From a phage: a stretch of 64,000 bases of DNA. Every line of letters starts with the position of its first letter. Positions within the stretch are counted from its first letter, which is position 1. Shown here in pieces: positions 1 through 64,000 of the stretch. The notes beneath the pieces are model-generated. The model was not told the origin of the DNA, did no database searches, and was given only the letters and a program-made list of their open reading frames with translations. The position numbers were made by a program, and so were the translations under genes. Location of the stretch: sequence record OZ346151.1; one strand, 5' to 3'.

Positions 1-1
1 T

Positions 2-1465
2 AACTGTGGATGTGCAAACGCAGTAGATACTTTTGCAAACAATGAGAAATTTATCCGTAGCTACGGAACAGTGGTCCTTGCAATGGACAACGATGCGGCT
101 AACGAGGTAGAGAAGCAAAAACACGTTATCAAAGGTGTTGAAGCCACACATAATATTGCAGCATTTTTGATGGCTGACAACGTTTACCACGTGGAATATC
201 CTGGCGAGGTAAACGACCCTGATGGTGTAAAAGATATCCGTGACATGCTGAAGGCTAAAAAGCTGGAAGATATTGTAAACATGTTCCGGCATCCTGTTAA
301 GTATGTGCCTGATGCTGTGTCGGATTTAGAAGACTTCTCTATCGAATCTTTGCGGAAAAAGACTTCCAACGGGGTAGATATCAGCGCAGAGTTTCCAAAA
401 CTGCAAAAAATGCTAAAAGGCTTGCACAAAGGGACACTCGTAATGCTTACAGGTCCATCAGGAGGTGGTAAAACAACTGTAGCCAAAAAACTGGAACACT
501 GTATTGCAAGATACCTAATGGACCCGACATGTCCAAAGGCCGATGACTACGAAGAGGATGATCGTCTATGCATGATTCATCTTGAGGAGGACCCAGAGGA
601 AGCAATTAACTCCTTGTATGCAAACCAGTTAGGGTTTGATGTTAAAGAGTTTGTTGAAGATCCTAGCCAGTTTTTAACTGATCAAGAACATGCAGAGATT
701 CACCAATCATGGGCAAAAGCTGGAAAAATCAAAGTGTTCAAACATTTCGGGTCTATTCCAGTGGACGAGTTGATTACCAAGCTTAAGCAAATGGTTTGCC
801 TGTACCATTGTCGCTATATTGTGCTGGATCACCTGTCTATGGTAATTTCAGGGCTTAATGTTAAAGATGAGCGAAAAGAACTGGACATGGCTATGACTCA
901 GCTGGCTGCGTTTTGTAAGCAGTTTAACGTGTTTATCTTGGTGATCGCTCACCTCAAACGTACAGAGATTGTGCCTCCTAAGGACAAGGATGGTAACCCA
1001 TTACCTTTCTGGTATCCTGTGCGAAAAGAGAATTTGCGAGGATCGGCTGGGCTTGAACAGTTGAGTTGGGTAGTCATAGGTGTCGAGGCCGAAGAAATGG
1101 TGGATCGTTCTCGTGGGCGTGTCCGTCTGGTAGGTCTTAAAAACCGTCCAGCAAAAACTTTAGGTATTGCTGACACTTTAGTTATGGACCCACATACAGG
1201 TAAGTTCCATGATGCCAGTAATTGGTACTGGGACAAAGAAATGCAGATGTTTACAGACGGAGAAGGTGGGGAGGTTGTTTGGAGACCTCAGGCCATGTTT
1301 GAGGACCAAGAGCATGCAGTTGTAGAAACACCTATGGGCAAGGTTGTAGCCGATAAGGTTGTAACTCCTACTATTAAGCCTGTTGACACGCAGGAAGACC
1401 TTCAGTACGATGATCCATCCTCTGATCCGGTCCCCGGTTTTGAGGATGATGAAACACCTTTTTAA
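2..1465 (+). CDS. primase-helicase (T7 gp4-like), 5'-partial
   Basis: Frame open from window edge (no upstream stop); Toprim-like LAMDND motif; Walker A GPSGGGKTT; DnaB-type helicase region; acidic C-terminal tail ending FEDDETPF. Confidence 0.85.
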   Translation, partial: NCGCANAVDTFANNEKFIRSYGTVVLAMDNDAANEVEKQKHVIKGVEATHNIAAFLMADNVYHVEYPGEVNDPDGVKDIRDMLKAKKLEDIVNMFRHPVKYVPDAVSDLEDFSIESLRKKTSNGVDISAEFPKLQKMLKGLHKGTLVMLTGPSGGGKTTVAKKLEHCIARYLMDPTCPKADDYEEDDRLCMIHLEEDPEEAINSLYANQLGFDVKEFVEDPSQFLTDQEHAEIHQSWAKAGKIKVFKHFGSIPVDELITKLKQMVCLYHCRYIVLDHLSMVISGLNVKDERKELDMAMTQLAAFCKQFNVFILVIAHLKRTEIVPPKDKDGNPLPFWYPVRKENLRGSAGLEQLSWVVIGVEAEEMVDRSRGRVRLVGLKNRPAKTLGIADTLVMDPHTGKFHDASNWYWDKEMQMFTDGEGGEVVWRPQAMFEDQEHAVVETPMGKVVADKVVTPTIKPVDTQEDLQYDDPSSDPVPGFEDDETPF

Positions 1466-1523
1466 TGTTTAACAAAGAGTGGGAGGGGTAGTACAACCGC
1501 CTCCCCTTTAAGGAGAACTGTAT

Positions 1524-3947
1524 ATGAGCATGTGGTCGTTCGACTTTGAGTCATCCGGTTTGCTGGAAGACCCAGATCTTTATTATCACTGCGGCCTGTT
1601 TAAAGAGCTGAATAAGAACCGTTTTATGCTGTTCCTTCCTCTAAATGACCGCACACACTACTCCGAGGAGGATATAGAAAAGGCTAAGAACTTCATTCTG
1701 GCAAAGAAAACTCTTTATAAAGATTTTGAAGTTCGCATAGCAGATTTTTCAGAGTTGGAAGGTTGGCTTACAGGAAATTCTGACTGGTCACCAACAGCTT
1801 TGAACTGCCATAACTGCTACAGTTATGACTTTATGCTGATGGAAAGATTATCTGGTATTCATTTTGATATGTTCCGTGATCCTAAGTGTATGGGGACTAT
1901 CAACGATCACCAGGTTAACCTGTTTGATACGTTGGCGATGAGCCGAATCTTGTGGCCTGATCGCCCTTTACCAAAAGGTTGTCCGGACTCTGTATTCAAC
2001 CCGGTTACTAAGAAAATGCAGCCTGTTGGTCCTCACGGCCTTATGGCATGGGGCTACGCCCTTGGTAACCAGAAAGTTCAAATTGATGACTGGCGCGATC
2101 TTCCGTTATGGAAGTATGTGGATCGTGTATTTGAGGACGTTATCATCCAGGAGCTGCTCTGGAAAGAGCTGGTAGCGGAATCAAAAGGTGTATTCTACGG
2201 CAAATCTGACATGCAGAACTTTATGTACGATCCTGCCAAAGAGAAGCCGAAAGGGTTCAAGAAGATCACCTGGAAGAACGCATTACGTCGAGGCATGTTG
2301 CAGCACTTCCTGATGGAGCTGCAGGCCCGTCAGGGTGTATACTTCGACATAGATGGGGCTATTGCTTTACGTGACCGCTGCGATGCGTGGATGAAAGAGA
2401 TCGCTGATCGTGTTGAACCACAACTGCCTTTAAAAGAGCTGTCAATGTCTCAGCGGCCCAAGTTCCCTGAAAAGCCGTTTAACCAAGATGGGACAATCTC
2501 TAATAATGGTTGGAAATGGTTAAAAGATAAGCTTGGCTATCCTGTGGACATGAGTGCTTTAGAGTTCAAAGCCCCACCTAAGCGAGCATTTACCTCTACA
2601 GGAGATGTCAGTAAGATGGGGATAAAATGGTGTGAAGAGATGGGCTGCAAAGACCACGATAAGATGGCTGATTTCTTGAGAGGTTATATTAAGGGCACCT
2701 CCACACCACAACCTTTACCTAAAGAGCTGATGGATCAGGCAATAAGCGATCTGCAACAGAAGCGAATGCCTGACTGCAAGATACCTATGAAAATCAGCAA
2801 TCAGGACGACATTAAGCGATACCTGATCAGTGCTGGTTGGCTTCCGACAATGTGGAGAACTAAGGATGTAACTAAGGACAGCAAGAAGAAAGCTCTACCT
2901 GATGCAGATGTTGATGCACGAGTATATGCATACATGGACGAGCTTTTAGAGTCAGAGTATTGTGACCTAATTATCAACTTCTGGAACAAAACTGATGCTA
3001 AGTTTCAGACAACAGTGCACAAGTTCCGAAGCTTTCCTAACTCCGAAAGGATTAAAAAGGAAGTGTTCGGGAAAATACGCAGAAAAGCCAGGGCACTTAT
3101 TACTTCTCCGCAACTGAAAGATACGTTTGGACACCTATGTCCGAATCTTGAAAAATTGAACGGAGAGATGGCTAAAGATATCGTCTTGTGGTTATCATTG
3201 CGAAACCGCAGATCGGTCCTTGATCCAATCAAGGAGGATAAGGTTGATACTGGTCTTCTTAATCACCCACGTTTGAAGATTGACCATAAGCTTCCTGCTA
3301 AAAGCTCTGGATTAACAAACACTTCCCGACAGAAACACAGTATTTGTGCAAACATGCCTAAACCATCTCCTAAAGTGGTTATGGGTAAAGAGATGCGTAG
3401 CTTGTGGGGTGTTCCTCCTGGATACTTTGAGATCGGTATTGACGGGTCCAACTTAGAGCAGCTTATCGGGGCTTGGGGTGCCTTTGAGTTCGACAACGGC
3501 TTGTACTATGATGTTGTAAGTAACGGGGACGCACACCAAAACAATGCTGAGGCATATACAAAAGTAGCAGGCAGAGAGGTGTCTCGTAACGACGGTAAAC
3601 CTATCACGTATGGGGTTATGTACGGGGCACAAAAAGATAAAGTTGCAGATATGCTGGATATCTCCCCAGAGTTGGGGCAAAGGGTGATCGATGCACTTTG
3701 GGATGCCAACCCAGGTCTTAAGGGGCGCAAAGAGGATCTGGAGAAATTCTGGGAAGCAACAGGTAAGAAGTTTATCTACTCTTTTGATGGTCATGCTATC
3801 TGGACCCGATCTAAACACTCTTTACTTAATGCATACCAACAAAATGGCGGCGCATCGTTGTGTGACTTAGTTGGGATACTCATGCACCATCAAATGGTGA
3901 AGCGTGGGTGGTACGATGAAGGTGTTCGTCGTATTATCTATTACCAT
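1524..3947 (+). CDS. DNA polymerase, family A (T7 gp5-like), exon 1
   Basis: SD AAGGAG before ATG 1524; exo motif FDFESSG; pol motif A IGIDGSNLEQ; motif B KPITYGVMYG; ORF stops right after ...IIYYH, i.e. before motif C. Confidence 0.85.
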
Positions 3948-4789
3948 AAATAACATTGTGGCTTCGTGCAGTGATGCACGTCGAAAACCTCTTTAATTGA
4001 CGGGAAGGCTAAGTTGACTTTTACACCTAAACATGGTAAAAGCTCAATATGCTAATCCGCAGCGAAGACTAAAGGGGTGTAGTTAAAATGGCTAGATCAG
4101 TTGAGTATCACGGATATACCGTGTTTGATGATGGAACAATACCTTTATCGAAACGTGATCATACAACAATGTTTTGTTTTGATAATGGTCGAGGTTACCT
4201 TTGCGTAACCATGTTCATCGAGGGGAAGCAGTGCACAAAAGGTGTCCACCACTTGGTTGCTGAATGCTTTGTATCAAACCCTGATCCTGAAAGGCTCACA
4301 TGGGTGAACCATAAGGACGGAAACAAATACAACAATGCATACTGGAACCTTGAATGGACCACCCCTGGTGGAAATATCAAACACGCTTATGATAATGACC
4401 TCAGAGTAAGGCCAGTCGGTGAGTATAATGCCAACGCTGTACTGACCGAGGATGAGGTAACGGAGATTTGCGAACTGTTACAAAGTGGTTTACGACAATG
4501 CGAGATTAGGGATCTTGGGTATCCTTATGAGACGGTCAGAGCCATAAAGCAAAGAAGACAGTGGAAACATATCTCTAAAAACTACACCTGGTAGTAACGT
4601 TCAGAGACTATCGAAAGCATAGCGCCAACATAAATTGGTGCGAAGAAGCGAGTAGAGTAGACCAGCAAGTGCGGTCGAAATGGGAGGTGCCTTGGTAACA
4701 AGGTAGTGAGATAGTCCGATCCATACAGGAAACTGTATGGCTGTGCACGTAATGGTGCGGGGTAGCTTAACGACCTACCTGAACTATTG
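3948..4789 (+). mobile_element. putative group I self-splicing intron in DNA polymerase gene, carrying HNH homing endonuclease ORF
   Basis: Exon 1 ends ...YYH after a U (3947); downstream frame resumes DEYQLQV...GRNWGDCH, restoring motif C (YHDE) and the family A C-terminus; possible P1 pairing exon CCAU with intron GUGG (3958-3961); G at 4789 precedes exon 2; boundaries +/- a few nt. Confidence 0.65.
4088..4594 (+). CDS. HNH homing endonuclease (intron-encoded)
   Basis: HNH motif ...VNHKDGNKYNNAYWNLEWTTPGGNIKH; own start and stop inside the polymerase interruption. Confidence 0.8.
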   Translation: MARSVEYHGYTVFDDGTIPLSKRDHTTMFCFDNGRGYLCVTMFIEGKQCTKGVHHLVAECFVSNPDPERLTWVNHKDGNKYNNAYWNLEWTTPGGNIKHAYDNDLRVRPVGEYNANAVLTEDEVTEICELLQSGLRQCEIRDLGYPYETVRAIKQRRQWKHISKNYTW

Positions 4790-5143
4790 GATGAGTACCA
4801 ACTTCAAGTCCCTGACACACCGAAGTATAAGACTGTGTACACCTTCGACACAATCGAAGAACTGGAAGCATTTAAGGCAGAGCAGGAGGCCAAACTTCAT
4901 GTGTTCGACGGTCATAAGTACAAAAAGGCACGCAAGGATGAGGACGGAAACGAAGTGGTTGACAGAGACGGAAACACGGTGTACGATCCTATCCTGAACG
5001 ATGACGGAAAGCTTGAACTTATCTGGAGCCCTGTGGGTGAAATGGTGGTGCATTGCTTCTGGCAAGCTTCTAAAATGATGGGCGTCCCGTTCCAGATCAC
5101 GGGTGAATACCTGTGTGGTCGTAATTGGGGTGATTGTCACTAA
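4790..5143 (+). CDS. DNA polymerase, family A, exon 2 (motif C and C-terminus)
   Basis: Begins DEYQLQV; ends GRNWGDCH, resembling the T7 DNA polymerase C-terminus as remembered. Confidence 0.7.
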   Translation, partial: DEYQLQVPDTPKYKTVYTFDTIEELEAFKAEQEAKLHVFDGHKYKKARKDEDGNEVVDRDGNTVYDPILNDDGKLELIWSPVGEMVVHCFWQASKMMGVPFQITGEYLCGRNWGDCH

Positions 5144-5192
5144 TGTAAACTATCAACACATGGAAGTGTTGTTGAGCAAAGAGGAGACTTTT

Positions 5193-5477
5193 ATGGTAGT
5201 AGAACCAACAAAAACATTTACATCCATGACTATCCCTGTTATTATGCAGGTGGAGTGTGTTCAGGTATCTCAAGTGTGGCCTGGCACCAAAATCCCGACA
5301 GGGCCTGATTTCTTTCAGGTTGGCAAAGTGTACAATGTCTGGAAGGCACCAGATTGTTACCCTTTCATCAAAGATGACCGTGGGATGCTGTGGTATCTTG
5401 GAAATGATTTGACACTGCACCTTGGGAATGCTATTATTGCAGTATTCAGACTTAACAAGAAGGAGACTGATCAATGA
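5193..5477 (+). CDS. hypothetical protein
   Basis: SD GAGGAG before ATG 5193; strand-consistent ORF. Confidence 0.5.
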   Translation: MVVEPTKTFTSMTIPVIMQVECVQVSQVWPGTKIPTGPDFFQVGKVYNVWKAPDCYPFIKDDRGMLWYLGNDLTLHLGNAIIAVFRLNKKETDQ

Positions 5478-5701
5478 CGACTTTGGTTAAAGCTACCTTT
5501 GTAGAAGAAAAGATGACAGACCTGTCATTCTTTAAAGAAGGAAAGACCTACGAGGTTTATTACGATAAAGCTCGTGCAAATAAAATGATTAAAGACGAGG
5601 AAGGGGTTGCCTGGTTTATCTCCCATCTGGCAAACGGTGAGTATCATATCTACGGAACCACCCTGCTTGCCAAGTTTGTAGCTGTTGAAGAGGACCTATG
5701 A
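5474..5701 (+). CDS. hypothetical protein
   Basis: SD AGGAG before ATG; start overlaps upstream stop (ATGA). Confidence 0.55.
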   Translation: MTTLVKATFVEEKMTDLSFFKEGKTYEVYYDKARANKMIKDEEGVAWFISHLANGEYHIYGTTLLAKFVAVEEDL

Positions 5702-5892
5702 AAGTAAAGTATCTGGCTGAGGGTATGAGTAGGTATTTCACCCTTGGTGAAGAATATTGGCCATTTACAAGCAACGGCGATGTCTACGTGAAAGATAATT
5801 TCGGCACGCCATGGTTTTTGCACCCTAACGGGTTAGGGTATTCTATTTATCGCAGTGCAATGAGCGACACAACCCTTGCAGAGTTTGTATAG
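5698..5892 (+). CDS. hypothetical protein
   Basis: SD GAAGAGGA before ATG; coupled to upstream gene. Confidence 0.5.
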   Translation: MKVKYLAEGMSRYFTLGEEYWPFTSNGDVYVKDNFGTPWFLHPNGLGYSIYRSAMSDTTLAEFV

Positions 5893-5902
5893 AGGAGGTA
5901 GA

Positions 5903-6274
5903 ATGTTAGTAAAAGGTACTCACACAGTCAAACAACGTATCGAAGTTGAGATCGATGACTGCGAGCTGAAGCATATTTTACGGTCATGTTCCAACGTTTT
6001 GCTCCTTAGTATTCTCCAGGAGCGAGCGGAGAACGAGTTCTTAAATGCACTGGCAGGCCGCCCTGGTGATTTCTGTGTGCGTAAGCGTGGTGACAACAAG
6101 TCATGGCTGTGGGAGATAGACGCAGAATGGGATTACCATAAAAATGAGGGTATAGATGAACCTATTCGTGAATTGACGGACAACGAGGTTCAGATGTACA
6201 ATGAAGTTTGTCAGTGGGCAAAAAGTCAACAAACTTATCTTGATCCTTGGTGGATGATCGAAAATAGTCGTTGA
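5903..6274 (+). CDS. hypothetical protein
   Basis: SD AGAGGAGG before ATG 5903. Confidence 0.55.
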   Translation: MLVKGTHTVKQRIEVEIDDCELKHILRSCSNVLLLSILQERAENEFLNALAGRPGDFCVRKRGDNKSWLWEIDAEWDYHKNEGIDEPIRELTDNEVQMYNEVCQWAKSQQTYLDPWWMIENSR

Positions 6275-6299
6275 CAGGAAGTAAGATTAGATATAAGAT
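6271..6299 (+). promoter_or_regulatory. sigma70-like promoter
   Basis: TTGACA (6271-6276), 17-bp spacer, TAAGAT. Confidence 0.45.
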
Positions 6300-6350
6300 G
6301 CTTCACACAAACAGAGCGTTGATTGTTTAACACTTAAGGAGACCGCTAAG

Positions 6351-6605
6351 ATGAAAATTACTCTGAAGCCAGAATGCGTTGAAAATGACCGAGCTTTTAA
6401 AGATTGCACAATCGGTGCAATTTATGAAGCAGAGTTTTGTGAGAACCCTTTGGTAAAAGCCCTTCTGGAAGAAGGAGCTCCTCTATCACAGGAAGAGCTT
6501 GATGAGTTGGAAAACTCAGCACAGTGCCTTACCTTTAAAGATGATGAAGGAGACTCTGTCTGGTGCACTGTTAATGAAGTAGTTTTTGTAAAACCTGAAC
6601 ATTAA
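6351..6605 (+). CDS. hypothetical protein (paralog of 6669-6941)
   Basis: SD AAGGAG; shares DRAFKDCT.../DDEGD..C(T) pattern with next gene. Confidence 0.55.
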   Translation: MKITLKPECVENDRAFKDCTIGAIYEAEFCENPLVKALLEEGAPLSQEELDELENSAQCLTFKDDEGDSVWCTVNEVVFVKPEH

Positions 6606-6607
6606 TG

Positions 6608-6636
6608 CTTGACAACAGTCATAGGGCCTACTATAA
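6608..6636 (+). promoter_or_regulatory. sigma70 consensus promoter
   Basis: TTGACA, 17-bp spacer, TATAAT. Confidence 0.6.
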
Positions 6637-6668
6637 TGGCCCTATCAAAACGAAAGGGGACCACAGCA

Positions 6669-6941
6669 ATGACCAAACAATATCAACGAATTAAAGCCAA
6701 GGTTAAGCCAGACTATCTGGAGAAGGACTCTGCTTTTCGGGACTGCACAGCTGACAAAGTTTACACAGGGGCCGTCCTGTTGAACGATGAACTTGAAGTA
6801 GATATTCTGGGTAAAGAGGCCACTATTAAGGACGACCAAGGCGATTATGTTTGCTGCACCACACGTGAGCTAGAAATCTTAGAATACTTCGGTGAAATCT
6901 TCACCTCTCTTGATGATTACTTAGATGATGAGGAAGCGTGA
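6669..6941 (+). CDS. hypothetical protein (paralog of 6351-6605)
   Basis: SD AAAGGGGA before ATG 6669; SAFRDCTADKVY.../DDQGDYVCCT similar to upstream gene. Confidence 0.55.
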   Translation: MTKQYQRIKAKVKPDYLEKDSAFRDCTADKVYTGAVLLNDELEVDILGKEATIKDDQGDYVCCTTRELEILEYFGEIFTSLDDYLDDEEA

Positions 6942-7330
6942 TGAAAAATATTTGGGATATCGATATCTTTGAAGCCTCTAAGCTTGATGGTGCTGATGGA
7001 GTGATTATGGTGTCTGATGGCAAAGCAACACTAACTTCCGGAGATATCATCTATGCCTTGGACGAGCTGGCGCTTCTGAAATCTACCGGTAACACTTTAG
7101 AGGAGCGTCTTCAAGGCTTCGCCTTCAAAGAAGGCACAAATACCGCCATGATGTGCACCACACGGACAGTTCAAGTTGGTAACGGTGTCTATATGATCAT
7201 TGCTGTGTGTCCTAAATTCAGCAACGTCAACAAAGATGATGCTGACGCTGTCAACGATGTGGTTGTTCTCTTCGTGGGTGACGCTATGGCAGATCTGATG
7301 AATGCAGGAGAAGCAGCAAATGAAGACTGA
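6938..7330 (+). CDS. hypothetical protein
   Basis: Strand-consistent ORF, ATGA overlap with upstream stop. Confidence 0.5.
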   Translation: MMKNIWDIDIFEASKLDGADGVIMVSDGKATLTSGDIIYALDELALLKSTGNTLEERLQGFAFKEGTNTAMMCTTRTVQVGNGVYMIIAVCPKFSNVNKDDADAVNDVVVLFVGDAMADLMNAGEAANED

Positions 7331-7622
7331 AAACATCACCCCCGCAGGGTTCTTAAAAGTATACCGTGAACTGCTATATACTACAGAGGACAGTGTTCTA
7401 GAGTATCCAGAATATCTTTTGCTGTATAAGTATCTGCAGGAGGCTGGTGAAAATCTGCCAGTTAGTGCAGAAGGTGGTCCGAACTGGATATACAGCGCAT
7501 GGAGAAAGGTTGACATTCTCCCAGATCCGGGTAAAGATATGGTAGTTTGGCAGCTTATCAACAACATCGGGATTCCAATCTTTGATGAAGCTGTTAAAAT
7601 CTATTTTGAACTTGACGATTAA
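7320..7622 (+). CDS. hypothetical protein
   Basis: SD AGGAG 9 nt before ATG 7320. Confidence 0.45.
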   Translation: MKTENITPAGFLKVYRELLYTTEDSVLEYPEYLLLYKYLQEAGENLPVSAEGGPNWIYSAWRKVDILPDPGKDMVVWQLINNIGIPIFDEAVKIYFELDD

Positions 7623-7639
7623 TATCAGGAGACCTTAAG

Positions 7640-7885
7640 ATGGCTGAAGTAGTTGCTCGCGCAGGACAGAAAGTACGTTGTGTGGAAGTAGGTTTTGGTG
7701 GCAAAGGGTGTCAAAACTTGACTCAAGGTAAGGAATACGCTGTTATTTCTGGTGGTGGCGACGAGAGTATTGTGTTCGAGGGCCACATCCTGGATGCTGA
7801 AAACTTTGAAATCTTTGACGACGATGGAGATCCGATCACCTGCCTGCTGGACGGGAATTGGGGAACTTTCGAAGTGATTGGCTAA
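7640..7885 (+). CDS. hypothetical protein
   Basis: SD-like GGAGA before ATG. Confidence 0.5.
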   Translation: MAEVVARAGQKVRCVEVGFGGKGCQNLTQGKEYAVISGGGDESIVFEGHILDAENFEIFDDDGDPITCLLDGNWGTFEVIG

Positions 7886-7968
7886 CAAATACCTATTGTA
7901 ATTTACAGAAGGGGATGCTAAAATAGTGTCTCCTTCTATGTTGTTCAAATAAAATCGGAGATTCCATA

Positions 7969-8334
7969 ATGGAACAAATGAACGATCAAGCGTCGGTTGC
8001 GATGAACGAGCAAGAACAACCTCAAGAATTTTTCTTAGGGTTAAGTAAAGATCAAGTGTCTCTTCTGCTAGTGCTTTCTTCTTTCATGGGAAGACTTCAG
8101 GAGCTCACACAACAGCCAGAGGCTGAACAATTATTCCAAGCTTTGCGTGAAGAAGAAAAATATCGTCGTTTGGACTATGCCTTAGGTTGGGTAGCTCAAC
8201 AACGAGATATGCTGATGGCCCTCTCTGGGACCACAAGTTTTGCAATGGGGCTGTTGGCTCAAGTTCAGGACAAATTAATTCAAGCAGGGTTTGCACACAC
8301 GGCAAACACTAACGAAGAACAAGGAGACAAATAA
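7969..8334 (+). CDS. hypothetical protein
   Basis: SD GGAGA before ATG. Confidence 0.5.
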   Translation: MEQMNDQASVAMNEQEQPQEFFLGLSKDQVSLLLVLSSFMGRLQELTQQPEAEQLFQALREEEKYRRLDYALGWVAQQRDMLMALSGTTSFAMGLLAQVQDKLIQAGFAHTANTNEEQGDK

Positions 8335-9560
8335 TGAGCGTTATTCAACAATTCGCTAACCCGATGAATCCGCGTGAAACTGTTTTACTGGCTCACGGCA
8401 TGATTAAACGTGTCAGCATCAAGCCTATCAAAGGTGCTGATCCTACAACAGGTATTAAAACCACTGTGTGGCAAGGTAAGAAAATTGAATCCAGCCACAC
8501 CATCTCTTTACTGATTTCTGAACTGGATTCCTCTGATAACCTGCTTCAAGGTGGTGAAGAAGTTTGGATCAGCATGGGTGATAAGCTGCTTAAACCTGGT
8601 CATCAAGACTCTGTCTCTGTTAAAATTGATGACAAGTGGGAAACCGTAACGCCGGGATGGATCGTAAATATTCCTTTGAAGGCAAACGAGCATAACGGTA
8701 AGACCTATTACAAAGGCTCACTGGCTAAGATGGTCAAGCTGGGTGCAGGAGAGGCTCCAGCAGCGACTCAGCAGCAAAAACAGCAACAAGGTGCACAATC
8801 ACAAGGCCAGAAGCAGAAACCTCAGCAGAATGCCAATCAGGACGTTTTACGCATCTATGGTGATGTGACTCAGATTGTTGGCAACGTGGTTACTGTTAAT
8901 GACCACAAGATTGGCGAAGGTGCTATGGTTGTAACTGATGAGCAGCTTAAAGACCTGGTGGTAGGTGGTCGTGTTGCAGCCATTGTTGACAAAGACACCG
9001 GAAACATTATCAGTGGTTTCAAGGCCTATCCTCCTAAGGCAGAGAACGGCACTCAAGGCTCTGGTGGCAAGCGTAAATCCTCTTACGACCCTATCGGTGT
9101 GGAAACGGGGCATAGCATCAATGCGTTGCAGATCATCCTGGATCGCGGGTTTAAGGTAGACGACCCACTGGGCGTGGCTAAAACACTGCACGTAGTCACC
9201 ATTGAGCTTAAGAAAGAGTATGCTCAAGCCACCAACCGAGCTGAAGATGAAGTAGGTGCCAGTGTCGGTAATGCGGTGTTGAACGCTTGTCGCCGTATTG
9301 ACAAGAAAACGAAAGTTGATGATTTTGCAGTGGCAATTACTGCAGAAGCAAAAGATGTCTTGACTAATCTAGCTGAGCCGTTGTACGATTGGATCAAGAA
9401 CGGTGCTGAGTCCACTGACCATCAAGAACCTCAGGCTGCCAAACAGGAAGCAGCTCCACAGCAAAACACTGTAGACGCTCCTCCTGTAAATGATGCGGAA
9501 GATGACCCAATGGATCAGAATCCAGCACAGTACGTCTTTGATGATGACATCCCATTTTAA
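8334..9560 (+). CDS. putative single-stranded DNA-binding protein with E. coli SSB-type acidic C-terminal tail
   Basis: C-terminus ...DDDIPF identical to the E. coli SSB tip; Q-rich flexible linker; placement among replication genes. Confidence 0.6.
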   Translation: MSVIQQFANPMNPRETVLLAHGMIKRVSIKPIKGADPTTGIKTTVWQGKKIESSHTISLLISELDSSDNLLQGGEEVWISMGDKLLKPGHQDSVSVKIDDKWETVTPGWIVNIPLKANEHNGKTYYKGSLAKMVKLGAGEAPAATQQQKQQQGAQSQGQKQKPQQNANQDVLRIYGDVTQIVGNVVTVNDHKIGEGAMVVTDEQLKDLVVGGRVAAIVDKDTGNIISGFKAYPPKAENGTQGSGGKRKSSYDPIGVETGHSINALQIILDRGFKVDDPLGVAKTLHVVTIELKKEYAQATNRAEDEVGASVGNAVLNACRRIDKKTKVDDFAVAITAEAKDVLTNLAEPLYDWIKNGAESTDHQEPQAAKQEAAPQQNTVDAPPVNDAEDDPMDQNPAQYVFDDDIPF

Positions 9561-9622
9561 CATTTAGTTAACATAGCCCTGCCAGAAAGGGTGGGGTATT
9601 TTTGTATAAGGAGATCTAAAAA

Positions 9623-10039
9623 ATGACATTAGAAGATATCATTGTTAAACCTGAGAACTATGACCAATACAACCTGTCAACTCAATCTGTAGACCTTGGA
9701 TGCGCCACGGTCAGTGCGTGGCTGGTTAACGGAAAAGAGCTGGATAAATGCTTAGAAGCTCACATGTCTATTAACAAGTTTCTGGATGAAAATACTCACT
9801 GGCTTGAGGGTGCAGGAGTATATGCTTCATGGTTGGAAAGTATGGGATTCGACTACCAATCTGAAGAAGGGTGGTGGAGCTATTTAGCTATCTGCCCAGA
9901 GACGCTGCAATGCTTCATGAAATATTCTGAAGATTTGGAGTACCGGGCGGTGGTTGATAGTGCTATTGCCCGTTATAGCCGTAAACCTTTTTCCCACGAC
10001 ATTAAAACTGTGGAAGAGTTTGTTGAAGTTTTCTGTTGA
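9623..10039 (+). CDS. hypothetical protein
   Basis: SD AAGGAG before ATG. Confidence 0.5.
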   Translation: MTLEDIIVKPENYDQYNLSTQSVDLGCATVSAWLVNGKELDKCLEAHMSINKFLDENTHWLEGAGVYASWLESMGFDYQSEEGWWSYLAICPETLQCFMKYSEDLEYRAVVDSAIARYSRKPFSHDIKTVEEFVEVFC

Positions 10040-10135
10040 CACAGGTGGAAAGGTGTGCAATTATAACTTCATAGAACGGGAGGACGTGATGAACGAAGAA
10101 AACTGGGATGTATAACTAACAGGAGGCCACTGCCC

Positions 10136-10333
10136 ATGATTTATCGAATCCGTGTAAGAGAAGATGCACCAGGCTGTTACTTTGACTGGCGTGGGTGGTG
10201 GTTTCTCCACCCAATGGATGGACTCACAGATAGAATGCTGGATGCTGCCCTTTATACAGATACCGACATAGAATATAATCTCTATCTGAAGGACGGTATA
10301 GATAACGGCCTGTTTGAAGCAATTCCTGTGTAA
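10136..10333 (+). CDS. hypothetical protein
   Basis: SD AGGAGG before ATG. Confidence 0.45.
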   Translation: MIYRIRVREDAPGCYFDWRGWWFLHPMDGLTDRMLDAALYTDTDIEYNLYLKDGIDNGLFEAIPV

Positions 10334-10401
10334 GAGACTGTAATAGCTATGTTTTATGATCTTCCTGTAGCACCACCACCTGTTGAACCCGGAGAACTAA
10401 G

Positions 10402-10827
10402 ATGATCTATGAAATGCCAAAACTGATTCGTGACGATGCCCAAAACGCCCACACCTTTATCATGGGCAAGCGCATGGATATTATTTGTCATAAAGATTTC
10501 TGGGAAGGTAGTTACTTCACAGAATATTTTGGTAAACTGGATAATGGTCTGCTGATCCAGTTCTACACCGATGCGGAAAACAATATCTGCTGGGAGTTCG
10601 AAACTGAAGATATCCATAAACTTTTCACCTTCCTAGGTATTAAGGTTGAGGCCAAGTTTGAAGAAGGCGAGTGCGACGATTGTGGATTCTACGAGGTAAC
10701 AGATTTCTATCTCCCAAGTGGTGAGAACCTTTACTATGAAAGCCACTTCGGCAACTCAAATATGCCACAAGGTTGGGATGAGTTTTTTGAAATTGCGGAA
10801 GAGGAGCTGACATACCGTGATTATTGA
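10402..10827 (+). CDS. hypothetical protein
   Basis: SD GGAGAA before ATG. Confidence 0.5.
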   Translation: MIYEMPKLIRDDAQNAHTFIMGKRMDIICHKDFWEGSYFTEYFGKLDNGLLIQFYTDAENNICWEFETEDIHKLFTFLGIKVEAKFEEGECDDCGFYEVTDFYLPSGENLYYESHFGNSNMPQGWDEFFEIAEEELTYRDY

Positions 10828-11275
10828 TACTGTAGCGGGAGATTTAATCTCCCTTTTTAAGAGCGGTGCTGGTCACCTGATCCACGGTTGTAACTGCTTT
10901 CATACAATGGGTGCAGGCATAGCGAAAGATATTGCCCGTGAGTTCCCTCAAGCACTGGCAGCCGACAAAGAGACTGCCTATGGTAATCTGGACAAGCTGG
11001 GTATGTTTTCTTGTTGGGAGCATTTTGCCAAGAACAGGGTCGTATATGGAATCAACCTGTATACCCAGTTCTACCCAGGGCCCAATGCTGAATACTTCTC
11101 AATAATGAAAGGTTTTGAGCGAGTCAACGAGGTATTCAAAGGTGTGTCATTGCCGTTCTACATTCCTAAAATTGGATGCGGTATTGGCGGTCTAAAGTGG
11201 GAACATGTAGAAGATGTAATTAATCTTGCAACCACAGATATTGATGTGGTTGTAGTAGAGTACAAAAAGTGTTGA
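10817..11275 (+). CDS. macrodomain protein (TARG1/DarG-like ADP-ribose processing fold)
   Basis: GTG start with SD GAGGAG; motifs HGCNCFHTMGAGIAKDIA and IPKIGCGIGG match macrodomain signature. Confidence 0.6.
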   Translation: MIIDTVAGDLISLFKSGAGHLIHGCNCFHTMGAGIAKDIAREFPQALAADKETAYGNLDKLGMFSCWEHFAKNRVVYGINLYTQFYPGPNAEYFSIMKGFERVNEVFKGVSLPFYIPKIGCGIGGLKWEHVEDVINLATTDIDVVVVEYKKC

Positions 11276-11329
11276 CGACCATCTTCTGAGGTGATATAGT
11301 TTCCACAACAACTAAGAGAGGAGAGCACT

Positions 11330-11500
11330 GTGGAGACTAAAATCTTAATTCTTGCTGTGGTAGATACAACCGAAGGAGCTATATTCGAATCTGCAGGGAG
11401 GTATTTCTACCTACCATACGGAAAAAGAACTTCCGAGCCAAGTAAAGATTCAATCCTCAAGGTGTTCCCGTGTGCTTTCTGGCTGGAGATTTTGGTATAA
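11330..11500 (+). CDS. small hypothetical protein (GTG start)
   Basis: SD AGAGGAGAG before GTG; 56 codons. Confidence 0.3.
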   Translation: METKILILAVVDTTEGAIFESAGRYFYLPYGKRTSEPSKDSILKVFPCAFWLEILV

Positions 11501-11526
11501 GATTGCAGAGGATTTGGGAGAGAATT

Positions 11527-11721
11527 ATGAGAAACAAGAAAGAGCTTTACTCTGGTGAGTGGATCAACGATCAACAGGTGGGAGAGGTAACCTGCTTCCG
11601 ATGTTTTACCAGGTACAATCTTAAAACTGCACCAAAAAGTGTTCCAAAGACTGACGGTTATTACATAAAAGAACCTCATTGCCCAAAATGTAAATGCCGA
11701 TTATACTGGAGTAACCTGTAA
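11527..11721 (+). CDS. small zinc-ribbon protein
   Basis: SD GGGAGAG before ATG; CFRC...CPKCKC cysteine pairs. Confidence 0.5.
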   Translation: MRNKKELYSGEWINDQQVGEVTCFRCFTRYNLKTAPKSVPKTDGYYIKEPHCPKCKCRLYWSNL

Positions 11722-11725
11722 AAGA

Positions 11726-11753
11726 TTGACATCTGAAAACTGCAGTGTATAAT
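11726..11753 (+). promoter_or_regulatory. sigma70 consensus promoter
   Basis: TTGACA, 16-bp spacer, TATAAT. Confidence 0.55.
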
Positions 11754-11784
11754 ATATGCATAAACTAACAGAGAGTGATGTATT

Positions 11785-11976
11785 ATGGTAATTTTTAACC
11801 GGGATGGTATCATAGTTAGACAGCACCCGTTCCTTGAATACTATCAAATTGAGCAATGGTGCTACGGGGATTGCAGTCACTCCTATGGGCAAAGTTGGGG
11901 ATATCGTACAGTTTTTGAATCCACAGACCTTGACAAAGTAAAACAGAAAGTTTTAGAACTTCTTAACAACAAGTGA
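11785..11976 (+). CDS. hypothetical protein
   Basis: Follows promoter 11726-11753. Confidence 0.45.
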   Translation: MVIFNRDGIIVRQHPFLEYYQIEQWCYGDCSHSYGQSWGYRTVFESTDLDKVKQKVLELLNNK

Positions 11977-11986
11977 GTATCGTGCC

Positions 11987-12319
11987 ATGGTAACATTGGA
12001 AAGACGTAAAGCTATTGCCGCCACACTGGCAGACATCTTTTGGGATTGTAATTTAAAATCTACCCGAAATTGTGGTGCATCTGTAGATGTATTATTCCCA
12101 CGGCCTACTATTGTTGCAATGGGCAACCTGCTCGATGTGGTATATGGAGCATGGGACAAGGAAGGTGGATTCTATATCTGGCAACCTGACTACGGGACTT
12201 GGAAAGAGGTTAGTGGTTCTTCGGACTTCACTCCTGCAGTGGCTAAAATGGATGGCTGGAAAATCTATGTCGGTAACGACATGGAACTGAAAGGCGAAAT
12301 TGTTTACTGGTTACCTTAA
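11987..12319 (+). CDS. hypothetical protein
   Basis: Strand-consistent ORF. Confidence 0.5.
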   Translation: MVTLERRKAIAATLADIFWDCNLKSTRNCGASVDVLFPRPTIVAMGNLLDVVYGAWDKEGGFYIWQPDYGTWKEVSGSSDFTPAVAKMDGWKIYVGNDMELKGEIVYWLP

Positions 12320-12340
12320 GAAAGTCCAGGAGATAAAGTT

Positions 12341-12586
12341 ATGAACAAAGGGTGGACATTTGTAGACGGCGTTAAAAACATGCCTCTAGGAAAGTATATT
12401 GTAGCCATGGCAGATGAGAATGGCAAGGTTGATTTCGGAGTTTGCGAGGTTGTTCTTGCAGGATCTGGTGACTATGCTCACAAAACTGGGATAATTAACG
12501 GTCATTTCTACTTTGATTACAACCCTGTTGTGGCGTATATGGCTATGCCAGAGTTCGAGCTCCCAAAGGAAGGTGCAGATGTTTAA
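12341..12586 (+). CDS. hypothetical protein
   Basis: SD AGGAGA before ATG. Confidence 0.5.
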   Translation: MNKGWTFVDGVKNMPLGKYIVAMADENGKVDFGVCEVVLAGSGDYAHKTGIINGHFYFDYNPVVAYMAMPEFELPKEGADV

Positions 12587-12776
12587 GCTTAAATCTGCAT
12601 GGAACATCGCTGTGGGGGACGAGATCCGTATCCCAGGTGGAAAGACCATTATGAAAATATCTCGTATCGAGTACGAAGGTGATCGTGTATTTCATATCTT
12701 TGCAGAAGATGGTCGAGAGATTTATATACAGGTAGGATCTCACATCTATATTCGTAAGAAAGGGGAGGACAAATGA
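12579..12776 (+). CDS. hypothetical protein
   Basis: SD AAGGAAGGTG before ATG 12579. Confidence 0.45.
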   Translation: MFKLKSAWNIAVGDEIRIPGGKTIMKISRIEYEGDRVFHIFAEDGREIYIQVGSHIYIRKKGEDK

Positions 12777-13102
12777 CAGAGATCATCATTTCAACTGCAG
12801 GGTATGTATTCCTGACAATCATTGCACTGGCTATTTTGGTGACAGTGTATGGGTTTGTTATCCTTCCTATCCTTGAGACATTTAGTTTGTGTCGGTGTTG
12901 GAGAAAAGCTTACGGTCCACAACCATGGAAGGACTGGCCCCACCTGGTGCGCTTAGCGTTCTCTTATGCTTACGATCACTCCAGTAGTGCATGCATAACC
13001 GGATACCACGCCCACAACTGGAGCTGGGAAGGGTTGAGGAAATGGAATGTTACAAAGACCATACCTCTGCGCATGTACAAACCTAAAAACAAAGACAACT
13101 GA
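12773..13102 (+). CDS. hypothetical membrane protein
   Basis: SD GGGGAGGA; N-terminal hydrophobic helix. Confidence 0.5.
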   Translation: MTEIIISTAGYVFLTIIALAILVTVYGFVILPILETFSLCRCWRKAYGPQPWKDWPHLVRLAFSYAYDHSSSACITGYHAHNWSWEGLRKWNVTKTIPLRMYKPKNKDN

Positions 13103-14280
13103 TACTTGAAAATTCCTGGCATATCAAGTATAAGGGGGATTTCTAAAATGGATTTCCTCCTTTTGATATTTCACCGGGCTGGATATTTTAAAATTCTTAG
13201 AAAATCAGAAAATGGATCGAAAACTAAAATGGATTTTTCAGAGTAGGCGCGACAAGCTGAATAACTCATCCTATCGTTTGCACCATATTCCAGGCCACCA
13301 TTATAGATTTCCCACACATGCTAACCTCTCCCTACTAGAACTTCCTCCACTTACCCTTGACCTTCTATGGTAACAATCTAACCGCTATCTTGAAGTTGCG
13401 GTGCAGCTTTCCAGGTACTCGATCTACTTTTCATTTCAGGGCTTGGATTTTCTGAAAATTTTTCTCGATAAATTTCTCAGTACTCGATCTGTTTTTCGTT
13501 TTCTGAATCGGATTTTCTGGAAATCGTTCCGGCTCTCAACCTGAAATTTTTGGGGACGAAATCGATTTTTCGTTTTCAGAAATGGATTTTTAAAATTTCT
13601 ATATGGGAATATTTTAGTGGATACTGTTTTATAGGAAATTGTTACGGAGGGTAATTAGCATGCTAATTAAATTTATTAAATGCGAGGAGTTCTCATTTAG
13701 AATTTTGAATGATAATCATTCTCGTTTGCAGAATAACGGGCAGGCCCGGTGATTGTCTCCCGGCCCCTGTTGCCCCGGCTTGTTATTATAGTATCACACA
13801 GGACAAAGAAAGCAAGGACTTTTTGCATAAATTTTTAAATGATAATGATAACCGTTCTCATTTTATGCAGCGCCCATCCCCGGTGGTTGTCTCCCCCGTC
13901 ACCGGTGCCTGCCGTCCTTTCGATATGTATATTGTGCCACCTGGCGGGGCCGCTGTCAACACTTTTCAAAAAATTTTTCTAACCTGGTGCGCTAACCGTT
14001 GCAACCTGGCGGGGCCAGCCTGGCAGGACCTAACTGACCAGGTAGGGGAGAATGAAGGCTTGTAAACCTGGTGGGCCTATGCTACAGGATAGGTAACAAT
14101 TGAAGAGGAGGTACAAAAATGATATGATCCCCCTGGAAAATGTAGCTATTAATGACTCTGAGGCTATCGCCCTGGTTGAAAAGGCTATGGCGGGAGCGTT
14201 GGAACATAAAGAAGAGTACGAAAATGGTGGTTAACCTGGCGGGGGCGGCAGGTGGATTCTATCATAAAAATAATTTAAAA
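13103..14280. repeat. non-coding repeat-rich region (AATGGATTTT-type repeats, ~45-bp direct repeat, ACCTGGCGGGGCC repeats)
   Basis: No RBS-supported ORF; multiple short direct repeats seen by eye. Confidence 0.6.
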
Positions 14281-14286
14281 TAGTAG

Positions 14287-14315
14287 TTGACAACAAGGTT
14301 AATCATGGTATTATT
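14287..14315 (+). promoter_or_regulatory. sigma70-like promoter
   Basis: TTGACA, 17-bp spacer, ATTATT. Confidence 0.5.
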
Positions 14316-14364
14316 ACCCTACAAGGTGAACAACACCGCACTAACCAGTAAAGAGGATAAATTT

Positions 14365-14562
14365 ATGAACGCATACGGGATCAAAGTACGTCGCAACACT
14401 CGCCAGGTGGTCACCAATCAAGTGATTTGCCGGGTGGATGTAACCATCAACAACGGGCAAGGCCTTTATAAATTTCGTCGCGGTCATAGCTATACCCTGC
14501 AACAGCTTAATCGTTGCGCCCTGACAAAAGGTCAGATCAACCACTGGTTTAATAAAAAATAA
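14365..14562 (+). CDS. hypothetical small protein
   Basis: SD AAGAGGAT before ATG 14365. Confidence 0.5.
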   Translation: MNAYGIKVRRNTRQVVTNQVICRVDVTINNGQGLYKFRRGHSYTLQQLNRCALTKGQINHWFNKK

Positions 14563-14565
14563 GTA

Positions 14566-14594
14566 TTGACATACAGTCAGACACCAAATACACT
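14566..14594 (+). promoter_or_regulatory. sigma70-like promoter
   Basis: TTGACA, 17-bp spacer, TACACT. Confidence 0.5.
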
Positions 14595-14626
14595 AAAAGC
14601 ACAAAAGACACTAAGAGGATAAAATC

Positions 14627-14812
14627 ATGAAAACCACTACCTTTAATTTTGATAATGCAGACTTTTCTTTTTCTGATGTCAAGAACTGCCGCCGTGATCG
14701 TGGATTTTACAAGGCTTATAATCTGGTGGGCCTGGACGATGACAATAATTTGCACGAAGTAGCTGAGATCCAGCTTGACAGATTGGACGGGAAAGTACTA
14801 AAAACTTATTGA
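14627..14812 (+). CDS. hypothetical small protein
   Basis: SD AAGAGGAT before ATG. Confidence 0.5.
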   Translation: MKTTTFNFDNADFSFSDVKNCRRDRGFYKAYNLVGLDDDNNLHEVAEIQLDRLDGKVLKTY

Positions 14813-14813
14813 G

Positions 14814-14859
14814 TTTATTTTTAGATGGCCTTGACACCAGGGCCATCAATAAAGTAAAC
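14814..14859 (+). promoter_or_regulatory. 45-bp repeated promoter/operator element, copy 1
   Basis: TTATTTTTAGATGGCCTTGACACCAGGGCCATCAATAAAGTAAAC; dyad GATGGCC/GGCCATC flanking an embedded TTGACA. Confidence 0.55.
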
Positions 14860-14892
14860 TAACCACAGTTGAGCGGAAAAGGAGGCTTAAAG

Positions 14893-15012
14893 ATGAGCAC
14901 TACACGCCAGCACACAAAGGTAACCATCATCGTTTGCATCATTGGGTACATCCTGGCGCAAATGTTGATGGGTAGCGCCAACGGTGTCGCAAAATTTTTC
15001 TTAAACTTTTAA
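14893..15012 (+). CDS. small hydrophobic peptide (39 aa)
   Basis: SD AAAGGAGG before ATG; predicted single TM segment IIVCIIGYILAQMLMG. Confidence 0.45.
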   Translation: MSTTRQHTKVTIIVCIIGYILAQMLMGSANGVAKFFLNF

Positions 15013-15040
15013 TTGACAAGCTAACTTAAATCGATATAAT
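15013..15040 (+). promoter_or_regulatory. sigma70 consensus promoter
   Basis: TTGACA, 16-bp spacer, TATAAT; leader hairpin GGGAAAACTTCCC follows. Confidence 0.6.
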
Positions 15041-15091
15041 AAGCACATAAACGGGAAAACTTCCCAGAACACACAAAAGGAGAAAAACACC

Positions 15092-15433
15092 ATGACTACT
15101 ATGACCGCCTCAGAAAAAGCTATGCAGATCGCTGAACTGAAAAAACAGATCGCAGACCTTGAGAATAAGATCGATAACTTTGAAATCGACGAGGACAAGT
15201 ACGACGAAAACTATGATGAATGGTTAGACGAGATCTACGGCGAAATTATGATCGGAAACATTTCTTTTCTTCCGTCGCGTATCCTCAAGGAGCTAGATCC
15301 TATCGCTTACCGCTGCGGATTTAGCGACTACATCGACAGCCTGGATATTGAGGACGATGAAGAATACCAGGAATTACAGACAGAGTTAGAAGAAGCAAAA
15401 GAAGAGCTTGCGGAGCTGGAAGAAAACGAGTAA
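15092..15433 (+). CDS. hypothetical acidic protein
   Basis: SD AAAGGAG; strongly acidic, predicted helical. Confidence 0.55.
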   Translation: MTTMTASEKAMQIAELKKQIADLENKIDNFEIDEDKYDENYDEWLDEIYGEIMIGNISFLPSRILKELDPIAYRCGFSDYIDSLDIEDDEEYQELQTELEEAKEELAELEENE

Positions 15434-15480
15434 GCTTATTTTTAGATGGCCTTGACACCAGGGCCATCAATAAAGTAAAC
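15434..15480 (+). promoter_or_regulatory. 45-bp repeated promoter/operator element, copy 2
   Basis: Identical to copy 1. Confidence 0.55.
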
Positions 15481-15522
15481 TTTATACTGTTAACACTGAA
15501 CTAATGCATAGGAGTTAAAACC

Positions 15523-15768
15523 ATGGCAGCACTAATCACCAAATATTATGCCCCTACCAACACCAAAAGCGCCCGTATCATGGTAAAAGGCTTCGGACGT
15601 AAAAAGGTGTACACCTGGGATTATGCCTTAGACACGGAAGACAACTACACCAACGCAATGACCGATTTTATTAATGAACTAAATAAGCAGATCTTGACAA
15701 GTTATAAAGTGACCGATATTGCTTATATAGGTGAAGGCGGGATCTGTTTTGTAGGCATTGTGAAATAG
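15523..15768 (+). CDS. hypothetical protein
   Basis: SD AGGAG before ATG. Confidence 0.5.
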   Translation: MAALITKYYAPTNTKSARIMVKGFGRKKVYTWDYALDTEDNYTNAMTDFINELNKQILTSYKVTDIAYIGEGGICFVGIVK

Positions 15769-15769
15769 T

Positions 15770-15815
15770 TATTTTTTCGGTGGTCCTGGTTGCAGGGCCA
15801 TCTATAAAGATAATT
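15770..15815 (+). promoter_or_regulatory. diverged copy of repeated promoter/operator element
   Basis: TTATTTTTTCGGTGGTCCTGGTTGCAGGGCCATCTATAAAGATAA resembles the 45-bp element. Confidence 0.35.
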
Positions 15816-15842
15816 TATTAACACCATGAAAGGAGAAAGTAC

Positions 15843-16196
15843 ATGATCAGCGGGGCAAGTTTTATTATTGGCGCTATTGCTACGGCTTTAATTGTAAATA
15901 AGATCCAGGATAAAAAGGAAAGAGGAAGTACCGCCCTTGCAGAATATCCATTTTGGGCATTCAACGATAACGAAGATTATATTATAAAGTATAAAAATAA
16001 AGAAGGTGACCAAGTAACACCGCGACCGATCCCGGCTTACAAAATGCAGGAAACACTATACCGCCTGGAGGCGGGTGGCGCAAAAATTGTAGACTTTTGG
16101 GGATACGACCACACAGATCAGGAAGTTATAAAGCGCCGTATCCGGGCTATTCAGGCCAATATTGAAGTTAGCAAGGGGGGAATATATGAAAATTAA
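15843..16196 (+). CDS. hypothetical protein with N-terminal TM helix
   Basis: SD AAAGGAGAAAG before ATG. Confidence 0.5.
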   Translation: MISGASFIIGAIATALIVNKIQDKKERGSTALAEYPFWAFNDNEDYIIKYKNKEGDQVTPRPIPAYKMQETLYRLEAGGAKIVDFWGYDHTDQEVIKRRIRAIQANIEVSKGGIYEN

Positions 16197-16383
16197 TTTC
16201 GAGAAAATTGTAAAGCGCCCTCATGATTCCGAAGAGCTGCCAGAACGCCGCCAGCGTAACAATAAACTGAATAAGCCAAAAAGGTTTGGGAAGATCTGGC
16301 GTAATCATTATGATCGTAAATTGCCCGGCCTACTTTTGGAACGTGAACGACAGGCAGAACGATACCGCCATAAAGACAAATAA
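16186..16383 (+). CDS. hypothetical highly basic small protein
   Basis: SD AAGGGGGG before ATG 16186; K/R-rich. Confidence 0.4.
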   Translation: MKINFEKIVKRPHDSEELPERRQRNNKLNKPKRFGKIWRNHYDRKLPGLLLERERQAERYRHKDK

Positions 16384-16391
16384 CAACCAAC

Positions 16392-16420
16392 GCCCCGCCA
16401 TTGTGCGGGGCTTTTTATTT
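16392..16420 (+). terminator. rho-independent terminator
   Basis: GCCCCGC-CATTGT-GCGGGGC then TTTTTATTT. Confidence 0.65.
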
Positions 16421-16540
16421 CTATCCTACGAATAGCGCCCCTGGTTGGCCCTGTAAGCGCCAAAAAGGCCCCCACCTATGCAATCGCCCCTTTAACCTGA
16501 AAACATCGCCCAGGGCCGTTTCATGGCGTTAAAAATATCA

Positions 16541-16568
16541 TTGACATCGTCAACAGGTTAGCTATACT
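16541..16568 (+). promoter_or_regulatory. sigma70-like promoter
   Basis: TTGACA, 16-bp spacer, TATACT. Confidence 0.55.
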
Positions 16569-16600
16569 AACCACATCAAAGAGAGAAAGGAGTAAACGCC

Positions 16601-16861
16601 ATGCGTAAATTAAAAAATTTTGATAAAGTTGATGTTATCCTGAATAATTTTTACTACTGCAACAACAAGGCTATTTGGTGGCGTGATAGTTCCACCGATA
16701 AAGTCAGGGCGCGCTTTCTTCAGGGGCACTGGCAAGGCCGCCCAGTGATTAAAATCATGGGGCAATCGGTAGCGTTTAAAAATTGCCGCCGTGTTGATGA
16801 CGTTGAGGAGATTTTAAACATTTTGCGCCACAATAATTTAAAAAATAGTGTTGACAAGTAA
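16601..16861 (+). CDS. hypothetical protein
   Basis: SD AAAGGAG before ATG. Confidence 0.5.
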   Translation: MRKLKNFDKVDVILNNFYYCNNKAIWWRDSSTDKVRARFLQGHWQGRPVIKIMGQSVAFKNCRRVDDVEEILNILRHNNLKNSVDK

Positions 16862-16878
16862 GCCTCAATAAGTATACT
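16851..16878 (+). promoter_or_regulatory. sigma70-like promoter
   Basis: TTGACA, 16-bp spacer, TATACT; leader hairpin GGCGGGAAAACTTCCCGCC (16888-16906). Confidence 0.55.
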
Positions 16879-16935
16879 TAAACACACAGGCGGGAAAACT
16901 TCCCGCCACTAACAAAGAAAATAGGAGAAAATATC

Positions 16936-17559
16936 ATGACCACCGTTAACATTACCGCAGGTTACAATTTATCTTTCGACGTGCTGACCGACGAACAAAA
17001 AGAAAAAGCCGTTGAAATGGTCCGCGAAAGAGAAGAACACAGCGGGGATAACTTTTTTGCAGAAAGTGTAATTGAATACTATAAAGAATATGTTTTTCCA
17101 GAGTATGGCCTTGAAGATACCGAAGTACATTGGTCAGGCTTTTGGTGCCAGGGTGACGGCGCGTCAATCAGTGCTGAAAACGTGGATTTAGAAAAATTTT
17201 TACGTAAAGTAAAGGCCCTGACCAAGTTCCGATCAATTCGTCACTTGTTCGGCACAATGCACGATGGCGAGTTATCAGCCAGTGTTGAACGCGACAAGTA
17301 CAGCCATTACAGCCATGAAAACACTGTAAGCGGGTACATTGATACCACTTGGCTAGATCTGACCGCCAAACAAGAAAACAAAGTGGAAGACCTGGAAGAA
17401 CTGATCACCGAGACGGTACGGGAGCTATCCCGCAAGGTTTACGTAGACCTGGAGGAGGCCTATCTAGAACAGTTCACCGCAGAAAACCTGATCGGCCTTA
17501 TCGAGGCCAATGATTGGCGGTTTGATGTCGATGAATATGGTGAGATGACTTTTTCATAA
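16936..17559 (+). CDS. hypothetical protein
   Basis: SD AGGAGAA before ATG; 207 aa. Confidence 0.55.
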   Translation: MTTVNITAGYNLSFDVLTDEQKEKAVEMVREREEHSGDNFFAESVIEYYKEYVFPEYGLEDTEVHWSGFWCQGDGASISAENVDLEKFLRKVKALTKFRSIRHLFGTMHDGELSASVERDKYSHYSHENTVSGYIDTTWLDLTAKQENKVEDLEELITETVRELSRKVYVDLEEAYLEQFTAENLIGLIEANDWRFDVDEYGEMTFS

Positions 17560-17567
17560 ATAAAGTG

Positions 17568-17595
17568 TTGCAATAACCTAAAAACCTGCTATATT
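17568..17595 (+). promoter_or_regulatory. sigma70-like promoter
   Basis: TTGCAA, 16-bp spacer, TATATT; leader hairpin 17605-17624. Confidence 0.5.
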
Positions 17596-17649
17596 AAAAC
17601 TCAAGGGGGCAAGACGTTTGCCCCAACACAAAACAAAGAGGATAACATC

Positions 17650-18030
17650 ATGAAAAACACTACCAAGGCTATTGACACCGTTATGTTTAACCTGGTTACA
17701 TTCCGTGAAGATATGAAAGATCTTCCTCGTGAAACAGTGTGCGACCATATCGAAAACTATCGCAAACTAATCAAAGAGTTGCCTTTAAAACGTGATCAAT
17801 ATGCGGCTAACGCCATGCTTAATGCCATGATCAAAAAGATGATCCAGTGTGATTTAACCCTGGCCTATGATTATGCAGGCGGTCGTTTTGCAGTATACAA
17901 TCAGCCCGTGCCCGGTATGAGCACCACCGAAGAATTGCACGCGCTCAATCTAAAACAAGACGTGTGGGATAGTATGCCTCGCGTGGTGGTATGGGTAGAA
18001 AGCGGAAAGATTTACGGCGATAATTTTTAA
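17650..18030 (+). CDS. hypothetical protein
   Basis: SD AAGAGGA before ATG. Confidence 0.55.
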   Translation: MKNTTKAIDTVMFNLVTFREDMKDLPRETVCDHIENYRKLIKELPLKRDQYAANAMLNAMIKKMIQCDLTLAYDYAGGRFAVYNQPVPGMSTTEELHALNLKQDVWDSMPRVVVWVESGKIYGDNF

Positions 18031-18039
18031 TCAGGTAGC

Positions 18040-18066
18040 AGGCGGCATATTTGCCGCCTTATTGTT
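18040..18066 (+). terminator. putative rho-independent terminator
   Basis: AGGCGGCATATTTGCCGCCT then TATTGTT. Confidence 0.5.
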
Positions 18067-18094
18067 AATCAGAACTGTAAAAGAGGTACATAGA

Positions 18095-18466
18095 ATGGAA
18101 TTTATTATTTTGGCTGTATTGGTTGCCTTGTTTAACGCCTGGATCGCTGGCAAGATGGGAAGATCCGCCTTTTTATGGTTTATTATATCTATTTTCCTGG
18201 GGGTGGTTGCAACTATTGTATTGGTTATCCTTGCAATTGTTGACAAGGGGAATAATAGAAAGGGTAAAGTATTTTCAGACCTGTACGACGCTCAAACGTT
18301 TGTCAACGCCTATTATAGTGATCTTCCAGTCTCCCTACGTTGCAGCCTTGCACAACAGGTTTTCGATGAAGCTAAAACCAGAGATCACGCCCATGAGATT
18401 TGTTTAACTGAGGCGGATCGCCTATTTGAGAGGAATAGAAAATATGTGGACCAGCCGTTTAAATAA
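18095..18466 (+). CDS. hypothetical membrane protein
   Basis: SD AAGAGG before ATG 18095; two predicted N-terminal TM helices. Confidence 0.5.
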   Translation: MEFIILAVLVALFNAWIAGKMGRSAFLWFIISIFLGVVATIVLVILAIVDKGNNRKGKVFSDLYDAQTFVNAYYSDLPVSLRCSLAQQVFDEAKTRDHAHEICLTEADRLFERNRKYVDQPFK

Positions 18467-18576
18467 TGCCACGTTAATTAACCCCTTTAGTAAAGATTTG
18501 AAGCCAGCCGCCTGGCGGGATGGATTCAATAACGAACGCTTTATTTTCAGGCCTGATCTTGAGGAATTTTATAACA

Positions 18577-18804
18577 ATGGATCGAACAACAGCGGAGATA
18601 ATTTTTCTTGTGGTGTGTGTCGTGATAGGACTCCTGGGGGCCATTGTAGATCGCGTCACTACTACCAGAAGGAAAGGGGAGACGATGACAACCAAGGATA
18701 AGCCCCGCACCGATAAGGTGCGCCGTGTTATGGTATGGCTTGAGATCATCGCCCTTGAAATATTGTTAGGCGTAGGGATGTATTTTATCTCTGTAAGTAA
18801 CTGA
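18577..18804 (+). CDS. hypothetical small membrane protein (alternative: 18444-18701 in another frame)
   Basis: Hydrophobic segments; ends just before terminator; frame choice uncertain. Confidence 0.35.
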   Translation: MDRTTAEIIFLVVCVVIGLLGAIVDRVTTTRRKGETMTTKDKPRTDKVRRVMVWLEIIALEILLGVGMYFISVSN

Positions 18805-18808
18805 TAAC

Positions 18809-18840
18809 GGCCCCCGATCCCTGGGGGGCCTAACTTTTTT
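18809..18840 (+). terminator. rho-independent terminator
   Basis: GGCCCCC-GATCCCT-GGGGGCC then TAACTTTTTT. Confidence 0.6.
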
Positions 18841-18863
18841 CAAAAAATTTTTCTTCCGGGGTG

Positions 18864-18891
18864 TTGCAATCCGGTCCTGAATATGGATAAT
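18864..18891 (+). promoter_or_regulatory. sigma70-like promoter
   Basis: TTGCAA, 16-bp spacer, GATAAT; leader hairpin GGGGAAACATCCCC. Confidence 0.5.
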
Positions 18892-18947
18892 AACAATCAA
18901 CGGGGAAACATCCCCACCAACACAAAAACCAGAAAGGAGAAACAAAA

Positions 18948-19148
18948 ATGAGCAACAATATCCGCGTTATTAACTTCAAAAAAGAAGAAAAAATTGCCGT
19001 GCTGATTGACGGTCAAGAAATCTTCAAGGGCGACTATGAAGATCATCAAACGGCGATTAGTATCACTCGCGTGATTGGTTACCATAATTTTTACCCCCAA
19101 GGCGCTGAGGCGGCGGTTAAACGAATCAAAGAGATTGTAGGCCTGTAA
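18948..19148 (+). CDS. hypothetical small protein
   Basis: SD AAAGGAG before ATG. Confidence 0.5.
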   Translation: MSNNIRVINFKKEEKIAVLIDGQEIFKGDYEDHQTAISITRVIGYHNFYPQGAEAAVKRIKEIVGL

Positions 19149-19150
19149 AA

Positions 19151-19196
19151 TTTATTTTTAGATGGCCTTGACTCTAGGGCCATCAATAAAGTAAAT
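19151..19196 (+). promoter_or_regulatory. 45-bp repeated promoter/operator element, copy 3
   Basis: Same element with TTGACT variant. Confidence 0.5.
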
Positions 19197-19241
19197 TTAA
19201 ACCCTGTTAAAATACCACGCAGTTAACAAGGAGTAATGATC

Positions 19242-19541
19242 ATGTTTATCCAGGCTAATAATCTTTATTTCTTTGATGGTCAGATCGTAGATGGTGTGGA
19301 AGTGGAGATCACTGGGTGCCCTGGTGGTCAGGCTATGACTTTTCGGAATAATGCCTTTGATGATTCTCATATCGTTATGAGAATGGAAGTTACAAAGCTG
19401 GACGACAAGAAAACGCTCATTGACTATTCCGTGAAAGATCATCCAGACTACCACATGATCTATGGTGATTTGTGCATTGTTGACCGTGACAAGGTGGGCG
19501 GCATTGTGATCGCTATTGTGAACGATGTTTTCTCTGTATAG
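19242..19541 (+). CDS. hypothetical protein
   Basis: SD AAGGAG 8 nt before ATG 19242. Confidence 0.5.
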   Translation: MFIQANNLYFFDGQIVDGVEVEITGCPGGQAMTFRNNAFDDSHIVMRMEVTKLDDKKTLIDYSVKDHPDYHMIYGDLCIVDRDKVGGIVIAIVNDVFSV

Positions 19542-19599
19542 TTCCGGCAAATGATGCAAAATAAGGCCCCTAGCAGGGCCTACAGCGATATAATCACAT

Positions 19600-19633
19600 A
19601 AAGGCCATGCAACCGCATGGCCTTTATTATTTT
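19600..19633 (+). terminator. rho-independent terminator
   Basis: AAAGGCCATGC-AACC-GCATGGCCTTT then ATTATTTT. Confidence 0.6.
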
Positions 19634-19680
19634 GGCGTTACAGCGGCCCCAAGGCGCTTAAAAATTTTTTAAAGAAGTAC

Positions 19681-19708
19681 TTGCATCAAGCCCTACAATA
19701 TGGATAAT
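19681..19708 (+). promoter_or_regulatory. sigma70-like promoter
   Basis: TTGCAT, 16-bp spacer, GATAAT. Confidence 0.5.
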
Positions 19709-19766
19709 AGGACGTGTCAGGGGGGGGAGGCCCCAATCATTAACCGGATAGATAGGAGTTAAAACC

Positions 19767-20051
19767 ATGGCTATTGTTACCGCTGGCGATGTAGTAGAAA
19801 TGGAAGCAAAATACTTAAAAGCGGGTATGCATATCCTACGCAACGATCTTGAACTGGTCCTGACAATGGTTGACTATAACCCAGGGCAAGATTATCCAAG
19901 TGTTGACTACTTTTTTGAGTATGTTGATGAAGAGTTGAAAGAGGATGAGGCCTATTGCGGTGAGTTCTGCAACTTCTTTTGTCCTGATGAGGTTGTAAAG
20001 GTTATCTATCAACCTGGCGTAGCTTTCCCGCTGCACGCTATCAATAAATAA
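19767..20051 (+). CDS. hypothetical protein
   Basis: SD AGGAG before ATG. Confidence 0.5.
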   Translation: MAIVTAGDVVEMEAKYLKAGMHILRNDLELVLTMVDYNPGQDYPSVDYFFEYVDEELKEDEAYCGEFCNFFCPDEVVKVIYQPGVAFPLHAINK

Positions 20052-20055
20052 ACCT

Positions 20056-20080
20056 GGCGGGGGCCTTTTCGGCCCCCGCC
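20056..20080 (+). terminator. GC-rich perfect hairpin (terminator-like, no clear U-tract)
   Basis: GGCGGGGGCC-TTTTC-GGCCCCCGCC. Confidence 0.4.
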
Positions 20081-20114
20081 TGAAATTATGAAAAATAAAA
20101 AGAGGCAAACTATC

Positions 20115-20348
20115 ATGATGGAACAAATTAAACGCGCTGAGGCTATTAATGGCAATGTAATCTATTTTGTCAGCAAAAACGAAAAAGGCGTACCCTATGC
20201 GGCGGTAATAGTACAGCCTGACGGCGATTATTGGTGCACTGTGTACGGCGCTTATTCTTTTGGGCGTCCAGTGCATGATAAAATTTTGAAAGTAGCGAAC
20301 CCTACCGGGAAAAATATTACAGCAGAAAAATTTTTTGAAAAAAGTTGA
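20115..20348 (+). CDS. hypothetical protein
   Basis: SD AAGAGG 9 nt before ATG 20115. Confidence 0.5.
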   Translation: MMEQIKRAEAINGNVIYFVSKNEKGVPYAAVIVQPDGDYWCTVYGAYSFGRPVHDKILKVANPTGKNITAEKFFEKS

Positions 20349-20375
20349 CATGACCATATAAAACTGTAGTATATA
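20345..20375 (+). promoter_or_regulatory. sigma70-like promoter
   Basis: TTGACA, ~17-bp spacer, TAGTAT/TATATA; leader hairpin 20383-20398. Confidence 0.5.
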
Positions 20376-20424
20376 AATCAAAGGGGGCAACAAGCCCCAC
20401 CAACCACAAAGAGGATAAAAAATC

Positions 20425-20604
20425 ATGGCTATTATTGCAAAGACCGAGATCGTAGGCTTAGATTCTATTCTCCTCGCATATGAGGAAGCTATAGAAATGT
20501 ATGTGGTTTCCTATGGTGAGTATATCCGTGAATATGAATCTATTGATCTAGCTTTTGAATGTTATATTCGCCAGGTTAATAAAGCGTACGATGATTATCG
20601 TTAA
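20425..20604 (+). CDS. hypothetical small protein (59 aa)
   Basis: SD AAGAGGAT before ATG 20425; below the 60-aa ORF-track threshold. Confidence 0.45.
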   Translation: MAIIAKTEIVGLDSILLAYEEAIEMYVVSYGEYIREYESIDLAFECYIRQVNKAYDDYR

Positions 20605-20610
20605 AATAGT

Positions 20611-20643
20611 TTGACAACAAACAACCATCTAACAAAGCATAAT
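20611..20643 (+). promoter_or_regulatory. possible promoter (weak -10)
   Basis: TTGACA at 20611; -10 assignment ambiguous; leader hairpin 20651-20671. Confidence 0.35.
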
Positions 20644-20695
20644 ACATAAGGTGGTAGAATGATCCGCCACCCGGAACAAAGAAGAGGTAAACACC

Positions 20696-20941
20696 ATGAA
20701 AAGCAATAAAGGTTATAACGGTTACAAAAACAAAACTCATTGGAATGTAAGCCTTTGGATTAATAACGATGAGTCATTGTACCGGTTGGCCCAAGGATTT
20801 ATTAACGCTAATGCTAATCGTAATGATGCGGCGCGGGATATGATGCTTTTTCTGGAGCTAACCGGACAAGATAAGACCCCGGACGGCTTCAAGTACAGCA
20901 CTACGGCGATCCGTGCCGCGATGGTTGGAATGAAACACTAA
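20696..20941 (+). CDS. hypothetical protein
   Basis: SD GAAGAGG before ATG. Confidence 0.5.
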   Translation: MKSNKGYNGYKNKTHWNVSLWINNDESLYRLAQGFINANANRNDAARDMMLFLELTGQDKTPDGFKYSTTAIRAAMVGMKH

Positions 20942-20949
20942 AAGCACAT

Positions 20950-22980
20950 AGCCGCCAGATCTCAGAATTTACGTACGCTCACCAGTCTATAGCCTGCTAA
21001 GTATTTATTCCAACCATAGAATAACGGAATAGTCAATACCTGCATAAAATAATTATTCGTGTAAACTGCATAACATAAATCGGCTAGGATGTCAACATTT
21101 TTCGTAAACAGCTCGAAATTATAACGGTGAGTTATAATAAACAGAGAAATCTTTAGTCGTCTAATGTTTACTGTACATTACTATACTGACTGGAATCATT
21201 AGATGACTAAGAGAAAGATAAGAAATCATTAACAATGCAATTGTTTTATTCGTAACAATAAGGCAACTATGCAAACGGATGGCATGGCGCGACGGAGTCG
21301 CGACATAATATAAAAGCAGTAACCATCACCCCCGTGATAGTTTGTCTGCAAACTATTAATCAGATCATAGTTGCCTTGTATTTAGTTAATCATGACATAA
21401 CAAGCAAGGCAACTATAGATCTGCTAATAGTTGCCCTGCTTTTATATTATGTCATAGATTATTAGCCTGTTAATTGTTAGTCAGTCAAATCAACAACGTT
21501 ATCATTTCAGTCTTTATTGTTGTTGATCGTTATTGTTATCATGCAAACGAATGGCATGGCTTATCATTTTTGAGTAAACAATCTATACGTGAACAGTGAG
21601 GCATGCAATAGTAAGGGCGGGAATAATGAGAGTGTAAACTGTCAAGGGTAATGTCAATTATATCAATCGTGTCAGTTATGTCACCATTATGTCAGCAGAG
21701 TTTTTCTCCTCTTTGTCAAGTGCTGCATGCCCACACAAATAGTAAGAAATATAATTGTTATGTGCGTAAACAGTAACTCATGTTATCAATCCCTGTATGT
21801 ATCGCCAGTGGTGCGCATAATGGGTATTATGTTAAATTGCCCGTAATGATAATGGTTCTCACAATGATAGGTATTCTCATTCCCCCACACAAAATAGATT
21901 GCAAATGTTGTGCCACTATGTGAACGGCCTCACCTATTAATTTGCCTCACTGCCTCGATATTTGAGAATTATCATAAGAATGAGAAGTATTCCCATTTCG
22001 TCCGCCTGGCAGCACTCCAGTCGCTACGGCTCAGAACAGGGCAGAATTGTGTCCATTCAGATATTTCTGTCTGGCTCTTCAGGTCTGTGTGGGAAAAGTC
22101 CACCTCTCTGGCGGGGCATGGGGTCATGACGGGAAAATTGCAGGTCAATTAAAAAATTTACGTGGTGTATGAAGCGCTCTTCAGGTAAGGCATGTATTAT
22201 GGGATGAAACCCTCTTCAGGCAATGATATTTGTGGGTGTGATATTTGCTGGAAAGCCAGATATGACGGGACTCCCGGCGGGGCAGGGGTAGTACAGACAG
22301 GGGAAATATGGAGGATGTGGTTAGGTGAATTGATCAGACAGGTAGAGTATGGAATATGTTACAGGTATGTTAAATAGGGCGGCTGAATATCTGTAGGATT
22401 TGTGTGTAAAATCAAAGACTTAAGTGGTGTTGTGGTATTTTCTATAAATAATTCAAGTTTAATAGGTAATATTTGTCTCTATTCGCTTTGTGTGGTAAAC
22501 AGATTCAGATGAGATTGGTTTACAAGCGTATACATAATATACAAATTAAAGATACAAGAAACCCCCCTCCCCCTTCGGCTACCATTCACCTTTTCCTCTG
22601 ACTGGTACTTAAACACTTATTCAGACTCTTCAGGTTATCACCCATATATCATATGGCAGTGACTGGTGTCCTCCGGCCCCTCTTTCGTCACCCGTCCGCT
22701 TCGCCATGCTAATGCCATAGCCAATGGTTCGGTTGTTCACCCTGTTCACTCAGGTGTATCTCCATACCCCTTCAAAACGAAGAGAACAGAAAACCCGAAT
22801 TACTCGGTAAAAGAAAAGAGAAGAACTTAATTTTATCAGGATAGGCAAGAATGTCAAGGCATGACTGCTCACTAAACAAGCAAACAGTCATGTGTGGGAG
22901 GTAAGTGATTGTGGTGGTAGGAAATTTAGTTGAAAGATGTGTTATAGGTGCTTCCAGCACTTTAGCCGGGCAGCTAATTG
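20950..22980. repeat. ~2 kb non-coding, repeat-rich zone at the convergence of the plus and minus transcription blocks
   Basis: No RBS-supported ORFs; 20-bp near-identical repeat ATGCAAACG(G/A)ATGGCATGGC at 21268 and 21540; AAGGCAACTAT/ATAGTTGCC inverted copies 21258-21440; clustered TGTCA and CTCTTCAGG repeats. Confidence 0.6.
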
Positions 22981-22984
22981 TGTG

Positions 22985-23200
22985 TCAGTCCAGCGGTTCA
23001 TCCTCTACTTCACTGAAATCAATGTTCATGGTCTCTTCCCAACCATCGATCTCAGCACAAGAGTGGAGTTCTTTAGGGTTTACTCCTAAAGCCTCAGCAA
23101 CAGAGTCTATATTTAACACCTCTGGCAGGTATGATTCATCAAATTCAAGGTAAATCAGGCCACGAGTGTTGTCAGCTCCACCAAATATTTCTATCTTCAT
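22985..23200 (-). CDS. hypothetical acidic small protein
   Basis: Strand-consistent ORF, last gene of the minus block. Confidence 0.45.
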   Translation of the reverse strand: MKIEIFGGADNTRGLIYLEFDESYLPEVLNIDSVAEALGVNPKELHSCAEIDGWEETMNIDFSEVEDEPLD

Positions 23201-23321
23201 AAAATCTCCTCTGGAAATGAGAGTGTGAACAGGGTTTTATACGTCCCAATGCACAGGAATTATGCACGTTTTCCTCTTCAGGCCATGCTTTAGCATGAGG
23301 AACCTGTGTGGGCTCGGTGCT

Positions 23322-23534
23322 TCATAGTCTACCACCTCTGAACTCTTCGTGCTCAGGCATAATAGAGAACCAGATATCTACGATGTCCTCCCACGTCAGG
23401 TCATCAGCCTCAGGATCTGTCTGGGACGAAGATGAAGAGTCCTCAGAATCTAAGTTTTCCTCTTTAACTGGCTCATCCAAGGGACATATGGTCACTCCTT
23501 CGGATGTCTCTTCAGATGCATGTGTGTTGATCAT
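23322..23534 (-). CDS. hypothetical acidic small protein
   Basis: Strand-consistent ORF. Confidence 0.45.
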   Translation of the reverse strand: MINTHASEETSEGVTICPLDEPVKEENLDSEDSSSSSQTDPEADDLTWEDIVDIWFSIMPEHEEFRGGRL

Positions 23535-23894
23535 GTTCCACCCGTGAGTATTCCGGCAACAGCTGCTATGGACGTAATGATCATCAGGATCACCACTAAA
23601 ACTTCGGACAATGTTCTCATTGTGTACTCCATATTCTACAAACTATGTGTGGATACTATCACTGGATCGGTAATGTGTCAACAGAAACGCCGCGAGGGTT
23701 TGGTTAAAATCCGAGCGTATGGTGATTTGGGTCAAAACGGACGTGCGTTCTCGCTACGCTCGAAAGAGAGATTTGTTTGTAGGAAGCTCTTAAACGCTCT
23801 GTAATGAGATTATCTGTCCAAGGTATGCAATCGTGCACCAGATAAAGAAAAGGACGCCACAGAGCGTCCTAGGTGTCTTAAATTTGATATTTTG

Positions 23895-24206
23895 CTATAC
23901 CCATGAGGGCTTATCAAGGTTGGAGTAGCTGAAAGGTGTCAAAAGGTGACTGTCAAAATCTCTCAAACTATCTAAATCTTTTTCCTCGTCCTGACACCAT
24001 CTGTGCCTACATTTATTGTTGTAGTGCATAGAATGCATAGCGTTCTGCAACTTAACAGGTACAAGTGATTCAGGAGTAGATAGTATTGTTGGGTATGCCA
24101 GAATCACCTCAAACAGTGGAAACACATCGAAACTAAAGTCTACCTCTGCAGAGGTTGATGGCATATAGGAGTATTTAGCCGCCTTTGTAGACATAATCCA
24201 CCTCAC
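23895..24206 (-). CDS. hypothetical protein
   Basis: Strand-consistent ORF. Confidence 0.5.
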   Translation of the reverse strand: MRWIMSTKAAKYSYMPSTSAEVDFSFDVFPLFEVILAYPTILSTPESLVPVKLQNAMHSMHYNNKCRHRWCQDEEKDLDSLRDFDSHLLTPFSYSNLDKPSWV

Positions 24207-24529
24207 ACAGGTTTGATAATACCTTTACCGAATAATTCTTCGTATCTAATCTTATCCGGATCCCACTCTTGGATAATTTCGAAGACAATATCCAACCCAG
24301 GGATAATCACTTCTCCAGTGTCAAGTTTGGCAAGAACAAAACCAGAAGGCTGAATGGTTTCCCAGTTGCGCCGATTGGAATAGAAGACCTCGAAAATATC
24401 GCCGACCTTTATCTGTTGATCAAGATGTTCAAGATTCTCTTTCATATAGACGCAGCGGATTTTTCGTGCAGGCCATAGACCACCTGCATCACGTTCATTT
24501 AGCTCTTTTACAGTAATCGGTATACCCAT
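24203..24529 (-). CDS. hypothetical protein
   Basis: Coupled to downstream gene (overlap). Confidence 0.5.
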   Translation of the reverse strand: MGIPITVKELNERDAGGLWPARKIRCVYMKENLEHLDQQIKVGDIFEVFYSNRRNWETIQPSGFVLAKLDTGEVIIPGLDIVFEIIQEWDPDKIRYEELFGKGIIKPV

Positions 24530-24550
24530 CTCAAATCTCCTTCATAGATA

Positions 24551-24580
24551 GTAAAAAGAGGGGCCCAAGCCCCCCTCTTT
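24551..24580 (-). terminator. rho-independent terminator (minus strand)
   Basis: AGAGGGGGGC-TTGG-GCCCCTCT followed by TTTTT on minus strand. Confidence 0.6.
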
Positions 24581-24584
24581 GTCA

Positions 24585-24890
24585 TCATTCTACAGAGCGT
24601 TTGAACAGAATGTCTGCCTCAGACATGTGCTCAACCTCTTCTTCGATTTTAGCGCGACGTTTTTCAGCCTCATAGCGAATATCGAACTCGGTAGCCACCA
24701 GAGATTTGATGAATTTAGGAGAATACAGGTGATCCTGCTTCTCAACGAGAATGATATCCTTAATGGCATCTTTCAGATCTTTAATCTGAAGTTGGAGTTC
24801 TACCAGTTCTTCGATTGTTTTGCGAAGGCGATCACGCTCTGCAGTGTCAGAAGGAAGAGAGGTGAACAGTTCAACTTTAGATTTAGCCAT
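24585..24890 (-). CDS. hypothetical protein (helical, charged)
   Basis: Strand-consistent ORF followed by terminator. Confidence 0.5.
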   Translation of the reverse strand: MAKSKVELFTSLPSDTAERDRLRKTIEELVELQLQIKDLKDAIKDIILVEKQDHLYSPKFIKSLVATEFDIRYEAEKRRAKIEEEVEHMSEADILFKRSVE

Positions 24891-24918
24891 AGTAAGAGTC
24901 TCCTTATGTTGTTTTAAA

Positions 24919-25236
24919 TTAACGTTCTACAAAAATACCGTTCAGTTCAATAACCAGGAATTTCTGGTCTTCACTATCGTCTCGTGCCAGCACCTCACAG
25001 ACGTATCGGTCATCCCCATCATCATCGCAGTCAAATACAAGACTGAGGACTTTATCATGGTAAACCTTCGCCACTACCGCCTCGTAAGTATTGCCGATTG
25101 TGAATCCAAGATAATCTCCGATGCATTTGACAACAACATGGTCTCCAGCATTTAAGTCAATCTTCGTCATTACTGCGCTCCTTGGGTAATAATACTGTAT
25201 GTAAAACTTTAACCAGAGATGTGAATAACGCCCCAA
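24919..25236 (-). CDS. hypothetical protein
   Basis: Strand-consistent ORF. Confidence 0.5.
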   Translation of the reverse strand: MGRYSHLWLKFYIQYYYPRSAVMTKIDLNAGDHVVVKCIGDYLGFTIGNTYEAVVAKVYHDKVLSLVFDCDDDGDDRYVCEVLARDDSEDQKFLVIELNGIFVER

Positions 25237-25325
25237 AACACACCGATAGCGCTAAAACAGACAAGGCCATCATTAAAGCTTCAGTAAAATCAGTCATTCC
25301 TCACCTCTTGTTAGCCACTATACTA

Positions 25326-25589
25326 TCATTTATCCTTTTCGTCAAGAACTTTTTTAAATCTTTCAGGGATATCTCCCGTTCTTAGATAGTTCATGACCTC
25401 GCAAGGTTCCCACTTGAATTTCTTACAGAGCAGGGCGGCTGAGATTGTTTCATTGCGAAAAGAAAGGATATTAATATCCCACTCTGAGAACCCCAACTTC
25501 CGAAGGGTAGCTACAGAAATCCTCACCGCAACCCAGCAGCAAAAACATGCAACAAACGCCACTGCTACAACCCACATCAGGATGTTCAT
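25326..25589 (-). CDS. hypothetical membrane protein
   Basis: N-terminal TM helix WVVAVAFVACFCCWVAV. Confidence 0.5.
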   Translation of the reverse strand: MNILMWVVAVAFVACFCCWVAVRISVATLRKLGFSEWDINILSFRNETISAALLCKKFKWEPCEVMNYLRTGDIPERFKKVLDEKDK

Positions 25590-25678
25590 ATAAGCACCTT
25601 ACTGAAATACAAGACACAGTGTTAAGGTTACTGACCAGCAAATAATTAGCAGGACCATTGCAACCTTGGCAAGATTTA

Positions 25679-25966
25679 TCATAGTGCCTCTAAGATTTCA
25701 TATCCTTCAGGTCGAAATACAAGCCACTCCGTGGCTCCGTTTGGTCGATACGCTTTATACAGAACAACCTGATCTCGGCACATGCACATGGCTACATAGT
25801 TTTCATCCACACCTGCAGCCTGCATTGCATCTTCTTCTCCGGCAACTGCTTTGCTTACAACTTCCTTGGTAGGTAGGTGTGCGATCAGCTCGTCACCATC
25901 ATTAATTCCAAAATGACTGAGTTCTCCATTGGTATCTTTAATCTTAATCTTAACCAGATCTTTCAT
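25679..25966 (-). CDS. small acidic protein, distant member of tandem paralog family
   Basis: MK..KIKIKD start; ends YEILEAL like family members. Confidence 0.5.
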   Translation of the reverse strand: MKDLVKIKIKDTNGELSHFGINDGDELIAHLPTKEVVSKAVAGEEDAMQAAGVDENYVAMCMCRDQVVLYKAYRPNGATEWLVFRPEGYEILEAL

Positions 25967-26295
25967 TAGTCTTTCTCCAGGTTCAAAGGTCCTAAGATTT
26001 CATATGCCAGATTAGAAGTTACCAGAGGGTCTTCTGCATCTTTAGTATTGTACCACCCGTGAATAACCAGAGTCCCACTTTGTTTCATATCCAACTGGAA
26101 CTGTTCTGCAGTTTCCTCATCCAGCTCCAAGATTTCCATAAGGTATTTGATGTTAGGAAGGTATGCAGCTGTTACAGTTCCCTCCACCAAACCTTCGGGC
26201 CAACCTACATCCGGATGACAAGTAGGAACCAGGTTGGTCAACTTAATGGTGTACGCTTTTTCTGCACGAGCCTTCAGTAACGGGTCAATCTTCAT
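25966..26295 (-). CDS. hypothetical protein
   Basis: Strand-consistent ORF. Confidence 0.5.
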   Translation of the reverse strand: MKIDPLLKARAEKAYTIKLTNLVPTCHPDVGWPEGLVEGTVTAAYLPNIKYLMEILELDEETAEQFQLDMKQSGTLVIHGWYNTKDAEDPLVTSNLAYEILGPLNLEKD

Positions 26296-26645
26296 TATTC
26301 GTCCTCCTCTTCGGTGCCTGCTTCCAGTAATAAGTTAAGAATATCTTCTGCACAAGGCTCATAGAACTCTTGGCCTTCATTATCGATGATTTTGTAGTCA
26401 TCTCCACGAATAATCAGGGGATCACTCTCAAAATTATCGAGACCTTTAACAACGACAACACGATCGATTGCCATCATTGTAAGAACTTTATCGACATCTT
26501 CCTCTGCTACACCATACTGCAGCAGAATGTCTTTGGTAGGAGGAACAGCATCCACCACAACGCCGTTACCAAAACCTTCTGGAAGTTTAGCTAAAATATC
26601 TTCCGGAACCACATTCACATCAAAACCGGTAATTTCTACTTTCAT
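26295..26645 (-). CDS. small acidic protein, distant member of tandem paralog family
   Basis: MKVEITG start; acidic C-terminus. Confidence 0.5.
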   Translation of the reverse strand: MKVEITGFDVNVVPEDILAKLPEGFGNGVVVDAVPPTKDILLQYGVAEEDVDKVLTMMAIDRVVVVKGLDNFESDPLIIRGDDYKIIDNEGQEFYEPCAEDILNLLLEAGTEEEDE

Positions 26646-26906
26646 TTACAGCACCTCTTCGTCAACTACTTCATAAAAATGGCCTGGGATTGCAATAGCG
26701 TTCTCACCTTCACCTGCAAACACAGTTCCGTCAAGAATCAACATCATAAGAATTTCTGTAATATCCTCTTCCGGAACGTTGCCAAAACCTTTAATCAGCT
26801 CGTAGGTTGGAATATTTACATCTAAGATGTCACCATCTTTAGAACGGAAATCAACACCGTCCTGAATCTCTGCCGTTTCAAGGTTTTTCAATTTAATCTT
26901 CATCAA
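26646..26906 (-). CDS. small acidic protein, tandem paralog family
   Basis: MMKIKLKNLE start; C-terminus FYEVVDEEVL; own promoter upstream. Confidence 0.55.
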   Translation of the reverse strand: MMKIKLKNLETAEIQDGVDFRSKDGDILDVNIPTYELIKGFGNVPEEDITEILMMLILDGTVFAGEGENAIAIPGHFYEVVDEEVL

Positions 26907-26934
26907 TCGGTCTCCTGTCTTGTTAAGATGAAGG

Positions 26935-26963
26935 TATTATTTCACACAGGGTTGGCGTTGTCA
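26935..26963 (-). promoter_or_regulatory. sigma70-like promoter (minus strand)
   Basis: Minus-strand TTGACA, 18-bp spacer, ATAATA. Confidence 0.45.
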
Positions 26964-26982
26964 ACACCTGTGTGCAAGAAAA

Positions 26983-27378
26983 TTACTGAAACAGTGCGGA
27001 TAAATTACCTTCTGGTGGGAACTTATCTGCCAAAAACGGTGTTAGCACAGTAGCCTTCTGAAGATCTGGGGTCCACTCGTTGTTCAGAACATCCCAGTAG
27101 TACGCAATGTTGCTGTGTGGGTGCCGCATTACGAACTTTTTCCCTTCGTAGTCGTCTGAAACCTCTACAGAAGAAATAACAACAGAATCTTCAAGGGTTT
27201 CTTCATAGAAAGATCCCCCTTCAAATTTCCAACGAGATGCAAGAGCCCCTGCCTTGAACGCTGCAGATAACGGACTGTCGGCAAGAACATACATTTCTTG
27301 CACTCTGTCGCTGCGATCTTTGCTTCTTACGTTGTATACAGTATCTGAGCTATACTCAACACGGTATAGGCTTACCAT
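26983..27378 (-). CDS. hypothetical protein (paralog of 29190-29588)
   Basis: Shares HP(H/D)S...YYW(D/N)...W(T)P...TPF(L/A)(A/D) with 29190-29588. Confidence 0.55.
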   Translation of the reverse strand: MVSLYRVEYSSDTVYNVRSKDRSDRVQEMYVLADSPLSAAFKAGALASRWKFEGGSFYEETLEDSVVISSVEVSDDYEGKKFVMRHPHSNIAYYWDVLNNEWTPDLQKATVLTPFLADKFPPEGNLSALFQ

Positions 27379-27710
27379 TACCGCACCTCCTCAATAACTT
27401 CCACATCTGAACCTACCACAAATGCAAAAGGACAGGTTTCATGAAAGACATCTGGATCGCCGCCAAGCTTGCTAACAATCTCTCCACCACTAATAAACAC
27501 AAGCTCACCGATATTCATCAGATTGCTGAAATAGTACCCATAATGATTAAAGAATGCAGCAGGGTCAGGTAGACTGGTAGCCTCAAGCACTACATCGGTT
27601 GAGGTTACTTTCTTATCATAACCTCTCGCCTTTTGAGATGCAAGATCTGCAGAATCCTCAGGAGACCGGAGATGCACAGGAATTGTTTCACCAATAAAGC
27701 GTACTTTCAT
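27378..27710 (-). CDS. small acidic protein, tandem paralog family
   Basis: Start moved to internal MKVRFIGE (avoids overlap); C-terminus VEVIEEVR. Confidence 0.5.
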   Translation of the reverse strand: MKVRFIGETIPVHLRSPEDSADLASQKARGYDKKVTSTDVVLEATSLPDPAAFFNHYGYYFSNLMNIGELVFISGGEIVSKLGGDPDVFHETCPFAFVVGSDVEVIEEVR

Positions 27711-27714
27711 ATTA

Positions 27715-27978
27715 TCACCCAACAACCATAGCTTCAAAAGGAGTCATGAACGAATAAACGGCATCATCATCTGCTTCAGGGAATGCTCCCAAAGACTTCA
27801 TATCTGAACCCTTGACAAATACAAGGTTTTGATCAAAGGCTTCTTGGGGGTCAATCCGATACATATTTCGTAGAATATCGCTTACCTCCTCATCAAGAGG
27901 TGAGTATGCTGTGCACGTTTTTCCGATCAAGCTTTGAGAATCAGGGTATCCACCTGAAGTTTTAAAATAAACAATCAT
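27715..27978 (-). CDS. small acidic protein, tandem paralog family
   Basis: Contains LVFVKGSDMKSLGAF core shared with paralogs. Confidence 0.55.
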   Translation of the reverse strand: MIVYFKTSGGYPDSQSLIGKTCTAYSPLDEEVSDILRNMYRIDPQEAFDQNLVFVKGSDMKSLGAFPEADDDAVYSFMTPFEAMVVG

Positions 27979-28069
27979 ATAGTATCACCTCTGGTAAGAG
28001 ATTGGGATTCCTTTCCCACAAATAATTACAAATCTTCCTTATCGAGGAAGTATGCTAATCCAAGCAGGA

Positions 28070-28339
28070 TTATTCCTCTACAATCTCATACACATCAGGA
28101 GTTACAATCAACTCTTCTCCGTTACCCGGTGCAACAAACACCACCAAACCTTCAGGTGTGTGCTTTTTAGCCATCTCGATAACATCTTCTCGCAGAGCTG
28201 GCTCCATCAGATCAAAACCTTCACCCAGGGCATCACGAACCACCTTCATATAGTCAACTGGTTGTGCTTCAACAATCATGCCTTCAACCAGTCCACAGTT
28301 TTTGTCTGCCAGCTCAGTTTTGAATAATTTAATTTTCAT
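28070..28339 (-). CDS. small acidic protein, tandem paralog family
   Basis: MKIKLFKTEL start; C-terminus YEIVEE. Confidence 0.55.
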   Translation of the reverse strand: MKIKLFKTELADKNCGLVEGMIVEAQPVDYMKVVRDALGEGFDLMEPALREDVIEMAKKHTPEGLVVFVAPGNGEELIVTPDVYEIVEE

Positions 28340-28476
28340 TTAGAGGTCTCCTCAATTATTTGATATTAATAGCCGTAACCTAACACATTAACTACAACTG
28401 CGATTGCAAACATAATTTCAAAGCATGCAATCTCTACATTTGGGACTAATTTCTTAATCACACCCATTGTAGCACC

Positions 28477-28797
28477 TCATTCTCCAAAGTCAATCTTTAC
28501 TTTGCCTTTCCCCTTACCTTTCTTTCCACCGCATTTAGCCAGCTGACGTGCTGCAACATCTACCATACGGTCAGTTGCCTCGTAAGCATCACTGCCTTTA
28601 GCCTTGGCAATAACTTCTTTTCCAGAATTGTCAAAAATGAACGCCATAACTTCCTGGTGATCATTTTCAACTTTTACACTTACACGTGCATAGTTAACAG
28701 AGGGATGTAAACGCTCCAGCTTGGACATTTTGCGGGAAATAAAAGATACCATACCTTCTGTGATTTCTACATTGTTGCCAGTGATTTCAATTTGCAT
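28477..28797 (-). CDS. hpf: ribosome hibernation promoting factor / YfiA (RaiA) family homolog
   Basis: N-terminus MQIEITGNNVEITEGM... closely matches E. coli HPF MQLNITGNNVEITEAL (from memory); size ~106 aa; basic C-terminal tail. Confidence 0.7.
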   Translation of the reverse strand: MQIEITGNNVEITEGMVSFISRKMSKLERLHPSVNYARVSVKVENDHQEVMAFIFDNSGKEVIAKAKGSDAYEATDRMVDVAARQLAKCGGKKGKGKGKVKIDFGE

Positions 28798-28845
28798 AAC
28801 GTGTTCCTTTTAAGGAAGAGGGAATAACTATCTCTCTTTGAAAAC

Positions 28846-28875
28846 AATGATACTAAATCTGAAGCGTTGTGTCAA
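28846..28875 (-). promoter_or_regulatory. possible sigma70-like promoter (minus strand) upstream of hpf
   Basis: Minus-strand TTGACA; -10 assignment weak. Confidence 0.35.
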
Positions 28876-28881
28876 CAGTTT

Positions 28882-29172
28882 TTACAGCTTGTTGTCGATA
28901 GTTTTTAAAATATCCACAGCAAGATCTGCCATTTTTCGAACATACTCTGCAAACTCAACAGGATCCTTGATCAAAGAATTCACAGGGTCGTACCCTAGAG
29001 CGTTTAAAATGGCTGCAGCATCTACAACCTTCTCATCATTTGCGAAGATCTCTCCGTCAAACTTGTAGGTCCATTTTGAGTCAACCTTAGCAGAGCAGGG
29101 TTTGTCCATGCTTGTTACACCATCGTCTTTAAACTCTCCTGCGTTATCAATATTTAGAATTAAATCCATCAT
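28882..29172 (-). CDS. hypothetical protein
   Basis: Strand-consistent ORF. Confidence 0.5.
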   Translation of the reverse strand: MMDLILNIDNAGEFKDDGVTSMDKPCSAKVDSKWTYKFDGEIFANDEKVVDAAAILNALGYDPVNSLIKDPVEFAEYVRKMADLAVDILKTIDNKL

Positions 29173-29189
29173 GGTGACACCTCACTGTT

Positions 29190-29588
29190 TCAGTTTAGCT
29201 TTTCTTCAACAACCCCATAACTTGGGGCAGAGTCAAGAGCTTTCTGGTTTAAAAGTGGCGTAGCAGAATCTGCAAACGGTGTCCAAGTTTTTGTTCTGGA
29301 ATTCCAGTAATGCTTCACTCTGGAATCTGGATGCACTATAACAAAAACTTTTTCACTTGTCAACACATTAATTTCTTCTACACCCTTGCTGATAATTTCT
29401 CCGTCATAGCCCCCAGTCTGGTATCCTTCGTACCAGGTTCTTGCATAGGCATAGCCAGCCTGCCAGCATGCAGCCTCCTCCGAGGTGGAGACTACGTAGA
29501 AGTCTTTCTCAAATTCCGGAATACGCCCTTGCTTTACGCTCCAAGCTCCGCGAATTTTCATTGTTACTTTGAAAAGCTTGTTCTTCAT
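29190..29588 (-). CDS. hypothetical protein (paralog of 26983-27378)
   Basis: KVFVIVHPDSRVKHYWNSRTKTWTPF similar to KKFVMRHPHSNIAYYWDVLNNEWTP. Confidence 0.55.
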   Translation of the reverse strand: MKNKLFKVTMKIRGAWSVKQGRIPEFEKDFYVVSTSEEAACWQAGYAYARTWYEGYQTGGYDGEIISKGVEEINVLTSEKVFVIVHPDSRVKHYWNSRTKTWTPFADSATPLLNQKALDSAPSYGVVEEKLN

Positions 29589-29589
29589 A

Positions 29590-29844
29590 CTACCGCTCTA
29601 CAATCTCTACGTCTGTTCCTACACCGAAGGCATAGTAATGTTCTTCCCCAAAGTAATACTTGGGGACACCCGCTTTGATCAGATCTAACCCGCGAATAAA
29701 TACCACACCGTGTGATACAGTGGAATGCTTCTGACGCACAGGATCGTTGTCAGGCAACCATTCAAAGTACACCGCAGGTACAACCTTTCCCTTCAGGAAG
29801 GATTGTCCCAAGTAGACGTTAGAATCAAGAATTTTAACCTTCAT
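29590..29844 (-). CDS. small acidic protein, tandem paralog family
   Basis: MKVKILDSNVYLGQ...GKVV...IRGLDLIKAG...VEIVER. Confidence 0.6.
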   Translation of the reverse strand: MKVKILDSNVYLGQSFLKGKVVPAVYFEWLPDNDPVRQKHSTVSHGVVFIRGLDLIKAGVPKYYFGEEHYYAFGVGTDVEIVER

Positions 29845-30061
29845 TCTCGTCCTCCACTATCTCTGCATCCTCACCAAGGGCAAAGTTGTAGGTCCACTGG
29901 CTGTCAAAGCAGTCCTGAGATGCACCAGCGGCAATAAGATCTGCACCTTTTATTTTTAAAAGGTCAGGATAATCTTCGTTAGGGATAGCGGTAAACACTT
30001 TCCCCACTAAGGGCTCCTGACCAATATAGAAGCTTGAATCTAAAACTTTAACTTTCATCAA
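29834..30061 (-). CDS. small acidic protein, tandem paralog family
   Basis: MMKVKVLDSSFYIGQ...GKVF...IKGADLIAAG...AEIVEDENEG. Confidence 0.6.
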   Translation of the reverse strand: MMKVKVLDSSFYIGQEPLVGKVFTAIPNEDYPDLLKIKGADLIAAGASQDCFDSQWTYNFALGEDAEIVEDENEG

Positions 30062-30345
30062 CGGTCTCCCTCAGGCGGTTGTGGGACGTAAACACTGTTA
30101 CGAATATCGTCAGCAGTGTAGTAATAAGTGGTTCCAACCCTATCTCGGGCTGCAATGTACTCTGCTATACCAACAAGTGCCATTGATTTGGTGGCGTATC
30201 TTCCCCACTCGTTAGCTCCCCAGTAGAATTTAGACCAGTAGGGAATAAGACCGAACAAATATACCTTTTGACGAACTTCCCAGTAAGTGCCTTTTCCGAC
30301 AAGTTTAAACTCTACTTCACTACTGTTAATCTTTTTCATTATCAA
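30058..30345 (-). CDS. hypothetical protein
   Basis: Strand-consistent ORF. Confidence 0.5.
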   Translation of the reverse strand: MIMKKINSSEVEFKLVGKGTYWEVRQKVYLFGLIPYWSKFYWGANEWGRYATKSMALVGIAEYIAARDRVGTTYYYTADDIRNSVYVPQPPEGDR

Positions 30346-30638
30346 TCTCCCTCTACCGTGGTCGGATTGTCAGTAAGAAATTGAGCATTGGCTGGAGGCA
30401 CGCCTGACATTTTCCACACAACCATAAGTTTATAACCAGGCACTCTATTAAGTGCAGATCGAGTAGAGTTTGTGCACGTATACTTTCGCTTTCCAAACCC
30501 GTTCTCCATCATAATCCAGTACCCAGTATCTTTGTCACCAGGTATCGGTAGACCACCTTCATCAACCCACTGAATTGACCACGGCACGATGGCTACAGCT
30601 TTATATTTAAACTTTTTAAACCACTCAAAAAGTTTCAT
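30342..30638 (-). CDS. hypothetical protein
   Basis: Strand-consistent ORF. Confidence 0.5.
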   Translation of the reverse strand: MKLFEWFKKFKYKAVAIVPWSIQWVDEGGLPIPGDKDTGYWIMMENGFGKRKYTCTNSTRSALNRVPGYKLMVVWKMSGVPPANAQFLTDNPTTVEGD

Positions 30639-30938
30639 AATTCAGCCCCGCATAGACATAATCACTATAAATAGGCAAACAATGAATCCGAATGCCACGC
30701 CACCCATAAACGTTAATATTGATGCAATCATAGTCAATCAGCCTCGCCTGGCAACTCTTCTACCTTAACATGCCGAAAAGTGTTACCGTAATGGTTGATC
30801 CATGACATCAGCTCACTTTCTTGCTCTTCCTCTGGGATGAACTCTCGAATACTGACAAGTTTTAAGAAAACCTAATCACAATCTGCACCCATTCTACCAG
30901 ACAGACAATAGTGCTTCATAAAAACCCTCCCGCCCGGT

Positions 30939-31133
30939 TTAGAATATTGCTTCTTCCATTGCGCCTGAGAGCAACAAAGAGGTGATCTGGCTAACATTCA
31001 TCTCAGACTCTACTTCCTCCCCTTTGAAAGGTTCGCGGCAGAATAGGACTGTTTCAGGACTTTTACTTCGAACAATATAATACAAATCATTCAATGTGTT
31101 GTAGTAATAAGTGTTAAAACGTAAGTTTTTCAT
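30939..31133 (-). CDS. hypothetical protein
   Basis: Strand-consistent ORF. Confidence 0.45.
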   Translation of the reverse strand: MKNLRFNTYYYNTLNDLYYIVRSKSPETVLFCREPFKGEEVESEMNVSQITSLLLSGAMEEAIF

Positions 31134-31417
31134 TTTCTAGTCCTCTTCTTAGATTTTTGGGGAGAAACGCTTTCTGCAATACGAGACAGACGTTCTTCTG
31201 AAGCCTTACCTACTCCAGGTTTTTTGAGTGGATTATCTTTATGACCACAATCCAACTGGATATTGGATACCTCTCCAACTTTGTAAGTCAATTCTAGCAA
31301 AAGGTTGTCGTCCTTGTCAAATGTTTTTACGATAAATTTTTTATCGTTCTCCTGAACTTCATATCTGGTACCTGCAGTATACAGCATGGTGCCATCAGCA
31401 TAGGATATCCAGATCAT
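31130..31417 (-). CDS. hypothetical protein
   Basis: Strand-consistent ORF. Confidence 0.5.
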   Translation of the reverse strand: MIWISYADGTMLYTAGTRYEVQENDKKFIVKTFDKDDNLLLELTYKVGEVSNIQLDCGHKDNPLKKPGVGKASEERLSRIAESVSPQKSKKRTRK

Positions 31418-31761
31418 TGAGCCTCCTTTTGCTGCAACAGCATTAACTCTTTGTTAGAGATCTTTACTGCTGTTTTTATTGTTCCATCTTCACGAAACCA
31501 CGACCAGAACTCTACAGTGTCACCACTATCAAGTAAAGCATGCCCATGGTAAAAATCTTTGTCCTTAGACAGTTTCTCATCTATATCTGCATCAACACAT
31601 TCGTGATCCAGAGCATTTTGCCTGAACGCATCGGTTATGCCAATGCACGCCTTGCTCTCAAGACTGGTATATCCGATATCTTTTAATTCAGTTTCCCAAG
31701 TCCAGTACCCTATAAAAGCTAAAACAGCTACCCACAGTAATAACGTTTTAATCTTTGGCAT
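31414..31761 (-). CDS. hypothetical protein with N-terminal signal/TM segment
   Basis: N-terminus MPKIKTLLLWVAVLAFIGYWTW hydrophobic. Confidence 0.5.
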   Translation of the reverse strand: MPKIKTLLLWVAVLAFIGYWTWETELKDIGYTSLESKACIGITDAFRQNALDHECVDADIDEKLSKDKDFYHGHALLDSGDTVEFWSWFREDGTIKTAVKISNKELMLLQQKEAQ

Positions 31762-31823
31762 TCTCTCTACCTCTTTCTTAGTTTATTTCACTATGGCACA
31801 TCCTTTGTGCCATATCTCAACTA

Positions 31824-32294
31824 CTACTTAAATAGTAGTTCAAAATAGTGCAAAATTAACAGAAGTTGAACTACACCTAGTGCAACGGCGAGTATGTTAA
31901 TCTTAGAATCGAAAAACTTCTTAACTTTTACTCTAAAAGGTTCCTTAATGTCCTTTACGATCCTATCTATAGATGACCTCATATCTCTGATTACCATCCT
32001 GAACATTAAAGACGGATGCTCCCCCATCTCCGTAACGGAATCGAAAACATACTCTCTTCGGTCATAAGGGCCGCCAGCTCTGCGTATTAACCTCTCCACA
32101 GAGACCTCGAACGTCACACCTGTAACGTAATCATCTATAACAAGTCGTGACGGGTCTTTACCTTTACTATCAAGAGGTATCAAAGTTATCTTTCCAGATT
32201 TTGTTAAAATTTCCCCTTTTTCAAGCAAGGTGTACCAATGCTCTCTGCCAAGACTGTTGAGGCACGTTTTTACATATTTAACAAACATCGTCAC
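31824..32294 (-). CDS. hypothetical protein with C-terminal TM segment
   Basis: C-terminal LAVALGVVQLLLILHYF hydrophobic. Confidence 0.5.
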   Translation of the reverse strand: MTMFVKYVKTCLNSLGREHWYTLLEKGEILTKSGKITLIPLDSKGKDPSRLVIDDYVTGVTFEVSVERLIRRAGGPYDRREYVFDSVTEMGEHPSLMFRMVIRDMRSSIDRIVKDIKEPFRVKVKKFFDSKINILAVALGVVQLLLILHYFELLFK

Positions 32295-32494
32295 CCCTCA
32301 TCGCACGTCTGATATAACCACTCTATAAAATCTTGATACCATTCGCCCTCTGAGCGCTCCGTAGGCCAATAATCTTCACCCTCTCGTGCATTAAAATCTG
32401 AGTATTCAACTTTCCACTCCTTTACCAGCTCGTGGAGAAGGTTTTCAGCCTGCTCTAAAGATTTATTTTTTACCATTGCTGTCTCCTTTTTCAA
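32291..32494 (-). CDS. hypothetical protein
   Basis: Strand-consistent ORF. Confidence 0.45.
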   Translation of the reverse strand: MKKETAMVKNKSLEQAENLLHELVKEWKVEYSDFNAREGEDYWPTERSEGEWYQDFIEWLYQTCDEG

Positions 32495-32695
32495 GATAGT
32501 TATACATCAGAACTGCACCACCTAAGATGGCTACCAGTAACAATATCCCAGATAGCATCTCAATAAACATGGCTTGAAACACTGGAAGGTCTCCCTAAAT
32601 TAACGCACCATTTTAAATACATGCTCTTTTCCCATAAAGGTGCCTGGCTAAGATCTGCGTAGAACGCAATCTCTTTAAGAACAGTATAGATAGTT

Positions 32696-32923
32696 TTAGG
32701 TGCGGTCTCCATCCCTACTCTCCTTCCTGATATTCTTGTAGTAATCAACTAGGCACATTATTACGATGAAGATAACAACAGGCCAAAAAGGTGCAGCAGT
32801 GATGATGGTGATAAAATCATCAAACTTCACCCTTCGTCTGGACACGATGCATACACCTGTCAAGAATACCGCTGTTATAACGGACATTACCAGGTAACCT
32901 ATTAGCACAACATTTATACTCAT
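32696..32923 (-). CDS. hypothetical small membrane protein (two TM helices)
   Basis: Two hydrophobic stretches, charged C-terminus (holin-like topology, unproven). Confidence 0.5.
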   Translation of the reverse strand: MSINVVLIGYLVMSVITAVFLTGVCIVSRRRVKFDDFITIITAAPFWPVVIFIVIMCLVDYYKNIRKESRDGDRT

Positions 32924-32953
32924 TGGTCCTCCCTTTGTAGGTTAAATTGTATA

Positions 32954-33487
32954 CTACAAATGGTCGCTGAGGGTGTCAAGAAAATTATCCCGTTCTTTCT
33001 CAGAGTTTTCATGTGTGTAGCTGAAAAACATATCGAGAATAACCTTATTGATATATTCCAGCTCCTCTGTGTTCAGATGCTTAGCAGGATCTACAATGAC
33101 ATCCCAAATATCATACAGACCGCACTCATGATACCCATAACGCCACTCAATTGTCAAGCTGAGCGGCAAATCTTTACCTTCACAAACAACCTTCCATCTA
33201 CATATGTTGGTATCTGGTCGTACCTGTGCACGGTACACCTGCACAAAATCCAATTTGAATTTGAGGTACTCGTCATACAATTTAAGCACAAAGCTCTCGA
33301 TTTGTGGAGACACTTTTGCAGCAAACTGTGCGTATTCGTACTTGCACTGGATGATCTTTCTGCGTTTTGCAGTTAAATTTTTTGCCGCCAGTTGTTCTTC
33401 AGTGTATCTCCACCTACGATCAACAAACGCAACAGGGTCTTTGTCCCCATAGAGGTCTTCCCAGTTAATCAGAAGCATACCTGTCAC
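32954..33487 (-). CDS. hypothetical protein
   Basis: Strand-consistent ORF. Confidence 0.5.
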   Translation of the reverse strand: MTGMLLINWEDLYGDKDPVAFVDRRWRYTEEQLAAKNLTAKRRKIIQCKYEYAQFAAKVSPQIESFVLKLYDEYLKFKLDFVQVYRAQVRPDTNICRWKVVCEGKDLPLSLTIEWRYGYHECGLYDIWDVIVDPAKHLNTEELEYINKVILDMFFSYTHENSEKERDNFLDTLSDHL

Positions 33488-33717
33488 TCCTCCACAACTT
33501 CAAGGCCTTTACCGCCTCGCTCTGGCAGATTACTTAAAGATAGGTAATACATATAATCAGGAGAGATCCTGCCAGACTCTGCACCTGCAGCTAGTAAATC
33601 CTTCCCTTTAACCAGGACAACATTCTCGTTTGCAGATAGCCGTTTTGCTTCCACAATTTTACCAACACAGTCAACCAAGGAAGGGTACCCTAAATCTGTA
33701 AGAAATTTAACTTTCAT
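33484..33717 (-). CDS. small acidic protein, tandem paralog family
   Basis: MKVKFLTDLGYP...GKIV...VKGKDLLAAG...LEVVEE. Confidence 0.6.
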   Translation of the reverse strand: MKVKFLTDLGYPSLVDCVGKIVEAKRLSANENVVLVKGKDLLAAGAESGRISPDYMYYLSLSNLPERGGKGLEVVEE

Positions 33718-33754
33718 GCTACCTCCTACCTACCGTCCCTGGTAAGATAAATTA

Positions 33755-34153
33755 TTACTGAACAGAGCGCGGTGCTGGGAAGGATAACTCTTCTAAAGAG
33801 AAGATTTCATTTCCTACCACCCAAGTTGCTGGGTCATCTGGATCAACAGGTTGGATAATCATTACCTCATCCGCCTCGCACACACGTTTCCCACCCATAG
33901 TAGCGTCAGCCACTAACATACGCGGCTCTTCAGAAATGCACAGGTAGCCACCTCGGCCCACTGTTCCTTCCACGGGATCCTGCCCTTTGACCACAATGAA
34001 TACCTTCTCTCCTGTGGCGATATTACTTTTCACACTAACAGTTTGACCAACTTTAGATGTACCGATCTTGGTGGCTTCAAACATTAAATCCCGAATTACT
34101 GTTGCATAGTTGCCGGACACTTTCTTACCTTCTTTAGTAATCTCAATCTTCAT
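33755..34153 (-). CDS. hypothetical protein (possible distant family member)
   Basis: MKIEITKEG start; VVKGQD core. Confidence 0.45.
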   Translation of the reverse strand: MKIEITKEGKKVSGNYATVIRDLMFEATKIGTSKVGQTVSVKSNIATGEKVFIVVKGQDPVEGTVGRGGYLCISEEPRMLVADATMGGKRVCEADEVMIIQPVDPDDPATWVVGNEIFSLEELSFPAPRSVQ

Positions 34154-34422
34154 AACCTAGGCTCCTTAAATGAATCTATGTAATCAATTAAATCCCAAGC
34201 ATCGCGATGGGCTGTCAGAGGGTATACTTCTCCGAGAGGGATCATAGCAATAAGTCTATCAAAAACCCAGTCTGGACGCAACATTTTATGGTGATATTCC
34301 CACTCACCTTCCACAGATTTTTTCTGAGTGATCAGGATCTCTGTGTAGTGTTTCGCCTGTCTTGAGTAGATTGAAAATGACTTGTACATAAAGACCCCCT
34401 CTTGTTGAAAACAACAATACAC
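34150..34422 (-). CDS. hypothetical protein
   Basis: Strand-consistent ORF. Confidence 0.5.
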   Translation of the reverse strand: MYCCFQQEGVFMYKSFSIYSRQAKHYTEILITQKKSVEGEWEYHHKMLRPDWVFDRLIAMIPLGEVYPLTAHRDAWDLIDYIDSFKEPRL

Positions 34423-34424
34423 AA

Positions 34425-34709
34425 CTACCAGGTTACTGTCAAGTAGGCAACCGTATTATTTTTCTCTGGGGAGATGCCAACAACATCTACCTGCAGACCT
34501 CCTGCCCTTAAATCTCCAACAATGTGCGGGAAGTAATCTGAGAGATGCGAGGGTAGATTTATCGAAAATCCGCACCCCAGAAAGCCTGCTAACGCTTTAT
34601 TTTGTATCTCCCCTACAATCGCATCATAAATGGAGTTAAGCTCGTCAGGGAGCGTTACAGGACGTTTTAGCGCTAACTGGTGTAATTTGTCCTTAGCACT
34701 CATTTTCAT
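34425..34709 (-). CDS. hypothetical protein
   Basis: Start set at internal Met near upstream stop. Confidence 0.45.
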   Translation of the reverse strand: MKMSAKDKLHQLALKRPVTLPDELNSIYDAIVGEIQNKALAGFLGCGFSINLPSHLSDYFPHIVGDLRAGGLQVDVVGISPEKNNTVAYLTVTW

Positions 34710-35239
34710 TTCAGGTCTACCTCTGGTGGTGCCAACCACATAAATGGCGGCAAGCCTAAACGGTTTTTCTTATCCCACACAAAATATGCATATGCTTGCC
34801 CGTCAGTTCTGCCATTTGATTGAAAAGATGGACGCTTAGATATTGTGATCACAGTGGTAGGTGCATTATCAAGCCACCATTCAAATCTGGCTTTGCTTTC
34901 CAGAAAATTAAGACGCAAAAGCATAATAACTACGTCAGCATCTTTCAACGCCTTGTCTACAAACTCACGAGCCAAACTGTATGGTGGGTTGGTGATAATA
35001 CAGTCAACATGGTTGTATTCTGTATTCAGATAGTCAACACCTTCTTGGATTTCTCCCCATGCAGATCCTAACGGCATACGGGAGTAGAACACACCTGAGG
35101 CACTATTCCTGCAAGGCTCTAAGTAGGTCCAGTCTTCTGGGAACGGAATAAGGTCATACAGCCCTTCTGCACACCACTCCGGTGTCACATACTCATCGTA
35201 GGCGTTACGTTGTTCATCAGGTTTTCGAGCACAAGTCAT
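34706..35239 (-). CDS. DNA methyltransferase (amino-methyltransferase, NPPY motif)
   Basis: Motif IV IITNPPYS; motif I-like LEPCRNSASGVFY; 177 aa. Confidence 0.65.
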   Translation of the reverse strand: MTCARKPDEQRNAYDEYVTPEWCAEGLYDLIPFPEDWTYLEPCRNSASGVFYSRMPLGSAWGEIQEGVDYLNTEYNHVDCIITNPPYSLAREFVDKALKDADVVIMLLRLNFLESKARFEWWLDNAPTTVITISKRPSFQSNGRTDGQAYAYFVWDKKNRLGLPPFMWLAPPEVDLK

Positions 35240-35249
35240 GCAAATCTCC

Positions 35250-35280
35250 AGATCATAAAAGCCCTCCGAAGAGGGCTTTA
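35250..35280 (-). terminator. rho-independent terminator (bidirectional hairpin)
   Basis: AAAGCCCTC-CGAA-GAGGGCTTT with flanking T/A runs. Confidence 0.6.
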
Positions 35281-35290
35281 GAATTAATGT

Positions 35291-36340
35291 TTAAGCTTCT
35301 TCGACAATTCCTGCACCCAGGATTTTTTCATTGAGCTCTTTTGCTGTTTTAATAATATTGTCCACCAGACGCTTGCGAGTCTTATCTTTTACCTTAACCT
35401 CTTCACCGCCGTTCAGGGTTGTCTTCAATTGGGACAGAATGTCTTGAAGTTCAACGACAGAGAATCGCTGCAGATCTTCTGAGGTAATCTCGCCTAAGGC
35501 AATCTTAACGGTCTCACCACTTTCCATCTGCAGGTTCAGGAACACAGTGTGAACATCACCTTTCGAACCACCCGCTTTTGCAGATTCAACAGCATGAACT
35601 AGCTCATCTAAAGAGGTGCACTGGTGAATCTCCGGAAGACCTGCTTCACCTAGCACACCTTCTTCATCACCTTTTGCCAAAAGCTTTTTAGGTTTTTGTC
35701 CGTTCTGGATGCGTTGTATGTTGCCTTCATCCAGAATGATAGCTCCAGTTCGAGCTGCCAGCTCCTCTCCGTCCAACCACACTTCGCCACCCGCTGTGAT
35801 GGATGCGATCTCATCTTCTGTCAGCACCCAACCGTAGTATTTTTCGATCAGGCGTTCGAAACGTTTTTTCCAGTAGCTGACCTGAGTATTCATGTTCACA
35901 CCATTGCCATAAGTGCCGCCTTGATAGTAGTGGAACATAAACTCTGTGTCCGGAGCCACAGTGCGTTCTTTGCAACCCAGCCATAGGATTGTTCCAGCAG
36001 AGCAGCACATCCCTTCAGCATGTGCAACAACGCTTGCCTGAGACTCGCGGAATGCCTGTAGATAAGCCATTGCAATGTGCACGCAACCCCCAGGGCTATT
36101 GATGATCACACGAATGCTTTCTTCCGGCTGAGCCATACGGATCGTCTGCAGACGAGACATATGATCCTGCAGGTCCTCCAAATCGTCGATATAAAGAACG
36201 TGGTCAACAACAGGTGTTGGGTAGCTGTATGTTTCCATAATACCACCCGGCATACCAAACATTTTATTACTCATAGGTTCGAAACCGTTCTGTTTTTCTT
36301 TCATGCCGTGTACCATGGTTCTGCGAGGTGTTAAATTCAT
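35291..36340 (-). CDS. ClpP-family serine peptidase with C-terminal extension
   Basis: INSPGG motif; Ser in GMCCSAG and His in MFHYYQGG at ClpP-equivalent positions. Confidence 0.65.
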   Translation of the reverse strand: MNLTPRRTMVHGMKEKQNGFEPMSNKMFGMPGGIMETYSYPTPVVDHVLYIDDLEDLQDHMSRLQTIRMAQPEESIRVIINSPGGCVHIAMAYLQAFRESQASVVAHAEGMCCSAGTILWLGCKERTVAPDTEFMFHYYQGGTYGNGVNMNTQVSYWKKRFERLIEKYYGWVLTEDEIASITAGGEVWLDGEELAARTGAIILDEGNIQRIQNGQKPKKLLAKGDEEGVLGEAGLPEIHQCTSLDELVHAVESAKAGGSKGDVHTVFLNLQMESGETVKIALGEITSEDLQRFSVVELQDILSQLKTTLNGGEEVKVKDKTRKRLVDNIIKTAKELNEKILGAGIVEEA

Positions 36341-36400
36341 GAGAAATCCTTAATATTGGAAGTTGAAAGCTATTTATTTAAACCTGATTCACATTTACCT

Positions 36401-36712
36401 TTATTTAGCAATCACTATGGAATACTTACGATTGTCAGAAGCATCACAACTCAATGATTGCCAGTCTACCACATACCACGTATCATTGTCAACAATTACT
36501 TTATCGCCTGTTCTGTAGCAAGTGCTGCTTTCAATAATTCGAGACTCGATAAAGAATCTGTGTCGGCGCTCACGTAGCAACGCTAAGTTAATTATATTAC
36601 CACCGCTGTCCTTGGTCCACACATTCTTGGATCCCTTATTTGCCAAAATTGTCTCGCCGTTATAGACAAACAGGCAGTATATTTTATTCAGTTTCTCTTG
36701 TATTGTAGCCAT
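36401..36712 (-). CDS. hypothetical protein
   Basis: Follows minus-strand promoter 36731-36759. Confidence 0.5.
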   Translation of the reverse strand: MATIQEKLNKIYCLFVYNGETILANKGSKNVWTKDSGGNIINLALLRERRHRFFIESRIIESSTCYRTGDKVIVDNDTWYVVDWQSLSCDASDNRKYSIVIAK

Positions 36713-36730
36713 ACTGTCCTTCTCTCTGTT

Positions 36731-36759
36731 TTGTCCGATAATAATATCTAAAGCTTACC
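36731..36759 (-). promoter_or_regulatory. sigma70 consensus promoter (minus strand)
   Basis: Minus-strand TTGACA, 17-bp spacer, TATTAT. Confidence 0.55.
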
Positions 36760-36787
36760 TATTTGTCAACAACTGTTTTAGATATTT

Positions 36788-36808
36788 AAGGGTGGAATAA
36801 CCACCCTT
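36788..36808 (-). terminator. stem-loop after phoH (no clear U-tract)
   Basis: AAGGGTGG-AATAA-CCACCCTT. Confidence 0.35.
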
Positions 36809-36813
36809 CTGTA

Positions 36814-37602
36814 TTACTCGGAAACAGGGGTCCAAATATGATTTGCACGATCCTCAATAAGATTGAGTGCGATCTGACGACCCAACCCAGAACGAACGAC
36901 ATCGTCTGGACTATCAAAGCTGATCATTCCAACCTCAGGATCTGGATGACGAGTAAAGAAATCCGTCACCCATGCAAGGCCAGATTTACCAGGGATGTCA
37001 CGTTGGCTATTATCACCCATAATTACAAGGGTGGCTTGATCAGAGATCCTTGTGATAATTGACAACATTTCTTCAGGGTTAGTTTGCTGTGCCTCGTCAA
37101 TCAGGACAAAGCATCGCTCATCGAAACTACGACCACGAATGCTTTCAACTTCACAAATCTCGATACGGCTGTTCTGACCGTCTCCCAGCATTGCGGCAAA
37201 AGCACCTTTGCCAACACGACGACAAATCGTGTCCATCATGCTTCGAAGATAGGGCCACAGTTTCTGCATTGCATTTCCAGGTTTAAATCCTGAAGTCTTT
37301 CCTGTCTGAACGTAAGGACGTGCAACAATAATCTTATCAATCTCGTTCTTACGCAGAAGATCACCTGCATATGCAGATGCCATGAATGTCTTACCGGATC
37401 CAAACACACCGTTTACAATAATAATCTTACGTGACCCTAGATAATCAAGATACTTTTGCTGCTTCTTATTCATTGGTCTGAGAGCTGGAGCGGTGTGCTC
37501 TCTTTCGTCAGCAAATTTCTCAGCAGCCTTACGCAGGCGATCAGATTTGCGAGCCTCTCTAGCTTCATCACGCATGCGTTTTGTTTCTTTAGCTCGACCC
37601 AT
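36814..37602 (-). CDS. phoH: PhoH-like ATPase
   Basis: Walker A GVFGSGKTF; length and layout typical of phage PhoH. Confidence 0.8.
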   Translation of the reverse strand: MGRAKETKRMRDEAREARKSDRLRKAAEKFADEREHTAPALRPMNKKQQKYLDYLGSRKIIIVNGVFGSGKTFMASAYAGDLLRKNEIDKIIVARPYVQTGKTSGFKPGNAMQKLWPYLRSMMDTICRRVGKGAFAAMLGDGQNSRIEICEVESIRGRSFDERCFVLIDEAQQTNPEEMLSIITRISDQATLVIMGDNSQRDIPGKSGLAWVTDFFTRHPDPEVGMISFDSPDDVVRSGLGRQIALNLIEDRANHIWTPVSE

Positions 37603-37640
37603 GTTGGGACTCCTTTCAGATTGAGATGTGCCAAGTACTT

Positions 37641-37991
37641 TTACTGCAACAGTTTTTCAATAGCCGCTTCCATGCTGCTTGCAACAGCCTGAACTCGGAT
37701 ATTCATCTCTTCTTGGTGGATCAGCTCCTTAAGCTCTTTAATGGTAAATTCTTTAGAGAAACCTTCCACCATAATCTTGTGCAAGGCTTCTTGCGTGTCT
37801 ACTTGCAAGAACTTTTCCAGTTTGTTGGCAGAGGCTTCTAAATCAGCCCGAATACGAGGGTCATCTGTGCGATTCAGCATTAGGCGTAAGCCATCAAGAT
37901 TAGTAGAAATAGCATCTGCATGTTGAGTAACTAACCGTGGCAAAATGAGATCTACAAACTTATTAGCCAAATCGATACGTTCTTGTGTCAC
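37641..37991 (-). CDS. hypothetical protein
   Basis: GTG start overlapping upstream stop. Confidence 0.45.
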   Translation of the reverse strand: MTQERIDLANKFVDLILPRLVTQHADAISTNLDGLRLMLNRTDDPRIRADLEASANKLEKFLQVDTQEALHKIMVEGFSKEFTIKELKELIHQEEMNIRVQAVASSMEAAIEKLLQ

Positions 37992-38101
37992 TGTTGCACC
38001 CCCTCTTCATCTTCATGATGTTTCTTTTCACGCTTGTGTTTTTTCTTAAGCTCAAGCGCAATCTCTTTCTTGTACGCCTTCTTCAAGGCTTTTTTAGCCA
38101 T
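37988..38101 (-). CDS. small lysine-rich peptide (37 aa)
   Basis: SD GAGGAGGTG before ATG; MAKKALKKAYKKEIALELKKKHKREKK...; follows promoter 38131-38160. Confidence 0.35.
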   Translation of the reverse strand: MAKKALKKAYKKEIALELKKKHKREKKHHEDEEGVQQ

Positions 38102-38130
38102 TTGGCACCTCCTCTGCTTTCATTACGGCA

Positions 38131-38160
38131 ATTATAACCAACTCAACAAAGCTTTGTCAA
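38131..38160 (-). promoter_or_regulatory. sigma70 consensus promoter (minus strand)
   Basis: Minus-strand TTGACA, 18-bp spacer, TATAAT. Confidence 0.55.
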
Positions 38161-38163
38161 CAA

Positions 38164-38637
38164 CTAGTCTACCTGAACCCAACCGCCTGATACTTTTTTA
38201 AACATTCTTTGGTTATCACTGCCTCGGAACGGTTTCTTGGTTGGTAAATCTTTTACATACTTACCGTCAATGATGATATCAGCCAGTTTAATAACATCAC
38301 TAGAGATATGGTCAAATGTGAACCCAGTATATACAAGAATAGTTTTCTTGTCACCAAATTTTTCCTTAATTTTCTCCATCAGGCTAATAATATCTGGCTC
38401 ATTATAGTATGCTAAGGGTTCTCCACCCAGTAGAGAGATACCGCACACAGACGGGTTATCTAAATCTGACAAGATTTTTTGCAAGTCTTCTTCAGTGAAC
38501 TTCCTCCCCTTATCTTTTGACCAAAATGCCTGATTAAAGCAACCAGGGCAAGCGTGTGGGCACCCAGATACCCACAAGGCAGTTCTAATACCTGGTCCTT
38601 CGGTGTAAGATATTTCTGTGTATCCAGCAATGTTCAT
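38164..38637 (-). CDS. nrdG: anaerobic ribonucleotide reductase activating protein (radical SAM)
   Basis: CxxxCxxC cluster GCPHACPGC; adjacent to nrdD. Confidence 0.8.
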   Translation of the reverse strand: MNIAGYTEISYTEGPGIRTALWVSGCPHACPGCFNQAFWSKDKGRKFTEEDLQKILSDLDNPSVCGISLLGGEPLAYYNEPDIISLMEKIKEKFGDKKTILVYTGFTFDHISSDVIKLADIIIDGKYVKDLPTKKPFRGSDNQRMFKKVSGGWVQVD

Positions 38638-38750
38638 AGATACTCCGCATCACATTTAGGGCAATGCCAAATAAAATCGTCTAGTGCCTTGCACCAACGA
38701 AGATTACAACTACAGCCGCACTTGCAAATTTTATAAATACCTGATGACAT
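38634..38750 (-). CDS. small Cys-rich peptide (38 aa) translationally coupled to nrdG
   Basis: SD AGGAGG before ATG; CKCGCSC...HCPKCD; stop overlaps nrdG start (ATGA). Confidence 0.4.
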   Translation of the reverse strand: MSSGIYKICKCGCSCNLRWCKALDDFIWHCPKCDAEYL

Positions 38751-38813
38751 ACTGCACCTCCTAGCTCACTGTGTGTCAATAATATGCCACATCCTTGTGG
38801 CTTTTGTCAAGAA

Positions 38814-40085
38814 TCAGCAACCACAACTTCCGTAGTGCTTAACTCGCTCGATAACTTCCGCTTGCTTACCTTTATTGTAAGGACGGGAGTTAGGACTGGA
38901 AAGGTATCCAGACACACGTCGAATTACACTGATCGTTCCCTCTTCATGGTTTCCACACTCTGGGCATACAAAGCCTTTAGCTGTTGCACTGAACTCACCA
39001 GAGAAACCACACTTGAGACATTTATCCACAGGTTGGTTAATACCAAAATACATAATGTGTTTATACCCGAAGTCAACAAGAGCCTCTAAAGCATCCAGGT
39101 TGTTTTTCAGGTTAGGTGTTTCTACGTATCCGATGTTGCCACCAGAGGATATCATAGCAAAACCTTCTTCATACTCCCACTTATCAAAAGGAGAGCTATT
39201 GATCCATACTGGCTGATGGAAACTGTTGGTGAGATATTCATGCTCGTGCTTCAACACTTCAGGATATTCACGATCCAGACAGGTTGCAGCTTTATAGCAT
39301 AGACTCTCAGAAGGGGTGCCGTACAAACTAAACGCTAGTCTACTTTTCTTCTTGTATCGCTCACAAGCATCTCTCATGTGCTGAAGTATTCCAAGAGCTA
39401 AAGCCTTGTCACCCTCTCTGCCCAAAATCTGACAGGTTTCATACACACCAATATACCCAATACTGATGGAAGCGTACCCGTCATAGAAGAGTTTATCAAT
39501 ACTCTCTTCAGGATCCAGGCGAGCAAGAGCGCCTTCACACCACATGATAGGGTTCTGCCCTGCCTTAGTGCCTTTCAGACGGTTAACCCTTACAAGGTGA
39601 GCTTCATATGCCAAATCCAGATACTCGTCAAGAACGGAAAAGAAATCAACACCTTCCGTCTTAGCTTTTGCCGCAATCATTGGCAGGTTAAGACTAACAA
39701 CACCCAAGTTGAATCTGCCGAGGTATTTCTCCTCACCTGTTTCCAAGTCATTGTATTTGCTAAGAAAACTCCGGCAACCCATGCTCGTTACTTTACCATC
39801 TGTCGAGCCTGTCACTTTACGATTTAGTGGAACAGAAACAAAGTCAGGATAAATCCGCTCTGCAGAGCATTCCAGAGCTAATCGTTTCAAATCATAGTTA
39901 GGATCTCCAGGGTTCATGTTGACACCCTCTTCTAGGAAGAACAACACTTTAGGGAACACAGGTGTGATACGTTCTTCACCAAGACCCATTTTGTGGACTT
40001 TCAAGTAGTTTTTGGTAATCATTCTACCAAAGACTGAGGTGTCCAGACCTAAACTTAATGTGATGAATGGAGTCTGCTGTCTCCT
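38814..40085 (-). CDS. nrdD: anaerobic ribonucleotide reductase NrdD, exon 2 (C-terminal part)
   Basis: Glycyl-radical motif RRVSGYL; zinc ribbon CLKCGF...CPECG; similarity to remembered E. coli NrdD (QTPF..LG.DTS) begins upstream of first ATG, implying splicing. Confidence 0.8.
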   Translation of the reverse strand, partial: RRQQTPFITLSLGLDTSVFGRMITKNYLKVHKMGLGEERITPVFPKVLFFLEEGVNMNPGDPNYDLKRLALECSAERIYPDFVSVPLNRKVTGSTDGKVTSMGCRSFLSKYNDLETGEEKYLGRFNLGVVSLNLPMIAAKAKTEGVDFFSVLDEYLDLAYEAHLVRVNRLKGTKAGQNPIMWCEGALARLDPEESIDKLFYDGYASISIGYIGVYETCQILGREGDKALALGILQHMRDACERYKKKSRLAFSLYGTPSESLCYKAATCLDREYPEVLKHEHEYLTNSFHQPVWINSSPFDKWEYEEGFAMISSGGNIGYVETPNLKNNLDALEALVDFGYKHIMYFGINQPVDKCLKCGFSGEFSATAKGFVCPECGNHEEGTISVIRRVSGYLSSPNSRPYNKGKQAEVIERVKHYGSCGC

Positions 40086-40882
40086 CCCTGTGTTTCCACA
40101 GGGCCAGACTATCTCTTACTCTACTTCAATAAGATAATAACCCTTTATTGTGAGATGCTTACCTTCGGCATTTCCTTCGATAGCCCTATGAACGTTACCT
40201 ACGTTCAAATTTAAGGCTTTTGCACAGGCATAGAGTGAAGGATATTCACCCACCAAGGTTTTACCTTTGTATGCCTGCACTTTCCTATAGCACTTACCTG
40301 GACAAAGTCCTGTTCGGAAAGCATGTCTCTTATTATCTTCCGGCAAAACCCACTCTAGGTTAGACGGATGATCATTCAATGTATTGCCATCTTTATGATT
40401 CACTTCCCAGTTTTCAGGGTCTTCTGGGACATCCGGCAAACAATACAAGGCAACAATCCTTGAGGTTTGGATTCGAATCTTTTTACCTTTGTGGTTGAAA
40501 GAGTACATATAACGGCGTTTAACATGCTTGTTACCTTTTCCATAACCTCCCCACAATATTGGGTGTAGCATTCCACGTTTTCCGTATACGTTTCCAACCT
40601 CATCAATCACATAGTTTGATTCTTCACCATTAAGAATGATCTTTTTCATAGAGCCTCTCCATTTCGAAGTTAGTATTTCAACTAACCCCTACACTACTTG
40701 GTTCAGAAATGTTTGTCAAGCATTTCTGCCTTTCGTTAGTCGTTACAACCGTTCCAACTCCTGTAAGAACTAGTCACGGGATTGGCATAGCTTTCGCCTT
40801 AGCGTTCCCCGTTAGCCGGATTTACCGACCCCTCTTATGAGGTTAGGAGAGTTTTACAACGGCCAGTTTGTTAACCGTTGAC
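40086..40882 (-). mobile_element. putative group I intron in nrdD with 3'-located HNH ORF
   Basis: nrdD reading frame broken between ...INTLTS and RRQQTPF...; HNH ORF in the gap ends ~30 nt before exon 2 (ORF-at-3'-end layout as recalled for the T4 nrdD intron); boundaries approximate. Confidence 0.6.
40116..40649 (-). CDS. HNH homing endonuclease (intron-encoded)
   Basis: HNH motif VNHKDGNTLNDHPSNLEWV; paralogous to 4088-4594. Confidence 0.8.
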   Translation of the reverse strand: MKKIILNGEESNYVIDEVGNVYGKRGMLHPILWGGYGKGNKHVKRRYMYSFNHKGKKIRIQTSRIVALYCLPDVPEDPENWEVNHKDGNTLNDHPSNLEWVLPEDNKRHAFRTGLCPGKCYRKVQAYKGKTLVGEYPSLYACAKALNLNVGNVHRAIEGNAEGKHLTIKGYYLIEVE

Positions 40883-41734
40883 AGAAGTTAACGTGTTGAT
40901 TTGATAGAGCAAAGTCTGCATGCTGTCAAATACGTCTTTATCTGTCATTTGCATTGCAACAGTTTCAGCATCCGGCAACCAATGTTCCTGGCAAAATTTA
41001 AGGTTCTTCTCATAGGTTGCTTCAGCATACTGTGCCAGATAATGATCAATATGGCTCATAGTCTGACCACCATATTGAGCACTAGCTACCGCACTAGAGA
41101 TTTGGCTAAGGATTGTTGTTGCAACCCCTATTGACTTCGGCTTACTGACATGGGCGTTACCAATGTTGAATCCGTTTTCCAACATATCTGGATAATTTAC
41201 CAAACAACAGTTTGTTAACGGACTGATCAAGTAGTCAAGATCATGCACATGGATGAATCCTTTATTGTGCTCTTCGGAGACACGGTCTGGCAGGATCTGT
41301 GTTGATGCAAGGTGTTTGCTAAGAATACCTGCAAGCAGGTCGCGATGAGTGTGTACATGATTAGTAGGCTTATTTGCGTTTTCTTTTGTAAATTCATCAC
41401 AAGTTCGATCCAAGAAGCCACTAATATCTGCAAGCAGTTTTCCACCTGCCTCTCTGTTATTATCTCTTGTCTGTCTATACTGGATGTATTCTCTGGCTGC
41501 ACATTTTAAACCCATATCCATAAGAGCATCTTCAACAAGGATATGGATATTTTTTACAGAGATCGTGCACTGGTCGGTTGGTAGATTGTTAGCAACAACT
41601 TCATTAACCGCGCAGGCGATCCGGTAAGCTTCTTCTTCAGTATGTCCAGACTCAAGTAAGGCGGACTCTGCCGCCTTGATCACCTTAATTCCGTTATAGA
41701 ACTCTTCTCTACCGTCCCGTTTTACAACTTTCAC
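40883..41734 (-). CDS. nrdD: anaerobic ribonucleotide reductase NrdD, exon 1 (ATP-cone and N-terminal part)
   Basis: ATP-cone-like N-terminus VVKRDGREEF; ORF stops shortly after ...INTLTS. Confidence 0.75.
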
Positions 41735-42009
41735 TTTTTCTCTCCAAAACCATTCTTAACAAAAGAGATGAAATCGTCGGCACCGCCTATATGGACACTG
41801 TCAAGATCGCTTTCTAAGAAGATCTGCGGCAACGTTCTGGGGACAATTGGACTGCACTTCTCAATAAGCTCTTCTTTTGTGTAGCCCTCGCCAAGTGTCT
41901 TATATACAAAAGGCAGACCTTTGCTGATTGCAAATTCTTTTGCTCTGACACAATGTGGGCAGTTATCATTACCGTAAATGATGATGAAAAAAGATTTTTC
42001 GCAGCTCAT
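41731..42009 (-). CDS. glutaredoxin/thioredoxin-like protein (RNR reductant)
   Basis: CPHC active site; between nrdB and nrdD. Confidence 0.75.
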   Translation of the reverse strand: MSCEKSFFIIIYGNDNCPHCVRAKEFAISKGLPFVYKTLGEGYTKEELIEKCSPIVPRTLPQIFLESDLDSVHIGGADDFISFVKNGFGEKK

Positions 42010-42012
42010 ATA

Positions 42013-43101
42013 TTAAAACTCCCAAATTTCTTCTTCAGCGTCGTTAACAGTTGTGTTGACGCGGTAGTCAGTGTTCGACATTTCTTGGTTCGCCGTCTGT
42101 TGTAATGAAGGTTTCATCCACACCTGCATAAACGGTAGCGGGTCCTTTGTTGGCGGCACAAAGTCTTTGTCGATGTCGTAGTAATCATAAATCGGTGAGC
42201 AGTTATAGTCAACCCACTCTTTAAGCAACGGTGAGTTAAGACCTATAATCGCTCTTCCTTCGCTGAAAATATAGTCACTCCAACCGTACTCTTTGGTTCG
42301 TACTTCATCAAGAATCTCTTTTAACTCCCCCTTTATCTCAAGGAAGCTTTTCTCCCATGCGGGATCATTAAGCAAGATATCAATGATGGCAAAATCACCT
42401 TTCGAATGTAGCATTTCGTCAAGCATGATTTTTTGAACAAGCTGCGCCACCTGAACAAAGATACCCTGTTCAGCTACTGCGAAAGTGCATGCAAAACTTG
42501 CAATAAACTCAATACTTTCCAGAGCTAAAAGTGCAAAAAGCGCTCTAAGAATGCATTTCCGCACAACATCTTCTTCAACACTAGAAGGATCCAGTCGGTA
42601 TTTTGCACCAATAACCTCAAGCTCTTGCATGTATTTGACAATAACGCCAGATCTGCTCAGAACGTTTTGGTTTTCCTGAATCTCTTCTATAATCTCACGG
42701 GCATTGGGGAGGCATTGTCTAACAATCTCTGAGTAAGTTAGTGCGTGAAGAACTTCAATCTCTGACTGTTTCATCAATAGAGTGAAAAGCTCACTATTAG
42801 TGATGAATGGTGAAAAGAGGCAGATGATCGATCTTGCCGCAACGCTATCAGCCTCCCATTGCCACATCAAGGTCTGCACCATCACGTCATAAGTTGACTT
42901 TGAGCATGTTACAAAATCTGAAATAGATTGCGACAAATCCACTTCATCCTCTGCCCAATCTTGCTCTTTTTGTTTTTTGTATAGTTCAAACAGTTGTGGA
43001 TATTTTTTGTTGATAGAGTCGTACATACCCATTTGCTGTCCCAGAAACAGCGGATAGTCACCAGTTTTATGAGCGGTGTTCTCAGCATTAAATACAGCCA
43101 T
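42013..43101 (-). CDS. nrdB: ribonucleotide reductase class I small subunit
   Basis: Size and position downstream of nrdA; start set at MAVFNAENT (SD-like AGGTAG). Confidence 0.75.
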   Translation of the reverse strand: MAVFNAENTAHKTGDYPLFLGQQMGMYDSINKKYPQLFELYKKQKEQDWAEDEVDLSQSISDFVTCSKSTYDVMVQTLMWQWEADSVAARSIICLFSPFITNSELFTLLMKQSEIEVLHALTYSEIVRQCLPNAREIIEEIQENQNVLSRSGVIVKYMQELEVIGAKYRLDPSSVEEDVVRKCILRALFALLALESIEFIASFACTFAVAEQGIFVQVAQLVQKIMLDEMLHSKGDFAIIDILLNDPAWEKSFLEIKGELKEILDEVRTKEYGWSDYIFSEGRAIIGLNSPLLKEWVDYNCSPIYDYYDIDKDFVPPTKDPLPFMQVWMKPSLQQTANQEMSNTDYRVNTTVNDAEEEIWEF

Positions 43102-43118
43102 TATTCTACCTCTAAAAT

Positions 43119-43132
43119 GGGGCCGAAGCCCC
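43119..43132 (-). promoter_or_regulatory. intercistronic stem-loop between nrdA and nrdB
   Basis: GGGGC-TTCG-GCCCC followed by ATTTTA on minus strand. Confidence 0.4.
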
Positions 43133-43139
43133 TTTAAAA

Positions 43140-45455
43140 TTATAGTGCACAGCTTTCGCAATACGGATCTTCAACTGAACTATCTGCAATCAAAGGATAG
43201 TTCTTTCTGGTTTCATCTTCAGCCTGTTTCTTGGCATGGAGTTCCTCTGCCAAGGAGTCACCAGCACCAACCCTAGAGTTTAAATAATACCATGTCTTCA
43301 TCCCGAATTTAGTGGCACGGATAAGGTACCCTAGCTGCTCCTTCATTGAAATTTTACCATCTTTCAACTTGGTGTAGTCTATGTATAAATCCGCGCTGAT
43401 TGCCTGACCTGTGAATTTTTGAATCACAGCATACATATCGATCATGTCGTTAGTATCAACGTCCCAAGCCGAAGTGTAATACTCTTTCAACTCATCGTAT
43501 TCAGGAACGATAAACAGCACCTGCCCTTGTGGCGACTTTTTAAAGATAATGTGCTCACGGACAGGATAAACCCCGTTAGTGGTGTTTGTTGCCAGCGAAG
43601 AGCTTTCATTAGGCATATATGCTTCAAGAACGCTATTACGTAGCCCACCATTTTCAATGATTTCTTTACGTAACCCTTCCCAATCCTGTTTAAGAGAAGG
43701 ATCTTTCACCACACTATCGACCTCTTTGTTATAAGTGTCGATTGGTAACCAACCTTCTGGATATTTTGTTTTATACATCCACTCGCAGACACCACGCTCT
43801 TTTGCCAACCGTAAACTTGCCTTATGCAAGCTGTAGCTGTGAAGTTCTGCAAGATCGTGAACAAGCTGTTTACTTTCAGGAGATCCGTAAGTAACCTTGT
43901 GGCTGGCAATAAAATGTGCAACATTGGTAAGGCCAACCCCGATGGATCTGCGTTTTTTAACAGTACTCTCCATGTTTTCATACGGATATGCCATGATTTC
44001 CATAACATTGTCAATCATAAGCACCGTGTAGTATGCAACATCCTCATACTCCTCTGGGGTAACCCTTCCAGCTACAAGAGATGACAGGAAGCACAATGCA
44101 ACCTCACCATCATCAACATCGTACTTGAAGATATTACGCATATCTGAATAGCCTTTTGTCGGGAGGGCTATTTCTGCACACAGGTTGCTTGAATAGATCA
44201 CATCTTTAAAAGGTGTATGTCTATTCATCTCATCTGTCCAGTATACGTACAGCCTTCCCACCTCAGTACGCTGCGTGATCAGCTCAACAGCAAGATCTCT
44301 AGCCCGGATCCATGTCTTAGGAATACTGTCATCTTTAGCAATACGCTCAACCTCTGCATCGAACTCCTCCATAGACATGGTGAAGATACCCTCATACAGT
44401 TGAGGAGCGTGCTTATAAGAAACAAGCATCCAATCTAAATTCTTAGCCACACGGTTGATAAACGACCTATTAATACCGATGGAGTAGTCCATGGTGTTGA
44501 TTCTTTTTGAAGCAACAGTCATAGGGTTTCTCAAACGGATTAGCTCATCAATCTGCGGGTCCAGTGCAAGGAATGATACTGTTGCAGAACCGCCACGTGA
44601 TTGTTGTCTGTTCTCCTTAACACCAGCATCAATACCTCGATAATATGGAATCTTACCCATGTGTTTAATAGTGTTACCGCGAACACCATCACCTGCAGAT
44701 CTTGATGATAAATAGTAGCCGATACCTGCTTGGTTAACCGTCATTGTGTACGCAACTTCACGTGCCACACCAATAGATTTTGCTGTATCGTCAGCTTTTA
44801 TTACACAACAAGATGCATACCCTGTCTTACCTGTGCGCAGCCCGTTTAAGTACGGTGTCGGGGCATTGATCTTTAAGTCGGACAGATAAGTGTATAATTT
44901 TACAACATCGTTGATACGACGTTCTTTCGGCATATTCTTCATGACAGCCATTGCTATCCCCATAAACATCATCTGGGGAGATTCAAACAAGGTGTCTTTA
45001 AGAGTATCCTTGATCCCGTATTTGTCGCGAAACTGTTTAAGGACTGCATAGCCATAGCCGAGATCTTTACTGTGGTCAATAACAGCGTCTAAAGTGTTTA
45101 GCTCGGTAAAGCTATATCCCATATCCTCCCAATACCCTTTCTCAACCATGTCGTTGTAAAATGATGGTAAGGAAGGGATCTTTGTAAACCCTCCAAAAGC
45201 CTCTTTATAAATCTGACCAATAAGAACACGACCAGCCATACGGGAATGTGCTTCGTCTTTACGGCTAACACAGGAGTCTATGATAGCTTGGTTAACTTCT
45301 TTGGTTGTACATCCATCATACAGTCGTTTGTATGCATCCAGTGCAATATGTGACCAATTGCCGTTACCGTCGTCACCGAAAATAGCTGCCTTATTTAAAC
45401 GTTCTGGATCGAATGCCACTTCACATCCGTTGCTTTTAATTACCTTGGTGATCAA
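43140..45455 (-). CDS. nrdA: ribonucleotide reductase class I large subunit
   Basis: ATP-cone N-terminus; active-site SNLCAEIALPT; TTG start with SD GGAGGA; C-terminal CESCAL. Confidence 0.9.
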   Translation of the reverse strand: MITKVIKSNGCEVAFDPERLNKAAIFGDDGNGNWSHIALDAYKRLYDGCTTKEVNQAIIDSCVSRKDEAHSRMAGRVLIGQIYKEAFGGFTKIPSLPSFYNDMVEKGYWEDMGYSFTELNTLDAVIDHSKDLGYGYAVLKQFRDKYGIKDTLKDTLFESPQMMFMGIAMAVMKNMPKERRINDVVKLYTYLSDLKINAPTPYLNGLRTGKTGYASCCVIKADDTAKSIGVAREVAYTMTVNQAGIGYYLSSRSAGDGVRGNTIKHMGKIPYYRGIDAGVKENRQQSRGGSATVSFLALDPQIDELIRLRNPMTVASKRINTMDYSIGINRSFINRVAKNLDWMLVSYKHAPQLYEGIFTMSMEEFDAEVERIAKDDSIPKTWIRARDLAVELITQRTEVGRLYVYWTDEMNRHTPFKDVIYSSNLCAEIALPTKGYSDMRNIFKYDVDDGEVALCFLSSLVAGRVTPEEYEDVAYYTVLMIDNVMEIMAYPYENMESTVKKRRSIGVGLTNVAHFIASHKVTYGSPESKQLVHDLAELHSYSLHKASLRLAKERGVCEWMYKTKYPEGWLPIDTYNKEVDSVVKDPSLKQDWEGLRKEIIENGGLRNSVLEAYMPNESSSLATNTTNGVYPVREHIIFKKSPQGQVLFIVPEYDELKEYYTSAWDVDTNDMIDMYAVIQKFTGQAISADLYIDYTKLKDGKISMKEQLGYLIRATKFGMKTWYYLNSRVGAGDSLAEELHAKKQAEDETRKNYPLIADSSVEDPYCESCAL

Positions 45456-45682
45456 TTTGCTTCCTCCACTTCATCAACGTATTTATCAAGGCAGGTATCA
45501 GTATCTTGCTGGATAAAGGTATCCTCTTCTACAGAGATATTTATAATTTTGCCTGTATACTCGTCATAATAAACATCATCATACATTTTAATATCGTTTG
45601 TCAGGCCGTTGAACCAAAGCCAACCAACATACTCTGACCGACTTGCAAAACCAAGATCCTTCCACTTGGAGTTATGACTCAT
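45452..45682 (-). CDS. hypothetical protein
   Basis: Start set at internal Met with SD AGGTGG. Confidence 0.45.
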   Translation of the reverse strand: MSHNSKWKDLGFASRSEYVGWLWFNGLTNDIKMYDDVYYDEYTGKIINISVEEDTFIQQDTDTCLDKYVDEVEEAN

Positions 45683-45692
45683 CTTCACCACC

Positions 45693-46193
45693 TTAGCTTT
45701 CAATACCGAATAATTTTTCCAGGCGATGCAGATCTTCAAAATTGAAAGGTTCATCAACAATATGAATATCTTCAGCCTTTTCAGATTGTTTTGTATACTT
45801 TCTTACATTAACACGATCCTCTACAGGAATATCATACGGAAGATCTTGAACAAGCATTGCCTCACCAGGTGCTTTATCCACATCTAAAATATCTACACCG
45901 TTATACATTTGCGGGTATCTAAAGTCTGCACGCATGACACCAGCAAATACATCTGCCTTTCGATAATGTGTTGGCTTATTTTTGCATCGAACGTTTTTTC
46001 CACGAAGAACATCAATACTTTTTAAATCAAACCCTACGGCAAAGAGTGCAGCTCGGAGACCGTTTCGTGTGCGAACGTTAAACCCGGGAACGGTAGATAG
46101 GAAATCCAAAGTAACTGAAATAAATGTCTTTTTAGGAATCATAACATTACTCATATCTGTCTCCATTTCTGGCTCACCAACAAAGTGAGCCAT
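45693..46193 (-). CDS. hypothetical protein (start uncertain)
   Basis: Promoter -10 lies 1 nt from first ATG, so real start may be an internal Met. Confidence 0.45.
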   Translation of the reverse strand: MAHFVGEPEMETDMSNVMIPKKTFISVTLDFLSTVPGFNVRTRNGLRAALFAVGFDLKSIDVLRGKNVRCKNKPTHYRKADVFAGVMRADFRYPQMYNGVDILDVDKAPGEAMLVQDLPYDIPVEDRVNVRKYTKQSEKAEDIHIVDEPFNFEDLHRLEKLFGIES

Positions 46194-46194
46194 T

Positions 46195-46223
46195 ATTATA
46201 GATTATCTAATACTATTAGTCAA
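46195..46223 (-). promoter_or_regulatory. sigma70-like promoter (minus strand)
   Basis: Minus-strand TTGACT, 17-bp spacer, TATAAT. Confidence 0.5.
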
Positions 46224-46252
46224 CACAAAAGTTACCTATCGCTGTGATAGGA

Positions 46253-47236
46253 TTAACCTTTCACGAAGTGGTTATTAAGCAGTTGTCTGTGCTGAACCCA
46301 CCCACAAAAGTTGGCAGACCAGAATTTACCATCACGGTCTTGATGGGTTACACCTTCCTGCCAAGTACTGATGTCTTGTGTGATTTCACATGAAGACAGG
46401 TAGTAGTTTAAACGTTCCATTGCGTTATCGTGATCCATAGGTGTTGCCTGGTGCTCGTAAGGGCTTGCATGAATACGATCCCCACCAATCAATTTTTTAG
46501 CCACACTGTCTGCCTTTTCAAACGTGCTGTCAATATTTCGATAAGATACTTGTGCACAGCAACTAGCACTGATAGACAGAGCTTCTTTAGTATCGAGAAT
46601 GCAGAGCTTTCCTTCTGTGTCACGTACAGCGTAGTTAAACTCCCCGTCCAAATAAACGTGCTCTACATATGGAGTGTGCCATTGACCCGGTTTAAGGATT
46701 TCAGGAGTGCTATTCACAAGAGCCTCCCACATACAATTAGCTAACATCTGAATCGTAGGATCCGCATCGTGCCAGCAACGGAGGTGGAAAAAATTATTCC
46801 ACTCGGTGCTTGTTACAACTGTTTTCATGCGCTGAAAAGGCTCCACTAAGCGGTTACATACTTGCTTATGGTAACCAGCAAGGGCAAACTTCTCTGCATG
46901 CCAAGCGGCGTTTTTTGCAGCTTCTTTCCAAAACTCTTCCGGAGTTAGCTCCATATCAGTGTACTCTACACGGATCTTTTGATCGTGTTCCCCACCATCT
47001 TCCATTCCTCGCTTATTTACACCGAAGCGAACTGGCATTGCCGGATTCTCCACAATCTGTTGCAGCATCTTTCCGACAGGCACTGCACGGGAAGACATGG
47101 CGTTTCGGCTGAACACTCGGTGCGTCATAAGCTCTGAGTGAATAATTCGAGGATACTCTAGCTCAAAAGTGGTGATGCGCTTACCTTTCTCGGAAATGCT
47201 GTCAGCAATGATCTTTGCAGTGCACAGTTTTAGCAT
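46253..47236 (-). CDS. thyX: flavin-dependent thymidylate synthase
   Basis: ThyX-like motif THRVFSRNAMSSRA (RHR...S...SxR pattern). Confidence 0.7.
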   Translation of the reverse strand: MLKLCTAKIIADSISEKGKRITTFELEYPRIIHSELMTHRVFSRNAMSSRAVPVGKMLQQIVENPAMPVRFGVNKRGMEDGGEHDQKIRVEYTDMELTPEEFWKEAAKNAAWHAEKFALAGYHKQVCNRLVEPFQRMKTVVTSTEWNNFFHLRCWHDADPTIQMLANCMWEALVNSTPEILKPGQWHTPYVEHVYLDGEFNYAVRDTEGKLCILDTKEALSISASCCAQVSYRNIDSTFEKADSVAKKLIGGDRIHASPYEHQATPMDHDNAMERLNYYLSSCEITQDISTWQEGVTHQDRDGKFWSANFCGWVQHRQLLNNHFVKG

Positions 47237-47436
47237 TATTTAGCTCTCCTTGTTTTAATTTTGGAAATTTCGTCTGGGTTTATGTTGGCCTTAAATGCAA
47301 GGTATCTGTTGAACATATCGGAGCACATGTCTTGGGTGATCCTGGAGGCATACACCAGCTTACCTCCCAGATCATACACCTCTAGCCAGTCACCGTATCT
47401 GACTACAGGATCGCCACCTTTAGAACATCTGCCCAT
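47236..47436 (-). CDS. hypothetical protein
   Basis: Strand-consistent ORF. Confidence 0.45.
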   Translation of the reverse strand: MGRCSKGGDPVVRYGDWLEVYDLGGKLVYASRITQDMCSDMFNRYLAFKANINPDEISKIKTRRAK

Positions 47437-47437
47437 T

Positions 47438-48031
47438 TCAAATACCTTCTAAAAACTTTCCTATTTTATACCAGCTATTAGCGGTATAGTCAACACTGAC
47501 CTTTAACTCCTCAAATTGCTCATAAGGCGTATCTTTTAGGATTTTAATAACTTCAGGGCGTGAAGCGAATTGGTTCAGGTATTCATGCCTGTCGTCAATT
47601 ATAACATCTACAGCCACATTTCCCTTGAAATGCGTGGCGTAGAAGCCGTGACCCTGGGTGTGATCGTCCAGATCCATAAAATCACTAGTCCAACGCTTTA
47701 AGAACCTTGATTTAGATGCAAGGTGACCTTTCTTGCATACCGAGATAAATGCAAGCTTGTGACCACGAGCCACCAAATCTTTCATAACCTCAATAGCCCC
47801 CTCTTCAGGCTTAAGAAAGTCGTAGAGGAACGGGTCACTCCAGAAATCAAAAGGCCCTATGATGTTTTCTTTGGGGCGATCAGGCCAATACTTTGACAGA
47901 TCGTAATACATTAACCCATTAGAAGGTTTAGTGACTGTCTTACTGGCTGGACCATATAAACGCTCCAACCACTCCCACCATGCTGTTCCTGAATCTACCA
48001 GTGTCAAATCTACATCAATACCGATTAACAT
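47438..48031 (-). CDS. HAD-superfamily hydrolase (putative nucleotidase)
   Basis: Motif I GIDVDLTLVDS (DxDxT); motif IIDD; sits in nucleotide-metabolism cluster. Confidence 0.6.
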   Translation of the reverse strand: MLIGIDVDLTLVDSGTAWWEWLERLYGPASKTVTKPSNGLMYYDLSKYWPDRPKENIIGPFDFWSDPFLYDFLKPEEGAIEVMKDLVARGHKLAFISVCKKGHLASKSRFLKRWTSDFMDLDDHTQGHGFYATHFKGNVAVDVIIDDRHEYLNQFASRPEVIKILKDTPYEQFEELKVSVDYTANSWYKIGKFLEGI

Positions 48032-48642
48032 TCTTCTTGGGCCTCTTTAGCATCAATATACTTGCACACAATCTCCGATGCACATTCCCAAGGTGCACCT
48101 TCAGGGTTTACAACATCGAACTCAATTCCTTTTATTCCGTTCTTTTCCAGACTTAGATAGGTTCTGGAATCATTTCCCCAGTCATATCCGACACGGTGAA
48201 TACGGAACAACAACAGATCTCCACCTGTGCTGTACGCGTACTCGCTAAGGCATGCCAGCTCCTCTTTGAATCCACCATCGGAGTAAACAACAACCCCTTT
48301 ACCTTTAGGGAAATCTTTCTTCAAAGATGCGACTGCGGCTTTACCGAAAGCATCTTCACCAAAGATAGGTTTAATCAGATTTTCACTACAATGGATCATC
48401 CATTCTCGCGGAGAAACATGCTTGCCGTCTATCATTAAGAAAGGGCAAGGCTCTTCTTTGTAGTGGCGGTCATAAAGTGCATTCCAGAGTTGAGGAGTTA
48501 CACCAGCTGCCTTAATTGCCACACTGAAGAGCATCTCCTTAACCTCACGGTGGTGTGAGTTAGGAATAGCTTCCAACAAGAGATCTGCAATGTGATCCTT
48601 ACCACTGCTGGGTGGGGCGTTAAGAACAATAATATCCATCAA
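48025..48642 (-). CDS. deoxynucleoside monophosphate kinase (T4 gp1-like)
   Basis: P-loop LNAPPSSGKDHIADLL resembles T4 gp1 SGKDT..ADF as remembered. Confidence 0.6.
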   Translation of the reverse strand: MMDIIVLNAPPSSGKDHIADLLLEAIPNSHHREVKEMLFSVAIKAAGVTPQLWNALYDRHYKEEPCPFLMIDGKHVSPREWMIHCSENLIKPIFGEDAFGKAAVASLKKDFPKGKGVVVYSDGGFKEELACLSEYAYSTGGDLLLFRIHRVGYDWGNDSRTYLSLEKNGIKGIEFDVVNPEGAPWECASEIVCKYIDAKEAQEEC

Positions 48643-48842
48643 AAACCTCCGTGGTATTCTTCAACTGCATCAATAATACTTTTACACTTATCTACCAGCT
48701 CGTTAGCCACTACAGCATCGTCTTCCCAAACAGCTTCCTCGATCTGATCAAGCAATGATCGCATCTTACCCATCATTTCTGGGATAAAGTCTTCTGAAAA
48801 GCTGTCTGGAATTGTTAACTTTAGTGTCATTGCGTTCTCCAA
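48639..48842 (-). CDS. hypothetical protein
   Basis: Strand-consistent ORF. Confidence 0.45.
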   Translation of the reverse strand: MENAMTLKLTIPDSFSEDFIPEMMGKMRSLLDQIEEAVWEDDAVVANELVDKCKSIIDAVEEYHGGF

Positions 48843-48857
48843 TCATACTATGCGTTA

Positions 48858-49316
48858 TTAGAAGTTTGTTTTTACACGTCCCTTTTCATCAACCTCGTTG
48901 TTGGCTAGAAGCGTTACAAAGTCTGTGAAACGGACATGAAGAACTCTTTTCTTATCAAGGTATCCTAAAGCCACCCCTGAGAAATTTAGCATCAAAGGGG
49001 CTAAAGAAGCTCTGGCACTGAAATGCTGTTGTTCTACCCTTCCAACACCCTTAGTGTAGGATGGGTTAAGATTGTAAGTTCTGAATCCCAGTTTTGTTGG
49101 AGCTTTAGAATTAAAAACAACTTTATAGCGTTTCTTACTCAACTTATGCTCCAGGATAAGCATTCCCTTATCACCCTTGATAAGTTGAAAATCTGTAAAG
49201 TGCTCTTTTAATACGAAAGGTAGTGCCAGTCCCATCGCCTGCCCCCTTTGTACCGCTGTCTCACCAAAAGCTTTTGCATCAGTAAGTTCTTTGGTCAAGT
49301 CTATGCTTTTGATCAT
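48858..49316 (-). CDS. hypothetical protein
   Basis: Strand-consistent ORF. Confidence 0.5.
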   Translation of the reverse strand: MIKSIDLTKELTDAKAFGETAVQRGQAMGLALPFVLKEHFTDFQLIKGDKGMLILEHKLSKKRYKVVFNSKAPTKLGFRTYNLNPSYTKGVGRVEQQHFSARASLAPLMLNFSGVALGYLDKKRVLHVRFTDFVTLLANNEVDEKGRVKTNF

Positions 49317-50127
49317 ACCTAGTCTCCAAAATGTATTGTAGTTCTTTCTTACCTATACTCTTCATTCCGGCAGTCTTACCTGCTTCTTCTTGAAAAGAAG
49401 AATAGCATTCAGCAAACACTCTGTCAACACCGTCAACTAAAGATTTTATGAAATATGTTGATTCTTCAGATTTTGGGTCATCCTCCCCCAATACTTTTCC
49501 AGCATTATACCCAACACGTCTTACACAGAAGTCGTAGTCATCTGGAGTGCTAAAAGAAAATAACTTATTCTCCCCAATCTCTACAGGATCCCTGTTGCAC
49601 GCCTTTTTCTCCCAAATTTGGAAAACACACGGCACGTCATAAGGTTTGCCATTAAGTAGAAACGAGTTCTTAGGGCACCTTTCACTGTAGACAAGGTGCA
49701 TCGACATGTCCAGTTTGTTTGCAAAAAATATTTTTTCAAATGTCCGTGGCAAGATGAAGGCTATAGCCCCTCCAAGCTCTAGCAATGATGCACAATGGTT
49801 AAAGAATTTGCAAGCTAAAGATGAATTCTTGCCAAATGGTGGGTTACCTATGAAGACATCTGCCTTGGGATGCACCTCCAAGAAGTTTGCCTGAATGCAC
49901 GGTGTTGGTCCTTCAAATTCAGGATCTGGTACTAGATCGTAAGACAGTATCTCTGAAAATAGTTTTGAAAAAGAACCCCTTCCAGCAGAAGGCTCAACGT
50001 ATGCACAATTTCCATACTTATCTTTTACTTTACCAACAAGATATTCTGCATACTCAGGGTTTGTGTAATATTTGTCGTTGGACTCTTTCTTGCTCAAAGT
50101 GCCTCCAAAAGGAAAAGGGAGGCGCAA
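49279..50127 (-). CDS. DNA N6-adenine methyltransferase-like protein
   Basis: Motif I VEPSAGRGSF; motif IV FIGNPPFG. Confidence 0.65.
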   Translation of the reverse strand: MRLPFPFGGTLSKKESNDKYYTNPEYAEYLVGKVKDKYGNCAYVEPSAGRGSFSKLFSEILSYDLVPDPEFEGPTPCIQANFLEVHPKADVFIGNPPFGKNSSLACKFFNHCASLLELGGAIAFILPRTFEKIFFANKLDMSMHLVYSERCPKNSFLLNGKPYDVPCVFQIWEKKACNRDPVEIGENKLFSFSTPDDYDFCVRRVGYNAGKVLGEDDPKSEESTYFIKSLVDGVDRVFAECYSSFQEEAGKTAGMKSIGKKELQYILETRYDQKHRLDQRTY

Positions 50128-50143
50128 GCCTCCCTATACTTGA

Positions 50144-51133
50144 TTAGATTATCTGAATCAGGGTGTTTTTCATTTCTTCTCTGGTACGGATGTTGTTACG
50201 GTCACGAACAACAGATCCACAACCTTCGCAGCGATATGTTTTAAATGCACTCAGTTGAGTATACGCCAAAGCTTCTTCCTCGTGAAGGTGTTCTCCACCG
50301 CAGCGTGGGCAACGAACTTTTGGCTCCTCATCCTGGTAGTACAATGACATATTGGGGTGCTGCTTAGCAAACGGGCGTGCCAGCAAATACAGGCCTTCCA
50401 GAGATAGGATATCACCAACATTGTACTCCCGCATCTGTTTAAACGCCTCAAGATCACCATGAACACACTTGATCCACATTTCAAATGTGTGGTCAATCAG
50501 TTTCTGTCGGGCAAGTTGGAAGTATTTGCATGCATACTCCAAAGTGTTTGCATTCAAACGGAATGCCTTCTTGATCATTTTAAGGGTGTCAACCTCTTTG
50601 TATGGGCTTGTTGGAGGCAACCCGTGAAATGCAAATCGTTGGTTTGCCCACCCACAGTCAAAACCTGAATTGTGGGCTACTGCGACATCACATTTATCCA
50701 GATAATACCACAAGTCCTGAATCAATTCGAGGTCATTGTGAATATCCTCATCCCACATTTTGTAATCGGGAAGAGCGCAGTCAACCACACTAGGACTGTC
50801 TAACCACTTACCTGCGAAAGTTAGCATATAGGGCATAATTTCAATACCGCAGGTTTGAATGTTGGTCTTATAGTGCCCAAAGAACCAGCCGTTTGTTGGT
50901 GATGTTTCTGTATCATACACCCAAACTTTAGCTCCTTTGTGTTCTTCAAGGAAGCGCTCAGTTGCTTCTCCTACAATCTCTGACATATTCTCTTGTGCAC
51001 GTTTAAGCTGTAGTCGGATCCAACTCTCACGTGACTCACGGCCTAAAAATTCACGAGCAATTTGTCTATTAGTGTATCCCTGCTGCTTTAGTGTTAAAAT
51101 TTGCTCAAGAGTTAACTTTGTCATCATCGTCAA
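50144..51133 (-). CDS. DEDD-family 3'-5' exonuclease with N-terminal HTH and C-terminal zinc ribbon
   Basis: Exo I VYDTETS; Exo II VAHNSGFD; Exo III YNVGD; CPRCGG...CEGCG. Confidence 0.65.
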   Translation of the reverse strand: MTMMTKLTLEQILTLKQQGYTNRQIAREFLGRESRESWIRLQLKRAQENMSEIVGEATERFLEEHKGAKVWVYDTETSPTNGWFFGHYKTNIQTCGIEIMPYMLTFAGKWLDSPSVVDCALPDYKMWDEDIHNDLELIQDLWYYLDKCDVAVAHNSGFDCGWANQRFAFHGLPPTSPYKEVDTLKMIKKAFRLNANTLEYACKYFQLARQKLIDHTFEMWIKCVHGDLEAFKQMREYNVGDILSLEGLYLLARPFAKQHPNMSLYYQDEEPKVRCPRCGGEHLHEEEALAYTQLSAFKTYRCEGCGSVVRDRNNIRTREEMKNTLIQII

Positions 51134-51139
51134 AATTCC

Positions 51140-51361
51140 TTAGTAAAACTGAAGAATGTCTTTTAAAGCGAAGTCACGATATTCGCCCTTGTCTACATCA
51201 AAGGCATGCATCAACCACTGCTCTTCTTTATGATACTCTGTAGAGCCAAACCATAAATTAGGCTCAGTAACGCAGCGATCTGCAACAACACCTTTCCAGT
51301 TACGGTATTTCATCCTGATCAGGACTGAGTCGCAAGGATTGAATACCTTTTTCATCCCCAT
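51140..51361 (-). CDS. hypothetical protein
   Basis: Overlaps the upstream gene; start uncertain. Confidence 0.4.
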   Translation of the reverse strand: MGMKKVFNPCDSVLIRMKYRNWKGVVADRCVTEPNLWFGSTEYHKEEQWLMHAFDVDKGEYRDFALKDILQFY

Positions 51362-51905
51362 AGAAATCTCTCTCCTCAGTTTTCTTTATAAACTCCTGCA
51401 TGTAGGACTCAATAGCCTCATGCTTGGTGCACTCTGGATTAATGACAAGATTGAGATCTGATTCTGCTCGTGCAATAATCGTAGCTTTAGAGCATCTCCT
51501 CAAGAACTTTGTCATATCATCTCTGTAGTTTTTGTGGAGCGGGAAGTCGCTGTAGTCTTTCTCCAGATAGTCAGCCATCCGGCGCAACGCCTCTGATAAA
51601 CTGCAATCTGTATACTCGTTACAGTATTTCATCCAGTATTTAAGCACATACCCCTCAAAGGTATTAGTGCACTGAGACAAAACACCCCTGCAACGACCAG
51701 TCAGATGATCATGATCTAAACAAGGCTTACGAAGTGGCTCGCACAAGATCGGATCAAGACCATCCTGCTCCTCTGACAATTCTTTTCGAAAGTTGGCTAT
51801 GTCCTTAGAATCTTTTAGCCACCCGCTATGAACGGGGGCTTTGACAGCTTTCTTTCTTATTTTACGCTTTGCGATAACCCCTCCAGATGCGCCCTGCCTA
51901 TCCAA
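51300..51905 (-). CDS. endonuclease VII-like (T4 gp49-type) junction-resolving nuclease
   Basis: CLDHDHLTGRCRGVLSQCTN matches Endo VII signature as remembered; N-terminal extent uncertain. Confidence 0.6.
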   Translation of the reverse strand: MDRQGASGGVIAKRKIRKKAVKAPVHSGWLKDSKDIANFRKELSEEQDGLDPILCEPLRKPCLDHDHLTGRCRGVLSQCTNTFEGYVLKYWMKYCNEYTDCSLSEALRRMADYLEKDYSDFPLHKNYRDDMTKFLRRCSKATIIARAESDLNLVINPECTKHEAIESYMQEFIKKTEERDFYGDEKGIQSLRLSPDQDEIP

Positions 51906-52486
51906 TAAGCATCTGCGAGATCGGCCTTACCTTGTACCAAATTGATCCCATCTAGGAACCCAGGTTCAGATACTTCGCAGGCCTTAACCATCAACTTTTT
52001 ATCCATCGTAACAGGTTTCTTCACAGTATGCTCTTTACCTGTCTTTTTGTCAAGCTTTTTCTTCTCCTCAAAAGCAAGTTCCTCAGGAAGATGACTACGA
52101 GCAAACTTTTTGGCAGTTGTTGGTGTCACAGTGTGGACCTTAAACAGGCCGTCATTTTCACAATCAGCTAAAGCATCCCAAAGCATAACTTCAAGACCGT
52201 AAAACAACCCAGCCAGTTCGCGTGTGGCATCCCCGCGTGATCCAAAGGAAAGCCCTTCCATAACCACGGTGTCAACGCCGTGCGTGTGGATGTAATATCT
52301 GACCTGTTTGCAGATCCAGTCAATACGCTCAGCAGCTGTTGCAAAAGAAACCGTCCCTGGTTTCTTCTCTTTTGCAGATGAGCTTTGAGTTCGTAACACA
52401 ACCTTATGAACAGGCTTTCCATCGTCCCATACAACGCAAGCTGTGTGTGTCAACGACTGGTCTATGGATAATAGACGCTCTCTCAT
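51857..52486 (-). CDS. RuvC-like Holliday junction resolvase
   Basis: N-terminal LSIDQS, central VVMEGLSFG, C-terminal DLADAYWIG resemble RuvC catalytic motifs. Confidence 0.6.
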   Translation of the reverse strand: MRERLLSIDQSLTHTACVVWDDGKPVHKVVLRTQSSSAKEKKPGTVSFATAAERIDWICKQVRYYIHTHGVDTVVMEGLSFGSRGDATRELAGLFYGLEVMLWDALADCENDGLFKVHTVTPTTAKKFARSHLPEELAFEEKKKLDKKTGKEHTVKKPVTMDKKLMVKACEVSEPGFLDGINLVQGKADLADAYWIGRAHLEGLSQSVK

Positions 52487-52815
52487 GCTTCCTCGTCCTC
52501 CTCTCCTTCATCAGGAGCATAAGCCTTATCTTTGAACAAGACGAGAGAGCAAAGCTTAACATCTGTTTCCACACTGGTGAACATGCATAACCGCTCGCCC
52601 TCAATCAGCTCACAATCCTCTTTTAAAACAGCAGACCATACACGGTCATCTGCGTAATCATCCGTGTACAGGATGTATGAAATGGTGTCATCTTCATACA
52701 ACCGCCACATACCTGTGGCAACAACGAATGTATTTTTTGTTTTAAGTGTCCCTGTTGTGTGATCATCCTCAAAAACAGCTTCCATAATTGCGTTATCTAC
52801 AGCATTTTTAGTCAT
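52483..52815 (-). CDS. hypothetical protein
   Basis: Strand-consistent ORF. Confidence 0.5.
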   Translation of the reverse strand: MTKNAVDNAIMEAVFEDDHTTGTLKTKNTFVVATGMWRLYEDDTISYILYTDDYADDRVWSAVLKEDCELIEGERLCMFTSVETDVKLCSLVLFKDKAYAPDEGEEDEEA

Positions 52816-53954
52816 CAGATTGCTCCAACATTTCTAAGAACGTTAACAAGTTTTGTCTGGTCATTAAATGTCCGCTTCATATACAAACAGTCAAAAATTA
52901 TACTCATCCATTGACCTACGGAAATTCTACGATCAATACCATTGAAGTCAGTATACTTAACAACACCTTTCGGGAACCACTTCTTGTACTGATCAATAAT
53001 AGCCACCCACATCTCCTTTGGAGTGCTGCACTGAGACAGTAGGTAGAATGCTGAGGCATCCCCGAACTTACCCTTACCGATAAGTCCTTGATACGGCTTG
53101 ATGTTGTCAGCAGAGTCACCACACAGCATTTGGTATCCGAAGAACAGCATCCCGTAACCGCCAACCTCTCCATTGGGCTTCATGAAGATGTTCCCCATAC
53201 CGTTATCGATCAGCATAGGGGTTTCCCTTACAAAATCTCCCTTATCGTTTCGCATGGGATCGAACACAAGCCCCGGTAGTGTTCTTTGGTCCTTATCAAT
53301 AGAGATAATAAACTTGTTGAACTTACCTGTTTTTTGGTAGTGGTTCCAACCTTCAAATTGCTGGATAGCTAACCAGTCGTCAGCCTCGATACCGTTGATC
53401 ACTTGAGCATTATACTGCTTTTGGAGATACTGTCTTGCATCTCCAAGCAGCAGTGGTCGAAGAGTATTGTTACGGTTGGCTTTATATCTTTCCGGCATGG
53501 GAAGATCTAGTCTGAAATTACCTGTGCCTCCAAGTACCCCCACGCACCGATCTTCCGGAATACCGAGATAATTAAGGACTGCATTAGCTTTACACTTAAT
53601 TGTGTGCAAGCAGTTCTCTACAGGATCAGGGGTTTGGATATCCAAGACATCGAAATCTTCTCGTGTCCACGGAATAAACTCCTTGCCAGCCTTTTTACAT
53701 GCAGCTTCACGGTTGGTATTCTCAGCTTTTAACCAACCACCAACGGTGTTCTTCTGCCGCCCCCAGAACTCTGTTCGTGTTTTAAACATCTTCTTACGTC
53801 CGGAGGCTTTGTGTGTTACCTCAATTGTCCTTTTTTCACAACTTGCTGCAGCTTGATATGCAACCTGATCGAAGTCATAATAAACTATAGCGTCAGGTTC
53901 AAGAAGATCAGCCAGACAATCTATGGACTCAATAAGTGGATATTCTCTACTCAA
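52815..53954 (-). CDS. flap endonuclease / 5'-3' exonuclease (FEN family)
   Basis: GIEADDWLAI and LCGDSADNI motifs. Confidence 0.75.
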   Translation of the reverse strand: MSREYPLIESIDCLADLLEPDAIVYYDFDQVAYQAAASCEKRTIEVTHKASGRKKMFKTRTEFWGRQKNTVGGWLKAENTNREAACKKAGKEFIPWTREDFDVLDIQTPDPVENCLHTIKCKANAVLNYLGIPEDRCVGVLGGTGNFRLDLPMPERYKANRNNTLRPLLLGDARQYLQKQYNAQVINGIEADDWLAIQQFEGWNHYQKTGKFNKFIISIDKDQRTLPGLVFDPMRNDKGDFVRETPMLIDNGMGNIFMKPNGEVGGYGMLFFGYQMLCGDSADNIKPYQGLIGKGKFGDASAFYLLSQCSTPKEMWVAIIDQYKKWFPKGVVKYTDFNGIDRRISVGQWMSIIFDCLYMKRTFNDQTKLVNVLRNVGAI

Positions 53955-54255
53955 AGACCCTCCTGTTAGTTATTCTGCAAGATGGTTGGATGCTGTAATG
54001 GAATGCATCATCACTCTCTGCAATAAGTGACTCAACATCCCAATACTTTTCAAAAAGGAACGGATTAGACCCCCAGTGGTGGGTTATTTTCATCAAGGAG
54101 TCTGGTATCATATAACCACAGATCTTAATTACATCGCCAGGTTGAATTGTGTTTTCATGAAGGTTGCTTGCCTTCTTCAGAATCATACCTTTATGATTCT
54201 CGTTTGCATACAACTGGACAATATCTTTATCTTCAACAATAAAAATTTTAAGCAT
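53947..54255 (-). CDS. hypothetical protein
   Basis: Strand-consistent ORF. Confidence 0.5.
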   Translation of the reverse strand: MLKIFIVEDKDIVQLYANENHKGMILKKASNLHENTIQPGDVIKICGYMIPDSLMKITHHWGSNPFLFEKYWDVESLIAESDDAFHYSIQPSCRITNRRVFE

Positions 54256-54314
54256 ATCTAGTTCTCCTAGTTTATAGATATCTGACCGATAATATCAGAT
54301 TAATAACACTTTTG

Positions 54315-54608
54315 TCAAGACTTTTTAGTCTTTCTTGGAGAGCTTTTTGTTGATCTTTTCCTTTTGTGGTAGATTCCAAGTGCAGCGTTTTCTTGGGCGC
54401 ACGTTTTAACAGTTCTCAGAGAAGAACTTTCAGCTTTAGGCAGGTTTAACTCCCACCAACCGAGCCAGTAAAGTTCTGATTCCGACAGCTGCTCAGATTC
54501 AGCCTTCCGATACAATGATTGCATACCTCTAATGATGTCGTCCAGAGGTGTATCGAATACAAAAGCTGTCTTATCGAATTTCTCTTTTACAGGTCTCTTA
54601 GCCATCAA
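54315..54608 (-). CDS. hypothetical protein with basic C-terminus
   Basis: Strand-consistent ORF. Confidence 0.5.
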   Translation of the reverse strand: MMAKRPVKEKFDKTAFVFDTPLDDIIRGMQSLYRKAESEQLSESELYWLGWWELNLPKAESSSLRTVKTCAQENAALGIYHKRKRSTKSSPRKTKKS

Positions 54609-55044
54609 GGTAACCCTCTATCCACGAAAAGTCAGTCTTCCATTCTGGAACTTTACTAAGCTCACGCCACTCTGCAAAGCAGTCTCGGTAATACGCCTCT
54701 GCCATACTCTTGGTGATCTTATTCACCTTAGCCAACTGATTAACTGCCTGAGCATACTTTCCACGGATATTTGCTAACCCAGGATGCACCGATGTGTGAC
54801 AATCCGGGCACAGTGCTATCAGTCCGACAAGCCGGATCACTCCCTCTTCGAAAGTGTAAAGTTCATGACACTCCACTGGGTGTTTGCTGCCTTTACCGCC
54901 GCACACCTCACAAGTGTAGTTGGCTTCTCTATAGCACTTCTTACGTATCTTATCCCACTCACTCTTCTTCACAGCGTTTCGGAGGTTATTATACCAAGCT
55001 GTTTCTGGGATCAGTTGCACAATAAGCCTGCGTTCAGACTTCAT
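54598..55044 (-). CDS. hypothetical zinc-binding protein
   Basis: CEVCG...CHE...CPDCH; start set at internal Met to avoid overlap. Confidence 0.45.
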   Translation of the reverse strand: MKSERRLIVQLIPETAWYNNLRNAVKKSEWDKIRKKCYREANYTCEVCGGKGSKHPVECHELYTFEEGVIRLVGLIALCPDCHTSVHPGLANIRGKYAQAVNQLAKVNKITKSMAEAYYRDCFAEWRELSKVPEWKTDFSWIEGYLDG

Positions 55045-55072
55045 TAAACGTCCGTCTTCCACGTGTTCTCCC

Positions 55073-55279
55073 TCATTCAAAGAAATGGGTGCGAGGGCAG
55101 GAACCTGCCTCACCTTGTTTCACAAGCTCGTAGAGCTCACCTTGACTTGTCTCATAAAGGCAAATACGTTTACCATTGTCCCGATATACATCGACAAGAT
55201 ACGCTGTTTCACCTGCAAACACGACACCACAGGCCAGACATGCTACCATGAACAAAATTGCCAATAGAAAATCTTTCAT
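55073..55279 (-). CDS. small lipoprotein (signal peptide with lipobox)
   Basis: N-terminus MKDFLLAILFMVACLAC with L-A-C lipobox; immediately downstream of endolysin. Confidence 0.55.
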   Translation of the reverse strand: MKDFLLAILFMVACLACGVVFAGETAYLVDVYRDNGKRICLYETSQGELYELVKQGEAGSCPRTHFFE

Positions 55280-55342
55280 GGTTAAGCCCTCCTAAACATT
55301 TTATGAGGTAACAATACCACGTCCGTGTGGTTATGTCAATGA

Positions 55343-55813
55343 TCAATCAAGGACAACACCGCCTGCCTTTTTAAACACCTCGATCAACTTCTCGATCTTC
55401 TGTTCATGCTGACCATATCCAGCACCAGGTAACGAAGCCCAGCGGGAACGGCATTTATGGATAGCCTCGTGGATACGCCCTTCGTCAATGTCGGCGAGAG
55501 CCTTGCACTCACGGATCAGTTGCAACGCAATCTTGTCCTGACTGGCGGGGCCAAAATCTGGCAATCCTAACTGTTCCATGTAGTGTTTAGCAAACTTCTC
55601 CAAAACCTGGTAACGACCAGCAGCGGAGGAGGTAAGTTTAGCATTTAGCTTAACGTACACACCTGGATGCTTGCTGTAATCGCTAAACAGCTTGCCACCA
55701 ACTATGACATCGTATCCCCGATCCTTAGTGGGTTGCCTACCATTATCTGTGCCTTCCGAATATGCGATCATGTCCAAGAAAGCTTTTCGTTGAACATTTT
55801 TATCAAGTTTCAT
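55343..55813 (-). CDS. endolysin, lambda R-like lytic transglycosylase
   Basis: QRKAFLDMIAYSEGTDNGRQPTKDRGYDVIVGG and WASLPGAGYGQ closely resemble lambda R as remembered. Confidence 0.85.
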   Translation of the reverse strand: MKLDKNVQRKAFLDMIAYSEGTDNGRQPTKDRGYDVIVGGKLFSDYSKHPGVYVKLNAKLTSSAAGRYQVLEKFAKHYMEQLGLPDFGPASQDKIALQLIRECKALADIDEGRIHEAIHKCRSRWASLPGAGYGQHEQKIEKLIEVFKKAGGVVLD

Positions 55814-55936
55814 TTTTCATACTCTCCAGTTTACTCATAACTAACACGATCAACAACACTACACAGTGTGGTTATGTAGGTGCCGATTGAAAACCATCAT
55901 TCAATTGGCTACCGTTACCTACTGAACCTTCCTACA

Positions 55937-57220
55937 TCATTCAAGCACCTCCCAAGTGTCTGGGTTAACATTTCGGACGCAGATACCGACAGGGAATTGG
56001 TAATTGTTGTCTTCTGTCCTTGCTTGGTATTTGAAGGTGACAAACTTGCCGATCATTTCCTGCATCCTGTCATAGCTACGCTCCTCGTGCGTGCCTTTCA
56101 TCTTCATTTTAACAACAACACCTTCCTTGTCAACACAGATAAGAACACCTTCATCATTCTTATCTTTCTCAACGTCAATAACTTTCACCTCTGCGTCGTT
56201 GAACTTTTTCCATTTCAATGCTTCAGATGTTCGCTGACCATACTCATATTTACCGCAGAAATTACGCATGATAGTACCTTCATATCCTTCGGACATGAAT
56301 ATACCAACAGATTCTTCGCAATGATCAACTGTGTACGCAAGCTCTGCGTCAACAACCTTGATATGATCAAGCATCAGAGTGGTAACGGTATCCTCTGCAT
56401 CCATAAGATCCTTGCAGCGTCCAGACTCTGTTTCTGGATCCCACCACACCTTGTCGCTAGGAATATCAAAAATGTGATACTCCAGATCGTAGCTACAGTA
56501 TCCACCGTAACGCAAATCATCACGAACAGGCTCAACATCGACAGGAATATCTACCTTGTTGAAGTTTTTGTATGTTGATAAGCCTGCCTTAATTGCTGCA
56601 TGACGGCGTTTTTTATCTGCCTCATAGTCTTTATCGATCTCGGCCTGAATCTCTTCCTGTGTGCGCCACCGTTTAGCAAGAGACACTATTTTCTGCAAAG
56701 GAAGACCATGAATGTATAGTTCCCCATCAAGTTGTTTAATCCCAGTGGTAGAATGGAAAGAACGAAGTTGCTCTAAAAGCTTTCCTTGAATAGGGTAGGA
56801 CTTATTACCACGGGAAATAAATTTAGGCTCACCATTTTGGAAAACAACAAGCAGACGAAGGCCATCTAACTTACGCAAGATCCAGCAAGGTAATTTAAGT
56901 GCCTTGCCACGCTTCAGGTAGTCATGCACCAGCATAGGTAAAAGATCAACACCCTGCTCGCAATCTTCCATGTTTTCAACATACCCCAGACGGACTTGTT
57001 TTTCCCACTTGCTGATAGCCTCAAGCTCGGCCTGTTGCTCAGCTGTAGTCTCGTTGGCACGACCTACGTTTTTAGGTGTACATACCGTCTCTTTGTACTG
57101 CAATTTACCGTCAAGCTTGCCAAACTCTACGATAACCTTTTCGCCATCAGTGAATACTTTCCACTGTTGGTAGCTGCCATCTTTGTTCAGTGCGTACAGT
57201 GTTGTTTTGATTTGATGCAT
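55937..57220 (-). CDS. ATP-dependent DNA ligase
   Basis: Nucleotidyltransferase motif I RKLDGLR; 427 aa. Confidence 0.75.
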   Translation of the reverse strand: MHQIKTTLYALNKDGSYQQWKVFTDGEKVIVEFGKLDGKLQYKETVCTPKNVGRANETTAEQQAELEAISKWEKQVRLGYVENMEDCEQGVDLLPMLVHDYLKRGKALKLPCWILRKLDGLRLLVVFQNGEPKFISRGNKSYPIQGKLLEQLRSFHSTTGIKQLDGELYIHGLPLQKIVSLAKRWRTQEEIQAEIDKDYEADKKRRHAAIKAGLSTYKNFNKVDIPVDVEPVRDDLRYGGYCSYDLEYHIFDIPSDKVWWDPETESGRCKDLMDAEDTVTTLMLDHIKVVDAELAYTVDHCEESVGIFMSEGYEGTIMRNFCGKYEYGQRTSEALKWKKFNDAEVKVIDVEKDKNDEGVLICVDKEGVVVKMKMKGTHEERSYDRMQEMIGKFVTFKYQARTEDNNYQFPVGICVRNVNPDTWEVLE

Positions 57221-57489
57221 TACTCGGCCTCTTCCTTAAAAATTTTAAACATCTCTTCTTTACTCATTACCAACCAGTCTCCCATAAAGTCAACTAACCA
57301 ATCTCCCTGGTACAAAACCAAGTTGCCAAACGGCTCAACAAGCTCACACATGCGACGAATATCTCTGGTCCGAACAGGTGACGATGTAAACACACCTGTA
57401 TCAATCCACCGTTGCAGATCAGATACTGATGAAGAGCTTCCATCAAACTGGTGTGCTTCTACAGGTTTAGCAAGATTAAATAACGGCAT
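57220..57489 (-). CDS. hypothetical protein
   Basis: Strand-consistent ORF. Confidence 0.5.
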   Translation of the reverse strand: MPLFNLAKPVEAHQFDGSSSSVSDLQRWIDTGVFTSSPVRTRDIRRMCELVEPFGNLVLYQGDWLVDFMGDWLVMSKEEMFKIFKEEAE

Positions 57490-57784
57490 TGCAGTCCTCC
57501 TTCTGTAGTAGGTCTTTTATAGGATAAACAAGTAAGTGTGGATCGGAATAACGTATAGTCCTATTCTGCCACACTATGAACTTTATTACAACCAAATTTA
57601 CAATATCTTTATCACCATGTAGCCCAACACACACATTTGTCCATATTTTGTGGTTGAAGATCTTGCTATCGATGTAGATTTTAGTGTCAAACTTATCTTC
57701 CATTCTACCTATAAGTTTGATCAGCTCCTTCATCTGGTCGCCAAACACAGCATCTTTTTCAAGATCTCTGGAATGCTTGTACAT
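57476..57784 (-). CDS. hypothetical protein
   Basis: Strand-consistent ORF. Confidence 0.5.
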   Translation of the reverse strand: MYKHSRDLEKDAVFGDQMKELIKLIGRMEDKFDTKIYIDSKIFNHKIWTNVCVGLHGDKDIVNLVVIKFIVWQNRTIRYSDPHLLVYPIKDLLQKEDCNAVI

Positions 57785-57846
57785 AACTAACTACCTCACT
57801 GCATACTTTCCATAATAAGTAAAGCCGGGTAATCCCGGCTATGTTG

Positions 57847-58560
57847 TTAAATATACTCTGTTACATCCTTGAAGCTCGAAGGCTTCATAATCTTACCTTT
57901 ACTGTCAAGGAATATAATAACTTTATTACCGTTGTAGAACTCCTCTTTAGCAACGAAACCTTCGTAGCGACCACCAAAACGACGCTCAAGATCTTCAATC
58001 TCTAACTCTATGAGCAATTCAGTAGACATATCTGCACTGGCACCGTGAGAATATCGTAGATGGTTGATCCGTGCAAACTTGCTGTCATTAGATTTGAGAA
58101 CCTTCCGCATCATCCCACACACATCGCCGCGAAGCTGGAACAGCAAAGCTGTTGACAACTCCGCTAAGCGGTAAGCTGACGCTCTTTGCTTGGATGTGTT
58201 TTTCGCAGCGATCAGTGTATCATAGAACTCACCGATCTTGAACTTAAGACCTCGTGGATTATCAAACAGGTTTGACCACTTTTCGTGATTATCATTAACA
58301 AGATAAGCGGCATAACTTGTGACAACGTGAAGATCGCAGGCCTCTTTTAGCAGGTGATCTCCACCATCACCTTTCTCCAGCTCTTCCAAAACCTCATTGA
58401 ACTCTTCCTCAATGAAGCTAAGCTGTAATTCGAATGGTGTGTATGATTTTTTCACTTTAGCTGCCACACGGTTCCAGTTTTCCACCCAGTTGGCAGACCA
58501 AAGGTAGTTTTCAGGCTGAGACAGTTTTTCCAGGTTGTCGATCAGTTTAGTATTCAGCAT
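57847..58560 (-). CDS. hypothetical protein, possible MazG-like nucleotide pyrophosphohydrolase
   Basis: FIEEEFNEVLEELEKGD...EACD weakly resembles MazG EExxE...E..D motif. Confidence 0.35.
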   Translation of the reverse strand: MLNTKLIDNLEKLSQPENYLWSANWVENWNRVAAKVKKSYTPFELQLSFIEEEFNEVLEELEKGDGGDHLLKEACDLHVVTSYAAYLVNDNHEKWSNLFDNPRGLKFKIGEFYDTLIAAKNTSKQRASAYRLAELSTALLFQLRGDVCGMMRKVLKSNDSKFARINHLRYSHGASADMSTELLIELEIEDLERRFGGRYEGFVAKEEFYNGNKVIIFLDSKGKIMKPSSFKDVTEYI

Positions 58561-58573
58561 TAAAGGTCTCCTT

Positions 58574-59335
58574 TTAAAGTTCCATAAAGTTTTCTACAGT
58601 TTCAATAAATGCTTTATCAGAGAAAGCGTCAACAGCACCGTTAAACCATACAGGGATCCCGCGATCCTCATATTGATAAAGGTCGCTACGTGAAATGCCA
58701 CTCCCATCTGCACTCTGCGAGTCATACTTGTTTACAATCAGCAGTTTTGTGCCTTTACAAGTAGCAGGAAACAATTCCCAGTTAAAATTAATAACTGTGT
58801 TAGAACAACCTACTAGGATCACCATATCATTGCTTGTGAGAGATGTCAACAGGTCATACATGTCTGTATACTTAGGAGCAACCTCACCGAAGAACACTAC
58901 ATTGGGCTTAACCCAGGTATACTTGCCTGTATCTACCTCCGTGTATCCGATATTTTTAATTACATCATTACCTTCAGCATCTTCGTAGGTGATTTCAGGC
59001 AAATACCCGTGGACATGTAAAATATCTTCATGTTTTACACCAGCACGCTCCAGCAAATCATCTACATTGGTGGTAAGGTTGATCACACGACCAGACCAGC
59101 GGGAATACCACTCAGCGATCCGAAGATGTGCAAGGTTAGGATCAACACTGCCCAGAGCTACACGACGTGCATTGTAAAAGTCATGCACCTTATAGTAGTT
59201 CTTGGCAAAGGTGTGGATGTTGCACACCTCATCGATGCTGAAATTCTCCCACATTGCAGTGCTACCAGATCGGAAAGTGGGAATACCAGATTCAGCGCTC
59301 AAACCAGCACCGGAGATAATAATCAGTCGTCGCAT
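58574..59335 (-). CDS. Sir2-family (sirtuin-like) NAD-dependent protein, no zinc-ribbon module
   Basis: SGAGLSAESGIPTFRS, TTNVDDLLERAG and HG motifs; no CxxC pairs. Confidence 0.7.
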   Translation of the reverse strand: MRRLIIISGAGLSAESGIPTFRSGSTAMWENFSIDEVCNIHTFAKNYYKVHDFYNARRVALGSVDPNLAHLRIAEWYSRWSGRVINLTTNVDDLLERAGVKHEDILHVHGYLPEITYEDAEGNDVIKNIGYTEVDTGKYTWVKPNVVFFGEVAPKYTDMYDLLTSLTSNDMVILVGCSNTVINFNWELFPATCKGTKLLIVNKYDSQSADGSGISRSDLYQYEDRGIPVWFNGAVDAFSDKAFIETVENFMEL

Positions 59336-59343
59336 AAGTGTCC

Positions 59344-59694
59344 TCAGTAGATGTTTTGTTTAATCTCTATTCCAAACTTCTTGAATGAGTCAGCAGCAAG
59401 CATAAATTTACGAGCTGCCGATGGATTAGAAGTATGCACGAAAATAATCACGTTGTCAATAAGTGGTGGCTTTCCGAATACAAGTTTCTCCTCTAGCGCA
59501 GAGAAGCAGTCGTACCCTTCAAGCACTTCACCTAGATCATTGTCAAAATACCACTCAGATACGCGTCTGTAGAGCTTTCTCTTATCATTAAGAAAATCCA
59601 TAAACTCAGAAGAATTCTTTAGCCACAGAGCGTCTGGGAGTCCATAATCTGACGGATCTCTAAAATCATCAAGCCACACAATCCACTTCTTCAT
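59344..59694 (-). CDS. hypothetical protein
   Basis: Strand-consistent ORF. Confidence 0.5.
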   Translation of the reverse strand: MKKWIVWLDDFRDPSDYGLPDALWLKNSSEFMDFLNDKRKLYRRVSEWYFDNDLGEVLEGYDCFSALEEKLVFGKPPLIDNVIIFVHTSNPSAARKFMLAADSFKKFGIEIKQNIY

Positions 59695-60626
59695 TGCATA
59701 TAGTCCTCGTTGTGGAAATAGTAGTCCAGTATCTCACGACGCTCCTGCTCTAATAAGCAATTCCACACATCTTCTGTATAGTTGCTACGAATAAATTTTA
59801 CCATACCGTAAAACTCTTCGTCAACACGTTTAAAGATATCATCATCCCAAATCTTCCAAGCTTTACCCCTCATTACTGCCTTCCGTGCCAGATAGTATGG
59901 AGACTTGATCTTCAGCTGCAGATCATAAGGGTAGTAAGGCTTACGAATCATATACCCTTCACCTCTTGTTTCTGCAGCTAATTCTTTTGCATAGCTGAAC
60001 GGAATTTCACGCACAGTGTTAGGACGTTTTGCACCAAGGTATTTGGCAATCCCATCTAAAGCTGCTTCTGGTAGCATTATTCCAGAATCATTATATCTGC
60101 AACCTATCAAATATGCGCCATGGTCTTCTTGAACAATATGCGGATCTGAAGGGTGACAAATTTCAAACATGAATGTCATGTTTTCATTGCCCATAACCTT
60201 CTTGATAAGATCTAAATTACCACATTGCTCTTGGATGGTTTCCTTTGCAAGGTTACAATATGGAGAATCAAGAGACCCGGTTGTTGAGAACAATAGGTCA
60301 CCTTTATGAGATGATACCACACCAAGGAATCCGTTCTTTTTCTCTACCGCAGTCACAAGCTTATTGTCAGGCAGGTTGGTGGAGTTTTCTCCCAAGTTAA
60401 ACACTTTTGTGAAGGGCCATGCCACAACATTTCCTTCATTACCTACAACAATGCCTCGGCACTCCAGTAAACGAGGGGACAAATGCCATAAATTGTTGTA
60501 AAATACTTTTCTAGCATATTTATAGATCTTTAACCCGAGATCTGGGTAATACCTACTGGTTACAAGACCTTTGTCAACTAGGTCGTCTGCATTAAAATAC
60601 TTCATTATATGTTCCTCATTTGTCAT
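59691..60626 (-). CDS. RNA ligase (T4 Rnl1-like)
   Basis: LLECRGIVVG resembles T4 Rnl1 ALECRGIMF; motif I EKKNGF (KxDG/KxNG); divergent from pnk. Confidence 0.7.
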   Translation of the reverse strand: MTNEEHIMKYFNADDLVDKGLVTSRYYPDLGLKIYKYARKVFYNNLWHLSPRLLECRGIVVGNEGNVVAWPFTKVFNLGENSTNLPDNKLVTAVEKKNGFLGVVSSHKGDLLFSTTGSLDSPYCNLAKETIQEQCGNLDLIKKVMGNENMTFMFEICHPSDPHIVQEDHGAYLIGCRYNDSGIMLPEAALDGIAKYLGAKRPNTVREIPFSYAKELAAETRGEGYMIRKPYYPYDLQLKIKSPYYLARKAVMRGKAWKIWDDDIFKRVDEEFYGMVKFIRSNYTEDVWNCLLEQERREILDYYFHNEDYMQ

Positions 60627-60669
60627 TTTGTCAGTCTATCCTGCCACACAAATAACCTAGTGTCAACAC

Positions 60670-60698
60670 TTGAAATTAACAAAACAGTTAGGTATACT
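60670..60698 (+). promoter_or_regulatory. sigma70-like promoter in divergent intergenic region
   Basis: TTGAAA, 17-bp spacer, TATACT. Confidence 0.5.
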
Positions 60699-60726
60699 AC
60701 CGTTGAAATTAAAACGGAGGGTCGCT

Positions 60727-61137
60727 ATGTCTAAAATGCTATATATCGTGCGTGGTCTACCAGGGTCTGGCAAATCAACACTGGCAAATGAGCTATCTTT
60801 AGAGGGTCTGTATCCACATTTTGAGAACGACATGTTCTGGTATGACGATGACGGCAATTACAACTGGGATGCAAGTAAAGTAACACTCGCAGCAAAATGG
60901 TGCAAAGATAACGTAGAAGATATGATGCGTATGGGATACGACCGTATCGTGGTAAGTAATACGTTTACAAAAGAAAAACATGTGCAGGAATATGTTGACA
61001 TGGCAATCACTCACGGGTATAGTTATACCGTGATCGTGGTTGAAAACCGCCACGGTAATAAAAGCATTCATGATGTTCCAGACAAGGTTGTGGATCGTAT
61101 GGAACGCCAGCTTAAAAACTGCATTAAACTTAAATGA
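60727..61137 (+). CDS. polynucleotide 5'-kinase (P-loop kinase, T4 Pnk kinase-domain-like)
   Basis: SD GGAGGG; Walker A GLPGSGKST; ~136 aa; next to RNA ligase and phosphatase. Confidence 0.65.
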   Translation: MSKMLYIVRGLPGSGKSTLANELSLEGLYPHFENDMFWYDDDGNYNWDASKVTLAAKWCKDNVEDMMRMGYDRIVVSNTFTKEKHVQEYVDMAITHGYSYTVIVVENRHGNKSIHDVPDKVVDRMERQLKNCIKLK

Positions 61138-61144
61138 GGAATGT

Positions 61145-61699
61145 ATGAAATACTTTGTAACAAGCGACACACACTTTCTCCACCAGCGGGTCATGGAGTT
61201 TGATTCATGTCAAAAACACAGATCTCAGTATGATCACAATCTTGACAGTATGAATGCAGGAATCATCGCCGAGTGGAACTCTGTTGTGTCACCTGCAGAC
61301 ACTGTGTTCCACTTGGGAGATATTGCGTGCACTAATGATAAGAATATCAACAACTTACTTCCAGATATTCTAAATATGTTGAACGGACATATTATTCTTG
61401 TTCGTGGCAACCATGACACAAGGACGACTGTCAGAATTATGAAAGAGTTCGGTCATGAGGTTGTAGATTATTACGAGCTTCGCCACAACAAGAATTTGAT
61501 CTGTATGAGCCATTACCAGTTTGCAAAGTGGAACAGAAAGCCTCACGGATCAGTCCAACTGTTCGGTCATGCTCACGGAACCACACAACAGTTGTTTGGC
61601 AGGCAGCTTGATGTCGGTTGGGATGTGTGGGGGAGACTCTTACCATTAGAAGAGGCATACCGTATTGCAATGAGTTTTGATATTGACAGCAGGGAGTAA
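61145..61699 (+). CDS. calcineurin-like metallophosphoesterase (putative 2',3'/3'-phosphatase)
   Basis: SD GAGGA; motifs SDTHF, GDIAC, GNHD, HAHG. Confidence 0.65.
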   Translation: MKYFVTSDTHFLHQRVMEFDSCQKHRSQYDHNLDSMNAGIIAEWNSVVSPADTVFHLGDIACTNDKNINNLLPDILNMLNGHIILVRGNHDTRTTVRIMKEFGHEVVDYYELRHNKNLICMSHYQFAKWNRKPHGSVQLFGHAHGTTQQLFGRQLDVGWDVWGRLLPLEEAYRIAMSFDIDSRE

Positions 61700-61746
61700 T
61701 CCCTGCTATTTTAAAGAAAATTGCCACACAAGGAGAATCAGGAGAT

Positions 61747-62097
61747 ATGAAAGATGGGGATAAGCTGCTATATCTTAAAGTCCCCCTTGAAATACTATCT
61801 ATGTCAAAAGTTTTGAATGACACAACTGGGGAGGTTGTTGTTCTTGACTTGTATGACAAGATCGTATACTGCTACCTGCACAACTGGTATAAGCTTGGAG
61901 GAAATTCACGCTTCACACCAAGCACAAGGAAAATTGCAGCAGATGTTGGGATAAAGAAAACAAAAGCAGCAGCGTGCGTTAAAACTTTAGAATGTGCAGG
62001 AGTGGTTGAAACATCCACACAAGGGAGAGGTAAAAGATGCACATTTTCCAAAGTTTTGCCACCAGAAGAAGTTATTCGGATGTCAACAACTGGTTAG
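61747..62097 (+). CDS. putative winged-helix DNA-binding protein (initiator or repressor)
   Basis: SD AGGAGA; wHTH-like segment RKIAADVGIKKTKAAACVKTLECAGVVE; followed directly by palindrome array. Confidence 0.5.
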   Translation: MKDGDKLLYLKVPLEILSMSKVLNDTTGEVVVLDLYDKIVYCYLHNWYKLGGNSRFTPSTRKIAADVGIKKTKAAACVKTLECAGVVETSTQGRGKRCTFSKVLPPEEVIRMSTTG

Positions 62098-62173
62098 ACC
62101 AGTAAAAACTTAAATATCTGTACTATAAGGATTCGTATGTTTTATGTTCGCCATGGAACGGATACTATTAACT

Positions 62174-62252
62174 GTCCGTGATACGGACACTACTGTCCGT
62201 CACGCGGACACATCTGCCCGTAATACGGACACTAACTGTCCGTGATACGGAC
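62174..62252. repeat. four phased 15-bp palindromes (iteron/operator array)
   Basis: GTCCGTGATACGGAC (62174), GTCCGTCACGCGGAC (62195), GCCCGTAATACGGAC (62216), GTCCGTGATACGGAC (62238); spacing 21-22 bp. Confidence 0.75.
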
Positions 62253-62261
62253 ACATAAAGA

Positions 62262-62385
62262 ATATAACTAAAATAACTAAATAATAAAAAATAAAAGATC
62301 TAGTACTTATGGTACTAAGTACATATACTTAACTTATGTAGAATATACTAGATCCTAAGTACCATGTTTTAAATTTATTACTTAC
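62262..62385. repeat. AT-rich region with large imperfect palindrome
   Basis: AGATCTAGTACTTATGGTACTAAGTAC...TACTAGATCCTAAGTACCATG inverted symmetry. Confidence 0.55.
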
Positions 62386-62660
62386 TATGGGCAGTGTCGG
62401 CCCTTCATTGGCACTCGCCTACGAGGGGGCGAGATGCCGGGCCTCCTTGGCGCACACAATAACAGAAGTTCATACATGCAGGTCTGTTAACATGTGTGGG
62501 AGCGAAGCGATAGCGCAGGCCAAAGGCCGAGCACTGATGTGGACCACCGACGAAAGCTTGCCAGCGCCGTAAGGAGTCGGTTGAGAGTCTCCCGCGCGAG
62601 CTTGGATGAAGTTTATGTGTGGAAACTGACAAGAAGGCCCCTAAATCGCTCCACAGCTAT
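62386..62660 (+). ncRNA. candidate structured non-coding RNA (GC-rich, ORF-poor)
   Basis: Visibly GC-richer than flanks; several short stems (e.g. CTCGCC...GGCGAG); no RBS-supported ORF; strand undetermined. Confidence 0.3.
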
Positions 62661-62758
62661 ATAAACTATACCAGGTAATGCAATCGCACCAGTTTGATAG
62701 AAAAGCTCGTTACAAAGCGATACAGTGAGTTTTTCTATAACTTGAAGAGGAGGCAGCT

Positions 62759-63337
62759 ATGGGTTCACGCAAAGATGACCGTGAAAAGATTGCAAAACGT
62801 TATCAGAATGAAGAACAGATGGAGAAAACTTTCAAGTGGAAGCCAGGTTTCCAGCGTAATCATTCTAACGCTCGTGATCGTAAGCATCCGGATAAGTGGC
62901 TAACACCGCCAAATGATGGCATGCAGGTTGGGGATGAGAAGGAGATGTCGCCTGGAAAAGATGGCAACTACATTCGCACTAAGGACGCTGGTCCAAAGGA
63001 TGACAGCTATCTTGTAGATAAGGTTCTTGATGGTATCAATGTAGATGTTGACACTGCACGAAACCTTTTTCTTGGGTGGTATCGCACAGGTTTTTTCGAC
63101 ATCAAGGCTATTCGTCGTGTTTGTGATATTAAAAAGTCTGCATATGATGACGACTCGTTACATCGCACCCTGAGACAATATTCAGAAAGATATGGTCATC
63201 CGGTTATCACTCTTGACGATGTTAACGAAGTGATGTATCATGCAGAGGTTGTTGCAGGAAGATTCGGTGATGCATATCTTGATATCCTTTCTGCAAAGGA
63301 TGAGGTAATGTTAAATAAGATTTACTATGAACGCTGA
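62759..63337 (+). CDS. hypothetical protein
   Basis: SD GAAGAGGAGG before ATG. Confidence 0.55.
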   Translation: MGSRKDDREKIAKRYQNEEQMEKTFKWKPGFQRNHSNARDRKHPDKWLTPPNDGMQVGDEKEMSPGKDGNYIRTKDAGPKDDSYLVDKVLDGINVDVDTARNLFLGWYRTGFFDIKAIRRVCDIKKSAYDDDSLHRTLRQYSERYGHPVITLDDVNEVMYHAEVVAGRFGDAYLDILSAKDEVMLNKIYYER

Positions 63338-63536
63338 GGAGCGCTTAATGAACAACCCGGTAGCAAAGAACTGTAATAAGTTCAACAAGTCTGCAATTCA
63401 CACTGACAGGAAAAAGAGCTGGTCTCCTGACATTGACGAGGAGCTTGAGAGTTACTTTGAAGACCTGGTCACTAATGCAGATGAGGTTGCGATTAAAGAA
63501 TACGCAGACAGGAAGGATAAGGCCGGAATCTGTTGA
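63327..63536 (+). CDS. hypothetical protein
   Basis: Overlapping start (coupled). Confidence 0.45.
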   Translation: MNAEERLMNNPVAKNCNKFNKSAIHTDRKKSWSPDIDEELESYFEDLVTNADEVAIKEYADRKDKAGIC

Positions 63537-63612
63537 CAAAAATAGTGTTACCTGATAAGATCTGCAATATGATGTGATGCAATTTTAACTTACGAGGTCT
63601 ACAGGTAATGCT

Positions 63613-63855
63613 ATGTTTAAGGTTAAGCTCGTTTTTCGTTCCATGAATGAGGATTATTTAGAAGATGAAGGTGAATTTCGTGCACTGGATGATGCAATAG
63701 ATTTTGCCAACGACTTAGCTTGTATGAATACGGGTTATGGGCTATGCTGTTGGGATGGTGGTGTTCAGATCGGTGATAGCAAGATCTTCTACTTCTACCC
63801 TGAACCTGATAACAAACAAATTAAGTATGTTTTATTTATTTGTGCTTTACAATGA
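63613..63855 (+). CDS. hypothetical protein
   Basis: Strand-consistent ORF. Confidence 0.45.
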   Translation: MFKVKLVFRSMNEDYLEDEGEFRALDDAIDFANDLACMNTGYGLCCWDGGVQIGDSKIFYFYPEPDNKQIKYVLFICALQ

Positions 63856-64000
63856 GGTTGTTTTCGTGTATCATGATGAATATCCAATTTAAAGATGAAT
63901 TTGATGGCTTTATCTCCGGATGCTTTGAAACAGGGTTCGGAGAAGGCTGAGTTCCCCTTAGAGGGCTTGATAGTGCACCACACTTAAAATGGTAGGGGCA

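Follow-up and report, generated by a model that had tools for sequence, protein, structure and literature searches.

An IA2-type group I intron carrying an HNH endonuclease gene interrupts the anaerobic ribonucleotide reductase gene nrdD of an rV5-like coliphage

The sunY intron of phage T4 interrupts the same host gene, nrdD, as the element described here, and both lie in the same conserved stretch of the protein (T4 residues Y180 to Q191). The T4 intron is inserted inside codon Tyr180 (GAGU|AUGAAG). Its whole core occupies the first ~200 nt, with J8/7-P7' at intron positions 164-174 and P9 ending near position 200. The I-TevII ORF follows at positions 236-1012 of 1033 and leaves 21 nt behind it. 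It is located 3' of a complete core and not in the P8 loop. I-TevII is a GIY-YIG endonuclease (PMC2988022). A second reference system is the DNA polymerase intron of SPO1 with its HNH nicking endonuclease I-HmuI, from another host gene and another phage group (Gram-positive phages). Within the subfamily of the present phage, the Vequintavirinae, Certrevirus phage CB7 carries HNH ORFs in introns of its DNA-metabolism genes, namely terminase, polymerase and nrdA/nrdB (PMC7344957). RT-PCR showed that HNH introns of CB7 splice in vivo, nrdD not being among the genes tested, and the CB7 study neither reports an interruption of nrdD nor analyses RNA structures (PMC7344957). The introns mentioned in the rV5 paper are those of the terminase only. 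In the BASEL phage records the nrdD CDS is joined from two segments that enclose a 'putative homing endonuclease', the authors having defined intron boundaries by comparative genomics (PMC8594841). The nrdD element is therefore already known, from these joined CDSs and from many GenBank copies, and its finding here is ordinary. Our literature search returned no paper on the RNA structure or splicing of the Vequintavirus nrdD intron.

The window analysed (64,000 nt, sequence record OZ346151.1) derives from an rV5-like coliphage, genus Vequintavirus. Over region 38800-41800 it shares 99.7% identity with Escherichia phage magaca, and about 28 other rV5-like phages show 94-98% identity across the full region. 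The nrdD gene lies on the minus strand, as do its neighbours: nrdG (38164-38637) on one side and glutaredoxin (41731-42009), then nrdB and nrdA, on the other. Exon 1 (40874..41734) begins with a GTG at 41734. It encodes the ATP cone and the N-terminal NrdD barrel and ends TCT GTC AAC GGT (SVNG). The corresponding ORF (41734..40871) terminates at a UAA which is the first intron codon, read directly after exon 1, so that the protein ends ...YQINTLTSVNG. The preliminary description of this DNA, made from the sequence alone, had an N-terminal ORF with ATP cone stopping soon after INTLTS, as is the case. Exon 2 (38814..40076) begins CAG ACU CCA UUC (QTPF) and includes the active-site MGCRS motif, the glycyl-radical motif RVSGYL and the zinc ribbon. 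The last two had already been noted for the C-terminal ORF and are indeed present (RRVSGYL and CxxC...CxxC). The first ATG of this ORF is at 40022. Similarity to NrdD was expected to begin upstream of it, and this is borne out by Pfam. Profile NRDD is matched over positions 1-154 in the N-terminal piece and over positions 155-562 in the C-terminal frame extended upstream of the ATG, where the glycyl-radical domain is also matched. Since positions 154 and 155 fall on either side, the two pieces abut exactly and the interruption lies between adjacent profile positions.

The boundaries of the insertion were fixed by comparison with intron-less alleles of related phages, a check which the preliminary description had proposed. 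In PDX and ECP26 the sequence runs ...GTCAACGGG|CAAACTCC... uninterrupted across the junction (protein SVNG|QTPF), and T4 NrdD aligns across it as SSNG-QTPF. The insert at this junction measures 797 nt in the window and in MaxBurger, and 257 nt in HeinrichReichert and in 'Campylobacter phage' A135. The intron thus occupies 40077..40873 on the minus strand, beginning UAACAAACU... and ending ...GGAGACAG, with its terminal G at 40077. The bounds first proposed, 40086-40882, had the correct length of 797 nt but both ends were displaced by 9 nt. A 3' splice site after CACAGGG (40086) was considered and rejected. It yields SVNG-RRQQTPF, which exceeds T4 NrdD by three residues, and likewise the intron-less relatives (294 nt for a 101-aa query). 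The sequences of PDX and ECP26 place the junction at 40077, so the residues 'RRQ', initially taken as conserved NrdD sequence and missing from T4 NrdD and the intron-less relatives, are translated intron. Joining 41734..40874 and 40076..38814 (861 + 1263 = 2124 nt) gives a protein of 707 aa. The spliced CDS is equal in length to the intron-less nrdD of ECP26, colinear and ungapped (693/708 aa identical). Removal of a discrete insertion therefore restores a conserved uninterrupted frame. The codon at the 5' splice site is GGU in the window and GGG in intron-less alleles. Between two BASEL records the joined-CDS spans are unequal by 540 nt, the difference between 797 and 257.

These boundaries bear on a different reading of the locus, in which nrdD is a split gene and nothing is spliced: two NrdD halves, separated by a free-standing HNH cassette, would be translated independently and then assemble, as reportedly happens for nrdA/mobE of Aeromonas phage Aeh1. 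Several GenBank records (magaca, FFH2, FV3) do annotate two NrdD CDSs and an HNH gene, and one HNH-associated interruption in CB7 did not splice (PMC7344957). However, in a scan of the exon 2 frame for ATG, GTG and TTG the first to appear is an ATG, 18 codons inside the conserved sequence. As exon 1 stops at the UAA and exon 2 has no early start codon, unspliced nrdD cannot work. Moreover, the boundaries restore the frame to the nucleotide, the ORF-less 257-nt insert found at the same site in relatives makes sense only as an intron, and the insertion contains a complete group I core with covariation (see below). The locus therefore shows neither two translatable fragments nor the lack of a ribozyme expected of an Aeh1-type split gene, and we regard this reading as extremely unlikely.

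The element in nrdD is a group I intron with an IA2-type core. Its P1 (40857..40880; all elements are on the minus strand) joins the last exon bases CAACGGU (40880-40874) to the internal guide GCCGUUG (40863-40857), with the U40874·G wobble at the splice site, and the terminal G40077 precedes exon 2. The 5' strand of P3, CUCUCC (40846..40851), pairs with GGAGAG (40655..40660) and constitutes the closing helix of the minimum free energy (MFE) fold. Between P3 and J3/4 lie two extra hairpins (40815..40842), CCUC-AUAA-GAGG and GUCGG-UAAAU-CCGGC, also present in the MFE fold. This hairpin insertion is the only mildly unusual feature of the intron. A literature search on P3.1/P3.2 nomenclature returned nothing relevant. 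A UAA precedes the P4-P5-P6 domain (40751..40812), which consists of P4 (ACGGGG...UCCCGU), the P5 tip (GGC-GAAA-GCU) and P6 (GUUCUUAC-AGGA-GUUGGAAC). The 5' strand of P7, GACUA (40737..40741), is located in the string AAC-GACUA inside AACGACUA and pairs with UAGUC (40107-40111). The segment from P7 to the 3' strand of P3 (40668..40728) carries the extra hairpins of IA-type introns, P7.1 (CAGAAAUG...CAUUUCUG, 40704-40728) and P7.2 (GGUUAGU...ACUAACU, 40687-40668), in positions homologous to the T4 hairpins CCCU.../GGGUC.... Such P7.1/P7.2 hairpins are said to define subgroup IA2 (T4 td/sunY type) in the scheme of Michel and Westhof (1990). There follow CGAAAU-GGAGAG and the 5' strand of P8 (GCUCUA, 40654-40649), its 3' strand (UAGAGU, 40123-40118) lying beyond the HNH ORF. 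The 3' core (40077..40117) begins with J8/7 and P7' (AAGAGAUAGUC, 40117-40107, including AAGAGA-UAGUC) and continues with P9 (CCCUGUG-GAAA-CACAGGG, 40103-40086) and the tail AGGAGACAG. The MFE fold of the 5' 243 nt of the intron contains P1 and P3, the two extra hairpins, P4-P6, and also P7.1 and P7.2 (z = -4.1), and the ORF-less 257-nt form folds equally well (z = -3.7). The complete P3-P8 core, with its P3/P7 pseudoknot and J8/7 consensus, was located and checked in 8 sequences. By analogy with Listeria phage LP-114 and with the Rfam alignment, an alternative P3 was tried that uses CCGGC, the second hairpin's 3' strand. This has no complementary 3' strand in the window or in the 257-nt form. 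CUCUCC/GGAGAG was retained as P3 on account of its covariation and because it lines up with the canonical P3 of T4 and of relatives in a terminase-like gene.

The core closely resembles that of T4 sunY. The J6/7-P7, P7.2-P3' linker and J8/7-P7' strings are near-identical, and the shared sequences comprise GUAAAA-P3-UAA, ACGGGG...CAAUCCCGU, AACGACUA (identical in both) and CGAAAY-P3'-P8-AAGAKAUAGUCUG. The T4 version of the J8/7-P7' motif is AAGAUAUAGUC, and the motif of the 3' core is also that of T4 AAGAUAUAGUCUGAAC. Both introns start with UAAC, placing a stop codon directly after the 5' splice site. They differ in location and cargo. The window intron is inserted between the codons equivalent to T4 NrdD Gly190 and Gln191, the T4 site lying 32 nt upstream. 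The endonuclease is HNH in one and GIY-YIG in the other, and the window ORF is not 3' of the core. The layout of the T4 nrdD intron that had been suggested at the outset does not apply, and neither site, endonuclease nor ORF position indicates orthology with the sunY/I-TevII intron. The two are independent insertions of related ribozymes into one conserved stretch.

Further relatives were collected by scanning IMG/VR with the P4-P5 string as a pattern, which matched 20 DNA stretches. Five of them are ORF-less introns that lie in a terminase-like gene and have the canonical P3-UAA-P4 order, and the same string also occurs in introns of Listeria and Bacillus phages. Another match is UViG_3300033120_000502 (L024), from a distant phage, which has a homologous nrdD intron at the same codon boundary (TTNG|QQPF). 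As in the window, its P3 contributes GGAGAG as ribosome-binding site and an HNH ORF occupies the P8 loop, its product being 46% identical to that of the window and located at the same position in the intron. Unlike the window, its host NrdD is only 38-55% identical, and one long hairpin instead of two separates P3 from J3/4. L024 also has a second nrdD intron, at the MGCRS site. Automatic alignment of 12 ORF-trimmed cores with MAFFT for pair counting was abandoned. It misplaced P3 and the P7.2-P3' segment and misaligned the variable parts generally, for which reason helix assignment was manual, with a script to check the pairing. The covariation described below rests on three nrdD-site lineages and a handful of relatives and is weaker than a formal covariation test.

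All P3 pairs found among the relatives are fully paired: CUCUCC/GGAGAG, CUCUGC/GCAGGG, CUCUGC/GCAGAG, CUCUUC/GGAGAG, CUCUCU/AGAGAG, CUCUUU/AGAGAG and CCUAUC/GAUAGG (UCUGCC/GGCAGA in T4). The first pair of P1 is C-G in the window, A-U in HeinrichReichert and U-A in L024. In the same order, P6 is GUUCUUAC/GUUGGAAC, GCUUCAC/GUGAGGC and CUC/GAG; P9 is CCCUGUG/CACAGGG, CCUUGUG/CAUAAGG and CCUUA/UAAGG; and P8 is GCUCUA/UAGAGU, GUCUGA/UCAGGC and AGUAUCU/AGAUAUU. P8 therefore has three unrelated sequences in the three lineages, each self-complementary across its strands. P1, P3, P6, P8 and P9 all show compensatory changes between the nrdD-site lineages, and so does P7 across the 8 sequences checked (GGCCA/UGGUC in the terminase-gene relatives). 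The second extra hairpin covaries as well (GUCAGC/GCUGGC, GUUAUAAACU/AGUUUAUAGC). Across the nrdD-site lineages the compensatory pattern is unambiguous.

Rfam is less favourable. An Rfam scan for a group I core had been recommended in the preliminary description, and it remained below threshold. Model RF00028 has no match in the whole-window scan at its gathering score of 50 bits. Neither the window intron nor its ORF-less relative reaches that score in a local search (27.8 bits, E=8e-5 and 29.8 bits, E=8e-6, respectively). T4 sunY scores 105 bits. A second apparent core in the 3' end of the ORF (Rfam match 40086-40373) is an artefact of the model being forced past the ORF, and the alignment of the window copy is itself wrong, running into the HNH ORF. 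The low score may be taken as a sign of a decayed intron which splices inefficiently, owing to the insertion between P3 and J3/4 or to the large P8 loop, and leaves NrdD non-functional or helper-dependent. The ~30-nt two-hairpin insertion has no counterpart in T4 sunY, and the presence of the intron is polymorphic, two thirds of the relatives being without it. Yet RF00028 also fails to match the terminase-gene relatives at E<=0.001, which have the canonical layout and, like T4 sunY, no hairpins between P3 and J3/4. The low score thus reflects the model, which is insensitive to this lineage, and not the RNA. The hairpin insertion accounts for the poor score of the window copy and is itself found in many related introns. 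No helix is disrupted, and where lineages differ the substitutions either compensate each other or leave a wobble pair. Both exons are open and 98% identical to intron-less alleles, and the HNH ORF is likewise intact and retains the catalytic H-N-N residues. Decay is accordingly very unlikely in our view. Because RF00028 misses this intron lineage, such introns are detected more reliably by comparison to relatives that lack them.

The preferred reading, a mobile intron with its own endonuclease, also agrees with the position and nature of the ORF. The HNH ORF is found where it was first placed (40116..40649, minus strand, 177 aa), and its residues 78-107 match Pfam HNH_3 above the cutoff (29.3 bits; cutoff 24.8). 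With phmmer, residues 8-160 align to residues 8-159 of I-HmuI (PDB 1U3E; E=2.7e-4), sharing HKDGN...N...NLEW. The resemblance to I-HmuI thus covers the full-length ORF and the motif, but the sequence similarity is distant, and the NUMOD-like C-terminal module (PF22083) is matched weakly, at 18.4 bits and below the cutoff of 27. As judged from these features, the endonuclease in the P8 loop looks intact. The ORF fits precisely between the two P8 strands: the 5' strand ends with the A of the AUG and the 3' strand with the U of the UAA. The ORF, of 534 nt, therefore is the P8 loop. J8/7, P7', P9 and the terminal G all lie 3' of it (40117-40077). This differs from the layout expected by analogy with T4 sunY, in which the core would lie entirely 5' of the ORF, and the distance between ORF and exon 2 is 39 nt and not about 30. 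One third of the core would consequently escape a scan limited to 40650-40882, as initially envisaged. The ORF has a single plausible ribosome-binding site, GGAGAG, the 3' strand of P3, 5 nt upstream of the AUG. A candidate internal promoter (TTGACA-17-TAGTGT) upstream of the ORF is no more than a weak lead: it fails the scan criteria and is not conserved in L024. The window contains another HNH intron, as previously noticed. It is a group I intron in the DNA polymerase gene (...IIYYH|DEYQLQV) with its HNH ORF (4088-4594) in the P6 loop, and the two HNH ORFs are related, being 42% identical in a stretch of 64 aa that surrounds the HNH motif (E=2e-8).

The exon junction is matched by 111 records, nearly all of the Vequintavirus type. 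It is uninterrupted in 74 of the 111, rV5 included. Fourteen records have the 257-nt ORF-less intron and about 28 the intron with HNH. Magaca (MN850612), MaxBurger (MZ501093), FFH2, FV3, slur16 and JEP1 carry the same intron as the window, 94-99.7% identical over nrdD, intron and HNH, with no substantive difference. The JEP1 record uses the wording 'HNH homing endonuclease, Phage intron' for the HNH of a second nrdD intron in JEP1. Most other GenBank records give the NrdD exons as separate genes. The ORF-less form is not a simple deletion derivative: over its initial 150 nt it is only 86% identical to the window intron, and from P7.1 to P8 the two are unrelated. This presence/absence pattern among relatives fits active homing, as proposed in the preliminary description, and the mix of empty, ORF-less and ORF-carrying sites fits what the homing-endonuclease life cycle would predict.

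Taken together, these data make it almost certain that a mobile phage IA2-type group I intron with an HNH endonuclease splits nrdD. The sequences themselves show the insertion with its exact boundaries, the covariation of the fold and the distribution of the intron among relatives. From membership of these families we infer catalysis, splicing in vivo and endonuclease activity. The nrdD pre-mRNA, transcribed from the minus strand, would fold into a ribozyme with the 3' end of exon 1 held by the guide in P1 and a pseudoknotted core formed by P3 and P7 around P4-P6 and P8. Free guanosine would attack after U40874 and exon 1 would next attack after the terminal G40077. The ligated mRNA would read ...GTCAACGGT|CAGACTCC... 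at the splice junction and direct synthesis of the 707-aa NrdD. The HNH protein would nick or cut intron-less nrdD alleles of co-infecting Vequintaviruses (target around ...GTCAACGGGCAAACTCC... in rV5 and PDX), and repair would copy in the intron together with flanking exon bases, for example changing GGG to GGU. Since the ribosome-binding site is the 3' strand of P3 and the AUG abuts P8, folding and HNH translation should exclude each other on each RNA molecule: ribozyme folding would hide the site, and a loaded ribosome would prevent P3 and P8 from forming. A trade-off between ribozyme folding and HNH translation is thus likely from the sequence arrangement, which resembles the sequestration of ribosome-binding sites described for T4 intron endonucleases (PMC2988022). 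Every nrdD-site copy has one or two hairpins between P3 and J3/4, as do several of the IMG/VR relatives. It is a rather doubtful proposal that these hairpins (30-39 nt) are an undescribed IA2 peripheral domain and that, jointly with this, the double role of the P3 3' strand as Shine-Dalgarno sequence, next to an AUG that abuts P8, makes a true either/or switch for each transcript.

The value of the finding lies in annotation. The biology is ordinary and no open question depends on it. Here nrdD should be given as one joined CDS (41734..40874 + 40076..38814, 707 aa) with an intron-encoded HNH, in place of the two 'NrdD' fragments listed in many deposited rV5-like genomes. Three nrdD insertion sites were seen among the relatives examined, two of them 32 nt apart. 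The intron is a further example of how homing elements settle in those parts of phage nucleotide-metabolism genes that are most conserved, and a single genus with empty sites, ORF-less introns and ORF-carrying introns provides a convenient natural series for the life cycle of homing endonucleases.

The DNA polymerase gene of the window also carries a group I intron (3949-4787, + strand), IA2-like and of the same family as the nrdD intron. It divides the HDE motif of the polymerase, exon 1 ending with ...RRIIYYH and exon 2 starting with DEYQLQV. P3 is formed by CCUCUU/GGGAGG, P8 by UGCCUUG/CAAGGUA, and the J8/7-P7' segment reads GUGAGAUAGUCC. The HNH ORF of this intron (4088-4594, + strand) lies inside the P6 loop, whereas that of the nrdD intron in the same window is located in P8.

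The family includes ORF-less introns of roughly 250 nt in five IMG/VR stretches (L014, L021, L026, L027 and L029). Their host is a terminase-large-subunit-like gene, where the insertion adjoins the Walker A motif (...IIVYGG | ...MGGGKSYCGLLRHL...). None of the five was reported by the RF00028 search at E<=0.001.

In the nrdD intron, the 5' strand of P3 is separated from J3/4 by one or two hairpins of 30-39 nt (window 40815-40842, minus strand), an unusual location for a peripheral element. These hairpins also occur in seven compared stretches (L001, L007, L011, L012, L013, L022 and L024) and are missing from the T4 sunY intron and from the five terminase-gene relatives. A literature search found no published description of them. 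Their insertion is probably the reason why the RF00028 score reaches only ~28-30 bits.

Among relatives, the active-site MGCRS codons of nrdD constitute a second intron site. This site is empty in the window (~39742-39776), but JEP1, phita32 and 'Campylobacter phage' C2 each have ~797 nt inserted at it, with another HNH gene. An IMG/VR Vequintavirus contig carries an ORF-less copy there, which scores above threshold with RF00028 (70.5 bits). In the compared stretches, MGCRS-site introns were located in L002 (1443-2239), L012 (2246-2485) and the distant phage contig L024 (4585-5346, reverse).

Approximately 16-19 GenBank records named 'Campylobacter phage' (MG065690, MG065655, MG065644 and others) are Vequintaviruses, with 95-99% identity to E. 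coli rV5-like phages in the nrdD intron region. Their stated host is C. jejuni, a label that looks doubtful, and several are flagged UNVERIFIED.

In the BASEL annotations, the start codon of nrdD is an internal ATG that corresponds to position 41521 of the window; this choice drops 71 codons from the beginning of the ATP cone. A GTG at window 41734 overlaps the glutaredoxin stop codon, and nrdD read from it agrees with the annotated 707-aa protein of ECP26.

A promoter-like string, TTGACA-17 nt-TAGTGT (window 40690-40718, minus strand), covers the loop of P7.1 together with the linker between P7.1 and P7.2, ~40 nt 5' of the HNH start codon in the nrdD intron. It falls below the promoter-scan criteria and is not kept in L024. 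RNA begun at this point would lack the 5' strand of P3 and would therefore leave the HNH ribosome-binding site exposed, a situation like that at the internal promoters of T4 introns.

Follow-up and report, generated by a model that had tools for sequence, protein, structure and literature searches.

The locus between positions 55073 and 55813 is best explained, with moderate confidence and on the basis of sequence comparison, as an endolysin gene standing beside an unrelated gene for a secreted periplasmic mini-protein, for which an exclusion-type role is proposed more tentatively. The two functions would be neighbours by history and not by mechanism. The locus lies in a stretch of 64 000 nucleotides (sequence record OZ346151.1), hereafter the window, which belongs to a Vequintavirus (rV5-like myophage). 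A megablast search with positions 54500–56500 against phage records gave 128 matches, including 100% identity with Escherichia phages naswa and magaca and 97–99.8% identity with many other Vequintavirus (rV5-like) myophages. Positions in naswa were converted to window coordinates by adding 50065. The arrangement in the window is ordinary and its remaining interest modest, as it is the published state of rV5-like phages, whose endolysin and its unusual location have been described, as have the remote position of the spanins and the lack of a recognised holin. What changes is the reading of the small neighbouring gene, which had earlier been taken for a lipoprotein, possibly one of lysis. It appears to belong to a secreted mini-protein family conserved across a whole phage subfamily that is considered for therapy.

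The endolysin and the dispersed lysis genes

The 156 amino acid product of the gene at 55343–55813 (minus strand), the ortholog of rV5 gp89 and LysECP26, was identified as an endolysin of the lambda R type, the family of GH104-like lytic transglycosylases. Residues 4–154 aligned without gaps to residues 3–153 of the lambda lysozyme structure 1am7_A (phmmer, E=3.4e-56; E about 3e-56 for 3d3d), and a PHROG search assigned the polypeptide to phrog_90, 'endolysin' (E=3e-56). Sequence identity was 62% with lambda R (tblastn), about 70% with lysins of small Salmonella siphophages and 100% with the enzymes of several rV5-like phages. The catalytic glutamate motif is kept as YSEGT, with Glu20 aligned to lambda WSEGT; the Glu of the SEGT motif has been noted as the catalytic residue in LysECP26 (PMC9728275). 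No Pfam or NCBIfam model recognised the protein. A Kyte–Doolittle scan revealed neither a hydrophobic N-terminus nor a transmembrane, signal or SAR segment, implying that the enzyme depends on a holin. These results uphold the lambda R-type assignment of the original prediction, and the protein is almost certainly the true, soluble and holin-dependent endolysin of a phage with scattered lysis genes, as judged from its sequence. Until a holin encoded at another locus opens the membrane, it would stay in the cytoplasm. In the literature rV5 gp89 has been called 'an obvious lysin', with no holin homologue found (Kropinski et al., 2013; PMC3606486), and purified LysECP26, whose identity to the rV5 enzyme is 98%, brought about bulk lysis of Gram-negative cells with a permeabilised outer membrane (PMC9728275). 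The window enzyme thus shares with lambda R (1am7/3d3d) its length, the gapless 62% identity, the catalytic Glu in SEGT and the lack of an export signal, but it differs in lying outside any S-R-Rz/Rz1 cassette, after the DNA ligase gene in a block of replication genes.

Pfam, PHROG and the annotations agree on this placement between DNA ligase and nucleases, as had been noted before. Upstream is an ATP-dependent DNA ligase (55937–57220, minus strand; PF01068, DNA_ligase_A_M, and PF14743, OB_2). Downstream of the endolysin gene come the 68 amino acid ORF, an HNH homing endonuclease (54598–55062, minus strand; phrog_5200, E=3.5e-72), two small ORFs and an exonuclease (52815–53954, minus strand). 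When all coding-strand ORFs from about 46.6 to 60.7 kb were scanned for hydrophobicity, the 68 amino acid ORF alone had a transmembrane segment; one other match was an out-of-frame ORF inside the ligase gene. The scan thus bears out the statement that no holin adjoins the endolysin. A search for hydrophobic segments and lipoboxes in the gap between ligase and endolysin and in the endolysin interior gave no hidden holin or embedded Rz1-like ORF. The coding strand holds no ORF in this gap in the window, and phage V18 has no space for one, as its ligase and endolysin genes overlap.

The spanins are encoded elsewhere. In naswa the i-/o-spanin pair lies at 15803–16485, equivalent to window positions 65868–66550 and so about 1.9 kb past the window end, where it adjoins the large terminase gene about 10 kb from the endolysin. 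The naswa o-spanin combines an LCGC lipobox with a body rich in proline. Its gene, naswa_29 (L003:16198–16485; MRVATLFIVCLLLCGC...), carries the GenBank label 'putative large terminase subunit', and the LL12 ortholog is annotated O-spanin. A survey of spanins lists 'rv5' i- and o-spanin families, with the o-spanin family under the separated architecture (PMC6139136), and a study of phage CB7 likewise places the spanin pair of rV5 and PVP-SE1 next to the large terminase and not in a lysis cassette (PMC7344957).

Two candidate regions for the holin are located far from the endolysin. The protein encoded at 32696–32923 (minus strand; 75 amino acids, two transmembrane segments) is 88% identical to rV5 ORF129 and represents the ortholog of gp129, which was proposed as the rV5 holin (Kropinski et al., 2013; PMC3606486). 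Its earlier listing as a distant holin candidate was therefore reasonable, and gp129 is the only published candidate of the rV5-like group. Hydrophobic segments were found at residues 3–21 and 40–58 (Kyte–Doolittle), followed by a charged tail; the topology is ambiguous because the loop between the helices is positively charged. Members of the gp129 family occur in Vequintavirus alone, where the soluble R-type endolysin is also used, and none of the 116 records that contain one annotates it as a holin. The window protein is 100% identical to that of magaca and 94.9% identical to that of naswa, so the window is closer to magaca here, and it does not have the three-residue KEK insertion of rV5. 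The hydrophobicity scan also yielded two mutually adjacent membrane ORFs as candidate holin or antiholin genes, one of 46 amino acids with a single transmembrane segment (25157–25297, minus strand) and one of 87 amino acids with an N-terminal transmembrane segment (25326–25589, minus strand; phrog_13956).

Lysis genes would accordingly be dispersed as they are in T4, with the endolysin at 55343–55813, the i- and o-spanins beside the large terminase and gp129 as candidate holin. Both are large virulent myophages with endolysin, holin (a candidate in the window) and spanins in three distant loci and a separated spanin architecture; in T4 the scattered loci are e, t, rI and pseT.2/pseT.3. Apart from the general endolysin class, the window proteins are not homologous to those of T4, and the window holin is a candidate only.

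The 68-residue product and its predicted export

The small gene (55073–55279, minus strand), which occupies the position of rV5 ORF 90, is preceded at a distance of 8 nt by a Shine-Dalgarno sequence, AGGAGG, read at 55288–55293 (minus strand). Residues 1–22 (MKDFLLAILFMVACLACGVVFA; 55214–55279, minus strand) have the properties of a signal peptide, with a Kyte–Doolittle peak of 2.86 at residues 4–22 and, by the -3/-1 rule, a predicted signal peptidase I site VFA↓GE that aligns with the sites AFA↓T, VFA↓T and AHA↓S of homologues. The remaining segment, 55073–55213 with its stop codon (minus strand), would encode a mature secreted mini-protein of 46 amino acids, which contains the invariant Cys40 and Cys61 and the motif GEAGSCP and is predicted to fold as a four-strand beta meander. 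Based on sequence rules and family comparison, the product would be exported by Sec, cut by signal peptidase I after Ala22 and released into the periplasm as a 46-residue, probably disulfide-bonded, beta-sheet mini-protein. The rV5 record (DQ832317) annotates ORF 90 as 'putative membrane protein'.

Searches of Pfam, NCBIfam and PADLOC returned no match for the 68-residue protein, PHROGs placed it solely in the unnamed family phrog_4641, and a fold search gave no informative match. Homologues were present in over 195 phage records, and their protein clusters numbered at least 200. The family is small, as clustering at 50% identity left 43 representatives in a set of 1.84 billion proteins. Nearly all members are stand-alone proteins of 57–91 amino acids. 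A profile built from the close family scored distant homologues of other genera at 25–45 bits. Type-I signal peptides (AFA↓T, VFA↓T, AHA↓S, AHA↓G) were present in PVP-SE1 (Seunavirus), KB57 and Mydo (Mydovirus) and P7_Pc (Certrevirus), and likewise in the unclassified relatives W70, SSBI34 and TH18. In an alignment of 75 sequences the two cysteines of the mature part were invariant and were accompanied by the core pattern T..L.(D).Y and C.Y.

The original prediction had described the product as a lipoprotein with a lipobox LAC, perhaps an o-spanin-like component or a superinfection-exclusion or receptor-masking lipoprotein in the manner of T5 Llp. Cys14 and Cys17 do lie in the hydrophobic N-terminal segment, MVAC at Cys14 fits the PROSITE-type or relaxed lipobox pattern, and the place after the endolysin resembles a lysis cassette. 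However, the residues before Cys17 (Cys at -3, Leu at -2) agree with neither the PROSITE-type rule nor the classic [LVI][ASTVI][GAS]C pattern, and Cys14 is so close to the N-terminus that the position rule is violated. Neither cysteine is present in homologues with 61–72% identity (P0006–P0010) or in any of the other genera; a strict lipobox occurred in 1 of the 121 homologues retrieved, all of which have a hydrophobic N-terminus followed by A-x-A. The leader of the window's own clade does contain two cysteines, which leaves a slight chance that the window copy is lipidated at Cys14 (MVAC). An o-spanin-like role is further opposed by the canonical separated i-/o-spanin pair beside the large terminase, by neighbours that are an endolysin and an HNH endonuclease in place of an i-spanin, and by a composition that, as stated earlier, is not proline-rich, the 46 mature residues including a single Pro. 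The Llp-style alternative drops out with the lipobox, which is absent both by the rules applied to the window and from the family comparison, and no receptor-binding protein gene adjoins. T5 Llp, phi80 Cor and Rz1-type o-spanins resemble the window protein in being small phage proteins that a hydrophobic N-terminal leader directs to the envelope, but they are defined by a lipobox whose cysteine the window family does not have, and the window gene is linked to neither a receptor-binding protein gene nor an i-spanin. We therefore regard an outer- or inner-membrane lipoprotein, acting as a second o-spanin-like component or as a receptor masker in the style of T5 Llp or phi80 Cor, as highly improbable.

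The same features bear on whether the protein could be the missing holin, as a signal-anchor protein that spans the membrane once and exposes a small domain to the periplasm, with a topology like that of T4 T. The holin of rV5-like phages is still sought and no other ORF in the vicinity of the endolysin is hydrophobic, but the sole hydrophobic segment of the 68-residue protein is a signal peptide of cleavable type, textbook in the family (AHA↓S, AFA↓T), its C-terminus is a conserved domain predicted to be periplasmic, and it has no charged cytoplasmic tail. Together with a host sigma-70 promoter separate from the endolysin, and with family members that occur without a nearby endolysin and in non-phage islands (both below), this makes a holin scarcely credible. 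On the combined sequence evidence it is instead very likely that the 68-residue gene forms its own sigma-70 unit and that its product is exported and cleaved and is not a lipoprotein.

A few family members depart from the stand-alone form. Three proteins of about 510 amino acids (P0138, P0144 and P0155) have two tandem C-terminal copies of the Cys-Cys mini-domain and, by eye, a signal peptide, MORN-like repeats, a peptidoglycan-binding-like motif and a transmembrane segment; P0157 (125 amino acids) is a tandem duplicate of the mini-domain. A papain-like eukaryotic match in the representative search (P0153) was dismissed as chance or a repeat artefact, and, in Klebsiella phage K54lambda1.1.1, a label 'RIIB lysis inhibitor / Dda-like helicase' that overlies the family member was set aside as offset and flagged as a pseudogene.

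Promoter, endolysin alleles and gene order

The gap of 63 nt between the endolysin and the small gene contains a sigma-70 promoter of the extended -10 type, TTGACA-17-TGgTATTGT (55311–55339, minus strand), with 10 of 12 matches and the TG present. It is identical to P90 of DQ832317, which the rV5 record places between ORF 89 and ORF 90. The 68-residue gene would thus start a transcription unit of its own from a host-type promoter. In rV5, V18, DrSchubert, KB57, Mydo, PVP-SE1, SSBI34 and W70, and so in five lineages (the genus Vequintavirus, Mydovirus, Seunavirus, SSBI34 and W70), a promoter of the P90 form precedes the small gene by about 60 nt; its position is conserved although the flanking sequence differs between genera. 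In SSBI34 and W70 a rho-independent terminator lies just upstream of the promoter. Sigma-70 promoters are spread across the whole rV5 genome (PMC3606486), and for this reason the promoter does not prove early timing. In PVP-SE1 the annotated start of gene 119 (L004:3944–4180, 78 amino acids) falls inside the conserved promoter, and the true start is likely the ATG at 3986, giving 64 amino acids as in KB57.

Comparison with related phages separated the two genes further. Between the window and V18, identity was 94% for the ligase, 70% for the endolysin, 98.5% for the small protein and 97% for the next ORF; with DrSchubert the corresponding values were 57%, 55%, 98.5% and 98%, and a homing endonuclease separates endolysin and small gene in that phage. 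The endolysin occupies a slot whose allele is exchanged between related phages of the rV5 group at 55–70% identity. The slot (55343–55813 in the window, L016:2501–2980 in V18 and L017:2501–2998 in DrSchubert) has the appearance of a recombination hot spot: the ends of the alleles are conserved (MKLDKNVQ..., ...GGVVLD), and homing endonucleases flank or interrupt it.

Gene order outside the genus points the same way. The small gene is next to the endolysin throughout the genus Vequintavirus; in PVP-SE1, KB57, Mydo and TH18 it is kept in the block from ligase to HNH endonuclease and exonuclease, and the gene upstream encodes a Band_7/SPFH lipoprotein of 296 amino acids (lipobox LTGC), with no endolysin there. 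These genera use other endolysin types that are located elsewhere (PMC7344957). In PVP-SE1 (L004:2688–4393) the small gene is bracketed by two proteins of 67 amino acids with two transmembrane segments each, which together with the SPFH lipoprotein appear to form an envelope-directed gene cluster. Homologues of the PVP-SE1 SPFH lipoprotein or of its neighbouring two-transmembrane proteins were not found in the window. A shared envelope or lysis-timing role is one possible reading of the small gene's place beside envelope-related genes, the endolysin in the window and the SPFH lipoprotein elsewhere.

Under one form of this reading the mini-protein would be a periplasmic regulator that sets the timing of lysis, either as an antiholin or RI-like sensor of lysis inhibition or as an inhibitor that neutralises any endolysin leaking into the periplasm. 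It is small and predicted to be periplasmic, like T4 RI, it adjoins the endolysin throughout its genus, and the two-transmembrane proteins and SPFH lipoprotein that flank it in other genera are possibly lysis-related. Its sequence, however, is unchanged while the endolysin allele is exchanged; it is found in genera with another endolysin type encoded elsewhere, and in Yersinia and Hafnia islands whose called or scanned ORFs included no lysis gene; its promoter is separate; and the candidate holin gp129 offers almost no periplasmic domain to bind. We consider a lysis regulator improbable. The link between endolysin and small gene implied by the original prediction is accordingly weakened by the separate promoter, the mosaicism of the endolysin alleles and the synteny in other genera. 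Given its own promoter, the mosaic endolysin slot, the SPFH synteny and the chromosomal islands, the mini-protein likely acts in the periplasm independently of lysis, to the extent that sequence comparison can tell.

Chromosomal copies and a possible exclusion role

The mini-protein family also has chromosomal members in bacteria, namely in Yersinia enterocolitica, where 97 contigs carry one, and in Y. frederiksenii and Hafnia psychrotolerans; the use of a narrower alignment in a profile scan of genome contigs revealed two further chromosomal copies. An island next to rsmI/lpoA houses the gene in Y. enterocolitica (L011–L013), with a Phage_integrase gene as its neighbour at the island edge. 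The island contains YfjJ and resolvase genes together with variable, defence-like cargo, either a DNA methylase and an HATPase_c_3/Ymh protein or an SMC_N/AAA_13 protein. Resolvase and YfjJ genes are near the Y. frederiksenii copy (L018) and a YfjJ gene is near that of H. psychrotolerans (L019); no integrase domain was confirmed at either. No lysis genes were present among the ORFs called or scanned in the Yersinia and Hafnia islands. Directly upstream of the chromosomal mini-protein gene is a conserved ORF of 137–141 amino acids.

An exclusion role is favoured for the mini-protein because of the host-type promoter, the conservation across the subfamily regardless of endolysin type and the capture by islands with defence-like cargo, the island context in Yersinia and Hafnia being only suggestive in this respect. 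The mini-protein would be an early-made factor for envelope protection or superinfection exclusion, by which the cell-wall penetration or DNA entry of an incoming phage would be blocked. This specific mechanism, which is proposed by analogy, is put forward tentatively. It is conceivable, if doubtful, that with phrog_4641 a new class of periplasmic phage-exclusion proteins begins, which all Vequintavirinae would make from a host-type promoter against the cell-wall penetration or DNA entry of competitors, and which YfjJ/integrase islands of Yersinia and Hafnia would have taken up as a backbone gene. The literature contained nothing relevant on the function of the phrog_4641 family or on exclusion in Vequintavirinae. 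If the protein is an exclusion factor, it matters for the design of phage cocktails, in which rV5-like phages could block co-infecting partners.

Alternatively, the mini-protein may be a periplasmic effector with another target, such as a peptidoglycan enzyme, Tol-Pal, a porin or a protease, that conditions the cell for phage replication and takes no part in exclusion or lysis. A predicted secreted, disulfide-stabilised protein that is highly conserved across the subfamily would suit such a role, and the tandem mini-domains of the proteins of about 510 amino acids suggest a generic envelope-binding module. Nothing specific speaks against this reading, although the defence-like island cargo fits a cell-protective role somewhat better than one in phage replication; we regard this alternative as unlikely.

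The closest functional parallel to the exclusion role is T4 Spackle (Sp), an inhibitor of the gp5 tail lysozyme that serves superinfection exclusion from the periplasm. Spackle is a small protein of a large virulent myophage that is exported by means of a cleavable signal peptide, as is predicted for the window protein. The parallel is a possible functional analogy only. No sequence similarity was found (no Pfam match), and Spackle is helical whereas the predicted fold of the window protein is a beta meander.

Among the database records related to the window were about 19 entries named 'Campylobacter phage' (MG0656xx, host Campylobacter jejuni), in which the genes compared were 97–100% identical to those of E. 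coli rV5-like phages. This degree of identity suggests that the hosts of these records are mislabelled or that the records reflect coliphage contamination.

Follow-up and report, generated by a model that had tools for sequence, protein, structure and literature searches.

A Zinc-Free, CobB/SIRT5-Like Phage Sirtuin Encoded Among RNA-Repair Genes

The Sir2 gene of an rV5-like Vequintavirus encodes a divergent sirtuin of class III (CobB/SIRT5-like) in which the zinc ligands are lost but the Y-x-x-R anion pocket is present and the acyl-lysine tunnel unchanged. Our best explanation, to which we assign a probability of roughly 40%, is that this protein is a catalytically competent NAD-dependent protein deacylase using the two-step sirtuin reaction. 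Few NAD+-consuming enzymes have been studied as much as sirtuins. The gene was analyzed within a 64-kb stretch of DNA (hereafter the window) from an E. coli phage that is 99.9% identical to the BASEL phage Bas48, where the gene is already annotated as Bas48_0215, a phage Sir2-like protein of PHROG 2162. Zinc loss in phage Sir2 was described in 2016 (PMC5107563) and the RNA-repair neighborhood of the V5 gene in 2022 (PMC9503650), so that as a genome-scan finding the locus adds little. What is new here is that the zinc ribbon has degenerated in place, that zinc loss co-varies with a Gln-to-Thr change in the TQNID motif, that a cyclic-phosphate-processing receiver (cREC) gene accompanies Sir2 in four lineages, and that T5 keeps Sir2 without encoding an RNA ligase.

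Results

Our analysis bears out the original prediction of a sirtuin in this phage whose Rossmann and catalytic motifs are intact. All of the motifs it quoted are present: GAGLSAESGIPTFRS corresponds to residues 9-23 (window 59267-59311), TTNVDDLLERAG to residues 88-99 (window 59039-59074), and the catalytic HG to residues 109-110 (window 59006-59011). The Pfam SIR2 profile (PF02146) matches the ORF with E = 6.9e-28 (98.2 bits, cut-off 24) across profile positions 1-178 of 180, and PHROG 2162 (Sir2) matches with E = 1.5e-108, which indicates that the motif match is not due to chance. The comparison of profiles that had been proposed as a check also favors the canonical family, with the SIR2_2 profile (PF13289) staying at 13.2 bits, under its cut-off of 24.5. 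All seven NCBIfam matches are to CobB-type or Sir2-family NAD-dependent deacylase/deacetylase models, and the protein scores far under the cut-off of every CobB model (NF001753, 122.6 bits vs 243; NF040867, 104 vs 320). In a PDB sequence search, E. coli CobB and SIRT5 were the best matches (E about 1e-21). The AlphaFold model is confident and compact (pLDDT 89.8, pTM 0.89) and aligns with CobB (1s5p) in Foldseek at TM 0.77/0.85 and E 1e-17; among 282 PDB matches at E <= 0.001, the top 50 listed are all deacylase sirtuins. By both sequence and structure, the best matches are deacylases of the CobB, SIRT5, Sir2Af and SIRT2 type. With CobB and SIRT5 the phage protein shares GAGxS, FR, Y-x-x-R, N-x-D, HG and FGE motifs, a similar length, a beta-module in the same place and an acidic pI. 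It differs from them in the lack of zinc ligands, the TTNVD sequence in place of TQNID, an identity of only ~26%, and its location in a phage RNA-repair operon. Fold and family placement are shown by these matches, and our best explanation has phage Sir2 descend from the CobB/SIRT5 (class III) lineage.

The residues that bind NAD, carry out catalysis and form the anion pocket are strongly conserved. Invariant in 52-120 homologues are GAG (9-11), S16, F21, R22, Y54, R57, N90, D92, H109-G110 and F148-F149-x-E151, with G150 kept in 94% and S13 in 98%; Y54 and R57 are conserved in 100% of the 120 homologues. Counted over the whole protein, 46 positions are invariant and 34 nearly invariant in homologues from many phage families, down to ~46% identity.

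The four-Cys zinc-binding insertion, reported missing in the original prediction, is indeed absent. The corresponding module (aa 111-146; Table 1) is devoid of Cys and His, its zinc ligands are lost clade-wide in 120 homologues, and no conserved Cys column appears in this stretch among these homologues (46-93% identity). Cys occurs at only three positions of the protein (38, 177, 193), all outside the segment that separates the catalytic HG from the FGE loop, and E. coli CobB has four Cys in the matching stretch. Among the 25 top-ranked 50%-identity cluster representatives, 22 have fewer than three Cys in the module. With N90 and H109 present and no zinc module overlooked, the observation of a zinc-free sirtuin survives. 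The modeled module is a small beta-sheet (strands 110-118, 124-128 and 142-146), and its central (D/N)(I/V)GY motif is common to zinc-bearing viral relatives; it is a zinc ribbon degenerated in place into a Cys-free beta-hairpin module. In canonical sirtuins, the zinc site is integral to the small domain, which supplies one half of the cleft for the substrate. In 120 of 120 close homologues, Thr replaces the near-universal Gln of TQNID (TTNVD), and among viral relatives this change co-varies with zinc loss when kinship is ignored. Our literature search on the role of this glutamine and on the SIRT5 Q140L mutant returned nothing usable. The tunnel and cleft positions F21, H109, F148/149, E151 and V181 are alike in Cys-free and zinc-bearing relatives, and the peptide-holding G-[TS]-S-x-x-V-x-P loop is not lost alongside zinc, with its Pro found in about one third of each group, which argues against re-tooling of the substrate tunnel.

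With a median pI of 5.1 the Sir2 clade is acidic, the window protein having 34 D+E vs 22 K+R, and compared with CobB the clade has gained neither basic residues nor a basic patch. Since the RNA ligase and kinase of the phage itself are likewise acidic, global charge is only weak evidence on RNA binding.

Table 1. Features of the Sir2 locus in the 64-kb window
Feature	Position	Strand	Evidence or remarks
GC-rich hairpin, 7 pairs (6 G-C)	57823..57840	terminator-like on both strands	consensus scan only; weak T tail
MazG-like nucleotide pyrophosphohydrolase, 237 aa, last in unit	57847..58560	(-)	phrog_671 E 5.7e-22
Sir2 gene, 253 aa	58574..59335	(-)	zinc-free, class III-like sirtuin; ATG start
Sir2 key residues			G9-A-G-x-S13, F21/R22, Y54-x-x-R57, T88-T-N-V-D92, H109-G110, F148-F-G-E151
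Degenerate zinc-ribbon module, aa 111-146, 36 residues	58898..59005	(-)	0 Cys, 0 His
cREC domain protein, 116 aa	59344..59694	(-)	PF20274 E 9.1e-14; phrog_1479
Rnl1-family RNA ligase, first in unit	59691..60626	(-)	PF09511 E 1e-14; phrog_562 E 1.9e-65
P-loop polynucleotide-kinase-like protein, divergent	60727..61137	(+)	AAA_33 E 6.1e-11; phrog_2071; phrog_505 polynucleotide kinase E 1.3e-10
Calcineurin-like metallophosphoesterase	61145..61699	(+)	PF12850 / PF00149; phrog_547 E 9.8e-52

Pfam and PHROG matches support the original prediction that Sir2 adjoins RNA-repair genes, identifying a ligase, cREC, kinase and phosphoesterase (Table 1). The ligase stop overlaps the cREC start (ATGA), Sir2 starts 8 nt past the cREC stop codon with a GAGGA ribosome-binding site 6 nt upstream of its ATG, and the MazG-like gene, preceded by an AAGGAG ribosome-binding site, begins 13 nt past the stop of Sir2. 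The hairpin 6 nt downstream of the MazG-like gene probably ends this four-gene rnl-cREC-sir2-mazG-like unit. On the opposite strand, the metallophosphoesterase is a candidate for healing ends that bear a 2',3'-cyclic phosphate or a 3'-phosphate. The ligase, cREC, kinase, MazG and calcineurin-like phosphoesterase all lie within 2.4 kb of Sir2. The 237-aa MazG-like protein has no match in a Pfam search, and neither it nor the RNA ligase has a PDB relative detectable by sequence that would bear on whether the ligase is T4-Rnl1-like or Trl1-like; a Trl1-like ligase requires a 2'-PO4. In the annotation of Bas48, the RNA ligase start is placed 18 nt further in. The locus is of the type 2 'phage V5/Mydo' class of Iyer et al. 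(2022), defined as a sirtuin with a T4-like RNA ligase, cREC, nucleotide kinase, MazG and sometimes a calcineurin-like phosphoesterase but no macrodomain, and the MazG superfamily is named in that V5-type neighborhood (PMC9503650). Pfam and PHROG searches found no macrodomain among the Sir2 neighbors in the window, and no defense-type partner (HerA, SLOG, pAgo or TIR) is encoded near Sir2. Scans for tRNA and Rfam families gave no matches in the window. A promoter scan gave 20 matches compared with 17.2 +/- 5.2 in shuffled sequence, and we therefore claim no promoter.

Homologues of Sir2 occur in more than 1,000 phage records, including model phage T5 and BASEL collection phages, and among the annotated matches listed most are named "Sir2-like". 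The window protein is 100% identical to a protein of phage I29, 93% identical to that of an rV5 variant (rV5_ev168) and 57% identical to T5.102. It is a member of PHROG 2162 together with T5.102 and the V5/rV5, Mydo, phi92-like and Bas48_0215 proteins, with which it shares the Cys-free module and TTNVD, and from which it differs in nothing essential; proteins of the rV5 lineage additionally carry a disordered insertion around aa 203-216. The 'Sir2/CobB' of KVP40/phiSt2 (Skliros et al. 2016) was modeled on CobB 1S5P, with the finger-domain zinc ligands lost, the catalytic His and lysine tunnel kept, and T5 cited as a homologue (PMC5107563). This protein is more distant, with ~46% identity over three quarters of its length and TANVS vs the TTNVD of the window, and the nt-1 locus, which has a KVP40-type Sir2, differs from the window in having no RNA-repair neighbors.

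At least one RNA- or cyclic-phosphate-processing partner lies within 6 kb of Sir2 in 44 of 64 viral loci, recurring in the rV5, Mydo, T5 and jumbo lineages, and in the other 20 no RNA-end-processing gene is present within this distance. The gene set of the window is found again in seven Mydo-type loci that encode cREC, though rV5 and Mydo may owe their similar contexts to common descent and not to independent origins. In all T5-type loci, a HAD_SAK 'RNA repair' phosphatase lies downstream of Sir2. T5 encodes cREC and an NAD-dependent DNA ligase but no RNA ligase, yet Sir2 persists. In one jumbo phage, Sir2 is followed by a Nudt16-like Nudix, cREC and PIN-PhoH. In two viral loci, Sir2 relatives adjoin NAMPT/NAPRTase genes, and pyrophosphohydrolase genes are frequent neighbors; in jumbo phages, a Nudix enzyme stands in place of the MazG-like pyrophosphohydrolase. 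Iterated profiles at relaxed thresholds found no cREC, HAD_SAK, kinase or ligase in KVP40-like and phi92-like loci, whose neighbors mostly have no Pfam match. The domain fusions of long Sir2 relatives are to WG repeats, LRRs or tandem SIR2 only and none is to an RNA-repair domain, making the fusions uninformative on Sir2 function.

Discussion

In the deacylation reaction that we favor, N90, D92 and F21 would position NAD+ for the first step, in which nicotinamide is displaced as the acyl oxygen of the acyl-lysine substrate attacks the nicotinamide ribose at C1'. The ribose 2'-OH, activated by H109, would then resolve the intermediate into free lysine and O-acyl-ADP-ribose. Y54 and R57 likely let the enzyme take acyl groups with a negative charge (succinyl, malonyl) in addition to acetyl. 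Its targets would be proteins, of the host or the phage, whose activity is needed during infection. By analogy with CobB and acetyl-CoA synthetase, attractive candidates are adenylate-forming enzymes from the neighboring genes, in which acylation would block the catalytic lysine, and the adjacent MazG-like pyrophosphohydrolase and cREC may dispose of the ADP-ribose-derived by-product. Deacylation is consistent with the canonical SIR2 profile outscoring SIR2_2 (E = 6.9e-28 vs 0.097), with CobB and SIRT5 as best matches by sequence and structure, with the invariant catalytic and Y-x-x-R residues, and with a tunnel that is equal in Cys-free and zinc-bearing relatives. The acidic clade, the retention of the gene in ligase-less T5 and the 20 loci of 64 without an RNA-end-processing gene point the same way. 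Against it stand the absent zinc site, the Gln-to-Thr change in all close homologues and the best CobB score of 122.6 bits vs a cut-off of 243. In addition, Sir2 is embedded in a ligase-cREC-Sir2-MazG unit with overlapping or 8-13 nt junctions, and the recurrent RNA and cyclic-phosphate partners in rV5, Mydo, T5 and jumbo phages are not obviously explained by protein deacylation. The modeling study of the KVP40/phiSt2 homologue likewise favored a deacylase (PMC5107563), and our literature search found no biochemical report for any phage Sir2 member. If deacylation is correct, virulent phages reset the acylation of host or phage proteins, and the 'essential' zinc ribbon is dispensable.

The main rival, which we consider unlikely though deserving of serious attention, is that phage Sir2 is a sirtuin-fold analogue of Tpt1/KptA in RNA repair. 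Removal of an RNA 2'-phosphate was hypothesized in 2022 with phage V5 as the prototype (Iyer et al. 2022; PMC9503650). In such a pathway, tRNA or mRNA cut by a host ribonuclease would carry 2',3'-cyclic phosphate and 5'-OH ends. Healing of these by the kinase together with cREC or the metallophosphoesterase would leave a 2'-phosphate, and Rnl1 would then join the ends. Sir2 might complete this self-contained phage repair of tRNA/mRNA as an NAD+-dependent RNA 2'-phosphotransferase, which, on the same doubtful footing, would make it the first nucleic-acid-acting enzyme of the sirtuin fold. The context is compatible with such a role, given the ligase-cREC overlap, the 8 and 13 nt junctions, the divergent kinase and phosphoesterase alongside, and the partners within 6 kb in 44 of 64 viral loci, including Mydo-type, T5-type and jumbo. 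The chemistry is formally parallel as well: Tpt1 proceeds by oxyanion attack on C1'' of NAD+ and then 2''-OH attack (PMC11417386), and both enzymes would consume NAD+, release nicotinamide in a two-step reaction and act in an RNA-ligase context. The phosphate could be held by the invariant Y-x-x-R, and the cyclic-phosphate product would be a cREC substrate (PMC7824862). Loss of the zinc ribbon and the Gln-to-Thr change hint at an altered substrate and would, in this pathway, be adaptations opening the cleft to RNA.

Several observations speak against RNA 2'-phosphate removal. Pfam and fold searches returned sirtuins only, with no homology to Tpt1/KptA, whose fold and sequence are unrelated, and the relation would be one of functional analogy only. 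Tpt1 is RNA-binding, whereas the Sir2 clade is acidic with no basic patch gained, and the residues of the narrow lysine tunnel are unchanged; both points weigh weakly against the analogy. An internal RNA 2'-phosphate, at ~3 A from the backbone, would be hard to bring to the buried C1'. A kinase, phosphoesterase and T4-type Rnl1 can repair RNA without a 2'-phosphate intermediate, and T5 has no RNA ligase able to make a 2'-phosphate junction. KVP40-like and phi92-like loci have no RNA-repair neighbors, the possible common descent of the rV5 and Mydo contexts would reduce their weight, and fusions to RNA-repair domains were not found. If the Tpt1 analogy is nevertheless true, it would reveal new sirtuin-fold chemistry and fill a gap in the RNA repair with which phages counter tRNA-cleaving defenses. 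Phage Sir2 is a small soluble protein from tractable phages, and either answer is reachable by simple assays.

The original prediction had taken the missing zinc site to suggest an NADase or ADP-ribosyltransferase. An enzyme that ADP-ribosylates a protein of host or phage or a small molecule, or an NAD+ glycohydrolase, for host takeover or counter-defense is in our view improbable. Bacterial defense SIR2 domains are NADases, and the phage protein has lost the zinc site and has an altered TQNID. NAMPT/NAPRTase genes near relatives in two loci and the frequent neighboring pyrophosphohydrolase, able to process ADP-ribose, would also fit. In deacylases, F21 shields the intermediate from hydrolysis, and this residue is invariant in phage Sir2. 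Destruction of NAD+ would moreover hurt the phage's own NAD-dependent steps, such as the T5 DNA ligase. Some sirtuins are dedicated ADP-ribosyltransferases, and SirTM (class M) has QG for HG, retains zinc and is linked to a macrodomain; its Q-to-H substitution abolishes all activity (PMC4518038). Phage Sir2 resembles SirTM as a sirtuin fold that could be put to non-deacylation use, but with an invariant HG, no zinc site and no macrodomain neighbor, a SirTM-type ADP-ribosyltransferase is ruled out. The defense SIR2 NADases (ThsA, DSR1/2, Sir2-HerA, SIR2-APAZ) share with it a zinc-free SIR2 domain and a setting of phage-host conflict; unlike phage Sir2, they are host-encoded, multi-domain or partnered members of the SIR2_2 subfamily without the acyl-lysine tunnel signature. 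A defense-type SIR2_2 NADase is excluded by the PF13289 match (E = 0.097, under cut-off) and by PADLOC, whose sole match to the protein (E 0.011) is to an unrelated model. With HG kept, no HerA, SLOG, pAgo or TIR partner, and deacylases as the best matches, the step from zinc loss to NADase or ADP-ribosyltransferase activity was not supported, and nothing was found in support of the suggested pre-empting of NAD-depleting defenses.

Finally, that phage Sir2 is what remains of a host cobB once captured and now decaying or no longer catalytic, as the lost zinc ligands and the scores under every curated CobB cut-off might suggest, is scarcely credible given the 46 invariant and 34 nearly invariant positions that include every catalytic residue, the confident compact model and the tightly packed operons.

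A class III-derived sirtuin predicted in the phage

The original prediction of a Sir2-like gene was correct as to the exact position of the open reading frame, which lies on the minus strand, starts with ATG and is preceded by a GAGGA ribosome-binding site 6 nt 5′ of the start codon. The sirtuin Rossmann motifs and the catalytic HG that it had pointed out are also present, at residues 9–23 (GAGLSAESGIPTFRS), 88–99 (TTNVDDLLERAG) and 109–110, and the protein matches Pfam SIR2 (PF02146) far above chance (98.2 bits, E = 6.9e-28, profile positions 1–178 of 180) as well as PHROG 2162, 'Sir2' (E = 1.5e-108). The surrounding 2.9 kb is 99.9% identical to the Escherichia phages isim, nimi, nomine and CarlMeissner (BASEL Bas48), rV5-like Vequintavirus myoviruses in which the gene is annotated as 'putative Sir2-like protein' or 'sirtuin domain NAD-dependent deacetylase'. 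By tblastn, homologues occur in 1,012 phage records (877 with at least 80% protein coverage) that span T5 (T5.102, 57% identity) and Mydo-like, phi92-like, KVP40-like and jumbo phages. An insertion of 9–14 residues, KYDSQSADGSGISR, at residues 203–216 (window about 58688–58729), is found in the rV5 lineage only, about 14% of homologues, and is predicted to be disordered (pLDDT < 50 at residues 206–211).

Among the sequences of solved structures, those nearest to the phage protein belong to E. coli CobB and human SIRT5 (E about 1e-21). All seven NCBIfam matches are to CobB-type or Sir2-family NAD-dependent deacylase/deacetylase models, at scores far under the curated cut-offs (122.6 bits versus 243). 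AlphaFold2, given 52 homologues, yields a confident model (mean pLDDT 89.8, pTM 0.89) whose top Foldseek match is CobB (1s5p, TM 0.77/0.85), with deacylase sirtuins making up the entire top 50. Across 120 homologues of 46–93% identity, G9-A-G, S16, F21, R22, N90, D92, H109-G110, F148, F149 and E151 are invariant, as is Y54-x-x-R57; Y-x-x-R forms the acyl-carboxylate-binding pocket of CobB and SIRT5. The CobB and SIRT5 matches, the deacylase fold and the invariant catalytic and Y-x-x-R residues together identify the protein as a divergent class III-derived sirtuin.

The activities that had been suggested for it fared less well. Identity with ThsA/DSR-like defence NADases was rejected, as the defence-type SIR2_2 profile scores under threshold (E = 0.097 versus 6.9e-28 for SIR2) and none of the PADLOC defence models matches the protein. 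In class M sirtuins, by definition, QG replaces HG, the zinc site is kept and a macrodomain is linked (PMC4518038); we rejected an ADP-ribosyltransferase of this class because the phage protein, which keeps HG, does not match that definition.

Degeneration of the zinc ribbon

The four-Cys zinc insertion is indeed absent, as originally predicted. The whole protein contains three cysteines (38, 177 and 193). Residues 111–146, which link the catalytic His-Gly to the FGE loop, include neither Cys nor His, whereas E. coli CobB carries four Cys in the matching stretch; nor do the 120 homologues have a conserved Cys column in residues 113–142. The module itself is still present at a similar length (36 residues versus 39 in CobB) and is confidently predicted as a three-stranded sheet (strands 110–118, 124–128 and 142–146). 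Viral relatives on two IMG/VR contigs of 112 and 519 kb (L064:6001–6762 and L066:5974–6711) keep CxxC...CxxC and the canonical TQN(I/V)D, and a central (D/N)(I/V)GY motif is common to these zinc-bearing forms and the Cys-free forms. The kept length, the sheet and the shared motif indicate, on sequence and model, in-place degeneration of a zinc ribbon. Searching 1.84 billion cluster representatives exhaustively with a profile yielded 7,322 relatives, and among the best 147 usable of these the module holds fewer than three Cys in 51 and at least three in 96; it is Cys-free in 22 of the top 25.

The counterpart of the TQNID motif reads TTNVD in all 120 close homologues (window 59039–59053, residues 88–92), Thr replacing a near-universal Gln. 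In the 147 representatives, Gln and the zinc ligands are both absent in 43 and both present in 82, with Gln alone absent in 14 and the ligands alone in 8. Loss of Gln thus co-varies with loss of zinc (odds ratio 31, Fisher p = 5e-17), a descriptive association uncorrected for phylogeny. We found nothing in the literature on what the TQNID glutamine contributes. Conservation of the acyl-lysine tunnel lining and of the peptide-holding loop, by contrast, does not differ between Cys-free and zinc-bearing relatives.

Gene neighbourhood

The placement of the gene beside RNA-repair genes also held up. Four tightly packed minus-strand genes encode an Rnl1-family RNA ligase, a cREC protein, Sir2 and a MazG-like enzyme, with kinase and phosphoesterase genes divergent to them. 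Stop and start codons overlap (ATGA) at the junction of the ligase and cREC genes, 8 nt separate cREC from the Sir2 start, and 13 nt separate Sir2 from the start of the MazG-like gene, which has its own AAGGAG site.

Features at the Sir2 locus of the window
Feature	Position (nt)	Strand	Remarks
ATP-dependent DNA ligase	55937-57220	-	further downstream of Sir2 unit
GC-rich hairpin	57823-57840		3′ of MazG-like gene, last of the four
MazG-like pyrophosphohydrolase	57847-58560	-	phrog_671, E = 5.7e-22
Sir2 gene	58574-59335	-	253 aa, ATG start
cREC, 'cyclic-phosphate processing receiver' protein	59344-59694	-	PF20274, E = 9.1e-14
Rnl1-family RNA ligase	59691-60626	-	PF09511, E = 1e-14
P-loop polynucleotide-kinase-like gene	60727-61137	+	divergent to Sir2 unit
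Calcineurin-like phosphoesterase	61145-61699	+	divergent to Sir2 unit

Scans of the window for tRNA genes and Rfam families returned none. An ORF-poor stretch at 62098–62758 has a GC island (59.5% at 62400–62599, about 40% around it), contains no tRNA or Rfam match, and has an RNA fold no stabler than shuffled sequence (z = -0.61); in Bas48 the equivalent stretch has only tiny annotated ORFs. Bas48 has six tRNA genes (Arg, Tyr, Lys, Thr, Ile and Pro; L070:15814–16626) at a distance of about 4 kb from its RNA-repair cassette; these tRNA genes would fall about 0.6–1.4 kb past the 3′ end of the window and so outside it. A 171-aa ORF with CxxC and CPDCH motifs lies at 54598–55113 (-), and its Bas48 counterpart is annotated as a 'putative homing endonuclease' and is flanked by endolysin and C5-cytosine methyltransferase genes.

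We surveyed 64 viral contigs with Sir2 relatives, taking ±6 kb of flank. The single rV5-type locus has all five partners (RNA ligase, cREC, kinase, calcineurin-like phosphoesterase and MazG-like gene), as do seven Mydo-type loci; three more have the Mydo-type set minus a detectable cREC, and the Mydo-type and the cREC-less group each add one truncated locus with a partial set. In 28 T5-type loci a HAD_SAK_2 'Swiss-army-knife RNA repair' phosphatase (T5.105 in T5; PF18143, E = 4e-20) lies 0.8–1.3 kb downstream of Sir2. Three loci have a phosphoesterase or kinase as sole nearby partner, and 20 have none of the partners within the flanks, their neighbours including NrdD, PhoH, NAMPT/NAPRTase, DUF7275/7277 or proteins that match no Pfam family. 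All T5-type loci carry a tandem DUF7415 pair after the phosphatase (e.g. T5.106 and T5.107; L002:7651–8481).

Rnl1 has no homologue anywhere in the T5 genome (best tblastn E = 1.6). T5.084 (L068:42745–43062, -) is a clear cREC (PF20274, E = 3.4e-15) previously unannotated as such, so that the T5 set comprises cREC, HAD_SAK, Sir2 and two calcineurin-type phosphatases; record AY543070 calls T5.084 a 'hypothetical protein, similar to KVP40.0304'. In jumbo phage Turkey3 (PQ471515; L071:4965–8395) the order is Sir2, an overlapping Nudt16-like Nudix gene, cREC (E = 1.9e-23), a small ORF and a PIN-PhoH fusion; the record labels the three after Sir2 as 'hypothetical'. Over the rV5, Mydo, T5 and jumbo contexts, therefore, four lineages combine Sir2 with cREC and three combine it with a pyrophosphohydrolase, while the ligase is not always present.

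Discussion

With CobB as template, Skliros et al. (2016) built a model of the KVP40/phiSt2 Sir2/CobB protein. They noted that the zinc ligands are absent, argued for stabilisation of the finger domain by salt bridges, suggested host enzymes, acetyl-CoA synthetase for example, as deacetylation targets, and listed T5 among the homologues (PMC5107563). The cREC domain was defined in 2021 (PMC7824862), and Iyer et al. (2022) set apart a clade of viral sirtuins, proposing that the sirtuin is KptA/Tpt1-like and removes RNA 2′-phosphates (PMC9503650). Earlier work thus already covers the gene, the loss of zinc, the gene neighbourhood and a hypothesis on mechanism, and this phage is the published prototype; our literature search turned up no biochemistry or genetics on any member of the clade. 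Our analysis adds the degeneration of the zinc ribbon in place, the co-variation of the Gln-to-Thr change with zinc loss, a cREC in T5, which has no RNA ligase, and a substrate tunnel that is not re-tooled.

We favour a conventional NAD+-dependent deacylase, with a probability of roughly 40%. The enzyme would carry out the normal sirtuin reaction on acyl-lysine substrates, probably including succinyl or malonyl groups, and neighbouring MazG or Nudix enzymes could clear the O-acyl-ADP-ribose. The fold, the nearest relatives, all catalytic residues, the shielding Phe, the Y-x-x-R pocket and the unaltered lysine tunnel argue for this reaction. The clade is acidic (median pI 5.1), with no gain of basic residues.

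A role in RNA repair as a Tpt1 analogue comes a close second, and we regard it as somewhat unlikely. The embedding of Sir2 in the operon and the recurrence of RNA-end- or cyclic-phosphate-processing enzymes speak for this role. Tpt1 chemistry formally parallels that of sirtuins, a phosphate oxygen attacking C1′′ of NAD+ and the 2′′-OH then attacking phosphorus (PMC11417386), and fungal Trl1-type repair leaves a 2′-phosphate (PMC10946426). The cyclic-phosphate by-product would be a substrate for cREC. However, an internal 2′-phosphate would be hard to fit down the narrow, unchanged lysine tunnel, and repair by kinase, phosphoesterase and T4-type Rnl1 can run without a 2′-phosphate intermediate. 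The persistence of Sir2 in T5, where the phage RNA ligase is absent, likewise counts against a Tpt1 analogue and for a deacylase. Other ADP-ribosyltransferase or NADase roles appear improbable, and an inactive remnant is scarcely credible.

The deacylase and RNA-repair readings can be bridged speculatively. In its classic role CobB deacylates the catalytic lysine of the adenylate-forming enzyme Acs, and by analogy the phage Sir2, with an RNA ligase encoded on one side and a DNA ligase on the other, might keep the nucleophilic lysines of both ligases free. There are also hints of an NAD-salvage link in Sir2 lineages without RNA-repair neighbours. Among the loci scanned, NAPRTase/NAMPT-family genes, one of them encoding a NAMPT_N domain, lie beside two Sir2 relatives, and three relatives have AAA_28 P-loop proteins as neighbours.
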